Shown here: one piece after another, positions 1 to 64,000 of the stretch | Numbering within the stretch: the first letter of the stretch is position 1 | Layout: each line of letters opens with the position of its first letter | Notes under the pieces: generated by a model | What the model was told of the DNA's origin: nothing | Databases searched by the model: none | The model's input: only the letters and a program-made list of their open reading frames with translations | Sequence record: DRR723986_6741 | DNA: 64,000 bases | Strand: one strand, 5' to 3' | Translations under genes and position numbers: made by a program

Positions 1-753
1 TACATACGAACCAGCATTGATATCAATGCTAGCCCCTGTAGCATGATCAGCAAGTCCAGAACAAAGAAGTGTCACCATGGGAGCAATATCTTCCGGCCTA
101 GTTAGATCGGTTAAAGCAATGTCATTCAGTGCGAACTCTTCTCCATATTCAGCCAGGATTTCATCTGCCATATCCGTTCGAGTGAATCCCGGTGCGATAA
201 GAAACGCTTTGATTCCTTGCTTCCCATAATGTCTGGCGATTGATCTTGTCAAACTTACAATGGCACCCTTGGAGGCTGCGTAAGCTATGTAATCTGTTGT
301 ATCACCACGAAAAGCTGCTCTCGATGAAATATTTACAATTCTACCATTTTGATTTTTCAGAGCGTGATCTACAAATTCTTTACAAAGAATACCTAGCGCA
401 GTTGTATTAACCTGAATAGTTTCTTGCCAAACTTTGACCCAATCCTCAGTAGGCAAATTATCCGGAGCGGAGCGGGAGATTCCCGCATTATTTACCAATC
501 CCGAGATCTCTCCATATTTTTCAATCAATTTTGGGATAAAGCCAACGACTTGATTAATATCTGAAAGATCGCATAATTCAATATAAGATGGGTTTGATAA
601 CTCACCTTTGAGCTTTTCTGCTTCACTAGCATTCCTATTACAATGAATAATCACTTCAGCTCCGGATTCTGAAAGTTGTTTTGCGATAGCTCTACCAATA
701 CCTCTGGATGCTCCAGTGACAAGTATTCGTTGATTTTTGAGAGAAATATTCAT
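1..753 (-). CDS. SDR family NAD(P)-dependent oxidoreductase (3' end runs off the window)
   Basis: Translated by hand from ATG at 753: MNISLKNQRILVTGASRGIG...VNNAG...YAASK; has the TGxxxGIG, NNAG and YxxxK motifs. Confidence 0.9.
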   Translation of the reverse strand, partial: MNISLKNQRILVTGASRGIGRAIAKQLSESGAEVIIHCNRNASEAEKLKGELSNPSYIELCDLSDINQVVGFIPKLIEKYGEISGLVNNAGISRSAPDNLPTEDWVKVWQETIQVNTTALGILCKEFVDHALKNQNGRIVNISSRAAFRGDTTDYIAYAASKGAIVSLTRSIARHYGKQGIKAFLIAPGFTRTDMADEILAEYGEEFALNDIALTDLTRPEDIAPMVTLLCSGLADHATGASIDINAGSYV

Positions 754-807
754 ATTAGAAATTACTAGGCAAAATGCTTCTTATGGGTGATTGTAAAATC
801 AGGTTTG

Positions 808-1341
808 TTACCATTTTTCACGAATCATCAAATGCTGAATATGTGCTAAATGGTGCTGTGAATGCCACTGATACATAAGCGTAACTTCGGAAAGAGGAAC
901 TGAAGATTGTGACTCTGGGTGAAAATACGTTTTCTCAAAATCCTGAGTTTGCATAGATTTAAGTACGATTGCCCATTTCAAATGAATTCCTTTGATAAGC
1001 GTGAGTGACTCTGACACCGGAAGGGAGTAATCTTCTAATTTGGCCCATTCAGCTTCATCGTAAGGCTTAATAGTTGGATTTACTTCTGTTAGCGCCAATT
1101 TAAAGCGAATTAGCGCATTCATATGGCTATCAGACAGGTGATGAATCAATTGCCTTACAGTCCAGCCGCCCGGCCGATATGGGGTGTTTAACTGTTCTTC
1201 AGAAAAACCCTGTACGGTTTCTTCCAGGTACTGAGGAAACATTCCTAAGTATGTAATTGCCTCCTCTAAATTTTGATCTAAAATCAATTCAGGCTTCTGA
1301 AATTTGCCTATAGGGTACTTTAATAATTCGATATCAATCAT
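808..1341 (-). CDS. YfiT/DinB family bacillithiol transferase-like metal-dependent protein
   Basis: LKYPIGKF, TPYRPGGWTVRQLIHHLSDSH, WHSQHHLAHI; start moved to ATG at 1341 to avoid overlap with ComF. Confidence 0.85.
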   Translation of the reverse strand: MIDIELLKYPIGKFQKPELILDQNLEEAITYLGMFPQYLEETVQGFSEEQLNTPYRPGGWTVRQLIHHLSDSHMNALIRFKLALTEVNPTIKPYDEAEWAKLEDYSLPVSESLTLIKGIHLKWAIVLKSMQTQDFEKTYFHPESQSSVPLSEVTLMYQWHSQHHLAHIQHLMIREKW

Positions 1342-1346
1342 AGTAA

Positions 1347-2039
1347 TTATCCTCCTGCTGCGATAGTAACCAAATCTACATTTTTTGCTCCGTTCGCCAA
1401 AAGTACATTTGCACACGCACTCAATGTAGCACCAGTCGTCATCACATCGTCAACTAATAAAATAGATTTACTTGTAATACTAGAATAAGGTGCAATCTGA
1501 AAAACATCATCTACATTATACATTCGTTCGAGTCTAGATTTTTGGGTTTGTGTCTCGGTAAATTTTCCACGGACAAGAGAAAGTTCAAACTTAACAGATA
1601 AGGCTTCTGAAAGACCAAGCCCAAATTTTTCACTTTGATTATATCCTCTTCGGCTTTGTTTCAATGGATGCAATGGCACAGGTACAATCAGGTCCCAAAA
1701 TCTAGAAAATCCATTCTCATTTAGAATTTTTCCATACATTAACCCCAATTCTTGGCCCAGTTGAGGCTTATTTCTATACTTCAGCTGATGCAGAAGTTTT
1801 TGGCTACTTCCGCCTTTGGTAAATTTCAGAAAGGCCATCACCATCCCGACGGTACTCAATCCTTTTACCTTATCGCACAAATCATTATCAATAGGTCTCA
1901 AATGATAACTTGTGACAGGAAGAGTACCCTTACAAACGATGCAGAGATTCTGCTCGGAGTCATAAAGAGATCTTCCACACATTAGGCAATTGCGTGGGAA
2001 AACTAAATCCAAAAAATCTTTTGCAAAAAATAAACGCAT
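1347..2039 (-). CDS. ComF family protein (double zinc ribbon + phosphoribosyltransferase domain)
   Basis: CxxC...CxxC, PVPLH, RGYNQS, LLVDDVMTTGAT. Confidence 0.9.
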   Translation of the reverse strand: MRLFFAKDFLDLVFPRNCLMCGRSLYDSEQNLCIVCKGTLPVTSYHLRPIDNDLCDKVKGLSTVGMVMAFLKFTKGGSSQKLLHQLKYRNKPQLGQELGLMYGKILNENGFSRFWDLIVPVPLHPLKQSRRGYNQSEKFGLGLSEALSVKFELSLVRGKFTETQTQKSRLERMYNVDDVFQIAPYSSITSKSILLVDDVMTTGATLSACANVLLANGAKNVDLVTIAAGG

Positions 2040-2081
2040 TGTGAAAAAGGCTTGTTCCTATCTGCCAAGGGCAAATAGTGG

Positions 2082-2089
2082 TATATTTG
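2082..2089 (+). promoter_or_regulatory. Bacteroidota sigma-A -7 element TATATTTG upstream of the CMD...xth...mnmG gene run
   Basis: Matches TAnnTTTG about 30 nt before ATG 2121. Confidence 0.55.
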
Positions 2090-2120
2090 CTACTTAATTC
2101 TTTCCTAAACAGTTAAGTTA

Positions 2121-2462
2121 ATGAATCTCATAGAAGAATTCAACGAGTACCGCAGTCAGATGAATACAAAGATTTTGGCTGAAGACAATAAAATAATCAA
2201 GCGTTTATTTAATCTTGACACTAATGCTTATGCTGAAGGATCGGTAGATGTAAAGTCAAAAGAAATGATTGGACTAGCTTGTTCTATGGTTCTGAGGTGC
2301 GATGACTGTGTAAAATACCATTTAGGAAAGTGCCATGAAGTTGGTTTAACGAAAGAGCAAATATTTGAGGTATTCTCTATTGCATCACTGATAGGAGGGA
2401 CAATAGTTATCCCACACCTAAGAAGAGCTGCAGAATATTGGGAAACACTTGAAAATCAATGA
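2121..2462 (+). CDS. Carboxymuconolactone decarboxylase/AhpD family protein
   Basis: KSKEMIGLACSMVLRCDDCVKYH motif. Confidence 0.85.
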   Translation: MNLIEEFNEYRSQMNTKILAEDNKIIKRLFNLDTNAYAEGSVDVKSKEMIGLACSMVLRCDDCVKYHLGKCHEVGLTKEQIFEVFSIASLIGGTIVIPHLRRAAEYWETLENQ

Positions 2463-2468
2463 TTTACA

Positions 2469-2831
2469 ATGTTTAAACGCGATCTAGCATTAGAAAAACG
2501 TTGGTCCAAACTATTGGAAGGGCTAAAAGAAACCATAGGAAAAAAACCTGCGGACTTAAATGGCGTACTCTTTCTTATTGGAGTTCAAGAACTTGGTCAA
2601 GGCAATAGGATATTTAGTAAGGAGCAAAAGCAAGATTTGATGCATATCGCTGTTTGCAAGGTGCTGAGCTATGACGGTTTTTATGAACTTGATTATGTAG
2701 ATCAAGATGGATGGCCGCATTGGAAATTAGTAAAAGAGCTTCCTCATTTTGATTTGTTGGATCAGGAAAAGCTTTTAAAGATTCAGGTATTGGAATATTT
2801 TGAAAAAGAATATGAAATAATAATTGATTAA
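2469..2831 (+). CDS. Conserved hypothetical protein
   Basis: Operon-packed ORF; LFLIGVQELG...KQDLMHIAVC...GWPHW. Confidence 0.7.
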   Translation: MFKRDLALEKRWSKLLEGLKETIGKKPADLNGVLFLIGVQELGQGNRIFSKEQKQDLMHIAVCKVLSYDGFYELDYVDQDGWPHWKLVKELPHFDLLDQEKLLKIQVLEYFEKEYEIIID

Positions 2832-2834
2832 ATC

Positions 2835-3596
2835 GTGAAGATAGTATCGTATAACGTAAATGGCATACGTGCCGCAATGAACAAAGGATTTGTAGATTGG
2901 CTAAAACAGGTAAACCCAGACATAATTGGTTTACAGGAGGTTAAGGCCAATTTAGAACAAATAGATGCGAGTATTTTTCACGATTTAGGCTACGAAATCT
3001 ATTGGTACCCAGCTTTCAAAAAAGGATATAGTGGAGTGGCAATATTGACTAAAATAAAGCCAAAATCTGTAAAGCTTGGAATGGATATTTCCAAGTATGA
3101 CGAGGAAGGAAGATTACTTCAAGTAGATTTTGAGGATTTCTCATTCTTAACTGCCTATTTTCCTTCTGGTACAACCGGGGATATCAGACAAACATTCAAA
3201 TATGAGTTTCTTGATGACATATTTGGATACATGCAGGATTTAAGAAAAACTAATCCAAATTTGATTTTAAGTGGAGACTATAATATTTGCCACAAGGCAA
3301 TAGATATCCATAATCCGAAGTCAAATAAAAACACCTCTGGGTTCCTACCCGAAGAAAGAGCATGGATGGATAAATTCACAGAATCAGGGTTTATTGATAG
3401 TTTTAGGACATTTAATGATCAGCCAGATAATTATACCTGGTGGAGCTACAGAGCAAATTCCAGAGCAAAGAATCTAGGATGGAGAATAGATTACCATATG
3501 GCAACTGAACCAATGAAAGAGCGTCTTAGAAGTTCAACCATTTTAGCTGATGCAAAACATTCAGATCATTGTCCAATATTACTAGAAGTAGAATAA
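2835..3596 (+). CDS. xth: Exodeoxyribonuclease III
   Basis: SYNVNGIRA, LQEVK, GDYNICH, GWRIDY, SDHCP. Confidence 0.95.
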   Translation: MKIVSYNVNGIRAAMNKGFVDWLKQVNPDIIGLQEVKANLEQIDASIFHDLGYEIYWYPAFKKGYSGVAILTKIKPKSVKLGMDISKYDEEGRLLQVDFEDFSFLTAYFPSGTTGDIRQTFKYEFLDDIFGYMQDLRKTNPNLILSGDYNICHKAIDIHNPKSNKNTSGFLPEERAWMDKFTESGFIDSFRTFNDQPDNYTWWSYRANSRAKNLGWRIDYHMATEPMKERLRSSTILADAKHSDHCPILLEVE

Positions 3597-3626
3597 AACA
3601 GCAGATACTACTCATTGAAAACAATT

Positions 3627-4031
3627 ATGATGAAAAGCATAAAAATTTCCATTCCATCTCTCATTGAGAATATAAAAATAATTGAAAGTTTCATCGACAA
3701 CGCTCGAGAAAACTTCGAGATCAATGATGATATCTACGGTAATATTATGATATCAGTGACTGAGTGCATCAGTAATGCCATCATCCATGGAAACCAAGGG
3801 GATAAAAACAAACTGGTACATTTGGAACTAGCATTAGAAGATGAATTGCTTTTGTTCACCATTCAGGATGAAGGAGATGGATTTGATTACAATGAGCTAA
3901 AAGATCCGACAGCACCCGAAAACATTGAAAAACCTGGAGGAAGGGGAATTTTCCTAATCAAACACCTATCAGATGATGTGAAGTTTGAAGAAAATGGAAC
4001 CAAGACGGTTTTATCATTTTATATGAACTAA
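3627..4031 (+). CDS. RsbW-like HATPase_c ATP-binding protein
   Basis: ECISNAIIHGN, DEGDGF, GGRGIFLI. Confidence 0.85.
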   Translation: MMKSIKISIPSLIENIKIIESFIDNARENFEINDDIYGNIMISVTECISNAIIHGNQGDKNKLVHLELALEDELLLFTIQDEGDGFDYNELKDPTAPENIEKPGGRGIFLIKHLSDDVKFEENGTKTVLSFYMN

Positions 4032-4034
4032 ACT

Positions 4035-4460
4035 ATGCCGATAAATTTCTTTGCAGAAGAAGTCCCTTTTTCCTTGAAAGAAAAGAGAAAAAGAAAAGAT
4101 TGGTTAAAAAAAATTGCAGAATCTGAAAACCACAAAATTGAAGATCTCAATTACGTGTTTTGCTCTGATGAATATTTACTCAACATAAACCAAGAATATC
4201 TTGATCATGATACATATACGGATATCATCACCTTTGATAATTCTGAAGAAGAAAACATTATAGAAGGAGATATATTTATAAGTATAGAGAGAGTAAAAGA
4301 AAATTCAGCAACACATAAAGTAAAAGAAGAAAGAGAGTTGAGTAGAGTAATTAGCCATGGGCTTTTTCATCTCCTAGGCTACAAGGACAAAACAAAAGCA
4401 GAGGCCATCATGATGAGAAGTAAAGAGGAGTTTGCTATAAAATTATTCGAAGAGATTTAA
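4035..4460 (+). CDS. ybeY: rRNA maturation RNase YbeY
   Basis: TDIITF, GDIFIS, HGLFHLLGYKD. Confidence 0.95.
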   Translation: MPINFFAEEVPFSLKEKRKRKDWLKKIAESENHKIEDLNYVFCSDEYLLNINQEYLDHDTYTDIITFDNSEEENIIEGDIFISIERVKENSATHKVKEERELSRVISHGLFHLLGYKDKTKAEAIMMRSKEEFAIKLFEEI

Positions 4461-4461
4461 A

Positions 4462-4477
4462 CGTTCCACGTGAAACA
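4462..4477. promoter_or_regulatory. parS site 1 (CGTTCCACGTGAAACA)
   Basis: 16-bp near-palindrome matching the parS consensus TGTTNCACGTGAAACA at 15/16. Confidence 0.85.
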
Positions 4478-4505
4478 GTATTTTCCAAAAGACGAAATAC
4501 ATTCA

Positions 4506-4521
4506 TGTTCCACGTGAAACA
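4506..4521. promoter_or_regulatory. parS site 2 (TGTTCCACGTGAAACA)
   Basis: Exact parS consensus, just upstream of mnmG. Confidence 0.9.
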
Positions 4522-4539
4522 GTACAAAAATAGGATACG

Positions 4540-6405
4540 ATGTTTCCAATATATGATGTCATAGTAGTAGGAGCAGGGCACGCAGGTTGTGAGGCAGCAC
4601 ATGCCGCTGCACAAATGGGCTCAAAAGTACTACTATGTACAATGAACATGAACACAATCGCTCAGATGTCATGTAACCCAGCAATGGGTGGTGTTGCAAA
4701 AGGGCAAATAGTGCGAGAAATTGATGCACTAGGAGGAATGTCGGGTATTATATCCGACAAATCTATGATTCAGTTTAGGATGCTAAATAGATCAAAAGGA
4801 CCTGCTATGTGGTCTCCAAGATCTCAGAATGACAGAATGAAATTCGCTGAAGAATGGAGACTCGCCTTGGAACAAACTCCTAATGTGGACTTCTGGCAAG
4901 AAATGATCACTGGACTACTAGTGAAGAATGGCGAACTAAAAGGAGTCAGAACTAGTATAGGACTAGAAATCCAAGGTAAAAGTGTCGTACTAACTAATGG
5001 AACATTCCTAAACGGACTAATACATATTGGCGAAAAACAATTTGGGGGTGGAAGAACTGGTGAAGCAGCTGCGCGAGGTATAACAGAGCAATTGGTGCAA
5101 TTGGGGTTTGAATCAGGAAGAATGAAGACTGGCACACCACCAAGAGTAGATGGAAGAAGTCTTGATTATTCTAAAATGGAAGTTCAACATGGAGACGAAA
5201 ACCCAGAGAAGTTCAGTTATTCTGATAAAACAACAACTCTGAAAGAGCAAAGAACTTGCTGGATTACCTATACGAATAAAGATGTACACTCAAGTTTAGA
5301 AGAAGGATTTGACAGATCTCCCATGTTCAATGGAAGAATCCAAGGACTAGGTCCAAGATATTGCCCATCTATTGAAGATAAAATCAATCGATTTGCAGAA
5401 AGAGACAGGCATCAAATCTTTGTAGAACCTGAAGGATGGAACACTGTAGAAATGTATATAAACGGCTTCTCCACTTCACTACCTGAGGATGTACAATTCA
5501 AGGCTTTGCGAAAAATTTCGGGTTTTGAAAATGCAAAGATGTTTCGTCCAGGGTATGCAATTGAGTATGATTATTTTCCACCAACTCAATTGAAACTAAC
5601 GTTAGAAACTCAGTTAATCGAAAATCTTTATTTCGCAGGACAGATTAATGGGACAACTGGATATGAAGAAGCTGCTTCACAAGGATTAGTTGCTGGAATA
5701 AATGCCAGTCTCAAAGTGCAGGAAAAGGATCCATTCTTATTAAAAAGGTCAGATGCCTATATAGGAGTTCTAATTGATGACTTAATAAATAAAGGCACAG
5801 ATGAGCCGTATCGAATGTTTACTTCGAGAGCAGAATTTAGACTATTACTTCGCCAAGATAATGCAGATCTAAGATTGACTCAGAAAGGACATGATATTGG
5901 ACTAGCTTCTGACGAACGTTTGGCCAAAATGAATACCAAAAAAGAAGAAACAGCAAGACTTATCAATAACCTTAAACAGAAAAAACTATCTCCAGTAAGT
6001 ATCAATACTGGTTTGGAAGAATCTGGTACAGCAATTATCAAGGAAAAAATAACTGCAGAAAAACTTCTCAAAAGACCTCAAATAGGACTTAAAGACCTCA
6101 AATCTTTTAATCCAGAAATAAATGAATACCTATCTAACTATTCTATAGAAGTACTAGAACAAGCAGAGATCCAAATCAAATACGATAGTTATATAGAAAA
6201 AGAACAGCAAATGGTAGATAAGTTGAGTAACATGGAAAACTTCAAAATTCCATTGAATTTCGACTATAAAGCTATACCCGCACTTTCGACAGAAGGAAAA
6301 CAAAAATTGACTAAAATAAGACCTGAGACGATGGGTCAAGCTTCCCGAATAAGCGGAGTGACACCAGCAGACTTATCTATAATCACTGTTTACCTTGGAA
6401 GATAA
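4540..6405 (+). CDS. mnmG: tRNA uridine-5-carboxymethylaminomethyl(34) synthesis enzyme MnmG
   Basis: GAGHAGCEAA, MSCNPAMGG, GPRYCPSIEDK, GQINGTTGYEEAA. Confidence 0.98.
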   Translation: MFPIYDVIVVGAGHAGCEAAHAAAQMGSKVLLCTMNMNTIAQMSCNPAMGGVAKGQIVREIDALGGMSGIISDKSMIQFRMLNRSKGPAMWSPRSQNDRMKFAEEWRLALEQTPNVDFWQEMITGLLVKNGELKGVRTSIGLEIQGKSVVLTNGTFLNGLIHIGEKQFGGGRTGEAAARGITEQLVQLGFESGRMKTGTPPRVDGRSLDYSKMEVQHGDENPEKFSYSDKTTTLKEQRTCWITYTNKDVHSSLEEGFDRSPMFNGRIQGLGPRYCPSIEDKINRFAERDRHQIFVEPEGWNTVEMYINGFSTSLPEDVQFKALRKISGFENAKMFRPGYAIEYDYFPPTQLKLTLETQLIENLYFAGQINGTTGYEEAASQGLVAGINASLKVQEKDPFLLKRSDAYIGVLIDDLINKGTDEPYRMFTSRAEFRLLLRQDNADLRLTQKGHDIGLASDERLAKMNTKKEETARLINNLKQKKLSPVSINTGLEESGTAIIKEKITAEKLLKRPQIGLKDLKSFNPEINEYLSNYSIEVLEQAEIQIKYDSYIEKEQQMVDKLSNMENFKIPLNFDYKAIPALSTEGKQKLTKIRPETMGQASRISGVTPADLSIITVYLGR

Positions 6406-6406
6406 A

Positions 6407-7306
6407 ATGCTAGAAAGACTTACAAAATGTCCACTTTGCAAAAGTGGACATTTTCTTAATTCTGAAGAAATTAAAGATTTTGCAGTAAGCCAAGAGTCAT
6501 TTATCATATGCAACTGTACAAAGTGCGGATTGAAATTTACGAATCCTAGACCAGCCGAAGATACGATAGGACCATACTATGATTTTCCTGAATACTTCTC
6601 TCACGAGGATAAAGCCAAAAATCTAACCCAGCTTGTTTATCAAAAAGTAAGAAAATATGCTGTTTCCCAAAAAGTAAAACATCTAAATAGCCTAAAGCCT
6701 TCCAAAGGCAAATATCTGGATTATGGCTGTGGCACAGGCGAGCTTCTTACCAAAGCAAAAGAAAGTGGATGGAAAGTAAAAGGTATAGAGCCAAATGAAA
6801 AAGCGAGAAACCTAGCAAACTCTAAGGTAGATGGAAAAGTCTATGCATCCATTGATGAGCTACCCAAAGGAAGTTCATTTGAGATCATTACACTTTTTCA
6901 TGTACTTGAACACGTCCATTCACTTAGAAAGACTGTAAAAAAAATTATAAATCACTTAAATTCAGATGGTTATATAATTATTGCTGTTCCAAACCCAGAA
7001 AGTCATGATGCTAAAAAGTATCTAGAGCATTGGGCAGGATGGGATGTACCAAGGCATCTATATCATTTTAACCAAAAGTCTATTGTAAGCTTCGGAGAGA
7101 TTTTTGATTTACAACTTGTGAAGCAAATGCCGATGAATTTCGATAGCTACTATGTATCATTATTGTCTGAAGGATATATCAGTCCAAATCAATCCTTAGT
7201 ACAAAAATATTGGAAGGCCATCATGTCAGGCAAAAAGTCAAACAGTGAAGCGCGTAAGACTGCAGGAAATTATTCAAGTAACATATTTGTGTTCCAAAAG
7301 AAGTGA
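6407..7306 (+). CDS. Class I SAM-dependent methyltransferase with N-terminal zinc ribbon
   Basis: CPLC...CTKC, LDYGCGTG, FHVLEH, WDVPRHLYHF. Confidence 0.85.
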   Translation: MLERLTKCPLCKSGHFLNSEEIKDFAVSQESFIICNCTKCGLKFTNPRPAEDTIGPYYDFPEYFSHEDKAKNLTQLVYQKVRKYAVSQKVKHLNSLKPSKGKYLDYGCGTGELLTKAKESGWKVKGIEPNEKARNLANSKVDGKVYASIDELPKGSSFEIITLFHVLEHVHSLRKTVKKIINHLNSDGYIIIAVPNPESHDAKKYLEHWAGWDVPRHLYHFNQKSIVSFGEIFDLQLVKQMPMNFDSYYVSLLSEGYISPNQSLVQKYWKAIMSGKKSNSEARKTAGNYSSNIFVFQKK

Positions 7307-8976
7307 AACATTCAAATCTAATCGCACTTTTAATTTTAAGCCTATTGGCTTTATCATGTGCTAAACAAAGTACGCCAATGGGAGGGCCTCAAGACGAAGA
7401 CCCACCTATAGTCCTGGAAATGATTCCAAAAGACCAGAGTCTAAATACAAAACCCAAGGCGATAGTAATCACTTTTGACGAATACATTAAGCTAGACAAT
7501 GCCAACAAAAACATCCTGATCACTCCAAGAATCAATAAGGATGAGGTAATTATTACAGCTTTAAAAAACACGCTTGAAATAGAATTAAATCAAGAACTTG
7601 AAGATAACACAACCTATGTCTTCAATTTCCAGAAATCTATTCAGGATTTATCAGAGGGAAACCCAGCCGAAAATCTAAAACTAGTTTTTTCCACAGGAGA
7701 ACAAATAGACAGCCTAAGAGTAACAGGATCTGTCAACAGGTATTTTCCAGGGAAAAATGATAAAATAGAAAATGCCATAGTAGGTCTATATCCTATTGAT
7801 GATACAACAAATGTCTTTATAGCACCTCCATACTATTTGAGTCAAGTTGACACTGCTGGAAACTTTTCCATATCCAACATCAAAGCAGGAAAATACTTTG
7901 CTTATGCGTGGCAGGATGATAATAATAGCTTAAAAGCAGAGTATAAATCCGAAGCTTTTGATTTCATAAAAGATACAATCACCATTAACCAAAACATAGA
8001 AGGCTTACATTTCAATCTTTCAAAAGGTGATCAAAACCCTATAAACTTACTTCGTTCATCACCAATAGGTTCTAATTATACTATTGTATTGAACAAGACA
8101 CCGAATGAAGTACTATTAAAGAATGACAAAATTGGAAGTGAAATATTTTATACGATAGGAGACAAAAGAATCAATCTTTATTCAAAGTCAGTAATAGCAG
8201 ATAGCATATCATTTAATTTGAACGTAAAGGATTCGGTTGGATATGAAGTTGATTCATTAATCTGGGCCAAATTTGAAGAATCAGAAAGAAAACCAGAGAA
8301 ACTTACCATATCAGCTAATTCAGGCAAAAATTTTTACCAAAACCTACCCATAGAACTAACCTTTAACAAGCCTATCACAGACATAAATTACGATTCCCTT
8401 TATCTAGCTTACGACACAGCCTCTGTTGTTAAGATTTCTCCAGAAATGTTAAGTTTCAAAGATTCTTTGAGAAGAGATGTTTTAAGAATTAATCTGTTGG
8501 TTCCGGACTCTATACCCTATGAGACATTTTCACTTAAAGCGGCAGATTCCACCTTCAGAGATATAGAAGGGCAATACAATGAAGTTGCCTTGAGTGCTAA
8601 TTACAAAAAGTTGAAAAAAGAAACACTCTCAGATGAAATATCAGGAACAATTGAAGGATCAGAGGGTCCATTTATTGTACAACTTTTGGATAGTAAAGGA
8701 GAGCTGATAAGGGAGTCTTATATAGAAAGCGGTAATCAATTCTCCTTCAAATTAATAGAAGCAGCTAACTATCAAATACGAGTAATAGAAGATACAAACA
8801 AGAACCACCGATGGGATCCAGCAAACTTTGAAGAAAAAAGATATGCAGAACGGACTTTCAATTTCTTAGATCCAGAAACAGGAAATGGTAACATTCTAAT
8901 AAGAGGTGGTTGGATTGTAGAAGATCTAGTGATCAAAGCTACACCTAATACAGGCATAAAAATCGACCAGGATTAG
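7303..8976 (+). CDS. Ig-like domain lipoprotein
   Basis: Lipobox LALSC followed by AKQSTPMGGPQDEDPP; Big_5-like beta-rich body. Confidence 0.75.
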   Translation: MKHSNLIALLILSLLALSCAKQSTPMGGPQDEDPPIVLEMIPKDQSLNTKPKAIVITFDEYIKLDNANKNILITPRINKDEVIITALKNTLEIELNQELEDNTTYVFNFQKSIQDLSEGNPAENLKLVFSTGEQIDSLRVTGSVNRYFPGKNDKIENAIVGLYPIDDTTNVFIAPPYYLSQVDTAGNFSISNIKAGKYFAYAWQDDNNSLKAEYKSEAFDFIKDTITINQNIEGLHFNLSKGDQNPINLLRSSPIGSNYTIVLNKTPNEVLLKNDKIGSEIFYTIGDKRINLYSKSVIADSISFNLNVKDSVGYEVDSLIWAKFEESERKPEKLTISANSGKNFYQNLPIELTFNKPITDINYDSLYLAYDTASVVKISPEMLSFKDSLRRDVLRINLLVPDSIPYETFSLKAADSTFRDIEGQYNEVALSANYKKLKKETLSDEISGTIEGSEGPFIVQLLDSKGELIRESYIESGNQFSFKLIEAANYQIRVIEDTNKNHRWDPANFEEKRYAERTFNFLDPETGNGNILIRGGWIVEDLVIKATPNTGIKIDQD

Positions 8977-9400
8977 GCGTGGATAAGTACCAAATCAGTT
9001 GTGGATAAAAGTGGACTACTTCAGGATAACTGAACACTTTTCCACCTACCAGACACCAGCAATTCTACCAAGCCCCATAATTGGGGAAAAGCCAACAGTT
9101 ATCCACTAAACAAAATCATTCTATCAACAGCCCTTTTACCAACAGTGAATAATTAAGACCTAATCCACAAAAATTGGGATATTCAATTACTACAATAATT
9201 CTCAACGTCTTACATGTGGACAAAAAGAGGATAACCCGTGGGAAACTCAACTTTACTATCCCACTAAGAGTGGAGAAGAATAAACCTTCTTCTTTTCCAC
9301 AAATCCACAGTCCTAATAACCTTAGTAAAGAATTTTTTTAAAAATCTATTTTACAACTATTATAAAAAGAGAGCGTGGATAACTCTTTGTAATGGCCTCA
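8977..9400. other. oriC: Probable chromosomal replication origin oriC
   Basis: ORF-free gap of about 460 bp with many DnaA-box-like 9-mers (TGTGGATAA 9000-9008, CGTGGATAA 8978 and 9374, TTATCCACT 9099, TAATCCACA 9161, TGTGGACAA 9215, TTTTCCACA 9293, AAATCCACA 9301), an AT-rich tract at about 9314-9370, and parS/mnmG nearby. Confidence 0.85.
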
Positions 9401-9439
9401 CATTTTGGTAATATTATAAAGTACCCAAAATGACAAACT

Positions 9440-11188
9440 ATGAAGCCATCCAGACTTTTTGATTTGATTCCTTATCAGATCGCTACTTACAATAAAGAGA
9501 TAGCTCTTTCGAAGAAAGAAAATGGCGATTGGAAATCATTTTCATCGAGAGACCTAAAAGAAATAGTAGACAACCTAAGCTTAGCTTTTTTAAAGGTCGG
9601 ATTGAAAAAAGATGAAAAAGTTGCGATAATTTCTGAAAACTGTCCAGAATGGAATTTCATTGATTTTGCCCTACAGCAGATCGGTGCTATTTCTGTACCC
9701 GTTTATCCTACAATCACCTCTTCAGATTTTGAATATATTTTTGATCATGCCGAAGTCAAAATGATTTTCGTTGGTGATCAGGAGATTTATGATAAAGCCA
9801 AAGAAGTAAGCGGAGATCGATTAATTTATAGTTTTTCTACAATCGAAGGTGCAATATTCTGGGAGGATTTCTTGGCGATAGGTGTAAATGAAAGTATTGA
9901 ACCGTTAGAGCTGTTGAAAGAGACAGTAATGGGTGAGGACATGTTCACCATCATTTACACTTCTGGCACGACTGGTCGGCCGAAGGGTGTAATGCTTTCA
10001 CATAATAATGTTCTTTCGAATGTATTATCCATTGCTGCGATTATGACTCCTGATCGTGGCACTTCCCGAGTACTTAGTTTTCTTCCGCTTTGCCATATAT
10101 ATGAGCGCACAGGTTCTTTCTGTTTTATGTACTTGGGTTTCTCTATTTATTACGCTGAGAGCTTAGAAACTTTGGGGGAAAATATGAAAGAAGTCAAACC
10201 GAATGCATTTAATACAGTTCCTCGTCTTCTAGAGAAAATCTATGACAAGATAGTAGCCAAAGGCTATGAGCTATCAGGGATTAAAAAACAGCTTTTCTTC
10301 TGGGCATTGAATTTAGGATTGGACTATGAACCTGGTAAAAAAAAGGGAGCTTGGTATGATTTTCAGTTGAAAATGGCCAGTAAACTGATTTTTAGTAAAT
10401 GGAGAGAAGCTTTAGGAGGAGAAGTACTTCAAATTAATTCCGGTGCATCAGCTTTACAACCTAGGTTAGCTCGGGTTTTTTGGGCTGCTGGGATCAAAGT
10501 GTGTGAAGGTTATGGCTTAACAGAGACTTCTCCTGTAATTTCAGCATCTGTCTGTACAAATGAAGAAATGAGAATAGGGTGGGTGGGGAAAATTGTTCAG
10601 GATGTAGAAGTAAAAATCGCTGAAGATGGCGAAATCCTAGTCAAAGGTCCCAATGTAATGCTAGGTTACTATAAGCAACCCGATATGACCGCAGAAGTAC
10701 TTCAAAACGGCTGGTTTCATACCGGTGACATTGGTGAGCTAGACGGATCTTTCCTGAGAATCACCGATCGTAAGAAGGAGATGTTCAAAACGTCCGGAGG
10801 CAAATATATTGCGCCTCAGCTGATGGAAAATAAATTCAAGGAATCCACGCTGATAGATCAGTTGATGGTCGTGGGTGAAAATAAAAATTATCCAAGCGCA
10901 TTGATTGTGCCTAGTTTTGAAGGATTGAAAGACTATTGCAAGCATAAAGGCATTCCTTATACCACTGATAGGGAAATCATTCTCAAAGCCGAAATCGTTG
11001 AAAAGTACGATCGAGAAATCGAACAAATCAATAAGTACTTTGGCAAATGGGAGCAGATAAAGCGATTCAAGCTTTTGCCGGAAGCTTGGGGAATAGAATC
11101 AGGAGAATTGACTCCAACAATGAAATTGAAACGCAAGGTCATCTTGCAGAAATACGCCAAAGAGATTGAGCATATTTATCATGAATGA
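9440..11188 (+). CDS. Long-chain fatty acid--CoA ligase (AMP-binding)
   Basis: YTSGTTGRPKG, EGYGLTETSP, GWFHTGDIG. Confidence 0.93.
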   Translation: MKPSRLFDLIPYQIATYNKEIALSKKENGDWKSFSSRDLKEIVDNLSLAFLKVGLKKDEKVAIISENCPEWNFIDFALQQIGAISVPVYPTITSSDFEYIFDHAEVKMIFVGDQEIYDKAKEVSGDRLIYSFSTIEGAIFWEDFLAIGVNESIEPLELLKETVMGEDMFTIIYTSGTTGRPKGVMLSHNNVLSNVLSIAAIMTPDRGTSRVLSFLPLCHIYERTGSFCFMYLGFSIYYAESLETLGENMKEVKPNAFNTVPRLLEKIYDKIVAKGYELSGIKKQLFFWALNLGLDYEPGKKKGAWYDFQLKMASKLIFSKWREALGGEVLQINSGASALQPRLARVFWAAGIKVCEGYGLTETSPVISASVCTNEEMRIGWVGKIVQDVEVKIAEDGEILVKGPNVMLGYYKQPDMTAEVLQNGWFHTGDIGELDGSFLRITDRKKEMFKTSGGKYIAPQLMENKFKESTLIDQLMVVGENKNYPSALIVPSFEGLKDYCKHKGIPYTTDREIILKAEIVEKYDREIEQINKYFGKWEQIKRFKLLPEAWGIESGELTPTMKLKRKVILQKYAKEIEHIYHE

Positions 11189-11339
11189 AATCCAACCAAG
11201 TAGATTTTACTATTTATTAACATTAATATATCCTTTTACTTAAGGAGTTTTTTCTTATTAATTATTCTGTTTTTAAGTGAAATATTTGCTTTATCACAAT
11301 AATTGCAGTGAATTACCTAGGAATTCAAGGCGATAATTT

Positions 11340-11387
11340 GTGATGCATGCATAACTTTTTTCAAATATAGTATGCATGCATACATTA
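11340..11387. promoter_or_regulatory. Two ATGCATGCAT palindromes, putative MarR operators
   Basis: GTGATGCATGCATAAC at 11340-11355 and perfect GTATGCATGCATAC at 11370-11383, just upstream of the MarR gene. Confidence 0.65.
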
Positions 11388-11433
11388 TTTTTAGTAAATT
11401 AGAATTCCTCAATAATTGGAGAATTCCGTAGAG

Positions 11434-11904
11434 ATGAAAAGAGAAGAAACAGTTGATTATCATATAAAAAGTGCCTGGCATGCAATTTCCAGAATGTACA
11501 ATCAGCAAGCTGCTGAGGAGGGATTTACTACAGCTATTGGATTTGTGCTAATCAATATCAATTCTACAGAAGGTACGCCTGCTACCAAAATTGCCCCAAA
11601 ACTAGGTCTAGAGACTAGGAGTTTGACCAGAATGCTGAAAACAATGGAGGAGAAAGGAATGATTTACAAAATGCCTGACCCAATAGATAAGCGTTCTGTG
11701 AGGATCTTTTTAACAGATGAAGGCAAGAAGAAAAAAGAAAGGTCAGTGAATACAATCAAAGAATTCAATGATCAGGTGCGGGAAATCGTAACTGAAGATG
11801 AGCTTCAGGATTTCTTCAAAGTATTTGAAAAAATTCAACTGGTGATAGATCAAGTACAGACCGCCAAAGGAATAGATGTCAACAAACCAATCTTTGAACT
11901 ATAA
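11434..11904 (+). CDS. MarR family transcriptional regulator of the fad operon
   Basis: SLTRMLKTMEEKGMI...DKRSVRIFLTDEG winged HTH; ATG 11434 preferred over TTG 11416. Confidence 0.9.
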   Translation: MKREETVDYHIKSAWHAISRMYNQQAAEEGFTTAIGFVLININSTEGTPATKIAPKLGLETRSLTRMLKTMEEKGMIYKMPDPIDKRSVRIFLTDEGKKKKERSVNTIKEFNDQVREIVTEDELQDFFKVFEKIQLVIDQVQTAKGIDVNKPIFEL

Positions 11905-11949
11905 ACCATATAACGACCACAAGGTATAAACTACCAAAAGCCCAAAATT

Positions 11950-14355
11950 ATGAACAGAACCATTAAGAAAGTTGCCATTTTAGGTTCGGGTGTTATGGGA
12001 TCCAGAATTGCCTGTCATTTTGCTAATATCGGCGTGCAAGTGCTTTTACTGGACATAGTACCCTTTGAACTTACCGAGCAAGAGCAGAAAAAAGGACTGA
12101 CCAAAGAAGATCCAATAGTCAGAAATCGAATAGTGACCAGTGCTTTGCAAAGCACACTAAAGTCAAATCCATCAGCTATTTATGACAAGGCATTTGCTTC
12201 CAGGATTACTACAGGAAATTTTGATGACGATCTCCCAAAAATCAAGGATTACGATTGGGTAATGGAAGTGATCGTTGAGAGACTTGATATCAAGCAGTCT
12301 CTTTTCGAAAAAGTAGAAAAATACAGAAAGCCAGGTACACTGATCACTTCCAATACTTCCGGTATTCCTATGCACATGATGTGTGAAGGAAGATCCGAAG
12401 ATTTCCAGGAAAATTTTGCAGGTACACACTTTTTCAACCCACCTAGATATTTACGCCTATTAGAAATCATTCCTGGACCAAAATCTAAGCAGAAAAACAT
12501 AGATTTCTTGATGGAATATGGAGACAAATTCCTAGGCAAGGAAACCGTTCTTTGTAAAGATACTCCAGCATTTATTGCTAATAGAATTGGTGTTTACGCG
12601 ATTATTTCTGCAATGCACACCATCGAAAAAATGGGCCTAGGTGTATCAGAAGTGGATAAATTGACAGGAACACTAATCGGCCGGGCAAAATCTGCTACGT
12701 TCAGAACAATGGATGTGGTTGGTTTGGATACTACGGTAAACGTGGCCAATAACCTTTACAAAGCCTTACCAAATGATGAGTCTCGTGAGAAATTCAAACT
12801 TCCGAAAATCATGGAAGTACTGTACGAGAAAAAATGGTTAGGCGACAAAACTGGATCTGGATATTTCAATATGATCCGACACAAAGACGGAACAAAAGAA
12901 TTGAAGGAAATTGATTTTGAAACCTTTGAGTACAAAGATCTAGAAAAGCCAAAATTCAAAGCGTTGGAAGCTGCTAAGGAGTTTGAAGACTTGAAAAAGA
13001 GAATCAAATTCTTAGTGAATTTTGATGACAAAGCCGGAGAATTCTACCGAGCCACTTTCTATGATTTGTTTAAGTATTGCTCCAATAGAATCCCTGAGAT
13101 AGCTGATGAACTATTCAGAATAGATCAAGCAGTTTGTGCTGGATTTGGATGGGAACTCGGGCCTTTCGAAAACTGGGATTTACTCGGTGTGAAAGAAACG
13201 GTTGAAAAAATGGAAGCTGCTGGAGAAAAGCCAGCTGCATGGGTTTATGAGATGCTTGGAGCAGGAAATGAATCTTTCTACAAGGTAGAAAACGGTAAGA
13301 AGCACTACTACGACATTCCAAGCAAGTCCTATAAGGAGGTACCAGGAATGGATGATTTCATCATTTTGGATACACTTAAATCTGCTGGAAAAGTCATTTG
13401 GAATAACCCTGGAGCATCAGTCTATGACTTAGGCGATGATGTGATCGGTTTGGAATTCCATACTAAGATGAATTCCATGGGAGCTGAAGTGATCGAAGGG
13501 ATCAACACAGCCATTGGAATGGCTGAGAAATCATACAAAGGCCTAGTGGTAGGTAATGAAGGTGCTAATTTCTCAGCAGGAGCAAATCTAGCCATGCTAT
13601 TTATGTTCGCTGGAGACCAGGACTTTGATGAGATCAATTTGATGATTGCACAATTCCAGAATACCATGATGCGCGCGAGGTATTCTTCCGTTCCCGTGGT
13701 AGTTGCTCCACACAATATGGCATTGGGTGGTGGTTGTGAACTTTCACTCCACTCAGATCACATTCAGGCGCATGCAGAATTGTACATGGGCTTGGTGGAA
13801 GTTGGAGTTGGATTAATCCCTGCCGGTGGTGGTACTAAGGAAATGACCTTGAGATTTTCCAATGCTGTAAAATCCGGAGATGTAGAATTGAATAGGCTGC
13901 AGGATGCATTTATGAATATCGCCATGGCAAAAGTTTCTACCTCTGCTGAGGAAGCCAGAAACTTGGGCTATCTGAGAAATGATGATGGAATTACCCTCAA
14001 CCGAAATCGACAATTGGCGGAAGCGAAATCGAAAGTCATTTCTATGAATGAAGCCGGCTATACTCAGCCAATTGAGCAAACAGATATTCGTGTACTTGGA
14101 AAAGAGTCATTGGCACTTTTTGAAGCTGGAATCACTGGAATGAGGTATGGCGCATACATATCTGAGCATGACGCTTTGATTGCCAAAAAACTAGCCTACG
14201 TAATGTCTGGAGGGGATTTGTCCTCGCCAACTGAAGTTTCTGAGCGATACTTATTGGACTTGGAGCGCGAAGCATTCTTGAGCTTGACTGGTGAAAAGAA
14301 AACGCTGGAGAGAATCCACAGTATTTTATTCAAAGGAAAACCGTTGAGAAATTAG
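11950..14355 (+). CDS. fadN: 3-hydroxyacyl-CoA dehydrogenase/enoyl-CoA hydratase (FadN-type)
   Basis: GSGVMG, SNTSG, HFFNPPRY in the N-terminal part; FSAGANL, ALGGGCE, EVGVGLIPAGGG crotonase domain at the C-terminus. Confidence 0.92.
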   Translation: MNRTIKKVAILGSGVMGSRIACHFANIGVQVLLLDIVPFELTEQEQKKGLTKEDPIVRNRIVTSALQSTLKSNPSAIYDKAFASRITTGNFDDDLPKIKDYDWVMEVIVERLDIKQSLFEKVEKYRKPGTLITSNTSGIPMHMMCEGRSEDFQENFAGTHFFNPPRYLRLLEIIPGPKSKQKNIDFLMEYGDKFLGKETVLCKDTPAFIANRIGVYAIISAMHTIEKMGLGVSEVDKLTGTLIGRAKSATFRTMDVVGLDTTVNVANNLYKALPNDESREKFKLPKIMEVLYEKKWLGDKTGSGYFNMIRHKDGTKELKEIDFETFEYKDLEKPKFKALEAAKEFEDLKKRIKFLVNFDDKAGEFYRATFYDLFKYCSNRIPEIADELFRIDQAVCAGFGWELGPFENWDLLGVKETVEKMEAAGEKPAAWVYEMLGAGNESFYKVENGKKHYYDIPSKSYKEVPGMDDFIILDTLKSAGKVIWNNPGASVYDLGDDVIGLEFHTKMNSMGAEVIEGINTAIGMAEKSYKGLVVGNEGANFSAGANLAMLFMFAGDQDFDEINLMIAQFQNTMMRARYSSVPVVVAPHNMALGGGCELSLHSDHIQAHAELYMGLVEVGVGLIPAGGGTKEMTLRFSNAVKSGDVELNRLQDAFMNIAMAKVSTSAEEARNLGYLRNDDGITLNRNRQLAEAKSKVISMNEAGYTQPIEQTDIRVLGKESLALFEAGITGMRYGAYISEHDALIAKKLAYVMSGGDLSSPTEVSERYLLDLEREAFLSLTGEKKTLERIHSILFKGKPLRN

Positions 14356-14456
14356 TAGCAAGATTTAAGTACAGATTATCAAGACTTAAGTATCAAATAG
14401 TAAAATACAAGTAGAGAGAGAAGAGTCAAGAACTAAGAATCAAGAACTAAGATTTA
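14356..14456 (+). repeat. Degenerate 7-nt tandem repeats (left arm of the four-helix-bundle element)
   Basis: CAAGACT TAAGTAT CAAATAG...CAAGAAC TAAGAAT CAAGAAC TAAGATT. Confidence 0.75.
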
Positions 14457-14473
14457 AACTAAAATCAATTGTC

Positions 14474-14827
14474 ATGCATAATTTCAAGAATTTAAAAGTT
14501 TGGCAAAAGTCAGTAGATCTGGCTGTAAAAATCTATCAGATTACTTCTGAATTTCCTGTTTCAGAGAAATTTGGAATGACTTCTCAGATGCGCAGAGCAG
14601 GCGTTTCTATACCTTCAAATATTGCTGAAGGAACAGCAAAGTCTTCCTCAAAATCCTTTTCTAATTCTCTTGAAATCAGTTTAGGTGAAAGTTTTGAATT
14701 AGAAACACAACTTATTATTGCAGAAAGAGTGAGTCTAATTTCAAATGAAATTGCTAATGACCTGGAAGCTGATATTTCTGAAATTCAAAGAATGATTGTG
14801 GGTTTTAAAGCAACCTTAAATTCTTAG
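14474..14827 (+). CDS. Four helix bundle protein (23S rRNA IVP / TIGR02436-like family)
   Basis: FKNLKVWQKS, FPVSEKFGMTSQMRRAGVSIPSNIAEG, ELETQL. Confidence 0.92.
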   Translation: MHNFKNLKVWQKSVDLAVKIYQITSEFPVSEKFGMTSQMRRAGVSIPSNIAEGTAKSSSKSFSNSLEISLGESFELETQLIIAERVSLISNEIANDLEADISEIQRMIVGFKATLNS

Positions 14828-14884
14828 CCTCTTAGTTCTATTATCTAGATTCTTGACTCTAAAATCTAGATTCTTGATTCTCTT
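14822..14884 (-). repeat. Degenerate 7-nt tandem repeats (right arm, reverse complement of the left arm)
   Basis: TCTTAGTTCT, TTCTTGACTCT and TTCTTGATTCT are reverse complements of left-arm blocks. Confidence 0.75.
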
Positions 14885-14916
14885 CAATCCCAAATAACTA
14901 TTAATCACAAAATAAC

Positions 14917-16092
14917 ATGGAAGCATATATAGTAAATGGATATAGATCAGCGGTTGGAAAGGCCAAAAAAGGTGGATTCAGATTTTACCGCCCAGATGAT
15001 CTAGCTTCAGATGTGATCAAGCATCTGGTAGCAAATACGCCAGGATTAGAAGCCAAAATGGTGGATGATCTGATCGTAGGAAATGCCGTTCCGGAGGCGG
15101 AGCAAGGAATGCAAATGGGAAGAATGATTTCTCTTCTTGCTTTAGGAATAGAGAATCCTGGCTTTATCGTCAACCGTTATTGCGGTTCTGGAATTGAAGC
15201 TATTGCCTTGGCTGTTGGAAAAGTGAAAGCCGGAATGGCAGATTGTATCATTGCTGGTGGTACAGAATCTATGTCTATGGTGCCAATGATGGGTTACAAA
15301 ACTGTCCTGAATTACAAAATAGCTACTGAGCATCCTTCCTACTACATCAGTATGGGTTTGACTGCAGAGGAACTGGCAAAGGAATACGAAATCACTCGCG
15401 AAGAATCAGATGCTTTTTCGGTCAAATCTCATGAAAAAGCCATTGCTGCTATTGCTGCTGGCAAATTCAAAGATGAGATCGTTCCTGTAGAAGTGGAAGA
15501 AACGTACCTCGATGAAAAAGGCAAAAAGAAAACCCGAAAATATGTAGTGGATACGGATGAGGGACCTCGTCCTGGAACGACCATGGATGTTCTTTCAAGT
15601 TTGAAACCAGCGTTTAAAAATGGCGGGCAAGTAACAGCGGGTAATTCCTCACAAACTTCTGATGGAGCAGCTTTCGTAGTAGTGATGTCAGAGCGAATGG
15701 TGAAGGAATTAAACATAGAGCCAGTTGCTAGAATGATGTCTTATAGTGCAGCAGGAGTTGATCCAAGAATTATGGGAATTGGACCTAAAGAAGCTGTTCC
15801 GAAGGCACTGAAGCAAGCCGGATTAACTCTAAATGACATTGACCTGATCGAACTGAATGAAGCATTTGCCGCACAGGGATTATCAGTAATCAAGGCGCTG
15901 GACCTCAATCCAGATATCGTAAACGTAAATGGTGGAGCTGTTGCTCTTGGTCATCCGCTGGGATGTACCGGAGCTAAACTTTCCATACAGATGTTCAATG
16001 AACTCCGACGCCAGAATAAGAAATACGGACTAGTCACTGCTTGTGTTGGTGGTGGTCAGGGTGTTGCTGGGGTTTACGAGCTCTTGAAATAA
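14917..16092 (+). CDS. fadA: Acetyl-CoA C-acyltransferase (thiolase)
   Basis: [30 protein letters not shown]. Confidence 0.95.
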
Positions 16093-16104
16093 CCAATCAC
16101 CAGA

Positions 16105-16183
16105 CTTCATTATTCAACATTTTTCATTCATCATTCCATATTGAAAATGTAAAATGGTGAATGATGAATTCAGAATAATGAAG
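16105..16183. repeat. Long imperfect intergenic inverted repeat
   Basis: Nested arms CTTCATTATTC/GAATAATGAAG and ATTCATCATTC/GAATGATGAAT. Confidence 0.7.
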
Positions 16184-16211
16184 AAAATAAGCTGATAATA
16201 ACAATAGAACA

Positions 16212-17999
16212 ATGGCTACAAAATCAACCCAAGGAGGAGAATTCCTCATCAAGGAAACAGATGCGCAAGACATCTTTATTCCAGCAGAATTTACCGAAGA
16301 GCAAAGAATGATGGCTCAGGCCTGTCAGGATTTTATCGATACGGAGATCACCCCTTTTGCTCAGGAGATCGATAGCATGAAAGATCCTGATTTAGTCCCT
16401 CGGATTTTCAAAAAAGCCGGAGATCTTGGCCTTTTGGGAATCACAGTTCCAGAGGAATACGGAGGAATGGGGATGAGTTTCAACACATCCATGTTGATCG
16501 CGGATATTATTGGTGCAGCGGGTTCTTTTTCTACAACCTACGGAGCACATACCGGGATTGGAACACTGCCCATTTTGTATTACGGTACAGAAGAACAAAA
16601 GAAAAAGTACCTTCCTAAGCTTGCTACTGGAGAATGGGCGGCATGTTATTGCCTTACTGAACCAGATGCAGGTTCAGATGCAAATAGCGGTAAAACCAAA
16701 GCGACTCTATCTGAAGATGGTAAAACTTACCACCTGAACGGTCAGAAAATGTGGATCTCAAACGCTGGTTTCGCAGATCTATTCATTGTATTTGCCAAAA
16801 TCGAAAATGATAAAAACTTGACCGCCTTCATCGTAGAGAAGTCATTTGGCGGAATCACAATGAATGAAGAGGAAAAAAAGATGGGAATCAAAGGTTCTTC
16901 CACCCGTCAAGTATTCTTTAACGATTGCCCAGTGCCGGTGGGGAATATGCTTTCTGATCGTCAAAATGGTTTTAAAATCGCTGTAAATATCCTAAATATC
17001 GGTAGAGTAAAGCTCGGAGCTGGTGTACTTGGCGGAGTTAGAACGGTGACCTCCCATGCGATCAAATATTCCACAGAACGTAAGCAATTCGGAGTGAGTA
17101 TTAATTCTTTTGGTGCGATTAAATCCAAACTCGCAGAAATGGCAACCAAATCTTACGTCTCGGAAGCACTTTGCTACCGAGCTGGACAGGATATTGAGAA
17201 TAAGATCAATGCGCTCGAAGCAGAAGGAATGGCTGCTAATGAGGCAAAACTGAAGGGTGTTGAGGCTTTTGCGATCGAATGTGCCATCGCCAAAGTGCAG
17301 TGCTCTGAAGTGCTGGATTATGTGGTCGATCAGGGGGTACAGATCTATGGTGGAATGGGCTACTCTGCGGATGCGCCAATGGAACGTGCATATCGTGATG
17401 CTAGAATATCTAGAATCTATGAAGGCACCAATGAGATCAACAGAATGTTGATGGTAGGTATGCTCCTGAAGCGAGCGATGAAAGGAGAGATTAATATTTT
17501 CGATCCAGCAATGGCAGTTTCCAAAGAACTGACCTCTGTTCCTTCATTTGAGACAATTGATACTTCTGAGCTATTTGCAGCTGAAAAAGAAGTTCTGAAA
17601 AAGCTAAAGAAAGTATTCCTGATGGTTGGTGGCAAAGCTGCCATGGCCCTTCAGGATAAAATTGAAGATGAGCAGGAAATCATGATGAACCTTGCTGACG
17701 TGATGATAGAAATCTACGCAAGTGAATCTGCGATCCTTCGTACCGAGAAATTGGTTTCAATGAAAGGTGAAGAAGCCTGCAAGAATCAAATTGCCATGGC
17801 GCAGATCTATCTTTCTGAGGCGGTTGACAAAATCAATACAGCTGCGAAAGAAGCCATTGGTAGCTTCACCAAAGGCGATGAGCAAAAAGTAATGCTTATG
17901 GGTTTGAAGAGATTCACCAAGACTGAACTTTATAACACCAAGGAATTAAGAAGACAAATCGCTGATTTTATGATTGATCAGGGAAAATATCCGTTCTAA
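16212..17999 (+). CDS. Acyl-CoA dehydrogenase (long, FadE-type)
   Basis: CLTEPDAGSD, NGQKMWISN, QIYGGMGY, IYEGTNEINR. Confidence 0.95.
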   Translation: MATKSTQGGEFLIKETDAQDIFIPAEFTEEQRMMAQACQDFIDTEITPFAQEIDSMKDPDLVPRIFKKAGDLGLLGITVPEEYGGMGMSFNTSMLIADIIGAAGSFSTTYGAHTGIGTLPILYYGTEEQKKKYLPKLATGEWAACYCLTEPDAGSDANSGKTKATLSEDGKTYHLNGQKMWISNAGFADLFIVFAKIENDKNLTAFIVEKSFGGITMNEEEKKMGIKGSSTRQVFFNDCPVPVGNMLSDRQNGFKIAVNILNIGRVKLGAGVLGGVRTVTSHAIKYSTERKQFGVSINSFGAIKSKLAEMATKSYVSEALCYRAGQDIENKINALEAEGMAANEAKLKGVEAFAIECAIAKVQCSEVLDYVVDQGVQIYGGMGYSADAPMERAYRDARISRIYEGTNEINRMLMVGMLLKRAMKGEINIFDPAMAVSKELTSVPSFETIDTSELFAAEKEVLKKLKKVFLMVGGKAAMALQDKIEDEQEIMMNLADVMIEIYASESAILRTEKLVSMKGEEACKNQIAMAQIYLSEAVDKINTAAKEAIGSFTKGDEQKVMLMGLKRFTKTELYNTKELRRQIADFMIDQGKYPF

Positions 18000-18017
18000 G
18001 TTGTGATAACTTGAGTA

Positions 18018-18057
18018 CCAAAGCCTCCGAAATGAAAGAGTTCGGAGGCTTTTTTGG
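18018..18057 (+). terminator. Intrinsic terminator of the fad operon
   Basis: AAAGCCTCCGAA-loop-TTCGGAGGCTTTTTT. Confidence 0.85.
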
Positions 18058-18291
18058 TTTTATCCGCAGAGTCCACAAATAAAATGCGGAGAGCACAAGT
18101 CCTTAATTTTTCGAGCGAATGAGGGCTCAATTTTGACCTAATAGTATTTCATAATGTTCTAATTCATGAAAAAGCTGCTCTAGTTCTATTTTTTGATGAC
18201 CGAACTGATAGAAATGAAGATCAGAGTCTGTAATTATCTTAAAGTTTGACTGGGATCATAGAGTCCTTTTTGGTTTAACTTGCTTCTTTAA

Positions 18292-18780
18292 ATGACTAAA
18301 GCTTTTAACAGTAACCAAAAACACGATGCACAGTATAGCCCTTTTAAAATTATAGGAATTACCACACGAACTTCTAATTCTTCCGGAAAAGCAGCCGAAG
18401 ACTTAGGAGCTCTTTGGGGAAGATTTTTTGAAGAGCAAGTTGGAGCAAAAATTTCAGGAAAACTTAATGACGATATTTACGCTATCTATACCGATTATGA
18501 ATCTGACTATACTGGAGAATATACTTGCCTAATAGGATATCAAGTATCTAGCTTAGAAAATGTAGCCAAAGGCCTTGTAGCCAGAGAATTCGATGGAGGC
18601 AGGCACATCAAGTTTGTAGCTGCTGGAAAAATGCCTGAGGCAGTCGTCCATACTTGGCAGGAAATCTGGTCCAAGGATTCTGAAATAGACAGAAAATATA
18701 CTTCAGATTTTGAAGTCTATAGCTCCAAATCGCAGCAAGGAGATAATTCTGAGGTTGATATTTTTATTGCAGTCAAGTAA
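18292..18780 (+). CDS. GyrI-like small-molecule effector-binding protein
   Basis: IIGITTRTSN, YTDYESDYTGEY, RKYTSDFEVY. Confidence 0.85.
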   Translation: MTKAFNSNQKHDAQYSPFKIIGITTRTSNSSGKAAEDLGALWGRFFEEQVGAKISGKLNDDIYAIYTDYESDYTGEYTCLIGYQVSSLENVAKGLVAREFDGGRHIKFVAAGKMPEAVVHTWQEIWSKDSEIDRKYTSDFEVYSSKSQQGDNSEVDIFIAVK

Positions 18781-18889
18781 GGATTCCTGGTAGATTGTCC
18801 GCTAAAAAATAGTTGTTGACTCAGGTTGGGAGTCGCAGAATTCCCACTACCTTAACAGGAATCAGTTACATCATTTCTCAAATGAAACT

Positions 18890-19003
18890 ATGGCAAAGCA
18901 ACCAGAAGGTAAACCTAAGAACGATAAATCTGCGGCTACCAAAACGTTAAAGGAAAAGCGTGCTGCAAAGGCCGCTAAAAAGGAAAGTAAGAAAAATAAT
19001 TAG
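18890..19003 (+). CDS. 37-aa Lys/Ala-rich basic microprotein (not in the ORF track)
   Basis: MAKQPEGKPKNDKSAATKTLKEKRAAKAAKKESKKNN*, followed by its own terminator. Confidence 0.7.
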   Translation: MAKQPEGKPKNDKSAATKTLKEKRAAKAAKKESKKNN

Positions 19004-19007
19004 TCAA

Positions 19008-19037
19008 CAAACAGAGGTCACAAGCCTCTGTTTTTTT
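19008..19037 (+). terminator. Intrinsic terminator after the microprotein
   Basis: AAACAGAGG-loop-CCTCTGTTTTTTT. Confidence 0.8.
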
Positions 19038-19105
19038 ATGCTAGCCATTTTAACTAAAATAGCCATAGGTGTGGTGAGAGAATTTTACGGCTAAGAAAAA
19101 TCACC

Positions 19106-19113
19106 TATATTTG
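19106..19113 (+). promoter_or_regulatory. -7 promoter element TATATTTG for the TPP riboswitch leader
   Basis: TAnnTTTG 8 nt before the aptamer. Confidence 0.7.
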
Positions 19114-19121
19114 AATCAATT

Positions 19122-19199
19122 GCACGGGGTGCCTTCCTTTTGGTGAGGCTGAGAAAATACCCGAATTACCTGATTTGGATCATGCCAACGTAGGGATGC
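19122..19199 (+). ncRNA. TPP riboswitch (THI element)
   Basis: GGGGTGCC...GGCTGAGA-AAATACCC...ACCTGAT-TTGGATCATGCCAA-CGTAGGGA hallmark core. Confidence 0.93.
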
Positions 19200-19282
19200 T
19201 AAAGCCAGAAAACGCCTTTGTTTTCTCTTGGTTGTCTGACCGCAGGAATTGCAGTTAACATTTTTGCAACCTTAAATTCCCT

Positions 19283-20005
19283 ATGGAACTAGAGAAAAAG
19301 AACTTTGAATTACTGCCCGACGCGCAGAAAAACTGGCAAAATCGACCTGAGTGGTTTTTCAACCGCGCACACACAGATACTTATGAGCTATGGTACGAAG
19401 GGCGATACAAGCGCGCCGAAGTCTGGCAAAAGAAGGTCATGGAGCAGTTGGTGTCCAAAGACAAGCGAGTAAAGACACTCTTGGAATTCGGCTGTGGCAC
19501 CACCCGTTTTACACGTTGGTGGAAAGAAATTGGCATTAAAGCTACAGGAGGCGATATTTCTCCACTGATGCTATCCCAAGCTATCCATTTGTTTGATGGT
19601 GATTTGGTAATGGCTGATTCCCATTACATGCCTTTCAAGGATCATACCTTCGACTCGCTGGCATTCATCACTACGTTCGAGTATTACAAAGATCCTGTGA
19701 AAGTAATTCGTGAATCTGCCCGTGTTGCCAAATATGGTATTGCAATGGGAATGATGAATCGAAATTCACCAAAGGTGCTTAGGAGAAGAGTTCAGCAGGC
19801 TTTTGGTAAAAACCCGTTCTATGTCACGGCTACTTTTTACACACCAGCGATGCTCATTAAGATTATTGAGGAAGCTTTGGAAGGAAGAGATTACACAATT
19901 GAATGGTCATGTACTGGTTTGCCAAAATGGTTTCCCGTTCAGCAATGGAGTGTTCCGTATGGGGACTTTTTCGGATTATATGTCAAGTTGAATGATGTAG
20001 AATAA
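19283..20005 (+). CDS. Class I SAM-dependent methyltransferase (TPP-riboswitch controlled)
   Basis: LLEFGCGT motif I, GGDIS, MPFKDHTFD. Confidence 0.88.
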   Translation: MELEKKNFELLPDAQKNWQNRPEWFFNRAHTDTYELWYEGRYKRAEVWQKKVMEQLVSKDKRVKTLLEFGCGTTRFTRWWKEIGIKATGGDISPLMLSQAIHLFDGDLVMADSHYMPFKDHTFDSLAFITTFEYYKDPVKVIRESARVAKYGIAMGMMNRNSPKVLRRRVQQAFGKNPFYVTATFYTPAMLIKIIEEALEGRDYTIEWSCTGLPKWFPVQQWSVPYGDFFGLYVKLNDVE

Positions 20006-21060
20006 TGGCAGATCAACTCGGTAAAATCAACTTTGAAGGGTACCAGGATTTGCTCGCAGGTAGATTTGGAGCTGCTCGAAAAGAAGTAAAACAAGGCCCA
20101 GCATTCGGTGTAGACGTCGCTATTACGTCCCTTCCGGGAGGCTTGGCAATGGCGACTACGAGCGATCCACTTTCCTTGATTCCCTCTTTGGGATTGCAGG
20201 AGTCCGCCTGGCTCAGTGTGCACCTCATGGCCAATGATATGGCTACGACAGGTTTTGCACCACAGTACGGACAGTTTGTCTTGAATTTGCCGGATACACT
20301 TTCCAATGCCGATTTCAATACCTATTGGAGTTTTATCGATCGATATTGCCACGAAATCGGGGTTGCTATCACAGGAGGCCATACTGGATTTGTTCAGGGA
20401 CAAAATTCGACTTTTGCCGGAGGAGGTACGTTGATCACCATTGCAAAAGAATCCGAAATGCTTTGCTCCACAGGAGCTCAGGAAGGGGACGCCATTTTGG
20501 TGACGAAATCCTGTGCATTGACAGCTACAGCTATATTGGGGATGAGTTTTCCCCAAACTATCAAGCAAAAGCTTGGGATGGGAATTTACCATTCTGCGTG
20601 TGAGCAATTTTACCAAACTTCCTCGCTTCAAGATGCACTTTGCGCAGCTGGAACGGATAAGAAATACCCGGAAATCCATGCCATGCATGATGTCACTGAA
20701 GGTGGGGTGTTGGGTGCAATCTATGAAATGCTTGTAGCTTCGGATAAGGGCGGTGAAATTGACATTGACCAATTACCAATTGGCAATGTAGCTGCAGCGA
20801 TTTCAGAATTGTTTGGGCTGGATCCAAGATATTGCGTAGGTGCTGGATCCATGGTCATTGCTTGCGATGGCAATAAATCTGAGGATGTGATCAAGCGACT
20901 TGCTGAAATAAATATTCTCTGCACTCAAGTGGGAAGAGTGACTGAAAGTATAGCAGGCATTCAAAGCCAAAAATCAGGGATTACCTCTCCCTTAGTCTAT
21001 ATGGAGACTGATCCCTATTGGGCAGCTTATTTTGATGCATTAAAAGCTGGATGGAAATGA
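20005..21060 (+). CDS. AIR synthase-related (PurM/ThiL/HypE/SelD superfamily) protein
   Basis: GVDVA, TSDP, ANDMATTG, ITGGHT, MHDVTEGG. Confidence 0.88.
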   Translation: MADQLGKINFEGYQDLLAGRFGAARKEVKQGPAFGVDVAITSLPGGLAMATTSDPLSLIPSLGLQESAWLSVHLMANDMATTGFAPQYGQFVLNLPDTLSNADFNTYWSFIDRYCHEIGVAITGGHTGFVQGQNSTFAGGGTLITIAKESEMLCSTGAQEGDAILVTKSCALTATAILGMSFPQTIKQKLGMGIYHSACEQFYQTSSLQDALCAAGTDKKYPEIHAMHDVTEGGVLGAIYEMLVASDKGGEIDIDQLPIGNVAAAISELFGLDPRYCVGAGSMVIACDGNKSEDVIKRLAEINILCTQVGRVTESIAGIQSQKSGITSPLVYMETDPYWAAYFDALKAGWK

Positions 21061-21701
21061 AGGAAAAAGCGAAAATTAACTCTGGAATATATCTGGTGAT
21101 TGATCCTTCGATGGAAGAAAGCACGCTTTTAGAATCATTGGAAAAAGCTATTTCGGCAAAACCTTGCGCTCTGCAGATTTGGGATAATTTCCCTTCTTCG
21201 GTTCAGGTAGCACCACTTATTTGTAAAATAAAAGAGATCTGTAGAGGTACTGGAATTCCTATTTTAATGAATAATCATCCTGAATGGGCCGAGCTGTTTG
21301 ACATGGATGGAATTCATTTTGACGAGTTGTCCCCTGATCATACCGTATCGTTTCCTAAGTTAAAACAGCAAGGAAAACTCATTGGCGTGACGATCAATAA
21401 TGACTTGGACCTGATCAAAGCTGCTATTCGGGCCAATGTGGATTACCTCTCTTTTTGCTCCATGTTTCCCTCATCGACCGCAAATAGCTGTGATTTGGTG
21501 GAGTTCGAAACGGTTCAAAAAACAAGGAAACTCACATCCATCCCAATTTTCCTAGCAGGTGGGATCACTACCCAAAGAATCGAACACCTAAAACCCTTAG
21601 AATTTGATGGCATCGCTGTGGTGTCTGGTGTGATGAAAGCTGCAGATCCAGAGATAGCCATTTCTCAATACAAACAATTACTTACTGACTTAAAAAAATG
21701 A
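21051..21701 (+). CDS. Thiamine-phosphate synthase (ThiE/TenI) fold protein with divergent active site
   Basis: IYLVID, DGIH, DYL, IPIFLAGGI, GIAVVSGVMKAADP. Confidence 0.82.
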   Translation: MEMKEKAKINSGIYLVIDPSMEESTLLESLEKAISAKPCALQIWDNFPSSVQVAPLICKIKEICRGTGIPILMNNHPEWAELFDMDGIHFDELSPDHTVSFPKLKQQGKLIGVTINNDLDLIKAAIRANVDYLSFCSMFPSSTANSCDLVEFETVQKTRKLTSIPIFLAGGITTQRIEHLKPLEFDGIAVVSGVMKAADPEIAISQYKQLLTDLKK

Positions 21702-21979
21702 AACTAGAAACGATAGAAAAGCTCTGCTGTCCATTTGATAAGCAAGATTTAACCTTAAAAATAATCCTCAAAAATGCAGAAGAAAACATCTTAGAAGGCT
21801 GGCTAAACTGTTCAAGCTGTAGTAGAATCTACCCAATTATCAAAGGTATCCCCATCATGAATCCTGATGAGTATAGGGAAGCACACTTGGAGCAGCCAGT
21901 ATTGGATAGATGGCAAAATCAATTGGAAGGTAGAGAAATAAAGGATTTTAGGTTAAAAGAAAGCCCTTCTACTATCTGA
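21698..21979 (+). CDS. Trm112-like protein
   Basis: LCCPFDKQDL...GWLNCSSCSRIYPIIKGIPIM. Confidence 0.85.
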   Translation: MKLETIEKLCCPFDKQDLTLKIILKNAEENILEGWLNCSSCSRIYPIIKGIPIMNPDEYREAHLEQPVLDRWQNQLEGREIKDFRLKESPSTI

Positions 21980-22068
21980 TGTTGCTGAAAAGAGTGTGGA
22001 TGGTTCTATTATTTACTAGGAAAAAAGTAGCTTAGGAATACTTTTGAATTACCATACTATTTTTAAAA

Positions 22069-24477
22069 ATGAAGAAATGGATTAAGAAAGCCAAAAACTG
22101 GATAACTGCTAAGCTGTCACTTATCTCTCCTGGTTTTTATGCATTTAAAGGCGCAGCCTTTGGCTTAATAGCATTCACAGTTTTATTGATTATCCTTAAT
22201 GTTGTTATATTTTCTTTTCAGATAGGCGATCCGTACTATTTGCTTTTTGGTCTAGTGACTATCATTGTTATGGCTCTTCTGGGGGCGTTGGGAGTTTGGA
22301 TTATAAAGCTTCTTTACCAAATCCCTAGGGGGTTCAAATTTGCGCTTCTTATGTGCTTGCCTATTCTGGCTATGATAGTTTATTTCCAGGTGGTATTGGT
22401 AGTACTATTGGCAGTGCTCTTTTCGATACTCGGCGCGGTATATTTTATCTTTGTACGTTCGAGCTTCTCCAGATTGACCACACCAAAAAAAGTGGTTGCT
22501 TCAATAGCTTTGTGTATTGCTCTTTTTGGAATCGGAGCCTCAGTATATTACTATTCTATTATTGGCTTGGATGTAGATCCAATTGAAAATGCAGCATTAC
22601 TTACTGCAGACAAAATTCCGGCGATTTTGGGAAAATCACCTGGAGACAATGGAGAGTATTTGGTCAAAACAATTACTTATGGCAGTGGAAAGGACAAACA
22701 TAGACCTGAGTTTGCTGAGAAAGTAACCTTTAATTTTTTAACAGATTCAGTGAACGGAGTTGCTTTTCTAGATAACTGGAATGGCTTTTCTGGTTGGTGG
22801 AGGGAGAAATACTGGGGTTTTGATGATAAATCGCTTCCAATCAATGGTAGAGTTTGGTACCCGGAAGGGCAAGGCCCATTCCCATTAGTTTTAGTAGTTC
22901 ATGGAAATCATAGCATGCAGGATTATTCTGATCCTGGTTACGATTACCTGGGAGAACTATTGGCTTCAAGGGGAATGGTTTTGGTATCAGTCGACGAGAA
23001 TTTCATCAACAGTTCGTGGACGGACATAAGGGAGGGATTAAGCGAAGAAAATGATGCTAGAGGCTGGTTGCTTTTGGAGCATCTCAAGGTTTGGCATGAT
23101 TGGAACTCAAGTTCAGATCACCCATTTTTCAATAAAATAGACACTACAAAGATAGCTTTGATCGGTCATTCCAGAGGCGGAGAAGCAGTGGCTCACGCCG
23201 CTATGTTAAATGAATTGGATTTTTATCCGGATGATGCTTCTGTCAAGCTGGATTATCATTATAACATCAAGTCGATCGTCGCCATCGCTCCTGTAGACGG
23301 GCAATACGAGCCAGGCGATAGTAGAACAAAATTGAAGGATATCAATTACTTCGTGATTCACGGAGCTCAGGATGCTGATGTTTCTTCCTTCATGGGATCT
23401 ATGCAATACGAGCGGATCAGCTTTCAGGATTCCTCCTATCATTTCAAATCTGGACTCTATGTTTATGGTGCCAATCACGGGCAATTCAATACTTCTTGGG
23501 GAAATAACGATACCGGTAATCCTTTTCTGGGCCTTTTGAACCTTAAACAGCAGCTTGATGATTCTACTCAGCAGAAAATTGCCAAGGTCTATATTTCAGC
23601 ATTTCTTGAAGCTACTTTGGAGGGGAAAAAGGAATATTTACCACTTTTCCTAGATGCCAGAAAAGGGAAGAATTGGCTTCCGGAGACGATTTACCTGAAT
23701 CAGTTTGAGGATTCAAACCTGAAAATCCTGGCAAATTTTGACGAGGATTTTGATGTTAAAACTCTAACCACTGATTCGGCGAGTGTAGAATCCACGAACT
23801 TATCGGTTTGGAGGGAAGCTGAAATCCAATTGAAATGGGGGAAAAAAGGCTCGAGAGCAGCTTTTTTGGGATGGAATTATGAGTTGGAAGATAGTTTGAA
23901 AGATGAAAAGGCTATAGACATTGTCGCAGACTCCTTAATTGCCAGCTACAGTTTAAACTTTGATCCTGAGGCTTTTTTGCTCGATTCCACCAGTGTTTTG
24001 ATGTTTTCCATGGCAGAATCAACCGAAGATGCTAACCCGAAATCCTCCGGAAAATGGCTTGTTAACGCTAATGATAATAATAACACTGAAGAAGAGGAGG
24101 ATGAAGAAAATTCTGACGAGGAACTTGAAGAGGTTGAGGAATCAGATGAAGATGACACTGAAGAGAAGAAAGCGAAGAAGCCTCTGGATTTCACCATCCA
24201 CTTACTAGATTCTGCTGGGCAATCTGTCAAATTCTTATTGAGTGAATTTTCTCCATTGCAGCGTGAAATTTCCGTGACCATCTGGAAATCTGATTTTATA
24301 CAAGGAAATAGTCAATCGGAAAAAGTATTTCAAACCTTCGCTTTCAACCTAGAAAAATTTGCCAAATCAAACCCTAGCTTCACTCCTACCCAAATCAAGA
24401 CTATCAAGTTTGTCTTTGATCAAAGTATCTCCGGAGTTGTGGTAGTGGATAATATTGGGTTTAGCCGAGAGTTGTAG
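22069..24477 (+). CDS. Membrane-anchored alpha/beta hydrolase
   Basis: About 5 N-terminal TM helices, VHGNH, GHSRGG nucleophile elbow, GANHGQFN. Confidence 0.8.
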   Translation: MKKWIKKAKNWITAKLSLISPGFYAFKGAAFGLIAFTVLLIILNVVIFSFQIGDPYYLLFGLVTIIVMALLGALGVWIIKLLYQIPRGFKFALLMCLPILAMIVYFQVVLVVLLAVLFSILGAVYFIFVRSSFSRLTTPKKVVASIALCIALFGIGASVYYYSIIGLDVDPIENAALLTADKIPAILGKSPGDNGEYLVKTITYGSGKDKHRPEFAEKVTFNFLTDSVNGVAFLDNWNGFSGWWREKYWGFDDKSLPINGRVWYPEGQGPFPLVLVVHGNHSMQDYSDPGYDYLGELLASRGMVLVSVDENFINSSWTDIREGLSEENDARGWLLLEHLKVWHDWNSSSDHPFFNKIDTTKIALIGHSRGGEAVAHAAMLNELDFYPDDASVKLDYHYNIKSIVAIAPVDGQYEPGDSRTKLKDINYFVIHGAQDADVSSFMGSMQYERISFQDSSYHFKSGLYVYGANHGQFNTSWGNNDTGNPFLGLLNLKQQLDDSTQQKIAKVYISAFLEATLEGKKEYLPLFLDARKGKNWLPETIYLNQFEDSNLKILANFDEDFDVKTLTTDSASVESTNLSVWREAEIQLKWGKKGSRAAFLGWNYELEDSLKDEKAIDIVADSLIASYSLNFDPEAFLLDSTSVLMFSMAESTEDANPKSSGKWLVNANDNNNTEEEEDEENSDEELEEVEESDEDDTEEKKAKKPLDFTIHLLDSAGQSVKFLLSEFSPLQREISVTIWKSDFIQGNSQSEKVFQTFAFNLEKFAKSNPSFTPTQIKTIKFVFDQSISGVVVVDNIGFSREL

Positions 24478-24510
24478 AAGAAATAGTTAATAGGGTCAAA
24501 CTTGTAGGTA

Positions 24511-24569
24511 GTCAAGTCGAACGAAGTCGAGCACAATAGAATTTAGACTTCGACTTCGCTCAGCCTGAT
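24511..24569. repeat. REP-like palindromic element between convergent genes
   Basis: GTCAAGTCGAACGAAGTCGAG ... CTTCGACTTCGCTCAGCCTGA imperfect inverted arms. Confidence 0.65.
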
Positions 24570-24595
24570 TAACCATAATCAAAGGCCTACCACGT

Positions 24596-27500
24596 TTAAT
24601 CCTTCTTCACAGTCGTTGTATCAGGTTTAGTGGAGGCTGGTGTGCTTTTAGGAAAAAATCCTTTCAAGAGCTTTTTGGCTTCATCCACAGCTTTATCTTT
24701 TGCTACATCCACCTGTTTTTCCAATTCCTTCTTTACACTATCCTGTGCTACTTCTGATTTTGCTTTGAGTGCCAATTTCATGCTGTCCTGAGCAGCATTG
24801 AATTGCTCATTAGCCTGTGTTTGGAGATTTTTTGCCTCACCACTTACTCTAGCTTTCAGTGCATTCGCAAGCAATGATTCTATACTGTTTCCTCCGGCAA
24901 GGGTGATTTTCGGCGAATTGTACGTTCCTGAAAGGTTCAAGGCCAATGGAATAGTAGTATTCTCATCCGTGGAAGTTCCAGTGATAGAGGATAAAAGAGC
25001 ATTTGCTTGGGATCCGAATTTCCCGGCAGGAATCTGCATATTTACTAAGTAATTTATCGAGCCATCAAAACCCGCCGTACCTTGCACGTTTGCCTGATAA
25101 TCCCACAGTTTCACATCGAATGGCTTCACATCCATCACGCCATTTTCAATCGAAATAGGGATGGTAATATTCTTGAGCTGAAGGGTATTCACATCTTTTA
25201 GCTTTGTGAGAATAGTGATTCCTTCTAATATTTTACTGTCTTTCAGAGCTGTCTCGGCCACTTTCAGCAAACCTTTTCCATCAAGACTTGACAATAATGG
25301 CATCATATCCTGGCCCAGTTTTCCGGAGAAATTTAGATCGGAATTGAATTTTCCTGTCAGGTTTTGAGCAATTGGAGCAAAAGCTTTAATGGTATTAAAT
25401 GACTTAAAAGCTTCTGCAATGCTGAGTTCTGAAATGTTTAAGCTGAAATTAAATGCGGGCTCAGTCAAATCTCTAGGATCATAGTTACCTGACAATCCAA
25501 TAGTACCTCCCATCGTTTTCATTGATGCATCGGAAAAGCTCAGAACGCCATTTTTTAATGACATATTTCCTTTCACCTCTTTTAGGTTCAAATTGTCATA
25601 GATCACTTCATTTGCGACCGCAGTCATGGCAAAGTCTATATTATTTGGTAACTCGATTACTGATAGCTCAGTACTTGTCGTATCAGCCGAAGTATCTTCG
25701 CTCATCCATTCATTTACATTGAACCTACTGCTATTCATGGCGAGCTGACCTTTCAAGGTTCCGTTTTCACCAAGGAAGTACTCCATGTAATTGGAAAGGT
25801 AACCAGTGGCCTGCAATGGGCTTTCTCCAATCTTCGAATCGAATTCTGTTAAATTTATACGCTCTGGAGTAAATTCTGCTTTTGCGCTAGCGATCTCAAC
25901 ACCCTGAGGGACATCAGTAGAAGAATACTTGAACTTGCTGATATCCATGCTGCCGCGAGTCTCCAGTTGATTGTATTTTTCAGCCTGAACAGCCGCATAG
26001 GATCCTTTCGTATTGATATCCGCTTGAATATGACCTTCCATAGTCATGTCATCCATTGGAAAAATGGCTAATATCTTCCTGAGATCAACTCCTCCGATAA
26101 TTTCTCCATCCCAGAAGAGTTTGTCAAAATCTCGGATTTTCATGTTTCCTCGTATTGCTTCACCTTCCAGCTCAAATCCAAACTGACTTAGATCAACCAG
26201 AAAATCCGTCATATTTCCATTAGGATTCTGCACGGAGGCATTCACGTTTAATTTCTCAATGGGTGCTGGATAATCTGCACTTTTTGCATATCCATTAGCC
26301 AGCAAAAGCTTTGCATTGATGGCAGGAATAATACCTGCGACAGAATCATATCGACCTTTGGCAGTAGCATCCACATCGAGATTTCCTTTTAAGGCAAGCC
26401 CCTCAATTGGGAAAATGGAGGTCAATTCCTCCAGATCTAATTTGCCTTTCAAAGCAGCATCGATTGTGTAACTTACCAAATCAGATAGATACAATTTTCC
26501 TGAAATAGGATTACTTCCAAAGTCTAAATTGAATGTGGGAATTGAAATGGAAGTATTATCAATATTATCCGTTTCGTTTTTTACCTGGAGGTCAAGATTC
26601 ACGTTTTTCACTGGCTTTGGCAAGTCTGGGTATTGGAACATGCCGTCAGCTACTTTGAGCGAAATATCAAAAGAAGGAATTTTCACATCATTGTAAATCC
26701 CTTTGATAGTTCCATTGAAATCCATGGTTCCAGAGGTTTTTAAACTGGAAAAACTCTCCGAGTAGATACCAGGAATAAGTGATAAAATACTCTTGAACTC
26801 ATTGTCAATTCCTGTTAAAACTAGATCCATTTCTATGTCATCGCTAGGCATTGCCAAGAATCCGCTCAATCCAAAAAGAAAATCGTTTAGCTGAAAATTA
26901 CCTTCTCCTAGCGTGAACCTCATATTTTCCATGTCAATATTCAGCAGGGTTTCGCCCTTGAAAGTTTTGTTGGTAAGGTAACTTACATCTTTATAGGTAA
27001 TGTCTGCTATCAAAGCTTCCATGTCAATCGGAAGGTCATACACATCTGCTGTAAAATCACCGGACCCCTGTGCATTGATCCCTCCTAATGCCATAAAATA
27101 ATCAAGTTGTCTATCGTCATAGACCAAATTGAGATTGCTGATTTCCATCTCATCCACTCCGATTTTAAAATTGCTATCAGCCGTATCTTCCGCCACTGTT
27201 TCTGAAGGGAAAGTGATGTCATAATTTGCTTTCCCATCTTCCAATACCTTGATGTAAACATTTCCACCATTCAAATGGACCCCAGTGAGCGTAGGGTAGT
27301 CATCAAAAAGCACGGATTTAAGGTTGAAATCAATGGCCAATTCACGAAGTGAAACCAAAGTGTCCTTTTCAAAAGGGGCATTCCCAACAATATCGAAATC
27401 AGTGATTCTTGCCGATACGTTTGGGAATCTTCTAAAGAGGCTTAAGCTCACATTATCAATGTCATAAATGACTTTTGCATTCACAGATTGGGCAATTTCC

Positions 27501-27607
27501 CGGTCAATTCGGGCAGCAATTTTGTCTTTGAAAAGAAAAGGAACAGCTACTGCTGCAGCTATCAAAAATATAAATACACCTAAAATGATGATCAGTGCCT
27601 TTTTCAT
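24596..27607 (-). CDS. AsmA family protein
   Basis: N-terminal TM anchor MKKALII...VPFLFKDKI, SLFRRFPNV, repeated beta-groove segments. Confidence 0.8.
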   Translation of the reverse strand: MKKALIIILGVFIFLIAAAVAVPFLFKDKIAARIDREIAQSVNAKVIYDIDNVSLSLFRRFPNVSARITDFDIVGNAPFEKDTLVSLRELAIDFNLKSVLFDDYPTLTGVHLNGGNVYIKVLEDGKANYDITFPSETVAEDTADSNFKIGVDEMEISNLNLVYDDRQLDYFMALGGINAQGSGDFTADVYDLPIDMEALIADITYKDVSYLTNKTFKGETLLNIDMENMRFTLGEGNFQLNDFLFGLSGFLAMPSDDIEMDLVLTGIDNEFKSILSLIPGIYSESFSSLKTSGTMDFNGTIKGIYNDVKIPSFDISLKVADGMFQYPDLPKPVKNVNLDLQVKNETDNIDNTSISIPTFNLDFGSNPISGKLYLSDLVSYTIDAALKGKLDLEELTSIFPIEGLALKGNLDVDATAKGRYDSVAGIIPAINAKLLLANGYAKSADYPAPIEKLNVNASVQNPNGNMTDFLVDLSQFGFELEGEAIRGNMKIRDFDKLFWDGEIIGGVDLRKILAIFPMDDMTMEGHIQADINTKGSYAAVQAEKYNQLETRGSMDISKFKYSSTDVPQGVEIASAKAEFTPERINLTEFDSKIGESPLQATGYLSNYMEYFLGENGTLKGQLAMNSSRFNVNEWMSEDTSADTTSTELSVIELPNNIDFAMTAVANEVIYDNLNLKEVKGNMSLKNGVLSFSDASMKTMGGTIGLSGNYDPRDLTEPAFNFSLNISELSIAEAFKSFNTIKAFAPIAQNLTGKFNSDLNFSGKLGQDMMPLLSSLDGKGLLKVAETALKDSKILEGITILTKLKDVNTLQLKNITIPISIENGVMDVKPFDVKLWDYQANVQGTAGFDGSINYLVNMQIPAGKFGSQANALLSSITGTSTDENTTIPLALNLSGTYNSPKITLAGGNSIESLLANALKARVSGEAKNLQTQANEQFNAAQDSMKLALKAKSEVAQDSVKKELEKQVDVAKDKAVDEAKKLLKGFFPKSTPASTKPDTTTVKKD

Positions 27608-27782
27608 ATATGGTTTTATTAAGCGAATAGGTGGGTTTGCTGGAATAGGTAGATTCCAGTCAGGCAATAGATACGTAATTATTGCCCTTTGTAGGCTAAA
27701 TAGTTACAAAATTTAAGCCGCGAAGCTTATACATTCTCCGAAGAGCTTGCATTTAGGAAAACTAAGTACAAGGAAATTTAAT

Positions 27783-29138
27783 TTAAGACCCGGGAAAGGA
27801 GATGCCTTTCACTCTACGATAGAGATTCAGGGCGTATTTGTCAGTCATTCCAGAAATGAAATCCACTAAGGACCGAAGTAAAGGATATGGGTTAACTTCA
27901 GCCCCCCAGCCCTTCAGTGGGAAATCTTCCGGCAGAAGTCGAAGTATGCTTTTGTCTTGCCCTGAGAATTTCTCTGGGTCATAAAATTGATGGTAAAGAG
28001 CTTTGGAAAATACTTCTAACAATCCTTCCAAAACTTGAAAACCTGCCGCCTCTTTTTCCAAAACCACTTGAGAACGATAAATTTTTTGAACCGAAACGTC
28101 AGTGATTTTCTGAAGTGCCTTAGCCGAAGGGATGATATCAGTCAGAGCTTTGTCAAAATTGCCTTTGCACATACTTTCCTCAAACTTGGTAAAGACTTCT
28201 ACACATTCGCTGATTAACTCCCCAATTGCTAAGGCTCGCAATGCACCAAGGTTTTGTGTGACAGTTCTAGGCTCCTTTAATTTTTTCGGATCAAATTTAT
28301 CCTTCAAAATCGGAGCTAGAAGCTTCACTGTTTCCTCAAAGCTTACCAATCCCAGAGTACAGCCATCTTCCAGATCAATAATGCTATAGCAAATATCATC
28401 CGCAGCTTCTACCAAGAATGCCAAGGGATGGCGATACCAGCATTCAGGACTGGATTTTTCCATTCCAAGCACAGCTCCCATTTGCTCAAAATCGGCTAAT
28501 TGGTTGATGAAAAACCCGTATTTTTTCTGGCTTCTTCGAGCAATATCCCGCTGTGCTATCATGCTTGGACGTGGATATTTGGTAAATGCCGCCAATGTTG
28601 CATAAGTCAGTTTCAGTCCAAACTGCTTGGAAACAAGCATTCTAAAACCCTGAGCGTTTCCTTCGAAATTGCAGAGATCAGCTAATTGCTCTGTACGTAC
28701 ATGCGATTCCCAGCATTTTCCGGCAGGATGAAATTTAAAGAAATCAGAAATAGCCTCTTCTCCTGCATGACCAAAAGGAGGGTTTCCAATATCATGCGTT
28801 AATGCCGCTGCGGCCACAATTGCTCCAATTTCAAATGGGGTAATACCGGTTTTATTCAGCTGCGGGTACTTTTCCAACAGCATTTCCCCTGCTGCTTTTC
28901 CCAGGGATCGCCCTACACTGGACACTTCTAAGCTATGGGTAAGTCTAGTATGTACGAAAGCCTGCTCAGGCAGAGGAAAAACCTGAGTTTTATCTTGAAG
29001 ATTACGGAATGGAGAAGAAAAAATTATTCGATCATAATCTACTTCAAATTCGCTTCGGGTTACTTGTGTAGGTATAAATCCCGGATTATCACCAAATCTG
29101 CCTCGGGATAAAAGGCGTTCCCATTTCATCATGCCCAA
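27783..29138 (-). CDS. dgt: Deoxyguanosinetriphosphate triphosphohydrolase (HD family)
   Basis: RNLQDKTQVF, HTRLTHSLEV, HDIGNPPFGHAGE, EAADDICY, SGMTD. Confidence 0.92.
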   Translation of the reverse strand: MGMMKWERLLSRGRFGDNPGFIPTQVTRSEFEVDYDRIIFSSPFRNLQDKTQVFPLPEQAFVHTRLTHSLEVSSVGRSLGKAAGEMLLEKYPQLNKTGITPFEIGAIVAAAALTHDIGNPPFGHAGEEAISDFFKFHPAGKCWESHVRTEQLADLCNFEGNAQGFRMLVSKQFGLKLTYATLAAFTKYPRPSMIAQRDIARRSQKKYGFFINQLADFEQMGAVLGMEKSSPECWYRHPLAFLVEAADDICYSIIDLEDGCTLGLVSFEETVKLLAPILKDKFDPKKLKEPRTVTQNLGALRALAIGELISECVEVFTKFEESMCKGNFDKALTDIIPSAKALQKITDVSVQKIYRSQVVLEKEAAGFQVLEGLLEVFSKALYHQFYDPEKFSGQDKSILRLLPEDFPLKGWGAEVNPYPLLRSLVDFISGMTDKYALNLYRRVKGISFPGS

Positions 29139-29234
29139 AAATAAGAAGGTATTGAGACATTACTTTACTATTTGTCATTTTTGAGTTGGCATGGTCATTG
29201 GCATTTCCTTACCACTAAACTAAACTCGATTCGT

Positions 29235-30059
29235 ATGAAAAATATATTTTCCTATCTCCTTATAGCATGCTGGGCTGTTTTTTCAATGTCATGCTCTTCC
29301 GATGATGAGAATCCAAGTGGAGAGTCAGCACGCGTTAATATTTTATTAGTGGATGCACCAGCCTCTTACGATGAAGTATGGGTAGAAGTACTAGCCGTTC
29401 GTGTGAAGATAGATGAGGACGGGATAGAGGATGATGACATTGATGACGACGATGAATCTTCTTGGGTAGAAATTATTTATGACGAAAGTCAACCAATTAA
29501 CCTTTTAGAATTAACAGGAGGAACTAGTGAGCATTTAGGAACAGAGAATTTTCCTGAAGGAGAAATCGATCAAATCAGATTGATTCTTGGTGAGAACAAT
29601 TACGTAATCAAAGACGGTCAGCGTTTTGACATGAAAACACCAAGTGCTCAGCAGAGTGGATTGAAAATTAAAGTGGATGAATACATAGAAGGTGGGATGT
29701 CTTATGATTTGGTAATTGATTTTGATGCTGCTAAGTCTATCGTAGAGGCAGGAAATTCTGGGCAAATCATCCTTAAGCCTGTATTGAGAGCATATTTAGA
29801 CGAAGTTTCTACGGGTATTATGGGTCAAGTTCTACCTTTGGAAGCTCAGCCAGTTCAGGTAACTGTTGAAGGGGAAGGAGAATCTATGAATACATTTGTA
29901 GATGCAAATGGCAATTATAAAATCACTGGATTAGACGAAGGGGCTTATAAAATTACCTTTACTCCAAATGATTCCTATGAAATTGTAACGGTAGAAGGGA
30001 TTATCGTTGAAGATGAAATGGTTACTACGGTGACTTCACAGGTCTTACCGGAAAATTAA
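29235..30059 (+). CDS. DUF4382 domain lipoprotein
   Basis: Lipobox SMSC, LVDAPA, QIRLILG, TPSAQQSGLK, DFDAAKS, LKPVLR. Confidence 0.82.
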   Translation: MKNIFSYLLIACWAVFSMSCSSDDENPSGESARVNILLVDAPASYDEVWVEVLAVRVKIDEDGIEDDDIDDDDESSWVEIIYDESQPINLLELTGGTSEHLGTENFPEGEIDQIRLILGENNYVIKDGQRFDMKTPSAQQSGLKIKVDEYIEGGMSYDLVIDFDAAKSIVEAGNSGQIILKPVLRAYLDEVSTGIMGQVLPLEAQPVQVTVEGEGESMNTFVDANGNYKITGLDEGAYKITFTPNDSYEIVTVEGIIVEDEMVTTVTSQVLPEN

Positions 30060-30074
30060 GGTTTTAGATAATTT

Positions 30075-30101
30075 AGACCAGCTTAGGCTGGTCTTTTTTT
30101 T
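30075..30101 (+). terminator. Intrinsic terminator
   Basis: AGACCAGC-TTAG-GCTGGTCT followed by a T-run. Confidence 0.85.
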
Positions 30102-30154
30102 ATCTAGGTTATCTTGAACTACTGTATTCAATAGATTTGGCCTAAATTTGCTTT

Positions 30155-30952
30155 GTGAAAAAACTTTACTTTTATCTATTTCCAGTAGCATGTGTGCTTT
30201 TCCTAGCATCTTGCGAAGACCCTGATTCAAGTCCAAGATCTTTACTCAATCTGATATTGGTAGATAGTCCTGCCAAATGGGATTCTGTTTTTGTGGAGAT
30301 TGAGGGAGTAGATATAGAGGTATTGGCAGAAGGTCGAGAGACTCAGAGCCAGACTTTTTTCCTGGAATATAAATCCGGTGACAAAAGGATAAAAGTTAGT
30401 GATCTGGTGGGAAGCACTGCACTGCTATTAGGAAGAAGTGAATTGCCGATTGGTCAAATAATAAGTGCTAAGATTATTCTAGGGGATAACCATTCCATGT
30501 TTTTTAATGAGAAAAAATATGTGTTGGCGCTTTCGGATCCTACAAGAAATGAAATTTCATTAGAAACCTCAATCGATATAGAGCAGGGAATTTCCTATGA
30601 TATCTTGCTGGATTTGGATCTTGAAAAGTCCATAGTCCAAGTATCAGAATCTCCCCTAACCTACGAGCTAGATCCAACCTTTACTTTGATAAATGGAATT
30701 GGTACGGTGGATATCAGCGGGACGTTGAAACCAACGACTCTTTATCCGGCGATTTACCTAAGCAATGGTGAGGATACCATATCTACGCATACTGATGCCA
30801 CTGGCAAATATTATTTCAGAGTTCAAGCAGGTTCTTACAATATTTTATTTGATCCGAAGGACGAGTTGTATTTAGATACAGCCTATGCATCAAAGTTGGT
30901 GGTGAGTGAAGATAGTGTACTTGCTCCAATCACATTTAAGAAAAAACCCTGA
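30155..30952 (+). CDS. DUF4382 domain lipoprotein (divergent paralog)
   Basis: Lipobox LASC, LVDSPA, KIILG, DLDLEKSI. Confidence 0.75.
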   Translation: MKKLYFYLFPVACVLFLASCEDPDSSPRSLLNLILVDSPAKWDSVFVEIEGVDIEVLAEGRETQSQTFFLEYKSGDKRIKVSDLVGSTALLLGRSELPIGQIISAKIILGDNHSMFFNEKKYVLALSDPTRNEISLETSIDIEQGISYDILLDLDLEKSIVQVSESPLTYELDPTFTLINGIGTVDISGTLKPTTLYPAIYLSNGEDTISTHTDATGKYYFRVQAGSYNILFDPKDELYLDTAYASKLVVSEDSVLAPITFKKKP

Positions 30953-31977
30953 TGAAAGCTGATGAACTCTACATGCAACGAGCTCTAGAACTTGCAGAAC
31001 TTGGTAGGGGAAAAGTCAGCCCAAACCCAATGGTGGGTTGCGTGATTGTACATCAAGACAGGATTATTGGCGAAGGATACCATCAGCAATATGGTAAACC
31101 GCATGCTGAAGTCAATGCAATAAATTCGGTAGCAAATCAGGATTTATTAGCTGATTCGACGGTCTATGTAACGCTAGAGCCTTGTGCGCACTTCGGAAAA
31201 ACTCCTCCCTGCGCCAATTTGCTGGTGGAAAAAAAAGTGAAGAAGGTTATTATTACAGCTTTCGACAGTAATCCACTAGTGGGCGGAAAAGGGATCCAAA
31301 TTTTGAAAAATGCAGGGATTGTAGTTCAAACGGGTCTTTTAGAACAAGAAGCAAGAATTCAGAACAAGCGGTTTTTTACTCAAATAGAGAAGAAAAGACC
31401 TTATGTGATTTTGAAGTGGGCACAAACGAAAGACGGGTTTGTTGCTAGGGAGGATTATTCCTCCAAATGGATTACAAATTCTTCCAGCAGACAACTGGTG
31501 CACAAGTGGAGAGCTGAGGAAGATGCGATAATGGTCGGTAAAAACACCGCTAAATACGACGATCCGGCATTGAATGTGAGAGATTGGGTAGGGAGAAATC
31601 CCTTACGAATAGTAATTGATAGCAAACTCGAGCTGCCAAATTCACTTAAATTATTTGATGAAGCAGTACCTACGATCTGTTTTAATACGCTGAAATCTGA
31701 AGTAAAAGGCACCTTAGAATATGCTAAGCTGAACCCAGGCTTTAAGATTAAGGATATTCTGGATGAGTTGAATAAGCGAAATATTCAAAGCGTAATTATT
31801 GAAGGCGGAAGTTATTTATTGAATAAGTTTTTGGCTTCCGAACTTTGGGATGAGGCTAGAGTGTTTACAAGCAGTAACAAATTTGGTAGTGGAATAGCAG
31901 CTCCTGTTCCCCCTACCCCGGTTTCCGAGACTATAGAGATCTTGGACGACACTTTAAGAATTTATCATCATGTCTGA
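30952..31977 (+). CDS. ribD: Bifunctional riboflavin deaminase/reductase
   Basis: SPNPMVG, HAE, LEPCAHFGKTPPC, IEGG. Confidence 0.96.
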   Translation: MKADELYMQRALELAELGRGKVSPNPMVGCVIVHQDRIIGEGYHQQYGKPHAEVNAINSVANQDLLADSTVYVTLEPCAHFGKTPPCANLLVEKKVKKVIITAFDSNPLVGGKGIQILKNAGIVVQTGLLEQEARIQNKRFFTQIEKKRPYVILKWAQTKDGFVAREDYSSKWITNSSSRQLVHKWRAEEDAIMVGKNTAKYDDPALNVRDWVGRNPLRIVIDSKLELPNSLKLFDEAVPTICFNTLKSEVKGTLEYAKLNPGFKIKDILDELNKRNIQSVIIEGGSYLLNKFLASELWDEARVFTSSNKFGSGIAAPVPPTPVSETIEILDDTLRIYHHV

Positions 31978-32452
31978 AAGTCTATACATACCTGAATCAG
32001 CTACTAAAGCTGAAAAATACGAAGCTATTTTGCCACAGATCGAAGCCTTGATCAGTGGAGAACCAGATCTATATGCGAACCTAGCCAATATCTCAGCAGC
32101 TCTTAAAGAAGCATTTGACTTCTTCTGGGTTGGATTTTATCTGGTGAAAGAAAATCAGTTGGTATTGGGGCCATTTCAAGGGCCGATTGCGTGTACAAGA
32201 ATATCTATAGGAAAAGGTGTTTGTGGTACAGCGTGGCAAGAAGGCAAGACTGTTCTTGTTCCAGATGTGGATGCTTTTCCAGGACATATTGCCTGCAGCT
32301 CTGCATCTAAGTCCGAGATAGTTGTTCCGGTTTTCAGAGGAGGGTTGGTAGCAATGGTTTTAGATGTGGATTCCGATCAGCTGAATGATTTTGATTCGGT
32401 TGATCAGGAATATTTGGAGAAATTGATGGGAGTGGTGGGAAGCCAGTTGTGA
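31970..32452 (+). CDS. msrC: GAF domain free methionine-R-sulfoxide reductase
   Basis: WVGFY, LGPFQGPIAC, GVCG, HIACSSASKSEIVVP, LDVDS. Confidence 0.88.
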   Translation: MSESLYIPESATKAEKYEAILPQIEALISGEPDLYANLANISAALKEAFDFFWVGFYLVKENQLVLGPFQGPIACTRISIGKGVCGTAWQEGKTVLVPDVDAFPGHIACSSASKSEIVVPVFRGGLVAMVLDVDSDQLNDFDSVDQEYLEKLMGVVGSQL

Positions 32453-32455
32453 TTT

Positions 32456-33229
32456 TTAGAGACTTGAAACCCTCTCACAAAACTCCCTTACTATTTTCAA
32501 ACTTTCCTCTTTTCGCTCGATCATTCCAACGTGTCCGGTGTTTTCGAGTTCGAAATAGTCTGTGATAGCTTCTTGGTGCTTTCGACTCGCATCGATTTTT
32601 ACGGCTCCATCCAGTGTACCAGCGATCATTAACTTTGAGCCAGAGAAGTTTTTCAATACTTCGAAACGATCTTTCCGATTTCTCATCGCTTTAGTCAATG
32701 CGATCAAGCCATCCAGAGAACAATGTTTGGCTTGTTCTATCGCAATGTTGATTTCTTGTTCTAATTCCTCTCTTTTCGCTTCAGGGAAAAGTGGAGGTAC
32801 AAAAGAAGTAGCAAATTTATCTACTCCGTGCTTCTTTAAAAAAATGATTGTGCGATCTCTCATGCCCTTTTTTTCTTCATCATCAGCAAAAGCTGTGGAA
32901 TGGAAAAGCCCAACTGATTTGAGCCTATTTCCCATTAACTCTAGTAAGGCTAACATTACATATCCGCCTAATGAGTGACCGATTACAATGGGATTGTTTA
33001 TAGAATTTTCTTCCATCCAATCTTCTAGCTGGACTGCCAACTCCTCCAAGTTATTTTGTGAAAGAGTCTGAGGGGATTTCCCACAACCGGGAAGATCAGG
33101 ACATATTACTCTGAAATTGGTGGACAAAGTATCTGAAAAGCCTCTCCACATTTCTCCGATCTCGCAGAAACCATGAATCAGGACAACAGGTTGCCCTTCG
33201 CCTTTTTCAAAGAAACTAATTGAAGACAT
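32456..33229 (-). CDS. Alpha/beta fold hydrolase
   Basis: LIHGF, DLPGCG, GHSLGG, GHVG. Confidence 0.88.
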   Translation of the reverse strand: MSSISFFEKGEGQPVVLIHGFCEIGEMWRGFSDTLSTNFRVICPDLPGCGKSPQTLSQNNLEELAVQLEDWMEENSINNPIVIGHSLGGYVMLALLELMGNRLKSVGLFHSTAFADDEEKKGMRDRTIIFLKKHGVDKFATSFVPPLFPEAKREELEQEINIAIEQAKHCSLDGLIALTKAMRNRKDRFEVLKNFSGSKLMIAGTLDGAVKIDASRKHQEAITDYFELENTGHVGMIERKEESLKIVREFCERVSSL

Positions 33230-33230
33230 C

Positions 33231-35150
33231 TTAGGAAATAGTTTTGGAAACCTCAGTGAGGCTTCTAACTGCGGCAGCTATTCCTTCTGGATCAAAACCG
33301 CATTCTTTATGTAATTCAAGCTGCTCACCATGCTCAATGATATCATCAGGAATGCCTAAACGCTTCACCTGAGCTTGGTATCCATGATCTATCATCCACT
33401 CAATCACCGCAGAACCAAATCCGCCCATCAAGCAACCATCCTCTACGGTGATTACCTTTTTGAATTTGCCAAAAATCTCATGAAGCAACTCTCCATCCAG
33501 AGGCTTCACAAATCGCATATCGTATTGAGCAGGATTTAATCCCTCTTTTTCAAGTTTTTTGCAAGCTTCAACAGCATAGTTTCCGATGTGTCCAATTGTT
33601 AAGATGGCGATTTCTTCACCTTCTTTTACAATTCTTCCTTGACCTAGTGGAATTTGCTCGAATGGAGTTTTCCACTCGGGCATTACACCTTTTCCTCTTG
33701 GATAACGGATAGAATAAGGGCCATTGTGAATCGATGCGGAATACATCATATTCCGAAGTTCTTCTTCATTCATTGGTGCTGAAACGACCAAATTGGGAAT
33801 ACAACGGAAATAGGCAATATCGTAAGCTCCGTGGTGTGTTGGTCCATCAGCTCCGGCAAAGCCAGCTCTATCCAAACAAAGAACCACAGGTAGATTTTGT
33901 AAACACACATCGTGCACGACTTGATCGTAAGCGCGCTGCATGAACGTAGAGTAGATATTACAGAAAGGAACAAGCCCTTGAGTTGCCAAGCCAGCAGAAA
34001 AAGTTACTGCATGTTGTTCGGCAATTCCCACATCAAAAGCTCGATCTGGCATTGCTTTCATCATGATATTCATGGAGGAGCCAGACGGCATCGCGGGAGT
34101 TACGCCCATGATTCGATCATCTTGCTCTGCCAATTCTACCAAAGTATGTCCAAATACATCCTGATATTTTGGTGCTTGTGGAGTGCTTGGAGTGCTTTTG
34201 TATATTTCTCCAGTTACTTTGTCAAATGTCCCTGGCGCATGCCAAGTCGTTTGATTTCCTTTTTCTGCAGGACCATATCCTTTGCCTTTCATTGTCACAC
34301 AATGAAGGATTTTTGGTCCAGGAATATCTTTTAGGTCCTTCAGGACCTCTGCCAAGTGATTGACATCGTGACCATCTACAGGACCGAAGTAGCGAAGATT
34401 TAATGATTCAAAAAGATTGCTTTGATTCAACAAGGCGGATTTGATTCCTCCTTCTACTTTGGAGATCACATCTTGTGCGCTTGTTCCAAATTTGCTCAGC
34501 TTTCCTAAGATCTTCCAAACCTCATCTTTTGCTTTATTGTAAGTTTTGGAAGTAGTGATGTCCGTAAGATAATCCTTAAGCGCACCGACATTTGGGTCGA
34601 TAGCCATGCAATTATCATTGAGTATGATCAATAAATTGGTATTACTGACTCCAGCATGGTTCATGGCTTCGAAAGCCATTCCTCCGGTCATTGAGCCATC
34701 ACCGATCACTGCAATGTGCTGCTTTTTCGTAAGACCTTTATATTGTGAAGCTACCGCCATGCCCAAAGCTGCGGAAATTGATGTGCTTGAATGTCCTACT
34801 CCAAACGTATCATATTCACTTTCTTTTCTTTTTGGGAAACCAGAAAGTCCTCCATATAGGCGGTTCGTATGAAAACGCTCTCTTCTTTCTGTAAGGATTT
34901 TATGTCCGTAAGCTTGATGCCCTACATCCCAAACTAGTTGATCTTCGGGAGTGTTAAGTACATAATGAAGAGCGACAGTTAGCTCTACTACACCAAGACT
35001 TGCGCTGAAATGACCACCATAAACGGATACATTATCAATAATAAATTGTCGGAGTTCATCACAGATTTGAACCAGTTTTTCTTTCGGAAACTTTTTAAGG
35101 TCTGCGGGACTATTTATTTGAGCTAATAATTCTCCTGGTTCAATCAGCAT
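33231..35150 (-). CDS. dxs: 1-deoxy-D-xylulose-5-phosphate synthase
   Basis: WDVGHQAY, GDGSMTGG, GIAEQHA, DRAG, DGPTHHG. Confidence 0.97.
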   Translation of the reverse strand: MLIEPGELLAQINSPADLKKFPKEKLVQICDELRQFIIDNVSVYGGHFSASLGVVELTVALHYVLNTPEDQLVWDVGHQAYGHKILTERRERFHTNRLYGGLSGFPKRKESEYDTFGVGHSSTSISAALGMAVASQYKGLTKKQHIAVIGDGSMTGGMAFEAMNHAGVSNTNLLIILNDNCMAIDPNVGALKDYLTDITTSKTYNKAKDEVWKILGKLSKFGTSAQDVISKVEGGIKSALLNQSNLFESLNLRYFGPVDGHDVNHLAEVLKDLKDIPGPKILHCVTMKGKGYGPAEKGNQTTWHAPGTFDKVTGEIYKSTPSTPQAPKYQDVFGHTLVELAEQDDRIMGVTPAMPSGSSMNIMMKAMPDRAFDVGIAEQHAVTFSAGLATQGLVPFCNIYSTFMQRAYDQVVHDVCLQNLPVVLCLDRAGFAGADGPTHHGAYDIAYFRCIPNLVVSAPMNEEELRNMMYSASIHNGPYSIRYPRGKGVMPEWKTPFEQIPLGQGRIVKEGEEIAILTIGHIGNYAVEACKKLEKEGLNPAQYDMRFVKPLDGELLHEIFGKFKKVITVEDGCLMGGFGSAVIEWMIDHGYQAQVKRLGIPDDIIEHGEQLELHKECGFDPEGIAAAVRSLTEVSKTIS

Positions 35151-35279
35151 TTTTCAGCGGTAATGTGTTCAAATTAGAATAACAACAATTGTGCTTTATT
35201 GTTTTTCCATCCAATAAATATTGACATTAGGCGATTGCCTCTTTCTCCTGCCGTTTCCAATTAATTTAGCTTAATTGAA

Positions 35280-35307
35280 TATCTTTGACAACAAGGTGGC
35301 AAAATTA
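35280..35307. promoter_or_regulatory. Overlapping divergent -7 elements for scpA (+, TATCTTTG 35280-35287) and dxs (-, TAATTTTG 35300-35307)
   Basis: TAnnTTTG on both strands in the divergent gap. Confidence 0.45.
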
Positions 35308-35327
35308 ACCAATAATTTAGATATCCT

Positions 35328-36077
35328 TTGAGTTTCGAAATCAAATTACCACTCTTCGAAGGTCCTTTTGACCTGATGCTCTTCTTCATCGAGCGGGATG
35401 AATTAGATATCTATGATATTCCTATTTCCAAGATTACCAATGACTTCTTGGATTATGTCCATCATATGGAACAAATGGAAATGGAAGTTGCCAGTGATTT
35501 TATTCTATTTGCAGCTACGCTGATGAAGATTAAGTCCCGAATGCTATTGCCGAGACCAGAGCTAAACGAGGACGGGGAGGAGATTGATCCTCGTGAGGAA
35601 TTAATCAGAAACCTACTGGAATATAAAAAGTACAAGTCTGTTATTGAGGAGCTTTCTTCTATGGAGGGTGAAGAAATGTCCAAGCAAAAGCGGGGAAATA
35701 TCGCCGCTGAACTGAAGGCCCTGAGCAAAGTAGATGATGTAGATGCAGAAATGCAGGACATGGATTTGTACAAAATGCTGAAAGTCTTTCAGCGTACGAT
35801 GGCTAAAATGGCGGCTCGTGTAGATGAAACAAAACACACCGTGATTCAGTATCCATATACGATTGCCCAGCAAAAGGATTTTGTCCTTGAGAAAATCAGT
35901 TTTAAGAAAAAAGTGCCCTTTGATGAATTCATCAGCTACAAACCCGATAAAATTTTTGTGATCTACACCTTCCTTGCAATTTTAGAATTACTTCAACTTT
36001 CCTTGGTTACCATCATTATTGGTGATGGTTTCAATAACTTTTGGGTGGAAAAGACTGAGCCAATGGCTGTTTCCTGA
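35328..36077 (+). CDS. scpA: Segregation and condensation protein A
   Basis: FEGPFDLML, IKSRMLLP, DPREELI, TFLAILEL. Confidence 0.93.
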   Translation: MSFEIKLPLFEGPFDLMLFFIERDELDIYDIPISKITNDFLDYVHHMEQMEMEVASDFILFAATLMKIKSRMLLPRPELNEDGEEIDPREELIRNLLEYKKYKSVIEELSSMEGEEMSKQKRGNIAAELKALSKVDDVDAEMQDMDLYKMLKVFQRTMAKMAARVDETKHTVIQYPYTIAQQKDFVLEKISFKKKVPFDEFISYKPDKIFVIYTFLAILELLQLSLVTIIIGDGFNNFWVEKTEPMAVS

Positions 36078-36169
36078 TATATGAAATCGAGCATGTCACC
36101 GACTACAATCACCTCCATATTTCTTTTCGGTGCGGGATTCCATCTGAACATAAAGAAGCAATTAAACAG

Positions 36170-37258
36170 ATGAAACTGGATAACAAAAAGATCTTTAAAA
36201 CACTCAATCCTAATAAAATTTGGGTTCCGGTTATCATTGGCTTAGCCATTGTTTTCGCCATGTTTTACTTTGACCCATCGGTAAACAAAGATTCTTTAAG
36301 TGGAATTTTTGATGCGTCAATTCCGTGGATTGTTGTAGCAATTTTGGTCATTTTGTTTCGTGATGCCGGGTATGTTTATAGAATTCGTGAAATCACGGAT
36401 AAGCACCTGACTTGGAAACGGTCCATTTATGTAATCATTCTTTGGGAATTTGCCTCAGCAGTGACGCCCTCAGTAGTCGGCGGTTCGGCTGTAGCTATTT
36501 TTATCTTAAATAAAGAAGGAATCAAACTGGGAAGGGCAATTGCCTTTGTAATGGTGACTGCAATTTTGGATAATCTATTCTTCGTAATCGGTGCTCCCAT
36601 TATCCTATTTTTTGCAAAGGGAAATATTTTTCCAACGAGTAAAGTGCTGGAAATGCAACTGGAAAATAGCATGGAGGCCATATTTTGGATTTCTTATTCT
36701 CTTTATGCTTCCTACAGTGTGGTGATGGCCGCAGCCTTATTTTATAGACCACGAGTTTTCAAATGGGTTTTAATCAAAATATTTTCTATCAAATGGCTTA
36801 GGAAGTGGAAGCACGATGCTCAGGAATATGGTGACCAGATCATAGTAGCCTCCAAAGAACTTTCTGGTAAAAAATGGAATTACTGGGTGCCAATTGTAGT
36901 AGCGACTATACTTATTTGGAGTTCAAGATACCTGATGCTCAATGCGCTGATTTCTGCATTTGTACCATTGGCAGCCTTTGAGCATGTTATTGTATTTGCA
37001 AGACAAGTGATCATGTGGATCGTGATGATGATCTCGCCGACGCCAGGAAGTAGCGGGACCGCAGAGTTTTTCTTCGGGCAATTCTTTACAGAGTTTCTGG
37101 GCAATTACACCTTTGTGACCAGTATTTTGTGGAGACTTTTATCCTATTATCCATATTTGATTTTGGGGGCGTTTTTCCTTCCTCGTTGGATTAAGCAGGT
37201 GTTTTTCAAGAAAAAGAAAAAGAATGTAAATCCGGAGCAAGATGTTTCAGGAAGTTAG
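36170..37258 (+). CDS. Lysylphosphatidylglycerol synthase TM-domain (flippase-like) protein
   Basis: SAVTPSVVGG, SPTPGSSGTAE, WRLLSYY; polytopic. Confidence 0.85.
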   Translation: MKLDNKKIFKTLNPNKIWVPVIIGLAIVFAMFYFDPSVNKDSLSGIFDASIPWIVVAILVILFRDAGYVYRIREITDKHLTWKRSIYVIILWEFASAVTPSVVGGSAVAIFILNKEGIKLGRAIAFVMVTAILDNLFFVIGAPIILFFAKGNIFPTSKVLEMQLENSMEAIFWISYSLYASYSVVMAAALFYRPRVFKWVLIKIFSIKWLRKWKHDAQEYGDQIIVASKELSGKKWNYWVPIVVATILIWSSRYLMLNALISAFVPLAAFEHVIVFARQVIMWIVMMISPTPGSSGTAEFFFGQFFTEFLGNYTFVTSILWRLLSYYPYLILGAFFLPRWIKQVFFKKKKKNVNPEQDVSGS

Positions 37259-39704
37259 TCAACAACAAATCGTAGAAATCACCGCGGGATTGCTCTTCAA
37301 TGGAAATGATGACCTATTGATTTCTCAAATTGCAATAGATTCAAGACAGATTCTTCACCCCGAAAAAACGCTATTTGTAGCGCTCAGGGGGGCAAAAGCT
37401 GACGGAGCTGATTTTATTCCGCAATTAGCTGAGTTAGGAGTAAGGACATTTTTGGTTCATCAAGATTTTGAAGAGAAAGGCTACCTGGATATTTGCCTAA
37501 TCAAAGTTTCCGATACCCGAAGAGCCTTGCAGCTTTTAGCCAAATTCGAAAGATCTCTATTTACAAACCCTGTGGTCAGTATTGTTGGCAGCAATGGAAA
37601 AACAATAGTTAAGGAATGGCTAGGCCAGATTTTAGGACAAAAGTACGCTGTAGCCAAAAGCCCAAAAAGTTATAATTCTCAGGTTGGTGTTCCTCTTTCG
37701 ATTTTCGGAATCGAGTCCTATCATCAGGTTGCAATTTTGGAAGCAGGGATTTCCAAGGCCGGAGAAATGGCAGCGTTGGAAGAAATGATCAAACCGAATT
37801 TGGGCATTTTTACAAACCTTGGTACTGCACATCAGGAAGGGTTTGAAAGTTTAGAATCTAAGCTTAAGGAGAAGCTTTCTATTTTTGAAGATTCGAATCT
37901 CTTGATTTACTGTGCTGATCAAAAACTCGTTTCTGATCAAATAGAGGGCTTATTTCCTGCTGAAAAGCTTATAGGTTGGTCTGACAGAGCTGGCTATGAA
38001 TTTACCAGATCGGTGAAATTGAAGGGGAATGGCGCTCGTCTGATTTTGATGAAATCAGACCTGAGTACACATACATTTCAGGTGCCCTTTTCTGATATGG
38101 CTTCACTCGAAAATATCACCCATGTCATCATAGCCGCGATGACTTTGGGGCAAAGCCCAGAATCTATCCAGGAAGGCATATCCCACCTGAAATCGGTAGA
38201 TATGCGACTTACGCTAAAGCCAGGAATAAACGATTCACTCCTGATTGATGATACCTATAACAATGATCTGGCCGGATTGAAAGTGGCGCTGGACTTTATG
38301 CAACAGCAGCGTCCAAAACGTCGCAAAATACTGATCTTGTCGGATTTGCTTCAGCAAGGTTCTCCTGAGAAAATTTATGAAGAAGTCACCGAGCTGATAA
38401 GAAAATATCAATTCGATCAGATATTTGGAGTTGGTAAAGAGATATTCTTATTGGAAAGGGAGTTCCCAGAATTTTTCAAGGGATTTACTTCTACGGGAGA
38501 GCTTCTGTCTAGTCTTGACCCTGAGGCTTTTGCGAATGATATGATATTGATCACAGGTGCAAGGGTTTTTGGATTTGAAGAAGTAGTCAATCGACTTCAG
38601 CAGAGAATCCACGGGACTACATTAGAGATCAATCTGAATGCGCTGACTCATAATTATAATTTTTATAAAAAGCTTCTTTCCCCAAAGACCAAAGTTATGG
38701 TAATGGTAAAAGCTTTTGCATACGGAGGTGGAGCTGTAGAAATCGCCAATCAAATTCAGACCATGGGGGCGGACTACTTAGGTGTGGCTTTTTCTGACGA
38801 AGGCGTCGCTTTGCGTAAGCAGGGTATCAAGCTGCCAATAATGGTGCTTAATACTATGGAGGAATCGTTTGAGCTTTGTAGTGAGTTTGATTTGGAACCG
38901 GTAGTTTTTAGTCCTGAGTTTTTTGAGAGTTTGGCGTCTTGGTGTACCATTCATCATAGGACCATGCGTATTCACCTCGACATAGATACGGGAATGCATC
39001 GATTGGGTTTTGAGAGAAAGCAGCTGGATGGATTGAAGGATTTAATTCAGGCAAATCCGCAATTGGAGATTGCTTCTGTTTATACTCATTTGGTTGGGGC
39101 GGATGAAGAGATTCATCAGGAGTTTTCTTTATCTCAATTGAAGGCTTTTGAAGAGATGAAAAATGATATTCTGCAAGTGATCACTTACAAACCGCTCATT
39201 CATGCTCTCAATTCAGCTGGAATCGTTGCGTTTCCAGACTTTCAATTCGATATGGTAAGGTTGGGAATCGGCCTTTATGGAGTTGAAGTGACAGGAAAAC
39301 ATGCGTTATCCTTGCGTCCAATCAGTACCTTAAAAACTACAATTTCTCAAATAAAAACTCTTGAACCAGGAGAAACAATTGGGTATTCGAGAAAAGGCAT
39401 CCTAATCTCTGGAGGTAAAATAGCTACCCTTGCGCTTGGGTATGCAGATGGGTATGATCGGCGGTTTAGCAATGGTAAAGGCTATGTGTTAATCAATGGA
39501 AAAAAAGCTCCTGTGATCGGGAATGTCTGTATGGACATGTGCATGGTGGATGTGAGCGGAATGGACGTGAAAGCTGGTGATGAGGCAATTGTATACGGAG
39601 AGAAAATTTCGTTGAAAGAGCTTGCGGATCAGATCGGTACGATCCCATATGAACTTCTGACTAATATTAGTACCCGAGTGAAGCGCATTTATTACCTAGA
39701 CTAG
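37242..39704 (+). CDS. Bifunctional MurF ligase/alanine racemase
   Basis: DSR, GSNGKT, SYNSQVGVP, DDTYN; MVKAFAYG, DTGMHRLG, GYADG, CMDM, TIPYE. Confidence 0.93.
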   Translation: MFQEVSQQQIVEITAGLLFNGNDDLLISQIAIDSRQILHPEKTLFVALRGAKADGADFIPQLAELGVRTFLVHQDFEEKGYLDICLIKVSDTRRALQLLAKFERSLFTNPVVSIVGSNGKTIVKEWLGQILGQKYAVAKSPKSYNSQVGVPLSIFGIESYHQVAILEAGISKAGEMAALEEMIKPNLGIFTNLGTAHQEGFESLESKLKEKLSIFEDSNLLIYCADQKLVSDQIEGLFPAEKLIGWSDRAGYEFTRSVKLKGNGARLILMKSDLSTHTFQVPFSDMASLENITHVIIAAMTLGQSPESIQEGISHLKSVDMRLTLKPGINDSLLIDDTYNNDLAGLKVALDFMQQQRPKRRKILILSDLLQQGSPEKIYEEVTELIRKYQFDQIFGVGKEIFLLEREFPEFFKGFTSTGELLSSLDPEAFANDMILITGARVFGFEEVVNRLQQRIHGTTLEINLNALTHNYNFYKKLLSPKTKVMVMVKAFAYGGGAVEIANQIQTMGADYLGVAFSDEGVALRKQGIKLPIMVLNTMEESFELCSEFDLEPVVFSPEFFESLASWCTIHHRTMRIHLDIDTGMHRLGFERKQLDGLKDLIQANPQLEIASVYTHLVGADEEIHQEFSLSQLKAFEEMKNDILQVITYKPLIHALNSAGIVAFPDFQFDMVRLGIGLYGVEVTGKHALSLRPISTLKTTISQIKTLEPGETIGYSRKGILISGGKIATLALGYADGYDRRFSNGKGYVLINGKKAPVIGNVCMDMCMVDVSGMDVKAGDEAIVYGEKISLKELADQIGTIPYELLTNISTRVKRIYYLD

Positions 39705-39741
39705 GGTTGGTTTTGGCTTATAAATTTTTCTAAATTCCCCT

Positions 39742-40554
39742 ATGAAACTCACCAAAAAACGCCTTGCTCATATTGTATTTGAGTCTGATGATTGGGCTTC
39801 GAAGACCTTCGATATTGTACTCTTATTTATGATTTTCGGAAGTATTTTCGTGGCAATTTTAGATTCGGTCGGAAGCCTACGAGCTAGATTCGGAGAGGTC
39901 TTTTTGATTTTGGAATGGGTCTTTACCATTCTATTTACCATTGAATACTTTCTTAGAGTTTGGCTATCGCGCAAGCCTAGCGGGTATATTTTTAGCTTTT
40001 TTGGAGTGGTTGATTTGCTAGCCATTTTGCCTTCTTACCTCAGTTTCTTTGTGCTCAATTCCCAACTTTTCACGGTAGTAAGAGCATTGCGTCTGTTGAG
40101 GGTGATACGGATCCTGAAACTTGGCCGCTACGTCGCCGAGGCGGAGTATTTAACTAAATCTCTGAAATCGAGTTCTCACAAAATACTGATTTTCATAGGT
40201 TTTGTGGTGACAATTGTACTGATCATGGGCACGTTCATGTTTATTATCGAAGGGCCACAGCACGGCTTTACTAGTATACCAATCGGAATGTATTGGGCGA
40301 TAGTGACTTTGACAACGGTGGGTTTTGGAGATATTTATCCCGTGACTCCTCTCGGACAGTTAGTTTCGTCGCTAATTATGCTGTTGGGTTATGCAATAAT
40401 TGCTGTGCCTACGGGGATTGTTTCATCAGAAATGGCGGCACAGAAAAGGAAGGACGAGAAACTGTTAGAAAATAACAGATGCCCAAAATGCAGATTTAGC
40501 CCAATTCATGCAGCAGATAACTACTGCAAAAATTGTGGAGAAAAGCTATTTTAA
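39742..40554 (+). CDS. Voltage-gated K+ channel-like ion transporter with C-terminal zinc ribbon
   Basis: S4 RALRLLRVIRILK, filter TTVGFGD, CPKC...CKNCG. Confidence 0.88.
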   Translation: MKLTKKRLAHIVFESDDWASKTFDIVLLFMIFGSIFVAILDSVGSLRARFGEVFLILEWVFTILFTIEYFLRVWLSRKPSGYIFSFFGVVDLLAILPSYLSFFVLNSQLFTVVRALRLLRVIRILKLGRYVAEAEYLTKSLKSSSHKILIFIGFVVTIVLIMGTFMFIIEGPQHGFTSIPIGMYWAIVTLTTVGFGDIYPVTPLGQLVSSLIMLLGYAIIAVPTGIVSSEMAAQKRKDEKLLENNRCPKCRFSPIHAADNYCKNCGEKLF

Positions 40555-41240
40555 TCTCCGAGCTTTAGAAAATCTTGTATGTTTTTTATTTTCCCAAAAA
40601 GCAGCAACACATCCTCATTTTCGAATTTGTATTCTGGTGTTACTACTCCGATCACGTTTTTGTATGGCGTATTAATTCCTAAAAGATTTTTTCGCTGCTC
40701 TATTTTAATAATCGTAAGGATATTGAGGTAAAATTCTTTTCTGATGTCTGCTTCTGCTACAGTCATTCCCACATATCGGCTAGGCACTTTTACCTCTACG
40801 ATGTTATATTCATCAGAGATCTCCAAGGAATCCAGGACGCCTTTCATCTCTAGGCGTTTCGACAGACGATCGGCAGTTTCTTCTTCGGGATGGATGATTT
40901 CATCTACGCCGATGGCCTGAATTACTGTTTCATGAAGTTGGTTGATAGCTCGCGCGATGATACGATTGGACTTTAATTGTTTAAAAATAGCCGTGCTCAT
41001 GATAGAAGCCCCGATATCCTCCCCGATCGCTATGATGACGACATCAGTGTCTTTTAAGGGGAGGTTTTTTACGGCTGCCTGATCTGTGGCGTCCATTACG
41101 ATAGAGTGCGTGATGCTATCTTTGATCAACTCTATCCGACTTTCACTAGAATCCACGCCAATCACTTCGTGACCTAGATTAGTCAAGCGCTTGGCTAGAT
41201 AGCCTCCGAAATTTCCAATTCCTACTATTATATATTTCAT
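40551..41240 (-). CDS. TrkA/KtrA family potassium uptake RCK subunit
   Basis: GIGNFG, MDATD, IIARA, IIHPEEE. Confidence 0.9.
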   Translation of the reverse strand: MKYIIVGIGNFGGYLAKRLTNLGHEVIGVDSSESRIELIKDSITHSIVMDATDQAAVKNLPLKDTDVVIIAIGEDIGASIMSTAIFKQLKSNRIIARAINQLHETVIQAIGVDEIIHPEEETADRLSKRLEMKGVLDSLEISDEYNIVEVKVPSRYVGMTVAEADIRKEFYLNILTIIKIEQRKNLLGINTPYKNVIGVVTPEYKFENEDVLLLFGKIKNIQDFLKLGD

Positions 41241-41250
41241 GTCTTCTCGA

Positions 41251-43065
41251 TTACGTTATATAAACGGTTTCCTCAGGGTATTTGTACCGTTGTTCTCCTA
41301 TCCTACGAACGATTGCAATTAAAATCGTGAGTGTTCCCACCCTTCCGATAAGCATTATTACCATCAATACTAATTTACTTCCTAAACTTAATTGTGAGGT
41401 AATGCCTAGCGTGAGTCCTACTGTTGAAAATGCGCTAAAAACTTCGAAAGCAACATCAATCATGGGGAGCTCGGGATCAAAAACCATCAGGAGGAAAACT
41501 CCTAAACCCATGACCAACACCGATAGGGAAATCACCGCAAATGCTTTCTTCAGTGTCTCATTTGAAATCTGCCGTCTGAATACCTCTACTCTTGTTTTGC
41601 CAGAAGCTATGCTAAATGTGTTAAGCATAGCTACCGCAAATGTGCTTGTTTTTAACCCTCCTCCTGTAGATCCAGGCGAAGCGCCGATCCACATTAGAAA
41701 AAGGTAAACCAGAACGGTGGGAACAGCTAATTCCCGCATGTCCACCGTATTGAACCCCGCAGTTCTTGGGGTCACTGCCCCAAAAACTGTAGTTACAAAT
41801 TTACCATAGGGACTCAGTCCTTTTAGGGTATGCCCTTGCTCTGATATTGCATAGACGACCATACCGATTACCAGGAGAATGCCGGTAGTATATACTACCA
41901 ATCGTGTGTTGACGCTGGATACTCTTGGGGTATGTCGGTATTTTTCTATCCCGAGGATACTTTTCACATAGCCTACTACTAGGTGCTTTACATAAGAATA
42001 ATAATTTAGCACTACAGGAAAACCTATTCCACCAAGTACAATCGCTAGTGCAATCGCCAAATGCATATTATACGCTTCTCGGAAACCTTCCTCATAGAGC
42101 CCGTTGCTTAGCGTAGAAAACCCTGCATTGCAAAAAGCTGAGATCGCGTGGAAAAGCGAAAAGAATAGCTGATCTCCACGGCCTGAAAATTGTGCAGAGT
42201 CGGTAAAATGATAGATCAAAAAGGCGCAGAATCCTTCCACCAAAACGGTAAAGGAAATGATCTTAAATAGGGTTGTATAAATCTCATTTACATTGTTCTC
42301 ATTGATGTAATCACGTATGAAAAGTCTGTTTTCTATGGAATAACTACCCTTAAAAAAGAAGCCAAAGAAACTCGTGAATACCATGATTCCAAGTCCACCA
42401 ATTTGAAACAAAATCATAATTACTACCTGGCCAAAAAACGTGAAATCCTTGGCAGTATCCAGTACGATCAGGCCCGTGACACATACAGCAGAAGTCGCCG
42501 TGAACAAGGCGTCTATGAAGCTTATATCCCTAGTAGTAGCTTCAGGAAGGCTTAGCAGGCCCGTTCCCACGAAGATGAGCAGAATGAAAGAGAGTATAAA
42601 AACTAATGAAGGGCTGAGTTTTAGTTCATTTATGGTGAGACTAAATTTGCTGAGCTCTATGAAAAATAAGACGATAACCAGACCATTAATGAGATGGTAA
42701 TGTGCTGTGAAATCCAAAACCAATTGAGTTATTTCATCTCCTAGCACATTCCAGCGGACTAATGAAGTAAGAATCATTAAAAGCGAAAGAAGTAACTCAA
42801 GGATTACACGTGCAGGAAAAATTGATTTTTCTACCAATAAAACTCTAAGAAGATAACCAACTCCTATGAGGATTAGGGAGATGTTGAAGAGCTCAGAAGC
42901 AGTGACCTCATTTTGAGGGTCTGTAGAATACCCAAAATGAAATAGCAAGAGACCAAAGGCAAACATGCTACTGATCTGAACGACTTTTTCCTGCACCTTA
43001 ATCACCTTATTGAGAAAGATGATATTGCGATCAGGGTTAGAAAAAATTTTCAGCTTGAACTTCAT
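41251..43065 (-). CDS. TrkH/KtrB family potassium uptake membrane protein
   Basis: SAVCVTGL, SAFCNAGF, RTAGF, STGGGLK, SAFSTVGL. Confidence 0.92.
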   Translation of the reverse strand: MKFKLKIFSNPDRNIIFLNKVIKVQEKVVQISSMFAFGLLLFHFGYSTDPQNEVTASELFNISLILIGVGYLLRVLLVEKSIFPARVILELLLSLLMILTSLVRWNVLGDEITQLVLDFTAHYHLINGLVIVLFFIELSKFSLTINELKLSPSLVFILSFILLIFVGTGLLSLPEATTRDISFIDALFTATSAVCVTGLIVLDTAKDFTFFGQVVIMILFQIGGLGIMVFTSFFGFFFKGSYSIENRLFIRDYINENNVNEIYTTLFKIISFTVLVEGFCAFLIYHFTDSAQFSGRGDQLFFSLFHAISAFCNAGFSTLSNGLYEEGFREAYNMHLAIALAIVLGGIGFPVVLNYYSYVKHLVVGYVKSILGIEKYRHTPRVSSVNTRLVVYTTGILLVIGMVVYAISEQGHTLKGLSPYGKFVTTVFGAVTPRTAGFNTVDMRELAVPTVLVYLFLMWIGASPGSTGGGLKTSTFAVAMLNTFSIASGKTRVEVFRRQISNETLKKAFAVISLSVLVMGLGVFLLMVFDPELPMIDVAFEVFSAFSTVGLTLGITSQLSLGSKLVLMVIMLIGRVGTLTILIAIVRRIGEQRYKYPEETVYIT

Positions 43066-43092
43066 GGGTTAGCAATAGACTTTAAAGGAATA

Positions 43093-44385
43093 TCAATCGT
43101 TCTCTTGGGACTTTTTTCTGGAAAAGTTAAAAATCCCTTCTGCAGGATACAAATGGAATTTCTTATCCAGATTTTGTGATGAATAGATACTCGATTTGCC
43201 ACTGAAAAGGTAGGCTATCAAACAAGCAATTCCCAAATATATCCCTGTTTCATATCCAAATAACTCCATTCCCATTACTGTACATGCCAATGGGGTGTTG
43301 GTGGCTCCCGAGAAAACACCGACAAAACCCATACCTGCCATCAAGGCCAAGGGAAGTGGAATCCAAGTAGCAAGGGCATTACCCAGGGTAGCTCCTGTGA
43401 AGAACAGTGGTGTTACTTCTCCACCTTTGAAGCCAGCACCCAAAGTAAAGCTGGTCAGGCCAGTTTTCGCCAACCAATCGTACCAAGGTAATGGAGTCTC
43501 GAAAGCTTCTACTATCCTGGGGATACCTAGTCCGATGTAGGTCGTACTGTCCGAAATGTATACAATTCCCGCGATCACCAGTCCGCCTATGACCGGGCGA
43601 AGCGGTGGGTAGGAGATGTGTTTAGAAAATAGATGAGAAAAAAAATGATTGCTTTGGGCAAATAATCTCCCGGATAACCCAAAGGCAATTCCAGCTGGAA
43701 TGATCCAGAGTAGGTTCATCAAAGTATGCGGCGGCACCAGATCCACCAAATAATGCGTATGTGCAACTCCGAAAAGTGAGCTACAAACCCAATTTGCCAC
43801 AAATGCCGTCAAAAAAGCAGGAAAGAGCGATTTCCATCTGATTTTCCGATGAAGCATCCATTCCAACGCAAATATTGCTCCAGCCAGCGGTGTCCCAAAA
43901 ACAGAGGCAAATCCACCTGAAACTCCAGCTATTAATATGATTCTTCGATCTGCTGGATCAACTTTAAAATAGTTAGTGAGTTGGTCTGCAAGTGACCCTC
44001 CCATTTGCACGGCAGTACCTTCTCGTCCAGCCGAACCACCAAATAAATGTGTCAAAACTGTCCCTAAAAGGACCAAAGGAGTCATTCTAAGTGGAATGGG
44101 CTTTTCGGATTTGTAGAGTTCATCGAGTAAAAGGTTATTTCCTTTTACAGAATTTTCCCCTAATCGGTAATAACTCCAGCCTATCACAAATCCTGCAATT
44201 GGCAGAAATCCAATGATCCAGAGATGAGATTCCCGATAATCAGTTGCCCAATTCAGGGCAATCAGAAAAATAGCTGAGGCAGACCCTGAAAGTAAGCCGA
44301 TTAGCAGACTCAAAACGATCCAGAGTAGTACGTACCGAAAAATAGATGTACTGTGCAAACTAGTTTTTTCAATTAGTTGGGCCAA
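43093..44385 (-). CDS. CLC-F type F-/H+ antiporter (voltage-gated chloride channel family)
   Basis: GNNLL, GREGT and GEVTP signatures of the CLC-F clade. Confidence 0.85.
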   Translation of the reverse strand: MAQLIEKTSLHSTSIFRYVLLWIVLSLLIGLLSGSASAIFLIALNWATDYRESHLWIIGFLPIAGFVIGWSYYRLGENSVKGNNLLLDELYKSEKPIPLRMTPLVLLGTVLTHLFGGSAGREGTAVQMGGSLADQLTNYFKVDPADRRIILIAGVSGGFASVFGTPLAGAIFALEWMLHRKIRWKSLFPAFLTAFVANWVCSSLFGVAHTHYLVDLVPPHTLMNLLWIIPAGIAFGLSGRLFAQSNHFFSHLFSKHISYPPLRPVIGGLVIAGIVYISDSTTYIGLGIPRIVEAFETPLPWYDWLAKTGLTSFTLGAGFKGGEVTPLFFTGATLGNALATWIPLPLALMAGMGFVGVFSGATNTPLACTVMGMELFGYETGIYLGIACLIAYLFSGKSSIYSSQNLDKKFHLYPAEGIFNFSRKKSQEND

Positions 44386-44492
44386 ATTAGGAATAGATAT
44401 TGAATTTAAAGAAGCGTACTTAGTCTTATATTATCAGATAAGATTAACATATTGGATTGATATAGGGTTATCTTAAATTAAATTACCCATAG

Positions 44493-45389
44493 ATGAAAAA
44501 TATTCTTATTTCCGGAGGTTCAGGTCTTATTGGCCAAAAAATCACACAGCTACTGGAACTGAAAGGATATTCAGTGGCCTGGCTTAGTAGATCTAAACAA
44601 CAGCAAAAGTCATTTTTATGGGATGTGGAAAAGCAAACTATAGATGCAGAGGCCGTAGAATGGGCAGATGCTATCATTCATTTAGCCGGGGCAGGTGTGG
44701 CGGAGAAACGCTGGACTGAAGAGCGCAAAAAGATCATTTTAGATTCACGAATTGATAGTACTCGATTGCTTTATACAGCAGTAGAGAATGCCGCTGAGAA
44801 GCCAAATACGTTTATTTCAGCTTCTGCTGTTGGTTTTTACGGTTTCGATACCGGAACAACTTTAATGGATGAAACGTATGAGTCAGGATCAGATTTTTTA
44901 GCTCAAGTGGTCGTCTCTTGGGAAAATGAGGTGAAGAAAATGGAAGAATTGCATCTTCGGACAGTAATGCTGAGAATAGGCATTGTGCTGGATGCAAATG
45001 CCGGAGCGCTTGGAGAAATGATGAAGCCACCTATTGCTGCACCACTTGGAAAAGGAGATCAGTGGATGAGCTGGATAAGTATAGAGGATTTGGCAAGGAT
45101 GTTTGTCTTTGCATTGGAAAAGACTACGCTTCAAGGTGTTTTTAATGCAGTTGCACCAAATCCTGCTACCAATCAGCAATTAACCCAGGCAGCAGCTAAA
45201 GCAAAGGGTAAACCTTATGTTGGAATTGGAGTACCCGGTTTCGTACTAAAGTTAGTTTTAGGGGAAATGGCCGCGATGGTTCTTGGCGGAAATCGAGTTT
45301 CTTCTCAAAAAATCCAGAAGGCTGGGTTTGACTTTGAATGTCCAGATTTGACCCCTGCGCTAAAGCACATTTATAGTTATTGGGTGTAA
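44493..45389 (+). CDS. TIGR01777 (YfcH-like) NAD-dependent epimerase family protein
   Basis: SGGSGLIG, HLAGAGV, SASAVGFYG, WMSWI. Confidence 0.9.
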   Translation: MKNILISGGSGLIGQKITQLLELKGYSVAWLSRSKQQQKSFLWDVEKQTIDAEAVEWADAIIHLAGAGVAEKRWTEERKKIILDSRIDSTRLLYTAVENAAEKPNTFISASAVGFYGFDTGTTLMDETYESGSDFLAQVVVSWENEVKKMEELHLRTVMLRIGIVLDANAGALGEMMKPPIAAPLGKGDQWMSWISIEDLARMFVFALEKTTLQGVFNAVAPNPATNQQLTQAAAKAKGKPYVGIGVPGFVLKLVLGEMAAMVLGGNRVSSQKIQKAGFDFECPDLTPALKHIYSYWV

Positions 45390-45410
45390 TGGCTTTTCCT
45401 ATTGGTAGAA

Positions 45411-47441
45411 TTAGGAAGTAGCTTTTTTTCCTTGAAGTAATTCTAAGATTTGCTCTTTGATAACAAGGTGTAGTCCCAGGCTGTCTTTGGAAACTCCATC
45501 TACAAGCTTGTAAGTATAAATGGCTTCGTCATTGACTACTCTCACATCAAAGCACTTGAAGAAAATGTTCTTTTGTTTTTCCAATTCCTGGGCAATCTCC
45601 ATGATGTGCGAAGAAATAATGTAGACACTTCCAGGCTGCTGGGCGATAGCAGAAATTATCATAGAAGAAGCAGTGGAGGCATCTTTTACATTGGTGCCAC
45701 GAAATAGCTCATCGAAAATGACGACTAGATTTTTATCATTTTTGATCTCACGCGTTACTTCTTTTACTCGTTTTACTTCACTATAAAAATGACTTAGTCC
45801 ATGATTAATATTATCAGAGAGATTGATCGTAGTGAAAAGCCCGTCGAAAATACTCGTTTTCATTTTGACAGCAGGAACAGGGAATCCCAAATGAGCAAGA
45901 TAAATAGCCAAGCCGAAGGCCTTGAGGAAAGTAGATTTACCTGACATGTTTGCTCCAGTGAGAAAACACATATTTTCTTTAGCTGAAATAGTGAAATCAT
46001 TACCAACAGCTTTAGCCAGCTTTGGGTGAAACAGCCCTTCAATTTCTATTAGAGAACTCTGAGTTTTCTCAAATTCAGGAAAAGCGAATTTTAATTTTTT
46101 ACTTGTCTGAGCTACTGCGTTGTATGCATCAAATTCATAAAAGCGTTCGAGTAACCAAAGGAGCTGTTCCTTTCCCTTACTTCTCAACATAAAATCAAAC
46201 TCTGAAAAATGGAGGTAAAGCGGTTTTTGGCCATAGGAATCCATAAAGTCCCGCAAATTGCTGCTGTTGATTTGTTCTTGAATCTGATAAGCAAGATTGG
46301 ATAGATACCAATTAGGGTTCAGGTCTTGGATGGTAGCAGCCAGTTGTAATGCTTCTTTCAAAAATTCAAACACATGTTGCATCCCTGTTTCCTGGATGTA
46401 AAAATTGTTTGAGGTGCGATACTTGTTTTTCAGATAGATTGACAGCGAACTGTATTGGGAAGAATTCACTGCTATGCCAGACTCCAAGTAGACAGTAATA
46501 AAATCAAGTTGCTTTCTGTCAAGCCTCAGTAGGCCATCATTTTGCTGAAAGAATTTTATAGATTCCTGTCTATTTTGAAGGCGGATTTTGCTTTTCGTTG
46601 GATTGCCAAACAACTTTTCCAAGTAAGCTTTTCCACCTTTTGATTCTGGCTTTTCAAATAGAGAAAGTAAACTTTCCTCACCGTAGTTGATAGCTAGACC
46701 CAGATCTTTCGATGTCTGCTTGTCAATAAGAAAATGCTCATCATCAGCTTCTGCCTCTTTTTCGGATTTCTCAGGAGGCAGGTAATTGTATTCGATGAGT
46801 TGTTTTGTATCGACTATTGGCTTCAGCGCTCCGCCCATAAGCAGGAAGGTTTTGTTGCTAACATCCATCAGATTCAGGTAGTCGTGATCAGTAATGATGA
46901 TGCCTTTTTCTTTCTTATGTATATCAATGAGTGCTTTGATGTCCGCTCTGTAGAGTGGTTCTACTTGGGAAAAAGGTTCGTCAAGTAAGGCAAATGCCGT
47001 TGGAAGATTGAGAATCAGCAGTACTTGAAGGTATCGTTTTTCACCTCCAGAAAGTGCAGAGATCTTTTTATGTAGTATCGGCTTTATTCGAGTATTAGCA
47101 ATAACTGAATTTCTACTGTTTTCTTCATCAAAGTATGTTCGAATGACCGAGGAAACAGATAAGCCATTTGGCAATAAATTGCCTTGAGGTAGATAGGCTA
47201 TTTTATCTCCATCTGAAAATGCTTTATCCAGAAATTTACCGTTTATCCTAATGCTTTTACTTTCTGCATCAGTTGACCCAAAAATTATCTGAAGTAAAGT
47301 GGATTTGCCTGTTCCATTTCTACCTAAAATTCCAATTACTTCTCCTGTGGTGCATTTAAGATAGATATCAGTAAGTAAATGTTTATGGCCAAATGACTTG
47401 ATCAGACTATCTACTTCTAAGATGTGATGAGTCATAGGCAA
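45411..47441 (-). CDS. ABC ATPase fused to MutS-like ATPase domain
   Basis: GRNGTGKS/LSGGE/LLDEPF/ITDH, then TGANMSGKS/SHFYSEV/FDELFRGTN/SSH. Confidence 0.85.
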   Translation of the reverse strand: MPMTHHILEVDSLIKSFGHKHLLTDIYLKCTTGEVIGILGRNGTGKSTLLQIIFGSTDAESKSIRINGKFLDKAFSDGDKIAYLPQGNLLPNGLSVSSVIRTYFDEENSRNSVIANTRIKPILHKKISALSGGEKRYLQVLLILNLPTAFALLDEPFSQVEPLYRADIKALIDIHKKEKGIIITDHDYLNLMDVSNKTFLLMGGALKPIVDTKQLIEYNYLPPEKSEKEAEADDEHFLIDKQTSKDLGLAINYGEESLLSLFEKPESKGGKAYLEKLFGNPTKSKIRLQNRQESIKFFQQNDGLLRLDRKQLDFITVYLESGIAVNSSQYSSLSIYLKNKYRTSNNFYIQETGMQHVFEFLKEALQLAATIQDLNPNWYLSNLAYQIQEQINSSNLRDFMDSYGQKPLYLHFSEFDFMLRSKGKEQLLWLLERFYEFDAYNAVAQTSKKLKFAFPEFEKTQSSLIEIEGLFHPKLAKAVGNDFTISAKENMCFLTGANMSGKSTFLKAFGLAIYLAHLGFPVPAVKMKTSIFDGLFTTINLSDNINHGLSHFYSEVKRVKEVTREIKNDKNLVVIFDELFRGTNVKDASTASSMIISAIAQQPGSVYIISSHIMEIAQELEKQKNIFFKCFDVRVVNDEAIYTYKLVDGVSKDSLGLHLVIKEQILELLQGKKATS

Positions 47442-47723
47442 TTAAAAAATAAGAAAATAGGTGAGGGCAATGGCTGCATTTACCCCGAAAGTAAAGCCAA
47501 TCAATTTTAACTTTTCATGCCCTAAATTGAAATAGAAGAAATACTGATGCGCATACCTTACTTCAAATAAATATAGAGCGAGTAAGTAACCAATTGTCAA
47601 AAGTGGGAGAAAAAAGAAAACATCAAAACTGCCACCGTTTATGTAGGCTAGGAAAGCGATAAGTAATGAAAAAGGAATGTTGAAACTGCTGATTTGCTTG
47701 TAGTATAAAAAAAGACTTCTCAT
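47442..47723 (-). CDS. Small 3-TM membrane protein
   Basis: Hydrophobic ORF with a YFFYFNLG motif, abutting the ABC-MutS gene. Confidence 0.7.
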   Translation of the reverse strand: MRSLFLYYKQISSFNIPFSLLIAFLAYINGGSFDVFFFLPLLTIGYLLALYLFEVRYAHQYFFYFNLGHEKLKLIGFTFGVNAAIALTYFLIF

Positions 47724-47767
47724 GCTTTAGTGGCTCTAAAAGGCATACATCGAAAAGCATTTTGATT

Positions 47768-47941
47768 TCAAATCCTTTTCCCTCTACCGATCAAGAACCA
47801 AAGAATGGCTCCTAAAAGTGGTACTAGTACTACGATAATAATCCAAATGAGTTTGTCGTTTGGGTTTGCGAACTTACTGCTCACCACATCAAAAATGGTA
47901 ATTGCATAAATTATTAACCCAATAGCACCTAGTCCAAACAT
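47768..47941 (-). CDS. PLDc_N domain microprotein, 57 aa (not in the ORF track)
   Basis: MFGLGAIGLIIYAITIFDVVSSKFANPNDKLIWIIIVVLVPLLGAILWFLIGRGKRI*. Confidence 0.8.
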   Translation of the reverse strand: MFGLGAIGLIIYAITIFDVVSSKFANPNDKLIWIIIVVLVPLLGAILWFLIGRGKRI

Positions 47942-47942
47942 A

Positions 47943-48176
47943 TCAAGAGTAATTTGTTATTTTAGTGCTTTTCCCCATCGCCAAGTAAACAAGTGGACCG
48001 ATAAGCTGGGCAAATAGAATAACTACGATCCAGATTATTTTCATATTGGGATCTTTGAATTCCGAGCGAAGGATATCTACCAGACAGTAAATCCATAATA
48101 TGCCATAGATAAGACCAAACAGCAGTACAACTATAATGGAGCCTCCGCCCATGTTTTGAATAAAAGAAAGTGTCAT
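47943..48176 (-). CDS. PLDc_N domain small protein
   Basis: WIYCLVDILRSEFKDPNMKIIWIVVILFAQLIGPLVYLAMG. Confidence 0.82.
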   Translation of the reverse strand: MTLSFIQNMGGGSIIVVLLFGLIYGILWIYCLVDILRSEFKDPNMKIIWIVVILFAQLIGPLVYLAMGKSTKITNYS

Positions 48177-48443
48177 TTAGTTTGAATTAGGGGATTTTGA
48201 AAATGTAGGCTTAAATCTACGCCGTTCTTTTCTCTGGCTTGTGGCCATTGCGAGATATAAAAATGTGCCGATGACTGGCGCAAGTATTATAGTCACCACC
48301 CACATGAGTTTGCTATGAGCCGCCCTAAATTCCGCTCCTAGCGCATCAAATAGCGCATAAGCCCAAAAACCTAGGTAGAGTACAGAGAATAGGAATGAAA
48401 TTTGCCAAATGAGTTGCCCATCTCCAGGTACTATTAAATCCAT
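48177..48443 (-). CDS. PLDc_N domain small protein
   Basis: WAYALFDALGAEF...KLMWVVTIILAPVIGTFLYL. Confidence 0.78.
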   Translation of the reverse strand: MDLIVPGDGQLIWQISFLFSVLYLGFWAYALFDALGAEFRAAHSKLMWVVTIILAPVIGTFLYLAMATSQRKERRRFKPTFSKSPNSN

Positions 48444-48537
48444 GTGTATTCTTCAATTATTTTAACCATTGAACCAAAATAGCTTTTTTTGAGGAACTAA
48501 AGTATCAATTTAGCTAAAAGTTAAACCACCAATCTAT

Positions 48538-51093
48538 ATGAAAAGAAGTCTGTTTTCGCTGATTTTATCCTTTTTCGCGCTTTGTAGCTATGCTCAAGTC
48601 GATCTAAGCTATTACTTGCCGGCTGGATATACCTATGATGAGTCCATCCCTACGCCAAAGGAAGTTTTGGGCTATGAAGTGGGCGAATGGCATGTGAGCC
48701 ACGATCAGCTTGTGATGTATATGAAGGCTGTGGCGGAAGCATCGGACCGGGTGACATTCGAAGAAACAGGTAGAACGTATGAGAAAAGGCCTCAGGTTCT
48801 TTTGACAATTACCTCACCTTCAAACCTTACCAAGATCGATCAAATCAAGGCTGATCGAAAGAATCTGAGAATTGCTGGTGCATCTGCCGACATAGCAAAT
48901 ATGCCGGTTGTGATGTTTATGGGCTATTCCGTTCATGGCAATGAGCCAAGTGGGGCCAATGCCTCACTTTTGGCAGCCTATCATTTTGCGGCAGCAAAGG
49001 AAATAGCCGGAGATCTGGAAAATATGGTTTTGCTACTTGACCCAGCAATTAATCCAGATGGCTTGAATCGTTTTGCTTCATGGGTAAATACGCACAAGTC
49101 CTATAACATGAACGGCGATCCTAACAATGCTGAATTCAATGAAGCTTGGCCAAGAGGTAGGACCAACCATTATTGGTTTGATTTAAATAGAGATTGGTTA
49201 CCAGTACAGCATCCAGAATCAAGAAACAGAGTTCGTGTGTTCCAAGAATGGCTTCCTAATATCCACTTGGATTTTCATGAAATGGGAACAAATAGTACCT
49301 TCTTTTTCCAGCCAGGTGTACCAGCTAGAATGCACCCTTTGACACCTGAGAAAAACTTTGAACTGACAAAGAAAATAGGCACATACCATGCGAAAGCTTT
49401 GGACCAAATTGGCTCCCTTTACTACAATCAGGAGAATTACGATGATTACTACTATGGAAAAGGCTCAACCTACCCGGATGTCCAAGGTTCCATAGGTATT
49501 TTATTTGAGCAAGCCAGTTCCCGAGGCCATTTGCAGGAAAGTGTAAATGGGATGCTCAGCTTTCCTTTTACCATCAGAAATCAATTCACGGCCAATCTTT
49601 CCTCTTTTCAGGCAGCTAAAGAAATGCGTCAGGAATTAAATCAATTCATGAAGGATTTCTACAGTGACATTCAAAAGGAAGTGGATGCAGATGTGAATAA
49701 GGCTTACATTTTTGGAAGTAAGGAAGATGATGCAAGAAGCTATCATCTAGCTGATTTGATCCTTCAGCATGACATTAAAGTATTCAGCTTAAATGACGAC
49801 ATCACGGTAAATGGTGAAGAATTCAATAAAGAAAATTCCTATATCGTGCCAGCAGATCAGCCGCAGTATAGATTGATCAAGGCAATGTTTGAAACAAGAA
49901 ACACATTCAAGGATAGCTTGTTCTATGATATTTCTGCTTGGACTTACCCTATGGCCTTCAATCTGGATTATATGGCCTTGAATAGTCAGATTTTGAATTT
50001 GGCAAGTGTGAATGAAATCTCGAAAAGCTCTATTGCTTTAGCTCCCGGAAAAGTAATCGGTGAAGCAGGAGCTTATCAGTATGCGATGGAGTGGACGGAT
50101 TATTATGCGCCAAAAGCTGCCTTCAAATTGATGAACGCTGATTTTCAGGTAAGAGTAGCTACAGGGGAATTTACCACAGCAGACGGTAAGACGTTTGGAC
50201 GAGGTTCTTTACTGATTGGAAAAGGGGAAAGTGGATTGGATGATCAGGCTTTTTTCAATAAGCTCTCTGAAATAGCGAGCGTATCGACTGTAGATATATA
50301 TGGATTGACAAGTGGATATACTGGCGGTTTGAATATTGGTTCTCCAAATATTATGGCTCTTGATAAGCCAGAAATCGCATTGCTAATAGAAGGTGGCGTG
50401 GATAGTTACGAAGCCGGAGAGATCTGGCATCTACTGGATCAGCGTTTTGAAATTCCGATCACACTCCTTCCGATGGATAATATAGGAGGAAGCACCCTGG
50501 ATAGATACAACGTGATCCTAATGCCCGATGGCAGATATAATGGTCTTGGCAAGTCTGGCGCTGCAACCTTGAGGTCTTGGGTATCAAGTGGAGGTACTTT
50601 ACTAGCCAAAGGTGGAGCACTTCAGTTCCTAGCACAAAATGAAGTGGCCGATTTCAAGTTCCGTGATAGAGCCGAGCCTGAAAAAAGCTTACAAAAAAGC
50701 TATGCGGACTATGAAAATGAATCAGGTGCAAAAGTTACAGGTGGAGCAATCTTCAATGCCACGCTAGACCTGACTCATCCCATCGGCTATGGTTATCTAA
50801 ACTCAGATATTCACACCTTCAGGAATGATAATTTGTTCATGGAGCCTTCGGATAATCCCTATGCAAATCCACTTGTTTACACTGATCAGCCTCTTGCATC
50901 AGGGTATCTTCACCCTTCCAATCTTCCTGGAATTCAAAATGGTTCTGTAATTCAGGTTTCCGGTATTGGTAGAGGACGCATTGTTGCTTTTGCAGATAAT
51001 ATGAATTTCCGGGCTTTCTGGTTTGGAACAAACAAACTCTATATGAATGCCATCTTCTTTGGGCAGGTAATCCAGGGAGGAACAACCAGATAA
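48538..51093 (+). CDS. M14 family zinc carboxypeptidase, secreted
   Basis: Signal peptide, VHGNE, DLNRDW, DFHEM. Confidence 0.9.
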   Translation: MKRSLFSLILSFFALCSYAQVDLSYYLPAGYTYDESIPTPKEVLGYEVGEWHVSHDQLVMYMKAVAEASDRVTFEETGRTYEKRPQVLLTITSPSNLTKIDQIKADRKNLRIAGASADIANMPVVMFMGYSVHGNEPSGANASLLAAYHFAAAKEIAGDLENMVLLLDPAINPDGLNRFASWVNTHKSYNMNGDPNNAEFNEAWPRGRTNHYWFDLNRDWLPVQHPESRNRVRVFQEWLPNIHLDFHEMGTNSTFFFQPGVPARMHPLTPEKNFELTKKIGTYHAKALDQIGSLYYNQENYDDYYYGKGSTYPDVQGSIGILFEQASSRGHLQESVNGMLSFPFTIRNQFTANLSSFQAAKEMRQELNQFMKDFYSDIQKEVDADVNKAYIFGSKEDDARSYHLADLILQHDIKVFSLNDDITVNGEEFNKENSYIVPADQPQYRLIKAMFETRNTFKDSLFYDISAWTYPMAFNLDYMALNSQILNLASVNEISKSSIALAPGKVIGEAGAYQYAMEWTDYYAPKAAFKLMNADFQVRVATGEFTTADGKTFGRGSLLIGKGESGLDDQAFFNKLSEIASVSTVDIYGLTSGYTGGLNIGSPNIMALDKPEIALLIEGGVDSYEAGEIWHLLDQRFEIPITLLPMDNIGGSTLDRYNVILMPDGRYNGLGKSGAATLRSWVSSGGTLLAKGGALQFLAQNEVADFKFRDRAEPEKSLQKSYADYENESGAKVTGGAIFNATLDLTHPIGYGYLNSDIHTFRNDNLFMEPSDNPYANPLVYTDQPLASGYLHPSNLPGIQNGSVIQVSGIGRGRIVAFADNMNFRAFWFGTNKLYMNAIFFGQVIQGGTTR

Positions 51094-51105
51094 TTAATTA
51101 AACAA

Positions 51106-51140
51106 AAAATCCTGAGTAGCTTCTCGGGATTTTCTGTTTT
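51106..51140 (+). terminator. Intrinsic terminator
   Basis: AAAATCCTGAG-loop-CTCGGGATTTT followed by T-rich sequence. Confidence 0.65.
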
Positions 51141-51205
51141 CAAAACGCCTAACTCTTGTATAATATTTTGCGTAAGCAAGCCTATCGAACCCTAAAAGCT
51201 AGTCT

Positions 51206-52324
51206 ATGAATACCTCTACAAAACTATTGTTTGCATCTGCCTTTCTCTTCTTCGGAAATGCATTACTAGCTCAAGAAATGAGTTTTGAGGAATATAACCC
51301 TCCATCTACGCTGAAAGTCCCTGAGCACCCAGTTCAAAGAGCAAAGTTTCCATTCGTAGACATTCACAGTCATCAGGGAGGAATCAATGAAGAAAGGATT
51401 GATCAGCTGGTTGGGGAAATGGATGAGTTAAACATGGGAGTTCTGGTCAATCTAAGTGGAAGAGGTTTTGGACGGGGAAATAGCAATTCCCAGCAGGATT
51501 ATATCAAGGACATGATTAAAGAATTTAACACGCATGCACCTGGTCGATTTATGGTTTTCACCAATTTGAATTTTGCAGGATTTGGAGATGAAAACTGGAC
51601 TCGGATCGCAGTGAAGGAGCTGGAAGAAGATGTGGCCGCCGGAGCAAGTGGGCTAAAAATCTATAAAAGTCTTGGTCTGAATGTGAATGATGTGAATGGA
51701 AATCGCGTTCCTGTGGATCATCCTGACTTAGATGCCGTGTGGGCAAAAGCTGGTGAATTGGGGATTCCGGTAATCATCCATTCAGCGGACCCAGCGCAGT
51801 TTTGGCAGGAAATGGATGCTAATAATGAGCGTTGGTTAGAGTTGAAAACGCACCCTAATAGGGCACGAGGAGATGACAATCCAGCACCATTTGAGCAAAT
51901 CATGGCTGAGCAGCACCATGTTTTTGAAAAGCATCCCGGGACTACATTCATCAACGCACACATGGGTTGGATGGCAAACGATCTGGATGCAGCCAGTGCT
52001 CATTTGGAGAAATACCCAAATGTCAATTTTGGAATTGGGGCAGTTATCGCTGAGTTTGGCAGGCAACCTAGACGTGCAAAGGAGTTTTTTGAAAAATATC
52101 AGGATAGAGTGCTTTTTGGAAAAGATGCTTACAACAAGGAAGAGTATTACACCTATTTCAGAGTGTTGGAAACAGATGATGAATACTTCCCTTATTACAA
52201 AAAGTATCACGCTTTTTGGGCAATGTATGGCTTGGGACTTTCGGATGAAGTCTTGAAGAAATTATATTATAAAAATGCGCTTCGTATTGTGCCAGGAATG
52301 GATAAAAGTGTGTTTCCGGATTAA
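51206..52324 (+). CDS. Amidohydrolase_2 family protein, secreted
   Basis: DIHSH, GLKIYK, IIHSAD, AHMG, LFGKD. Confidence 0.88.
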   Translation: MNTSTKLLFASAFLFFGNALLAQEMSFEEYNPPSTLKVPEHPVQRAKFPFVDIHSHQGGINEERIDQLVGEMDELNMGVLVNLSGRGFGRGNSNSQQDYIKDMIKEFNTHAPGRFMVFTNLNFAGFGDENWTRIAVKELEEDVAAGASGLKIYKSLGLNVNDVNGNRVPVDHPDLDAVWAKAGELGIPVIIHSADPAQFWQEMDANNERWLELKTHPNRARGDDNPAPFEQIMAEQHHVFEKHPGTTFINAHMGWMANDLDAASAHLEKYPNVNFGIGAVIAEFGRQPRRAKEFFEKYQDRVLFGKDAYNKEEYYTYFRVLETDDEYFPYYKKYHAFWAMYGLGLSDEVLKKLYYKNALRIVPGMDKSVFPD

Positions 52325-52423
52325 TGCATTCTTTTTATAATCGCCAGGAGCGCGGAGGTTGAGACAGAGGCCAAAAAGATTTTTCAGCTTGAATAAATCT
52401 TTTGCTCAAGCTTTTTCAAGACC

Positions 52424-52485
52424 TATGTAAAGCCGCTTTACATGTCGTCTCTTATATGTAAAGAAAATGCGAAAACCTTTACATA
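52424..52485. promoter_or_regulatory. Two ATGTAAAG/CTTTACAT inverted-repeat pairs (putative operator)
   Basis: ATGTAAAG-CCG-CTTTACAT at 52425-52443; TATGTAAAG-N13-CTTTACATA at 52455-52485. Confidence 0.55.
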
Positions 52486-52505
52486 AACCCTAAACCAAGA
52501 TCACT

Positions 52506-52991
52506 TTGTCCCGATTCAACTATAAAACTGGAAGTTCTGGAATTAATGGCCCTCGATTATTAGGTGTCATTTTAATATCAGCTGGTATCATTGTTTTACT
52601 TGTTCCAGTCTTCCATCCAGTCAGTACAGATCCGCAAAAGATAGGAATTGTTGGCGGTGGTTCTTTCTTCGTTGGGTTGGTTATGGTTTCAATTTATACA
52701 GGAACTCAAATTGATTTTCATAGGAACAGATTTAAAGCATATCAAAGTATACTATGGATTAAAATTGGAGATTGGCAAGAGCTACCTAAGATCGAGAATG
52801 CGGAGTTGATTCTACACAGCTTTCGAAGTACTAATACTCCAAATGGGGTTAGCCCAACTCTTTCGCGCGACGTAACTATCTATAAATGTGTATTGCTATC
52901 AAATGGAGCCAAGTTTTTAGCACTTGATTTTGCAAAAGAAAAGGATGCGGTAGCTGCTTTGGAGGAAATTAAAAAGGGTTTTGGGATTTGA
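52506..52991 (+). CDS. Hypothetical 2-TM membrane protein
   Basis: Two hydrophobic helices, then a soluble domain; TTG start. Confidence 0.65.
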   Translation: MSRFNYKTGSSGINGPRLLGVILISAGIIVLLVPVFHPVSTDPQKIGIVGGGSFFVGLVMVSIYTGTQIDFHRNRFKAYQSILWIKIGDWQELPKIENAELILHSFRSTNTPNGVSPTLSRDVTIYKCVLLSNGAKFLALDFAKEKDAVAALEEIKKGFGI

Positions 52992-53011
52992 AAAATTCAT
53001 CTTTCTTAAGC

Positions 53012-53075
53012 AAAAAAGAAGCGCTGATTTTTTCCAAAAATATCTGGAGTAATTCAGCGCTTCGATTATTTTTTT
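53012..53075. terminator. Bidirectional terminator between convergent genes
   Basis: A-tract, GAAGCGCTGA...TCAGCGCTTC, T-tract. Confidence 0.75.
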
Positions 53076-55466
53076 CTAAAACTTCATAGTCAGCCCCAAC
53101 ATAAAATTGGTCCCAGCCATCGGATAATAGTAGTTTTCTGTAATCAATTCTTTTCCAGAATCTCCGGGAATGTAATAGCTAAACGTGTAGCCATTTGGTT
53201 CATACATTTCATTGAAGATATTATTGACCATCAAGTTCACTTCTAAGCTTTTGAAGAATCTCGGTTGCACTTGGTAGCTGATTCGGATATCATTGGTGAA
53301 AAAAGAATCCAGTGATTTACTGTCATTGGCTGAGTTATCCAAGAATTGTTTTCCAACATACTTCGACATCCAGTTCAACGAAAGGTTCTCAATTGGTTTA
53401 TACTCTAGGATTGCAGATGCAATAGCATTTGGAGAAAACGCAATATCCGTATTCTCGTAAGTAAACGCCTCCTGCTGGAATTCTTCTGTGCTGTAATCGT
53501 CCACATACTCGGTAAACTCCTTGATCTTGTTTTGGCTCAGTGTCAGATTTCCACCTACAGTAAGGGCCTTCGAAATTTGATAACCACCCGAAAGCTCGAT
53601 TCCGGCACGATAAGAATTCGCGACATTTTCTCGAATGTATGCTCCCACATCATTGATCTGACCAGTTAATATCAATTGGTCTTTATAATCCATGTAATAG
53701 AAATTGGCGTTGTAATTAAACTTGCCTTTTTGAGCTCTTACTCCAGCTTCGATGTCATTCAATCGTTCTGGTCTAGGGATTTCAGTGATGGGATTATCCG
53801 TAAAGTCCGAACGCTTCGGTTCTCTATTCGCTACAGCATAGCTCGCATACCAAACCTGCCCATTGCTTCGCTCATAGCTCAAACCGAATTTTGGATTGAA
53901 AAAGGTATAGGTTTGATTGCCATCTACGATTCTTTGATCGTCGTTGACTCCATAAAATGTGTAATCAATCCCACGCAACTGTAAGTCCCCAAAGAGATTC
54001 AATCCAGGACTGATTTCGTGCATTGCTTTCAAATAGATATTTCTATCGTCCTTCACAGCATTGTTGTCATAATACCGATCCCGAATATTGGTTTCTCCAG
54101 CAATTCTCGCCCAAATGATTTCGCCAAAGTGATCTCCGTCGTAGCGATTGGCTCCACCGCCTAAGATGACATCCCATTTTCCATCATTCGAGATATAATT
54201 AACAGAAGCAATCCCTCCAAAGAAGTCATTGTCCAGCCATCTTCTGCGGATGATATCCGTGCTGGAAATGGTTTCTCCTCCGATTACTACATTAGGAAGA
54301 GCATAACTTGCAAAATCATCATCTTCACGAAACTGCTCGTAATAGCCCCGCCCATAAGTATAATGAAGCGCCGCATTTGTTTTCCAATTTGAACCAATTT
54401 TTCCGGTGTAAATCAGTTGATAATGGTCCTGTTGGTAATTGTCAGTTTCATTGTCGTACGTGTAGTAGTTATAGGTTCTATCTTCTTCGAGCTTTGATTC
54501 CGGAAGTCCCCACCAGGCCTGATAGGTTTGTTCTTTTCCTGAGAAAACATTCAATTTTACTACGTGGTTTTCACCATAGTATCCTCCAGAGACGAAGAAA
54601 GATTTTAAATCAGAAAATGCGCGATCCACATAGCCATCAGAGGTGATTTTGGATAGTCTGGCATCCACCGCAAACCGGTTATTCAAAAGTCCTGTTCCTG
54701 CTTTTACTGTATGCTTCCAAGAATTAAAGGAACCTACAGAATTGGAAATTTCAGCATAGGGTTCATCTTTCCGGGTATCTGTTTGAATGTTCAGACTGGC
54801 TCCAAAGGTTGCAGCTCCGTTAGTGGAGGTTCCAACACCCCGCTGGATTTGGATATTGTCTACGGAAGAAGCAAAATCCGGCATATTGACATAAAATACG
54901 CCATGTGATTCTGCATCATTCATAGGAATACCATTGACGGTCACATTGATTCGGCTTTGGTCCGATCCGCGGATACTCATGCTGGTATAGCCGATTCCGG
55001 CTCCAGCATCAGAATTTGTCACTACAGATGGGGTGAAATTCAAAAGAATCGGGATATCCTGTCCCAGATTTCTTTTGGCAAGTTCAGCCTTATCAATTGT
55101 CTGGAAAGTAGTTGGAGTAGTCGCAGATGCTCTAGTCGCAGAGACAATAAACTCTTCTGACAGGAGATCTGTTGGATTTAGCTCTAGCCTTAATTCTCCT
55201 GCTAAAGGCACGCTGAGGCTTTTTTGAAGTGTTTCAAAGCCAACATACGACACCCGGAGTTGAATCTCGCCTTCTTTTAATTTGGTAATTATAAAATTTC
55301 CGTTTTCATCCGTCACCGCTCCACGGCCTTGCTTTTCGGTCCAGACTGACGCTCCGATTAGTGGTTCGCCGCTTGAGCCATCCACTACTTTTCCACTGAT
55401 GCTATTCTGTGCCCAGGCGGAAATCGTAAACAGGCAAAATGCCAAGTTTAATAGTACTTTTTTCAT
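53076..55466 (-). CDS. TonB-dependent receptor, probably thiamine uptake
   Basis: CarbopepD_reg-like N domain, plug (SIRGSDQSRINVTVNGIP), C-terminal Phe; TPP riboswitch upstream. Confidence 0.9.
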   Translation of the reverse strand: MKKVLLNLAFCLFTISAWAQNSISGKVVDGSSGEPLIGASVWTEKQGRGAVTDENGNFIITKLKEGEIQLRVSYVGFETLQKSLSVPLAGELRLELNPTDLLSEEFIVSATRASATTPTTFQTIDKAELAKRNLGQDIPILLNFTPSVVTNSDAGAGIGYTSMSIRGSDQSRINVTVNGIPMNDAESHGVFYVNMPDFASSVDNIQIQRGVGTSTNGAATFGASLNIQTDTRKDEPYAEISNSVGSFNSWKHTVKAGTGLLNNRFAVDARLSKITSDGYVDRAFSDLKSFFVSGGYYGENHVVKLNVFSGKEQTYQAWWGLPESKLEEDRTYNYYTYDNETDNYQQDHYQLIYTGKIGSNWKTNAALHYTYGRGYYEQFREDDDFASYALPNVVIGGETISSTDIIRRRWLDNDFFGGIASVNYISNDGKWDVILGGGANRYDGDHFGEIIWARIAGETNIRDRYYDNNAVKDDRNIYLKAMHEISPGLNLFGDLQLRGIDYTFYGVNDDQRIVDGNQTYTFFNPKFGLSYERSNGQVWYASYAVANREPKRSDFTDNPITEIPRPERLNDIEAGVRAQKGKFNYNANFYYMDYKDQLILTGQINDVGAYIRENVANSYRAGIELSGGYQISKALTVGGNLTLSQNKIKEFTEYVDDYSTEEFQQEAFTYENTDIAFSPNAIASAILEYKPIENLSLNWMSKYVGKQFLDNSANDSKSLDSFFTNDIRISYQVQPRFFKSLEVNLMVNNIFNEMYEPNGYTFSYYIPGDSGKELITENYYYPMAGTNFMLGLTMKF

Positions 55467-55552
55467 GTGTAATTTTCCCTTTCGGAAGATTGAGTGAAAC
55501 ATGAGAAAGCTCTAGGGAAGCTCTCCGTTATTGTTTACCCTGTAGCAATGAC

Positions 55553-55586
55553 AAAATCAAAAGTCCCGAAGGGTACCTCTTCGGAT
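55553..55586 (-). terminator. Leader terminator (riboswitch expression platform)
   Basis: Minus strand TCCGAAG-AGGTACC-CTTCGGGA-CTTTTGATTTTG between the aptamer and the CDS. Confidence 0.6.
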
Positions 55587-55613
55587 TAATGATTCTCTTT
55601 TCTACTACGCTTG

Positions 55614-55696
55614 TTCATTTCCCTTCGCCGGCATTACCCGGATCAGGTCGTATGGGTATGATCTCAGCCCGTTTTGTTAAGGCACCCCCTATGATC
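55614..55696 (-). ncRNA. TPP riboswitch (THI element)
   Basis: Minus strand GGGGTGCC...GGCTGAGATCATACCC...ACCTGATCCGGGTAATGCCGGCGAAGGGA; -7 element TACCTTTG at 55710-55703. Confidence 0.95.
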
Positions 55697-55858
55697 TAAT
55701 AGCAAAGGTAATGTGGAAAAACTGCTACGCAAATCTGGGGATTGGAAAATTGATTTTACCAAAGACTACGTTGTAAGATGATAAAATGGGTTTAGTCTGA
55801 GTCTTTGACTCATCTCTCAATTCTTTTTCCTAAATTTCTGATCAAACCCTATTAACCT

Positions 55859-56704
55859 ATGAAAATTTATAAACTGCCTGAGGGCACACTCTTAGAGTAT
55901 CAAAATCAAACTTTTTTAGGCCCAGCAATGGATTGGGATAAGCTTCTGGCTCAGGAAAACCTAAAAGAGCATTTGGTAACTGAATCCAAATCCTGGAAAG
56001 AAATACCTTCTGAAGAAGGAAATGAATATCTGGAGAAAGGTATTTTGGCACCTATGGGAAATCAGGAAATTTGGGCTGCTGGTGTGACATATTTCCGCAG
56101 TCGTACTGCTAGAATGGAAGAATCTCAAGATGCTGGTGGAGCAGATTTTTACGATAAGGTTTACAATGCCGATCGTCCGGAGCTATTTTTCAAAGCTACT
56201 GCCAGCCGTGTTTCAGCTCCTGGATCTGCGGTGAATATTCGTAAGGATTCTACTTGGGATGTGCCGGAGCCAGAATTGACATTGGTGATTTCTCCTTCTG
56301 GAAAAATCCAAGGATATACCTGTGGTAATGATATGAGTAGTAGAAGTATAGAGGGGGAAAACCCGCTCTATTTGCCTCAGGCCAAGGTTTATGCAGGTTG
56401 TGCGGCAATTGGACCTTGCCTTTTCATTACAGATAAAGCGATCGAAGAAACTGCCAATATCCGATTGGAAATCTTCAGAGATGATGTCTTAGCTTTTGTT
56501 GGCGAGACTCCTTTGACTCAGTTGAAGCGAAAGCCTCAAGAATTGGCAGGCTGGCTTTTCCGCGGGAATACTTTTCCGATTGGTTGCTTTCTGATGACAG
56601 GGACAGGGATTGTTCCGGATGATTTTACCTTAGAAGTAGGAGACAAAGTGAGAATTGGTATAGATGAGGTTGGGGTTTTGGAAAACTTCATTGAGAAGAT
56701 CTGA
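55859..56704 (+). CDS. Fumarylacetoacetate hydrolase family protein
   Basis: IWAAGVTY, RPELFFK, VPEPEL, GNDMSSRSIEGENPLY, MTGTG. Confidence 0.88.
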   Translation: MKIYKLPEGTLLEYQNQTFLGPAMDWDKLLAQENLKEHLVTESKSWKEIPSEEGNEYLEKGILAPMGNQEIWAAGVTYFRSRTARMEESQDAGGADFYDKVYNADRPELFFKATASRVSAPGSAVNIRKDSTWDVPEPELTLVISPSGKIQGYTCGNDMSSRSIEGENPLYLPQAKVYAGCAAIGPCLFITDKAIEETANIRLEIFRDDVLAFVGETPLTQLKRKPQELAGWLFRGNTFPIGCFLMTGTGIVPDDFTLEVGDKVRIGIDEVGVLENFIEKI

Positions 56705-56762
56705 TTTGTAGCGATTTGAGATTAAGCTTCGTATTTGGTTTGTATATTTTAATCGACCCTTC

Positions 56763-57185
56763 ATGAGGCGCTCCCTTTTCATTCTTCTGATTACGACAAT
56801 TATATTTTCCTGTCAGGAAAATCAAGATCCGTATGATGAATTTCCTCAGAATTGGAAGATAGCAGGTTGGCAGAGGATTGGCTTTGCTGGAGATTCAGGT
56901 TTTCAGTCGGTAACAGACTCTAGCTATACTTATCTATTCAAAAAAGACGGTAGTTTTTTAAAAACTGTCGGAGATGATTCAATCACTGGGTTCTTTGAAA
57001 AGGAAGAGTTGATATATGAAGTTGGCGGTAAAAGCACCCATTATAAATTGTTTTTTCCTGAGGACAGGTTGAGAAACAGCTGTTCTGCCAATCTTGAGTA
57101 CTTGACAATTGAAGAAAATGGGATGTTGGTTGGTGGAAGTGCGCCTTGCGATGGCCCTTCAATTTATCTTGCTCTTGTGAAATGA
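56763..57185 (+). CDS. Hypothetical lipoprotein
   Basis: Lipobox IFSC; C...CDGP C-terminal pair. Confidence 0.65.
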   Translation: MRRSLFILLITTIIFSCQENQDPYDEFPQNWKIAGWQRIGFAGDSGFQSVTDSSYTYLFKKDGSFLKTVGDDSITGFFEKEELIYEVGGKSTHYKLFFPEDRLRNSCSANLEYLTIEENGMLVGGSAPCDGPSIYLALVK

Positions 57186-57202
57186 TAAACTAACTCTTCT
57201 CT

Positions 57203-57565
57203 ATGGCCTACGATGAGTATTTAGCTGAGCGATTGGCTACTAGTTTTAGGAGACATGGTGTTTCGTTTACTTCCAAAAGAATGATGGGAGGAATGCTTTT
57301 CATGGTGGAAGATAAAATGTGCATTGGTCTAAATCAGGATAAGCATACCAAAGAAGACAGGTTGATGGTGCGGGTAGGGGAATTTGCTGAGGAGGAATGC
57401 ATGAAGCGAAAAGGTTGTCGTCCAATGGAGTTCACCGGGAGACCGATGAAAGGCTTTGTTTATGTGGATCCAGAAGGATTCGATATGGATGAAGACTGGG
57501 AGTTTTGGGTGGAAAAAGCTTTGGAATATAATCCCTTGGCAAAAAAGAGTAAAAAAAGAGTCTAA
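57203..57565 (+). CDS. TfoX/Sxy N-terminal domain protein
   Basis: MAYDE.LAER, RMMGG, LMVRVG, GRPMKGFVYV. Confidence 0.82.
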   Translation: MAYDEYLAERLATSFRRHGVSFTSKRMMGGMLFMVEDKMCIGLNQDKHTKEDRLMVRVGEFAEEECMKRKGCRPMEFTGRPMKGFVYVDPEGFDMDEDWEFWVEKALEYNPLAKKSKKRV

Positions 57566-57670
57566 AGTACCACAGTCAGGAAGTGTCCTTGCTTTTGAAT
57601 TTCTATTTTCAAACTAAATCAAATTGGTTGGAAAAGGTAAATCTGTTTATCTGAGTTATATCTTTATGAT

Positions 57671-58102
57671 ATGACTCAGTTTTTCCAGCACAAACTTCGT
57701 TTACGGTCTTATCCATCAGGTTATCATTTGATCACCGATGAAATCGAAGAGGCGATTCCTGAAATATCACAGATTAGAACGGGATTTTTACAGGTTTTTA
57801 TACAGCATACTTCAGCTGCCCTTACGATCAATGAAAATGCTGATCCTACAGTGAGAAAAGACTTCAAAACATTCGTAAACGAGTTAATTCCAGAATCTTA
57901 TCCACGGTTTATCCACACTTACGAAGGTCCGGATGATATGCCTGCGCACATTAAAGCCAGTTTTTTTGATACCAGCCTACAAATCCCCATTTCCGGTGGA
58001 AAACTCAACATGGGAATTTGGCAGGGAATTTATCTTTGTGAATTTCGGAGGAATGCAGGAAGCAGAAGCCTGATTCTCACGGCTTTTGGGGAGGAAAAAT
58101 GA
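57671..58102 (+). CDS. yjbQ: YjbQ/UPF0047 family protein
   Basis: HTSAALTINENADP, EGPDDMPAHIK, GIWQGIYLCE. Confidence 0.9.
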   Translation: MTQFFQHKLRLRSYPSGYHLITDEIEEAIPEISQIRTGFLQVFIQHTSAALTINENADPTVRKDFKTFVNELIPESYPRFIHTYEGPDDMPAHIKASFFDTSLQIPISGGKLNMGIWQGIYLCEFRRNAGSRSLILTAFGEEK

Positions 58103-58104
58103 GT

Positions 58105-59088
58105 CTAATTTTTTCCAAAGAGTGAATCCATTTCACGCACTATTTTGCCTTTTTTGTACGAGTTCCAGATCTTTTCTATTTCCCCATCAGGATTGACTAA
58201 AATATAGGAAGGAAGGATCTGGATTTGATACAAGCTGGATACAAGCCCCCCGGCATCCCATAAGTCTGTCCAGATGATTTGTTCTTTGTGTTTTTTGGAA
58301 GAATTCATCCAAATGTCTTTGGTTTTGTCATCCCAGATGGAAATAACTTCTATTTCTGAACTGTATTTTTCATAAGCCTCTTTGATATCAGGCAGTGCCA
58401 TGAAACATGGGCCACATCCCGAATTCGAAAAATCCAGCAGTCTATATTTCCCATCGAAATCTGACAGGGAAACCATTCCGCCAGCGCGACTCTCCAGTTC
58501 AAAATCGATGGCTTTCATCCCAACTTTTGGTTTTGGGGCATCCTTCGTGAGTAAATTAGTCTTGGTCTTGGTGTAGTAGTCTGTAGCATGTAAAGACTCT
58601 GGAATCTTAGCTAATAGCTGTTCCAATTCTTCATCTGAATAATAGGACACAGACGAGGCCATGAGCTGCACACCCACAGCTTTGTCTAGGTTTTCAGAAA
58701 TGATTTCCTTTTGTCTTTCTTTGTCTGAGTTATAAAATGCGCTCTCTATTTCATTGTAAGGGTGATTAGGGCTGATTTTTAGGGAGTAAAAGTCTTCTAC
58801 GTCTCCTGTGATTTGATAGGAATCATCATATACCCAGAAAGATTCTCTTTCGGTGATTTTTCCGTTGGATTGGATTTTCATCACCGTCACTTGGGTCGGA
58901 ATTTCAAATGAGCTACTCACCTTAGCGCTCAGGTTTTCATCCAGCTGGTAACTTATAAAATCCATACTGACACGGATCATGTCTTTTTTATTGGGAACCC
59001 CGGAGAGGTTAGCAATTACTATGGTTTCTTGGCCGAAAGTGGTAAATGTGGTAAGAAGAGAAATCGAAAGTATGAAGAGCTTTTTCAT
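58105..59088 (-). CDS. TlpA/redoxin family thioredoxin-fold protein, secreted
   Basis: DFEL, VSLSDF.GK, CGPC, LPSYILVNPDG. Confidence 0.82.
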   Translation of the reverse strand: MKKLFILSISLLTTFTTFGQETIVIANLSGVPNKKDMIRVSMDFISYQLDENLSAKVSSSFEIPTQVTVMKIQSNGKITERESFWVYDDSYQITGDVEDFYSLKISPNHPYNEIESAFYNSDKERQKEIISENLDKAVGVQLMASSVSYYSDEELEQLLAKIPESLHATDYYTKTKTNLLTKDAPKPKVGMKAIDFELESRAGGMVSLSDFDGKYRLLDFSNSGCGPCFMALPDIKEAYEKYSSEIEVISIWDDKTKDIWMNSSKKHKEQIIWTDLWDAGGLVSSLYQIQILPSYILVNPDGEIEKIWNSYKKGKIVREMDSLFGKN

Positions 59089-59140
59089 GGCTAGTAAGAA
59101 TAATACTCATAATATACTTACTAACTAATTACAATTCAAT

Positions 59141-60538
59141 TCATAACATTGCCTCTACCTTCACATGATCTCCCGTCATCAAAATTCTTCGGAATCCATC
59201 TTTGGTGTCGTTACTTACTTCCTTGCCTAGTACTTTTACCTTCGTGTATTTCTCTGGAAGCTCGATGGAAATTCCTGCTTTCTTTTGCGTTTGGGTAACT
59301 TCTATGGTCAGTTGCTTATCCGCAGAATTGATGTAAATGCTCATTTCGTTGTCTTCGATCCATAGATTCTCTAGTGAAGCGCTCTCCCAATCGGCTGGCA
59401 AACTTGGACGGATGTATGTCACTCGGTTTTCAATGTCAGGCAGTATTCCAAAAGGAGAGATTAAAAGTAAAGGCTGAATCATCACATGCCCTGGGGATAA
59501 GTGTCTCGGCCCTTTGGTGGAGAAAATGGCCTGATCTACCTTTTCCACAAAATCCTTACTCAGCAGTTCAATCACTTTATATAACTCCTCATTATCGTCA
59601 TCTCCACTACTATGCCGTTTTAAGCCCTTTTCAAATTCAACTAATCCTGTTTTGTACTTACTCCATTCATATGCTTCTTGAATTTCTGCATCAGGAATGT
59701 TGATTTTGGAAGTGCGTTGAAGAGAATCTATCACAGCAAAACGCTCATCCCAATCGGTTTGTATTTCAGCCCGAAGATCAATTAACGTCTCAATGGCTGT
59801 GAATTCACCTTGGTCAGAACCTGCAATGAAAATAGGAATTACCCGCTCCTCATTTGCTGCCAATTCTATGGAAATTTCTAATCCAGTACTTGCACCGAGC
59901 TCGGATACTTCTAGGGTGCAATTTGAATTGATTGGTTCTATAGTATAATCCTGGGAGCTTCCCCAGACTGCATACCAGTCGTTTGCCCCATCTTTTGCTG
60001 TGAAAATTCCAGTCAATTCATCAAAAATAACCTGATCTGCTGCGTCACGGCCAAACGTGCTGTCTTTCAATACACTAGGCTTAAGGTCGGTATTCACTTG
60101 AAACTGAAACTGAACGTTTTTCGCAGAGTTTTCCACATTCTTTAGGGAGTATAGTAGCGTGACTCCAAGCTTATCATTATTTAAGTATTGGAGCTGATTT
60201 ATTTCCACACCTTGATTTTCAAGTTGGAAAAATTGCTTTGCAGCAAATGGATATTTAGTGAAGGAAGTTGGGTTTTCCAGACAACTCGTCTCTCCCCCGA
60301 TTTTGATTGCTGCGCTAATACCACTCAAAAGCTGAATGCTTTCTAAGGTAATTTCCTGATGAGTTCCACTAATTAGGACATTCTCATTTCCTAAGGAAAA
60401 GGCAGAGACATCTTTCACCGAAACAGATGGTAACTTGTCTAAACTCTCAAAAATTGTGGTTTCCTCAGATTTTGTTCCTTGGCAGGAAAGAGCGACTATA
60501 AGAAGAACTGGAATAGCTAAAAGAGAGATTTTCATCAA
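59141..60538 (-). CDS. Hypothetical lipoprotein resembling an (alpha/alpha)6 glycoside hydrolase scaffold with reduced catalytic domain
   Basis: Lipobox ALSC; beta-rich N region; IPDAEIQEAYEWSK linker helix; FGILPD...IRPSLPADWESASLENL C domain. Confidence 0.55.
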   Translation of the reverse strand: MMKISLLAIPVLLIVALSCQGTKSEETTIFESLDKLPSVSVKDVSAFSLGNENVLISGTHQEITLESIQLLSGISAAIKIGGETSCLENPTSFTKYPFAAKQFFQLENQGVEINQLQYLNNDKLGVTLLYSLKNVENSAKNVQFQFQVNTDLKPSVLKDSTFGRDAADQVIFDELTGIFTAKDGANDWYAVWGSSQDYTIEPINSNCTLEVSELGASTGLEISIELAANEERVIPIFIAGSDQGEFTAIETLIDLRAEIQTDWDERFAVIDSLQRTSKINIPDAEIQEAYEWSKYKTGLVEFEKGLKRHSSGDDDNEELYKVIELLSKDFVEKVDQAIFSTKGPRHLSPGHVMIQPLLLISPFGILPDIENRVTYIRPSLPADWESASLENLWIEDNEMSIYINSADKQLTIEVTQTQKKAGISIELPEKYTKVKVLGKEVSNDTKDGFRRILMTGDHVKVEAML

Positions 60539-60619
60539 GTCTGGATTTGGCTTAAAATTATATTGTTTTGCCTTCTACTCGTAAGTGGGATATTTTTCAT
60601 TGCGTAAATTAACTGCAGT

Positions 60620-60886
60620 CTACTCTTGGTACTTTTTTGCCTTCAATCTATACACCCACAGGTAAGTGAAAAATGTGACAAACACTTGCAGAATGGTAAA
60701 GTAAAACCAGGTGTTAAGTTCTCTTAGAGGATCTAAATTGATCGTATTGTTATAATAGAGCTTAGAAATAATCAGTGCTATGATTGTTGCAGGCAAAACT
60801 ACCGCTAGCCAGAAATTAAAAAAGGAGCGATATAGAAAAGGAATTTTCTGATTACTAGAAGGTTTATTTGTCTTACTGTTTTTCAT
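60620..60886 (-). CDS. Small 2-TM membrane protein (paralog A)
   Basis: PFLYRSFFNFWL shared with its neighbour. Confidence 0.7.
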   Translation of the reverse strand: MKNSKTNKPSSNQKIPFLYRSFFNFWLAVVLPATIIALIISKLYYNNTINLDPLRELNTWFYFTILQVFVTFFTYLWVYRLKAKKYQE

Positions 60887-60907
60887 TTGGCAACATTGAT
60901 TTGCTGA

Positions 60908-61144
60908 TCAGAGCCCATCTTTAAATTGTTGTGATTTTGGCTTAAAGTCTCGAAAATACATCCACACCCCAAAAATCACCTGAAAGATCAGCATTTTGAC
61001 ATAAGTGGATGGAAGCTTAAAGAATTCCCAGCTGATGGAGCCCTTGAAAAGCTGCGTGAGGATAATCGTAAGAATACTGGCAGGAAGTATATAAACTAAC
61101 CAGAAATTGAAAAATGAACGGTATAAGAAAGGTGGTTTTTTCAT
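60908..61144 (-). CDS. Small 2-TM membrane protein (paralog B)
   Basis: PFLYRSFFNFWL...ISWEF. Confidence 0.7.
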   Translation of the reverse strand: MKKPPFLYRSFFNFWLVYILPASILTIILTQLFKGSISWEFFKLPSTYVKMLIFQVIFGVWMYFRDFKPKSQQFKDGL

Positions 61145-61415
61145 TTAACTTGAATTTTTACTTGAACTCTGATGATACTTCAAGTTAGGTCTATAGAAAA
61201 TGTAATAGTTCGAGATACTGGTGAGAATAAGATACCAGATGAATGTAGAATAGAAGTTTCTTTCAACGATAAATTCCCATGAAATAGCTCTATATAATTG
61301 TGAAATGAGTTGCCAAAGCGAAGAGTACAGCACTTGGGAGCGTGAGTTTATACCAATACTTGAAGTAAGGAGTGAAATGCCTTTCGAATCGTTCTTTGCC
61401 CTTTGATACTTCCAT
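61145..61415 (-). pseudogene. Frameshifted third paralog of the small 2-TM proteins
   Basis: The frame from ATG 61415 gives ...YFKYWYKLTLPSAVLFALA and then stops; the shifted frame continues LISQLYRAISWEF...FYRP, colinear with paralog B. Confidence 0.55.
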
Positions 61416-61468
61416 GGTTTTTAAATTTATCTATTTTTCGAAGTGAAGTAAAATGGCTGAAGGCTCAC

Positions 61469-62527
61469 TTACTTGACCAACCCTTGGATGATTTGATTGA
61501 GATACATGATATCACCTAGTTCATGAAAGGCTGAAATCACGATTCTGTTCACAGATGGACTTTCTACTGTAGGGTATGAAAAAGAAGAAGTGATGATGCC
61601 TGCATTTTCAAACTCTTTCACCCAAGAGGGATCTGAATACGCAAATGCCGGAAATGCCCTACTTCCGCTGATTTGCGCAATCTCGGCTGTCTCTTGGGCG
61701 AATATTCCACAGGCATCTTCCAGCCAGCTTTTCGCCTCCAAATAAATATGCTCCATATCCAAAAATGCGCTTAGATGCGCTGGTGACCCTGGGGATGCTC
61801 CTCCAAAAAGCGGAGTTGACTTGATGGTTTCCAAGTGTTTTTCATTACCTAAGATTATCCCAGCGGGCAGGCCTAACCCTTTTCCTAGTGAGCCTGTCAC
61901 CACTAGATTGATGTTAGGATCATCCCAGTTTTCGTACGTGCCGTAGATGCTTTTGCCAATGGTGCCGAAGGCATGACTATCGTCTATCAGCAAAGTAACT
62001 TCGTGTTTTTTAGCGATGGTTTTTACCCAACTATAATCGTGGATCTCACAGAGAAAGGGATCCAATGCATTGCCAATTAGTAAAATTTTGCGTGGTGATA
62101 GCTCATCAGATAGTTCTAAGCAAGATTTTTTCCATTGCACAAAATTTAATTGAGTAGAAGGATATAACTCATCAGGTACAATTGCAGAATGTGCATCAGG
62201 AGCGATCCAAATTACTTCAGCATTTTTATAGCAGGATTTCCATGCAGCGATTCCTGCCAAATAACCTGAACTAAAAACCGCCGCTGCTGGAGCTCCAGCG
62301 GATGCAGCAAAGGCTTCTTCAAACTCATCGAATATAAGGAGGCGAATATTATTAAGTCGACTTTGCCCATGGTTGGAACCAAAATCAAACAATCGATCAG
62401 CCAATATATCCAGAAAGTCATTGTTTTGAACAATTCCCAGATAGGATGTACCACTGAAATAGAGATGCTCTCTGCCCTCTATTTCTATCATCCTTCCTAT
62501 GCCGGTATCTAGGTAGTGATTTTTCAA
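61469..62527 (-). CDS. PLP-dependent class II aminotransferase (BioF/AONS-like fold)
   Basis: FSGTSYLG, FSSGYLAG, IDDSHAFG, GSLGKGLG. Confidence 0.82.
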   Translation of the reverse strand: MKNHYLDTGIGRMIEIEGREHLYFSGTSYLGIVQNNDFLDILADRLFDFGSNHGQSRLNNIRLLIFDEFEEAFAASAGAPAAAVFSSGYLAGIAAWKSCYKNAEVIWIAPDAHSAIVPDELYPSTQLNFVQWKKSCLELSDELSPRKILLIGNALDPFLCEIHDYSWVKTIAKKHEVTLLIDDSHAFGTIGKSIYGTYENWDDPNINLVVTGSLGKGLGLPAGIILGNEKHLETIKSTPLFGGASPGSPAHLSAFLDMEHIYLEAKSWLEDACGIFAQETAEIAQISGSRAFPAFAYSDPSWVKEFENAGIITSSFSYPTVESPSVNRIVISAFHELGDIMYLNQIIQGLVK

Positions 62528-62536
62528 AACGAAGTA

Positions 62537-62959
62537 TTACTTGGCGAAAATCTGAGTTTCATCCTGAAAGGATTTGAATTCCAGTGCGTTTCCACAAGGA
62601 TCCAAAAAGAACATAGTAGCTTGCTCGCCCACTTCTCCTTGAAATCGAATGTATGGTTCTATAACAAACTCGATTCCATGTGCTTTGAGTTTGTCGGCTA
62701 ATTCATGCCACTCTGCCCAGGGTAGTATTGCTCCAAAGTGCCTAACCGGAACATATTTCCCATCCACAGTATTGGTATGCGCCAAGGCTAATTCTTCAGG
62801 TTTGATATGAGCGGATAGCTGGTGACCAAAGAAGTTGAAATCTATCCATTTATCAGTGCTTCTACCGATCTCACATCCAAGTAAATCACCATAAAAGGCG
62901 CGGGTTTCTGCAATATCCCGTATCGGGAAAGCGAGGTGGAAGGGTTTAAATTGGCTCAT
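62537..62959 (-). CDS. VOC/glyoxalase family protein
   Basis: [33 protein letters not shown]. Confidence 0.88.
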
Positions 62960-63019
62960 AATGTGTACTTTCGTTGAGGGTTTTTCGGCGCCAATTTAGT
63001 TGTTTATTCCCTAAAAAGT

Positions 63020-63931
63020 ATGGAGAAAAGGAAATCTGTATCATTGGTTTTGAGCAGCGGTGGAGCGCGGGGATTAGCGCATGTAGGTGTCATCGAAGAG
63101 CTTGAAAAACGTGGCTATCACATTGCTGAGATTGCGGGCTGTTCAGCTGGCGCATTAGTTGGTGGAATGTATGCTGCAGGAAAATTGGCCGAATTCAAAG
63201 ATTGGATTTGCCATTTGGATCGGCTGGATGTGTTTTCTTTGATGGATTTTACGTTTTCTTCGAGAGGATTTATCAAAGGAGAAAAGGTTTATAATGCCTT
63301 GAAAAAAGTGGTTCAGGACTGTCAAATCGAGGATTTTGAGATCCCCTTTTATTGCAATGCAGTAGATTATATCAGTGGAAAGGAAGTGGTTTTTCGAGAA
63401 GGAAGCTTGTATACTGCCATTCGTGCATCAGGAAGTATACCTACTGTTTTTCAGCCTGCACGCTTTCATCGTCAAGAGTTAATTGATGGCGGCGTACTAA
63501 ATCCTGTACCCCTTTCACTTTTGCGGCAGTCCGACGAAAATATGATCGTAGTAGTAGGATTAAATGCCGGGGATTCTGAACTGGTTATTCCACCTAAAAA
63601 AGATGCAACTGGTAAAAGCTTTATTTCTATGCCAGCTTGGGTAGCAGATTACCGCACAAAGATGAGACAGTATTTTCCTGAGCAGGTGAAAGAACAAAAG
63701 AAAACCTCGCTCAGCTCCATAAGCCTGATGACACGCTCGTTTGATTTGCTTCAAGATCGGTTCTCTGCTTTGTTGATTGAAAAACATAAAGTTGATATAT
63801 CGATTCAAATAGCAAGAAATCAAGCTGGAACATTGGAATTCCATCGAGCGGAGGAACTGATAGAAATTGGGAGAAAAAAAGCAATTCAAGCCGTAGACAA
63901 CTGGGAAAATGAACATTTCCGAACTCAATAA
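63020..63931 (+). CDS. Patatin-like phospholipase
   Basis: SGGARG, GCSAG, DGG. Confidence 0.92.
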   Translation: MEKRKSVSLVLSSGGARGLAHVGVIEELEKRGYHIAEIAGCSAGALVGGMYAAGKLAEFKDWICHLDRLDVFSLMDFTFSSRGFIKGEKVYNALKKVVQDCQIEDFEIPFYCNAVDYISGKEVVFREGSLYTAIRASGSIPTVFQPARFHRQELIDGGVLNPVPLSLLRQSDENMIVVVGLNAGDSELVIPPKKDATGKSFISMPAWVADYRTKMRQYFPEQVKEQKKTSLSSISLMTRSFDLLQDRFSALLIEKHKVDISIQIARNQAGTLEFHRAEELIEIGRKKAIQAVDNWENEHFRTQ

Positions 63932-63932
63932 A

Positions 63933-64000
63933 TTACTTGGTAATATCGACATCTACCTCTTGGATCAGATTCTGAAGGGAAGATTTTCTACCGATATGAA
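63933..64000 (-). CDS. Possible 3' end of a gene entering from beyond the window
   Basis: One minus frame is open to TAA at 63935-63933 (...HIGRKSSLQNLIQEVDVDITK*), convergent on the patatin stop. Confidence 0.35.
   Translation of the reverse strand, partial: HIGRKSSLQNLIQEVDVDITK

What the first reader, a model, noticed from the sequence alone, without database searches (positions are those of the whole stretch)
19106..21979. TPP-riboswitch operon of methyltransferase, PurM-like enzyme, divergent ThiE and Trm112: candidate undescribed thiamine remodelling/salvage pathway
Seen: a -7 promoter, a clear TPP aptamer, and four genes with overlapping stop/start codons (20005; 21051-21060; 21698-21701). 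Established: TPP riboswitches control thiamine synthesis, salvage and transport. Canonical bacterial thi pathways (ThiC/D/E/G/S/F/O/H/L/M, TenA) contain no class I SAM methyltransferase and no Trm112-like protein. Trm112 proteins activate class I methyltransferases. The PurM superfamily includes the thiamine-monophosphate kinase ThiL. Inference: this is a thiamine-starvation-induced module that methylates, ATP-activates and couples or binds a thiamine precursor or analogue (for example a desmethyl or damaged vitamer). I do not know of a characterisation of this combination.
Basis: partly seen in the sequence, partly recalled or inferred. Interest (0 to 1): 0.88.

Follow-up and report, generated by a model that had tools for sequence, protein, structure and literature searches.

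The report
Riboswitch-controlled four-gene thiamine salvage cassette
A vitamin-B1-sensing RNA switch controls a tightly conserved set of four genes that probably lets bacteria lacking every standard B1 synthesis gene build the vitamin from scavenged pieces, using enzymes no known B1 pathway uses.

Summary
A TPP riboswitch (RF00059, 68.7 bits, 19115-19213) precedes four overlapping genes: a class I SAM methyltransferase (MT), a PurM-superfamily protein (PurMl), a ThiE-family protein (ThiEl) and a Trm112-like protein.

The unit is a conserved, mobile cassette. Of 50 well-flanked related loci, 50 keep all four genes in order and 48 keep the aptamer.

Host genomes show no thiC, thiD or thiG (13 of 13 searched). 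ThiEl is their only strong ThiE-family hit.

ThiEl has lost the residues conserved in ordinary ThiE (read as its pyrophosphate/Mg site) and gained an invariant Trp, an Asp and two Cys. This variant occurs only together with MT.

PurMl is riboswitch-linked in many phyla, archaea included, beside thiC, thiD, thiE, tenA, cytX or thiT. It sits next to a genuine ThiL, so it is not ThiL. Twelve of 17 such genomes show no ThiM, ThiG or Thi4.

Best reading, inferred not shown:
- PurMl supplies thiazole phosphate.
- MT–Trm112 activates a pyrimidine precursor by methylation.
- ThiEl couples the two to thiamine phosphate.

Ten literature searches found no description. It is a new variant of thiamine salvage and of high interest.

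The parts
19106..19113 (+). Candidate Bacteroidota-type -7 promoter box (TATATTTG)
   Evidence: Read directly from the sequence. The consensus TAnnTTTG is recalled from the literature and was not tested. The generic promoter scan was not enriched over shuffled sequence.
19115..19213 (+). TPP riboswitch aptamer (RF00059)
   Evidence: 68.7 bits against a gathering score of 54.3, E 2.1e-11. Homologous aptamers stand at the same place in 12 of 13 and 48 of 50 related cassettes.
19214..19282 (+). Leader / expression platform, mechanism unresolved
   Evidence: It contains a 7-bp hairpin (AGAAAAC...GTTTTCT) in the centroid fold. The fold energy is no better than shuffles (z -0.13). No canonical terminator was found.
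19283..20005 (+). MT: class I SAM-dependent methyltransferase, 240 aa
   Evidence: PF08241, 58 bits. No NCBIfam equivalog is reached. It is 73-87% identical across Bacteroidota orders. Nearest structures are TM1293 (Z 24.3), TT1324 (Z 22.9) and the Trm112-bound Hvo_0019 (Z 19.0).
20005..21060 (+). PurMl: PurM-superfamily ATP-utilising enzyme of a distinct subfamily, 351 aa
   Evidence: PF00586 plus PF02769. HypE 67, SelD 62 and ThiL 57 bits, all far below their cut-offs. The model has pLDDT 94.5. Foldseek gives HypE TM 0.78, ThiL 0.72 and SelD 0.71.
21051..21701 (+). ThiEl: divergent ('C-type') ThiE-family TIM barrel, 216 aa (alternative start at 21057)
   Evidence: PF02581, 101 bits. TIGR00693 scores 92 against a cut-off of 145. 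Across 70 family members the canonical Q-x-R-x-K becomes Q-x-W-x-N/H. D91, C136 and C147 are invariant or nearly so, and the GGI and S-G/A motifs are kept.
21698..21979 (+). Trm112-like zinc-ribbon protein with a conserved C-terminal extension, 93 aa
   Evidence: PF03966, 32 bits. NF038101 Trm112_arch scores 60 against a cut-off of 77. Best PDB matches are archaeal Trm112 chains 6zxw_H and 6f5z_C. C11, C38, C41, P56, R60 and E65 are invariant in 27 sequences.
55603..55699 (-). Second TPP riboswitch of the window (same regulon, separate unit)
   Evidence: RF00059, 65.9 bits.
53076..55502 (-). TonB-dependent outer-membrane receptor behind the second riboswitch; probable uptake of thiamine or a precursor
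   Evidence: PF00593, PF07715 and PF13715. In three relatives (L028, L029, L070) a receptor-sized ORF is co-transcribed with the cassette behind one aptamer. Pfam confirmed the receptor for L028, and found only the plug and N-terminal domains for L070.

Best explanation
This is a self-contained module, repressed by TPP, that makes thiamine phosphate from scavenged precursors. It works in bacteria that have none of the standard thiamine synthesis genes. It replaces the usual ThiM/ThiD/ThiE salvage enzymes with different ones.

Proposed steps:
1. When TPP is low, the riboswitch lets the four genes be expressed. This is inferred from how TPP riboswitches generally act.
2. PurMl uses ATP to phosphorylate the hydroxyethyl-thiazole moiety. 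That gives thiazole phosphate, or thiamine phosphate if it is given thiamine. This is inferred from gene context and from the missing thiazole branch.
3. The methyltransferase, held by its Trm112 partner, uses SAM to activate a pyrimidine precursor that is not HMP-PP. The most likely way is N-methylation of the aminomethyl-pyrimidine (AmMP) to a cationic ammonium leaving group. This is inference.
4. The ThiE-like barrel keeps its phosphate pocket for thiazole phosphate. It has exchanged its pyrophosphate/Mg site for Trp, other aromatics, Asp and Cys. It joins the two halves to give thiamine phosphate (inferred).
5. ThiL then makes TPP. In lineages without ThiL, dephosphorylation followed by TPK would do so.

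What is shown: the anatomy, the conservation, the co-variation of MT with the ThiE-like variant, and the gene absences. No enzymatic step is shown.
For: Riboswitch and operon.

Cassette conservation:
- 13 of 13 genomes keep MT-PurMl-ThiEl in order. Trm112 is present in 11 of 13 and the aptamer in 12 of 13.
- Of 50 well-flanked loci with PurMl at 42% identity or more, 50 have all four genes and 48 have the aptamer.
- Flanking genes are not conserved.

Host genomes:
- thiC 0 of 13, thiD over cut-off 0 of 13, and no real thiG in any of the 13.
- ThiEl is the only strong PF02581 hit in each genome.
- No genuine Thi4 in 5 of 5 tested.
- In G001 there is also no tenA and no thiM.
- Every one of the 13 has ThiL (11) or TPK (11), so a way to finish TPP exists.

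ThiE-like active site, 70 cassette-type sequences against 4 canonical neighbours:
- R becomes W in 68 of 70.
- K becomes N or H in 60 of 70.
- The next residue is aromatic in 66 of 70.
- The position that is Asp in all four canonical ThiE becomes N, E, D or Q.
- New D91 in 69 of 70, and C136 and C147 in 70 of 70.
- GGI and S-G/A are retained.

MT present goes with the C-type ThiE-like protein, and MT absent goes with canonical ThiE. There were no exceptions after a tblastn check.

PurMl:
- The aptamer stands upstream in 16 of 22 distant loci from many phyla.
- Its neighbours are ThiC/ThiD/ThiE, ThiE/ThiD/TenA, TenA, CytX/ThiE, ThiT and ThiL/ThiD. This is the operon position that ThiM usually holds (recalled).
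- Among 17 non-cassette PurMl genomes, ThiM occurs in 1, ThiG in 2 and Thi4 in 2, so 12 of 17 have none. Each of the 14 control genomes rang for at least one of the three.
- It is structurally a cousin of ThiL, which binds the same thiazolium-ethyl moiety next to ATP.

MT: its nearest solved complex is a Trm112-bound archaeal methyltransferase (PMC6144793, passages read).
Against: - No biochemical or expression data exist for any of the four proteins.
- No PurM-superfamily member is known to phosphorylate an alcohol (recalled).
- G406 has a genuine ThiM as well as PurMl. Five of the 17 PurMl genomes do have ThiM, ThiG or Thi4.
- Those 17 genomes are reached through loci, are mostly MAGs and have unknown completeness.
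- PurMl's neighbours are mostly pyrimidine-branch genes (TenA, ThiD, ThiC, CytX). That could equally mean it acts on the pyrimidine.
- Absence of thiC is the majority state in the phylum: ThiC is present in only 130 of 401 genomes and 27 of 179 genera. So 0 of 13 does not discriminate.
- H89, D91, C136 and C147 could instead form a metal site, which would imply different chemistry.
- Turning an amine into a good leaving group by methylation has no precedent in thiamine metabolism and may need three methyl transfers.
- The very high conservation of MT is unexplained.
- No residue-level structure of ThiEl was made.
Confidence: 0.3

Rival explanations
1. Remodelling or repair of an intact thiamine-like molecule. 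An imported analogue or damage product that already carries both rings is phosphorylated or ATP-activated by PurMl, methylated by MT-Trm112, and bound through its phosphate by the ThiE-like barrel to yield thiamine phosphate. One chemically attractive variant has PurMl closing the thiazolium ring of ring-opened N-formyl thiamine. That would be the sulfur analogue of the AIR synthase reaction. Another has PurMl re-aminating oxythiamine in the manner of PurL.
For: - Cassette genomes have no known source of either half of the vitamin, so a substrate that is already joined would be simpler.
- PurM, PurL and HypE chemistry is activation of an amide or formyl oxygen (recalled), which fits ring closure or re-amination better than alcohol phosphorylation.
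- TonB receptors are co-transcribed with the cassette in three loci, and a ThiT precedes PurMl in L092.
- The ThiE fold binds thiamine phosphate as its product.
Against: - Thiamine's methyl groups are C-linked, and no natural desmethyl vitamer is known to me (recalled). A class I SAM methyltransferase therefore has no obvious role in repair.
- Ring-opened thiamine recloses spontaneously (recalled).
- The idea does not explain why MT co-varies strictly with loss of the pyrophosphate site.
- It does not explain why PurMl sits in thiC-thiD-thiE or tenA operons with canonical ThiE.
Confidence: 0.22
2. PurMl acts on the pyrimidine half, not the thiazole. It would ATP-activate or convert a scavenged pyrimidine such as formylaminopyrimidine, a 4-oxo pyrimidine or HMP-P, upstream of TenA, ThiD and ThiE. 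In the cassette, MT and ThiEl would then process that product.
For: PurMl's neighbours in non-cassette loci are ThiC, ThiD (three loci), TenA (two loci), CytX and ThiE. No thiazole-branch gene was seen beside it.
Against: - Cassette genomes would then still lack any source of thiazole phosphate.
- ThiD is already bifunctional in most bacteria (recalled).
- 12 of 17 PurMl genomes lack ThiM, ThiG and Thi4. That gap would be left unfilled even where ThiC/ThiD/ThiE are present, as in L102.
Confidence: 0.18
3. An ordinary pathway with a hitch-hiking methyltransferase. ThiEl would be a working thiamine-phosphate synthase using HMP-PP, PurMl a second thiamine-phosphate kinase, and MT-Trm112 an unrelated RNA or protein methyltransferase that happens to be co-transcribed.
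For: - ThiEl is clearly in PF02581.
- PurMl has its third-best NCBIfam score to ThiL.
- Known Trm112 partners mostly modify the translation machinery (PMC6144793, passages read), and PDB sequence hits include Bud23.
Against: - No ThiD exists to make HMP-PP, 0 of 13 over cut-off.
- The pyrophosphate and Mg residues are replaced in 68-70 of 70 sequences.
- MT and the C-type ThiEl never occur apart.
- Genuine ThiL coexists with PurMl in 11 of 13 genomes and lies next to it in L101.
- 50 of 50 loci keep the four genes together.
Confidence: 0.05
4. The cassette is not a thiamine-making route at all. It could be a TPP-independent bypass of a TPP-dependent enzyme, or a detoxification system for thiamine antimetabolites. 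Either would be switched on when TPP is scarce.
For: - Other cofactor riboswitches control cofactor-independent isozymes (recalled).
- Hosts are otherwise thiamine auxotrophs, so antivitamins would hurt most at low TPP.
- ThiEl gives weak hits to other phosphate-binding barrels such as HxlA at 20 bits.
Against: - PurMl relatives sit inside bona fide thi operons with thiC, thiD, thiE, tenA, cytX or thiT in several phyla.
- ThiEl's best matches by far are ThiE and TenI.
- In G033 the cassette lies between a TonB receptor and TPK.
Confidence: 0.07

Closest known systems
thiM-thiD-thiE (with or without tenA, cytX) precursor-salvage operons under TPP riboswitches
   Same: Both have a TPP riboswitch in front. 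Both are compact operons whose output should be thiamine phosphate from scavenged thiazole and pyrimidine. Both contain a ThiE-family barrel. PurMl relatives occupy such operons next to ThiD, ThiE, TenA or CytX.
   Different: There is no ThiM and no ThiD. A PurM-superfamily enzyme and a SAM methyltransferase with a Trm112 partner stand in their place. The ThiE-like protein lacks the pyrophosphate and Mg residues.
Thiamine-phosphate synthase ThiE / thiazole tautomerase TenI (PF02581)
   Same: Same fold and family: 101 bits, aligning end to end with the model. Q42, H89 and the GGI and S-G/A phosphate-binding motifs are conserved.
   Different: It falls below the ThiE equivalog cut-off (92 against 145) and the TenI cut-off (46 against 251). 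R, K and D of the pyrophosphate/Mg site are replaced. W44, D91, C136 and C147 are new and invariant or nearly so.
PurM superfamily: ThiL, HypE, SelD, PurM, PurL
   Same: Two-domain AIRS fold with the conserved Asp-rich ATP/Mg motifs. Structural matches have TM 0.7-0.8.
   Different: It reaches no equivalog cut-off. It is roughly equidistant from HypE, ThiL and SelD. It has its own invariant residues: K7, H126, and D336-P-Y-W339 at the C-terminus. The protein ends in ...AGWK, so it lacks the C-terminal Cys that HypE carries (that HypE motif is recalled).
Trm112-methyltransferase holoenzymes (for example Hvo_0019-Trm112 of Haloferax volcanii, PDB 6f5z)
   Same: A small zinc-ribbon Trm112 protein is encoded with a class I methyltransferase. 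Both chains of 6f5z are among the best PDB matches. That paper notes that bacterial Trm112 partners were unknown (PMC6144793, passages read).
   Different: Known partners modify tRNA, rRNA or release factors, or are uncharacterised. None is tied to a vitamin pathway or a riboswitch. The cassette Trm112 carries a conserved extra tail of about 30 residues. Binding was not tested successfully here.
Base-degraded thiamine salvage (ThiXYZ-YlmB-TenA-ThiD) and thiaminase I base exchange
   Same: Both use aminopyrimidine-type breakdown products as the pyrimidine source. Thiaminases swap the group on the pyrimidine methylene and use an active-site cysteine. Both descriptions are recalled from the literature.
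   Different: No TenA was found in G001 and no ThiD in 13 genomes. The proposed activation by methylation and the coupling by a ThiE-fold enzyme are not part of those systems.

Membership tests
TPP riboswitch (RF00059) | Covariance-model score at or above Rfam's gathering score over the whole aptamer | tested here: met
   68.7 bits against 54.3, model positions 1-105.
TPP riboswitch (RF00059) | Represses downstream genes when TPP binds | not testable with these tools
   The expression platform is not resolved. No RNA run was listed.
ThiE, thiamine-phosphate synthase (TIGR00693) | Score at or above the curated equivalog cut-off | tested here: not met
   92.3 bits against a cut-off of 145.1.
ThiE, thiamine-phosphate synthase | Pyrophosphate/Mg-binding residues (the Q-x-R-x-K motif, the N-D pair, the loop Lys) | tested here: not met
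   R becomes W in 68 of 70 and K becomes N or H in 60 of 70. The Asp position is variable. Four canonical ThiE proteins from related loci keep Q-L-R-D-K and N-D. The functional roles of these residues are recalled from the B. subtilis enzyme.
ThiE / TenI fold (PF02581) | Pfam gathering score and the C-terminal phosphate-binding motifs | tested here: met
   101.2 bits against 27. GGI in 70 of 70 and S192 in 66 of 70.
TenI thiazole tautomerase (NF005819) | Score at or above the curated cut-off | tested here: not met
   46.2 bits against 251, covering the C-terminal half only.
ThiL, thiamine-phosphate kinase (TIGR01379) | Score at or above the curated cut-off, and being the genome's ThiL | tested here: not met
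   57.1 bits against 184.15. A separate 323-bit ThiL exists in G001. A 317-bit ThiL lies next to PurMl in L101.
HypE (TIGR02124) / SelD (TIGR00476) | Score at or above the curated cut-off | tested here: not met
   HypE 67.1 against 251.6, and SelD 44.3 against 125.
PurM superfamily (PF00586 + PF02769) | Both AIRS domains over the Pfam cut-offs, and the fold | tested here: met
   34.2 and 64.7 bits. Foldseek TM 0.71-0.78 to HypE, ThiL and SelD.
Class I SAM-dependent methyltransferase | Methyltransferase domain with the glycine-rich SAM motif, and the Rossmann-like fold | tested here: met
   PF08241, 58 bits. G70-C-G-T73 and D91 are invariant. Z scores of 18-24 to many SAM methyltransferases.
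Trm112 (PF03966) | Pfam gathering score | tested here: met
   32 bits against 22.
Archaeal Trm112 equivalog (NF038101) | Score at or above the curated cut-off | tested here: not met
   60.2 bits against 77. It is nevertheless the only NCBIfam model hit.
Trm112-methyltransferase holoenzyme | Physical binding of Trm112 to the methyltransferase | tested here: inconclusive
   The complex-prediction job failed three times and gave no score. Support comes only from gene adjacency in 50 of 50 loci and likeness to 6f5z.

The most novel reading that the evidence does not exclude
A thiamine-phosphate synthase system driven by SAM rather than by pyrophosphate. The scavenged aminopyrimidine is made into a quaternary or methylated ammonium by a Trm112-dependent methyltransferase. 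A ThiE-fold enzyme, whose anion site has become an aromatic/Asp/Cys pocket, then displaces that amine with thiazole phosphate. The thiazole phosphate comes from a new PurM-superfamily thiazole kinase. The whole unit would have been passed between archaea and bacteria as a mobile cassette.
Probability: 0.13. Interest if true: 0.95.

Novelty: new variant of a known kind. Interest (0 to 1): 0.8.

Why it matters
Thiamine synthesis and salvage are regarded as biochemically complete, yet three things here do not fit that picture.

- A riboswitch-marked cassette is found across many Bacteroidota genera, and in 13 of 401 sampled genomes. It contains three enzyme types with no assigned role in any thiamine pathway.
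- One of the three is a ThiE whose pyrophosphate site is gone.
- The PurM-like member is riboswitch-linked in many phyla, archaea included. It may be the missing thiazole-branch enzyme in genomes that have thiC-thiD-thiE but no ThiG, Thi4 or ThiM.

If the model holds, several things follow:
- It would add new chemistry to vitamin B1 metabolism.
- It would give bacterial Trm112 its first metabolic role.
- It would change which organisms are scored as B1 auxotrophs in genome-based models.
- It would point to further precursor currencies in soil and aquatic B1 cycling.

The riboswitch makes the hypothesis directly testable by complementation and in-vitro assays.

Tried and rejected
Tools that gave no result
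- Complex prediction for MT with Trm112 failed three times. There is no score, so it says nothing about binding.
- The look-up of sequencing runs listed no RNA holder, so no expression data were available and read laying was not used.
- The search of earlier findings gave nothing by place, by sequence or by words.
- The window's own assembly is not held. The nearest genome, G001, was used instead. It shares 78% of sampled words and is 99% complete.

Ideas rejected
- PurMl is ThiL. Rejected because of sub-cut-off scores, coexistence with genuine ThiL, and adjacency to one.
- PurMl is the general thiamine kinase of a TPK-less family. Rejected because TPK was found in 0 of 61 Cyclobacteriaceae genomes, yet only 2 of 13 sampled family members carry the cassette.
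- Cassette presence correlates with loss of thiC. This is not informative, because thiC is missing from 271 of 401 sampled genomes and from all sampled members of the three main host families.

Searches that added little
- A search for fused forms longer than 615 aa found none at E 1e-30 or better. This is weak evidence.
- The ESM Atlas returned only the protein's own 'AIR synthase' clusters.
- The fold of the leader RNA was no better than shuffles.
- Structural neighbours of MT are mostly uncharacterised structural-genomics proteins (TM1293, TT1324), so the fold gave no substrate.

Corrected artefacts
- My first ORF-based tally wrongly showed MT or Trm112 missing in eight loci. tblastn showed these were ORF-calling artefacts or contig ends.
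- One alignment call failed on wrong coordinates. It was repeated without that row.

Literature
- Ten full-text searches found no paper on this cluster.
- In one search the term 'HypE' matched 'hyper...' and was useless.
- Most searches used 'thiamine', which misses the spelling 'thiamin'. Only one search covered that spelling.
- PMC3766115 was read in passages. It lists its TPP regulon members only in Additional file 5, which I could not see, and its only Bacteroidota group was Bacteroidaceae.

Full report
**1. Observation**

- cmscan finds a full-length TPP aptamer (RF00059) at 19115-19213 on the + strand. It scores 68.7 bits against a gathering score of 54.3.
- Four ORFs follow at 19283-20005, 20005-21060, 21051-21701 and 21698-21979.
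- Pfam assigns a class I methyltransferase (PF08241), a two-domain PurM-superfamily protein (PF00586 plus PF02769), a ThiE/TenI-family barrel (PF02581) and a Trm112-like protein (PF03966). All are above cut-off.
- None of the four reaches an NCBIfam equivalog cut-off:
  - ThiE 92 against 145
  - ThiL 57 against 184
  - HypE 67 against 252
  - Trm112_arch 60 against 77
- TATATTTG at 19106-19113 fits the Bacteroidota -7 box. That consensus is recalled, and the generic promoter scan was uninformative.
- The organism is an Algoriphagus-like member of the Bacteroidota, because the best named relatives of the PurM-like protein are Algoriphagus species.

I call the four proteins MT, PurMl, ThiEl and Trm112 below.

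**2. A conserved, autonomous cassette**

*The phylum sample.* I searched 401 Bacteroidota genomes that were at least 90% complete.
- PurMl occurs in 13 of them, in 8 genera, and in only 1 of 5 genomes of the window's own genus.
- In all 13, MT, PurMl and ThiEl are adjacent and in the same order.
- Trm112 follows in 11 of the 13.
- A TPP aptamer at Rfam's gathering score stands in front in 12 of the 13. In two of these it lies in front of a preceding 823-830 aa ORF. For one of the two (L028), Pfam shows this ORF to be a TonB-dependent receptor.
- Flanking genes are otherwise unrelated.

*The wider scan.* A scan of one genome per species gave 80 further loci.
- 58 of them have PurMl at 42% identity or more, and 50 of those have enough flank to judge.
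- Of those 50, all have MT, ThiEl and Trm112 in order, and 48 have the aptamer.

*Conservation.*
- MT is strikingly conserved, at 73-87% identity across orders.
- PurMl is 43-60% identical.
- ThiEl is 31-44% identical.

*PurMl tree.*
- The four-gene cassettes form one clade with SH-aLRT support of 99.
- Inside it, Bacteroidota families are intermixed, and a Woeseia MAG and a Balneolales MAG are nested within it.
- A second clade lacks Trm112. It joins a Kryptonia MAG, one Bacteroidota genus (G033 and G201) and Bathyarchaeota.
- This pattern fits horizontal spread. The backbone of the tree is unresolved.

**3. What the host genomes lack**

*G001* is the nearest held genome. It shares 78% of sampled words and is 99% complete.
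- It has no thiC, thiG or tenA.
- It has no thiM over cut-off.
- For thiD it has only a marginal 27-bit hit in a 493-aa ORF.
- It has a genuine ThiL at 323 bits.
- ThiEl is its only PF02581 hit.

*Across the 13 cassette genomes:*
- thiC is found in 0 of 13.
- thiD over cut-off is found in 0 of 13.
- thiG gives only 20-29-bit partial barrel hits.
- The cassette's ThiEl is the only strong ThiE-family hit in each.
- Thi4 gave only FAD-motif fragments in 5 of 5 tested.
- ThiL is genuine in 11 of 13, missing from G033 and G201.
- TPK is present in 11 of 13, missing from G001 and G215. Every genome therefore has one way to finish TPP.
- In G033, TPK and a sodium:solute symporter follow ThiEl directly.

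*Caveat.* thiC is missing from 271 of 401 sampled genomes, and from all sampled members of the host families. Its absence from the 13 does not discriminate. The cassette is a minority accessory among many B1-dependent relatives.

**4. The ThiE-like protein is not an ordinary ThiE**

I aligned 70 cassette-type sequences with four canonical ThiE proteins that lie next to PurMl in other phyla. The two of those four scanned with Pfam score 195 and 217 bits. The comparison is:

| Canonical ThiE | Cassette-type ThiEl |
|---|---|
| Q of Q-L-R-D-K | Q, 70 of 70 |
| R | W, 68 of 70 |
| K | N or H, 60 of 70 (K in only 2) |
| residue after K | aromatic, 66 of 70 |
| Asp of the N-D pair | N, E, D or Q |

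- Residues new to the cassette type are D91 (69 of 70), S134, C136 and C147 (70 of 70 each).
- The GGI and S-G/A motifs that hold the substrate phosphate in this barrel family are kept.
- By alignment to B. subtilis ThiE, the lost residues are those that bind the pyrophosphate leaving group and its Mg. Their roles are recalled from the literature.
- I infer that ThiEl still binds a phosphorylated ligand, most simply thiazole phosphate, but cannot use HMP-PP.
- The replacement of cationic by aromatic and acidic residues would suit a cationic or neutral leaving group.
- Alternatively, H89, D91, C136 and C147 could form a metal site.

**5. MT and the C-type ThiEl always go together**

- Every locus with MT has the C-type ThiEl.
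- The PurMl loci without MT that have a ThiE next door have a canonical one. Two (L102, L112) were checked residue by residue, and three more (L098, L107, L115) by score or motif.
- Apparent exceptions in my first tally were ORF-calling artefacts or contig ends, resolved by tblastn.
- This co-variation is the main reason to think the MT product occupies the pocket that pyrophosphate occupies in ThiE.

**6. PurMl is a thiamine-linked enzyme in its own right**

*Distribution.* In 22 loci with PurMl below 42% identity, 16 have the TPP aptamer upstream. These loci come from Bathyarchaeota, Thermoplasmata, a Methanobacteriota MAG, Kryptoniota, Thermomicrobiales, Zixibacteria, Planctomycetales, Myxococcota, Dehalococcoidia and others.

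*Gene contexts*:

| Locus | Order of genes behind the aptamer |
|---|---|
| L102 | ThiC-PurMl-ThiD-ThiE |
| L098 | PurMl-ThiE-ThiD-TenA |
| L101 | PurMl-ThiL (317 bits)-ThiD |
| L105 | PurMl-TenA |
| L112 | CytX-PurMl-ThiE |
| L092 | ThiT-PurMl |
| L096, L097, L103 | ECF S-component (Pfam on L103 only; L097's contig ends before ThiEl)-MT-PurMl-ThiEl |
| several | PurMl alone |

*Not ThiL.* Genuine ThiL coexists with PurMl in 3 of 5 of these genomes tested, and in L101 the two genes are neighbours. So PurMl is not ThiL.

*Structure.* The PurMl model (pLDDT 94.5) is about equally close to HypE (TM 0.78), ThiL (0.72) and SelD (0.71).

*Conserved residues.* Residues invariant across cassette and non-cassette members (K7, D54, D78, H126, H228-D229, D336, W339) suggest one reaction in all contexts.

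**7. Which reaction?**

- In these operons PurMl holds the place that thiazole kinase ThiM holds in familiar thiM-thiD-thiE salvage operons (recalled).
- Of the 17 non-cassette PurMl genomes, ThiM was found in 1, ThiG in 2 and Thi4 in 2.
- So 12 of 17 show no known source of thiazole phosphate.
- That group includes genomes whose PurMl operon carries ThiC/ThiD/ThiE (L102), CytX/ThiE (L112), ThiL/ThiD (L101), TenA (L105) or ThiE (L107).
- Each of the 14 control genomes rang for at least one of the three families.
- These 17 are mostly MAGs of unknown completeness. One (G406) has both ThiM and PurMl. The support is therefore suggestive, not decisive.
- ThiL, a structural cousin, binds the same hydroxyethyl-thiazolium moiety next to ATP. 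A kinase for that moiety, free or within thiamine, is my preferred reading. No alcohol kinase is known in this superfamily (recalled).

**8. MT and Trm112**

*MT.*
- It keeps the SAM-binding motifs.
- Its model (pLDDT 85.9) is closest to two uncharacterised structural-genomics proteins: TM1293 at Z 24.3 and TT1324 at Z 22.9.
- Next comes a broad field that includes Hvo_0019, solved in complex with archaeal Trm112, at Z 19.0.
- The paper on that complex states that the substrate of Hvo_0019 is unknown, and that nothing was known about bacterial Trm112 partners (PMC6144793, passages read).

*Trm112.*
- The cassette Trm112 matches only the archaeal NCBIfam model, and its best PDB matches are archaeal chains.
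- It has a conserved tail of about 30 residues.
- The Trm112-less cassettes occur in Bathyarchaeota and two bacterial lineages.
- One possible story is that the gene travelled with its methyltransferase into bacteria. The direction of transfer is not shown.

*Binding.* The complex prediction failed three times, so binding rests on gene adjacency and analogy.

**9. Model**

Low TPP opens the riboswitch. Then:
1. PurMl makes thiazole phosphate from scavenged thiazole.
2. MT-Trm112 activates a scavenged pyrimidine. The most likely route is N-methylation of the aminomethyl-pyrimidine to an ammonium leaving group.
3. ThiEl couples the two to thiamine phosphate.
4. ThiL, or a phosphatase plus TPK, completes TPP.

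This model accounts for:
- the riboswitch
- the absence of ThiD, ThiM, TenA and ThiG
- the retained phosphate pocket and the lost anion site of ThiEl
- the MT-ThiEl co-variation
- the universal presence of ThiL or TPK
- the occasional co-transcription with outer-membrane receptors or an ECF S-component

Only the anatomy, conservation and absences are shown. Every catalytic assignment is inference. I put 0.3 on the model as a whole, and about 0.7 on the broader statement that the cassette is a thiamine or precursor salvage module that replaces the standard enzymes.

**10. Rivals**

- Repair or remodelling of an already joined thiamine analogue: 0.22.
- PurMl acting on the pyrimidine half: 0.18.
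- An ordinary ThiE plus a second ThiL with a hitch-hiking methyltransferase: 0.05.
- A function outside thiamine synthesis: 0.07.

Details and refuting results are in the Rival explanations section.

**11. Literature**

- Ten full-text searches found no paper describing this gene combination.
- The library lacks most subscription journals.
- One comparative-genomics paper on TPP regulons (PMC3766115, passages read) keeps its gene lists in a supplement that I could not open.
- 'Not described' therefore means 'not found in these searches'.

Noticed in passing
window 53076-55699 (-): A second TPP riboswitch (65.9 bits) controls a single-gene TonB-dependent receptor with a CarboxypepD_reg-like N-terminal domain. 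It is presumably an outer-membrane importer of thiamine or a precursor. A similar receptor is fused into the cassette operon in some relatives.
   Followed up: partly
G001 contig C4:166562-169676 (locus L125), outside the window: The nearest genome has a third TPP riboswitch (55 bits). It stands in front of a 208-aa Pnu-family transporter (PnuC model, 74 bits), whose end overlaps the start of an ORF of at least 288 aa. That ORF was not annotated. Pnu transporters normally need a trapping kinase, and none is evident.
   Followed up: partly
family-level genome search, not a window coordinate: Thiamine pyrophosphokinase (TIGR01378) was found in 0 of 61 genomes of the window's family, each from a different genus and at least 90% complete. 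thiC was found in 0 of 13 sampled family members. How this family converts imported thiamine to TPP is unclear, since most members also lack the cassette.
   Followed up: no
window 18890-19033 (+): A 37-codon lysine-rich ORF (starts MAKQPEGKPK) is followed at once by a strong terminator-like hairpin at 19009-19033 (10 pairs plus a T run). It lies just upstream of the cassette promoter. Its function is unknown.
   Followed up: no
window 22069-24477 (+): The downstream 802-aa protein has several N-terminal membrane helices, a weak alpha/beta-hydrolase match (chlorophyllase/PETase-like, GHSRGG motif) and a long acidic Glu/Asp-rich stretch. It is not conserved next to the cassette in relatives, so it is not part of the cassette.
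   Followed up: partly
window 18292-18780 (+): The upstream neighbour is a GyrI-like / Cass2 small-molecule-binding protein (94 bits). It is not conserved beside the cassette elsewhere.
   Followed up: partly
L091:5178-10352: In one archaeal MAG, a PurMl relative without a riboswitch lies between an amino-acid-permease-like protein and a pyridine-nucleotide-disulfide oxidoreductase followed by a lipoate-protein ligase domain. This is a different context that may hint at a thiol or disulfide substrate.
   Followed up: no
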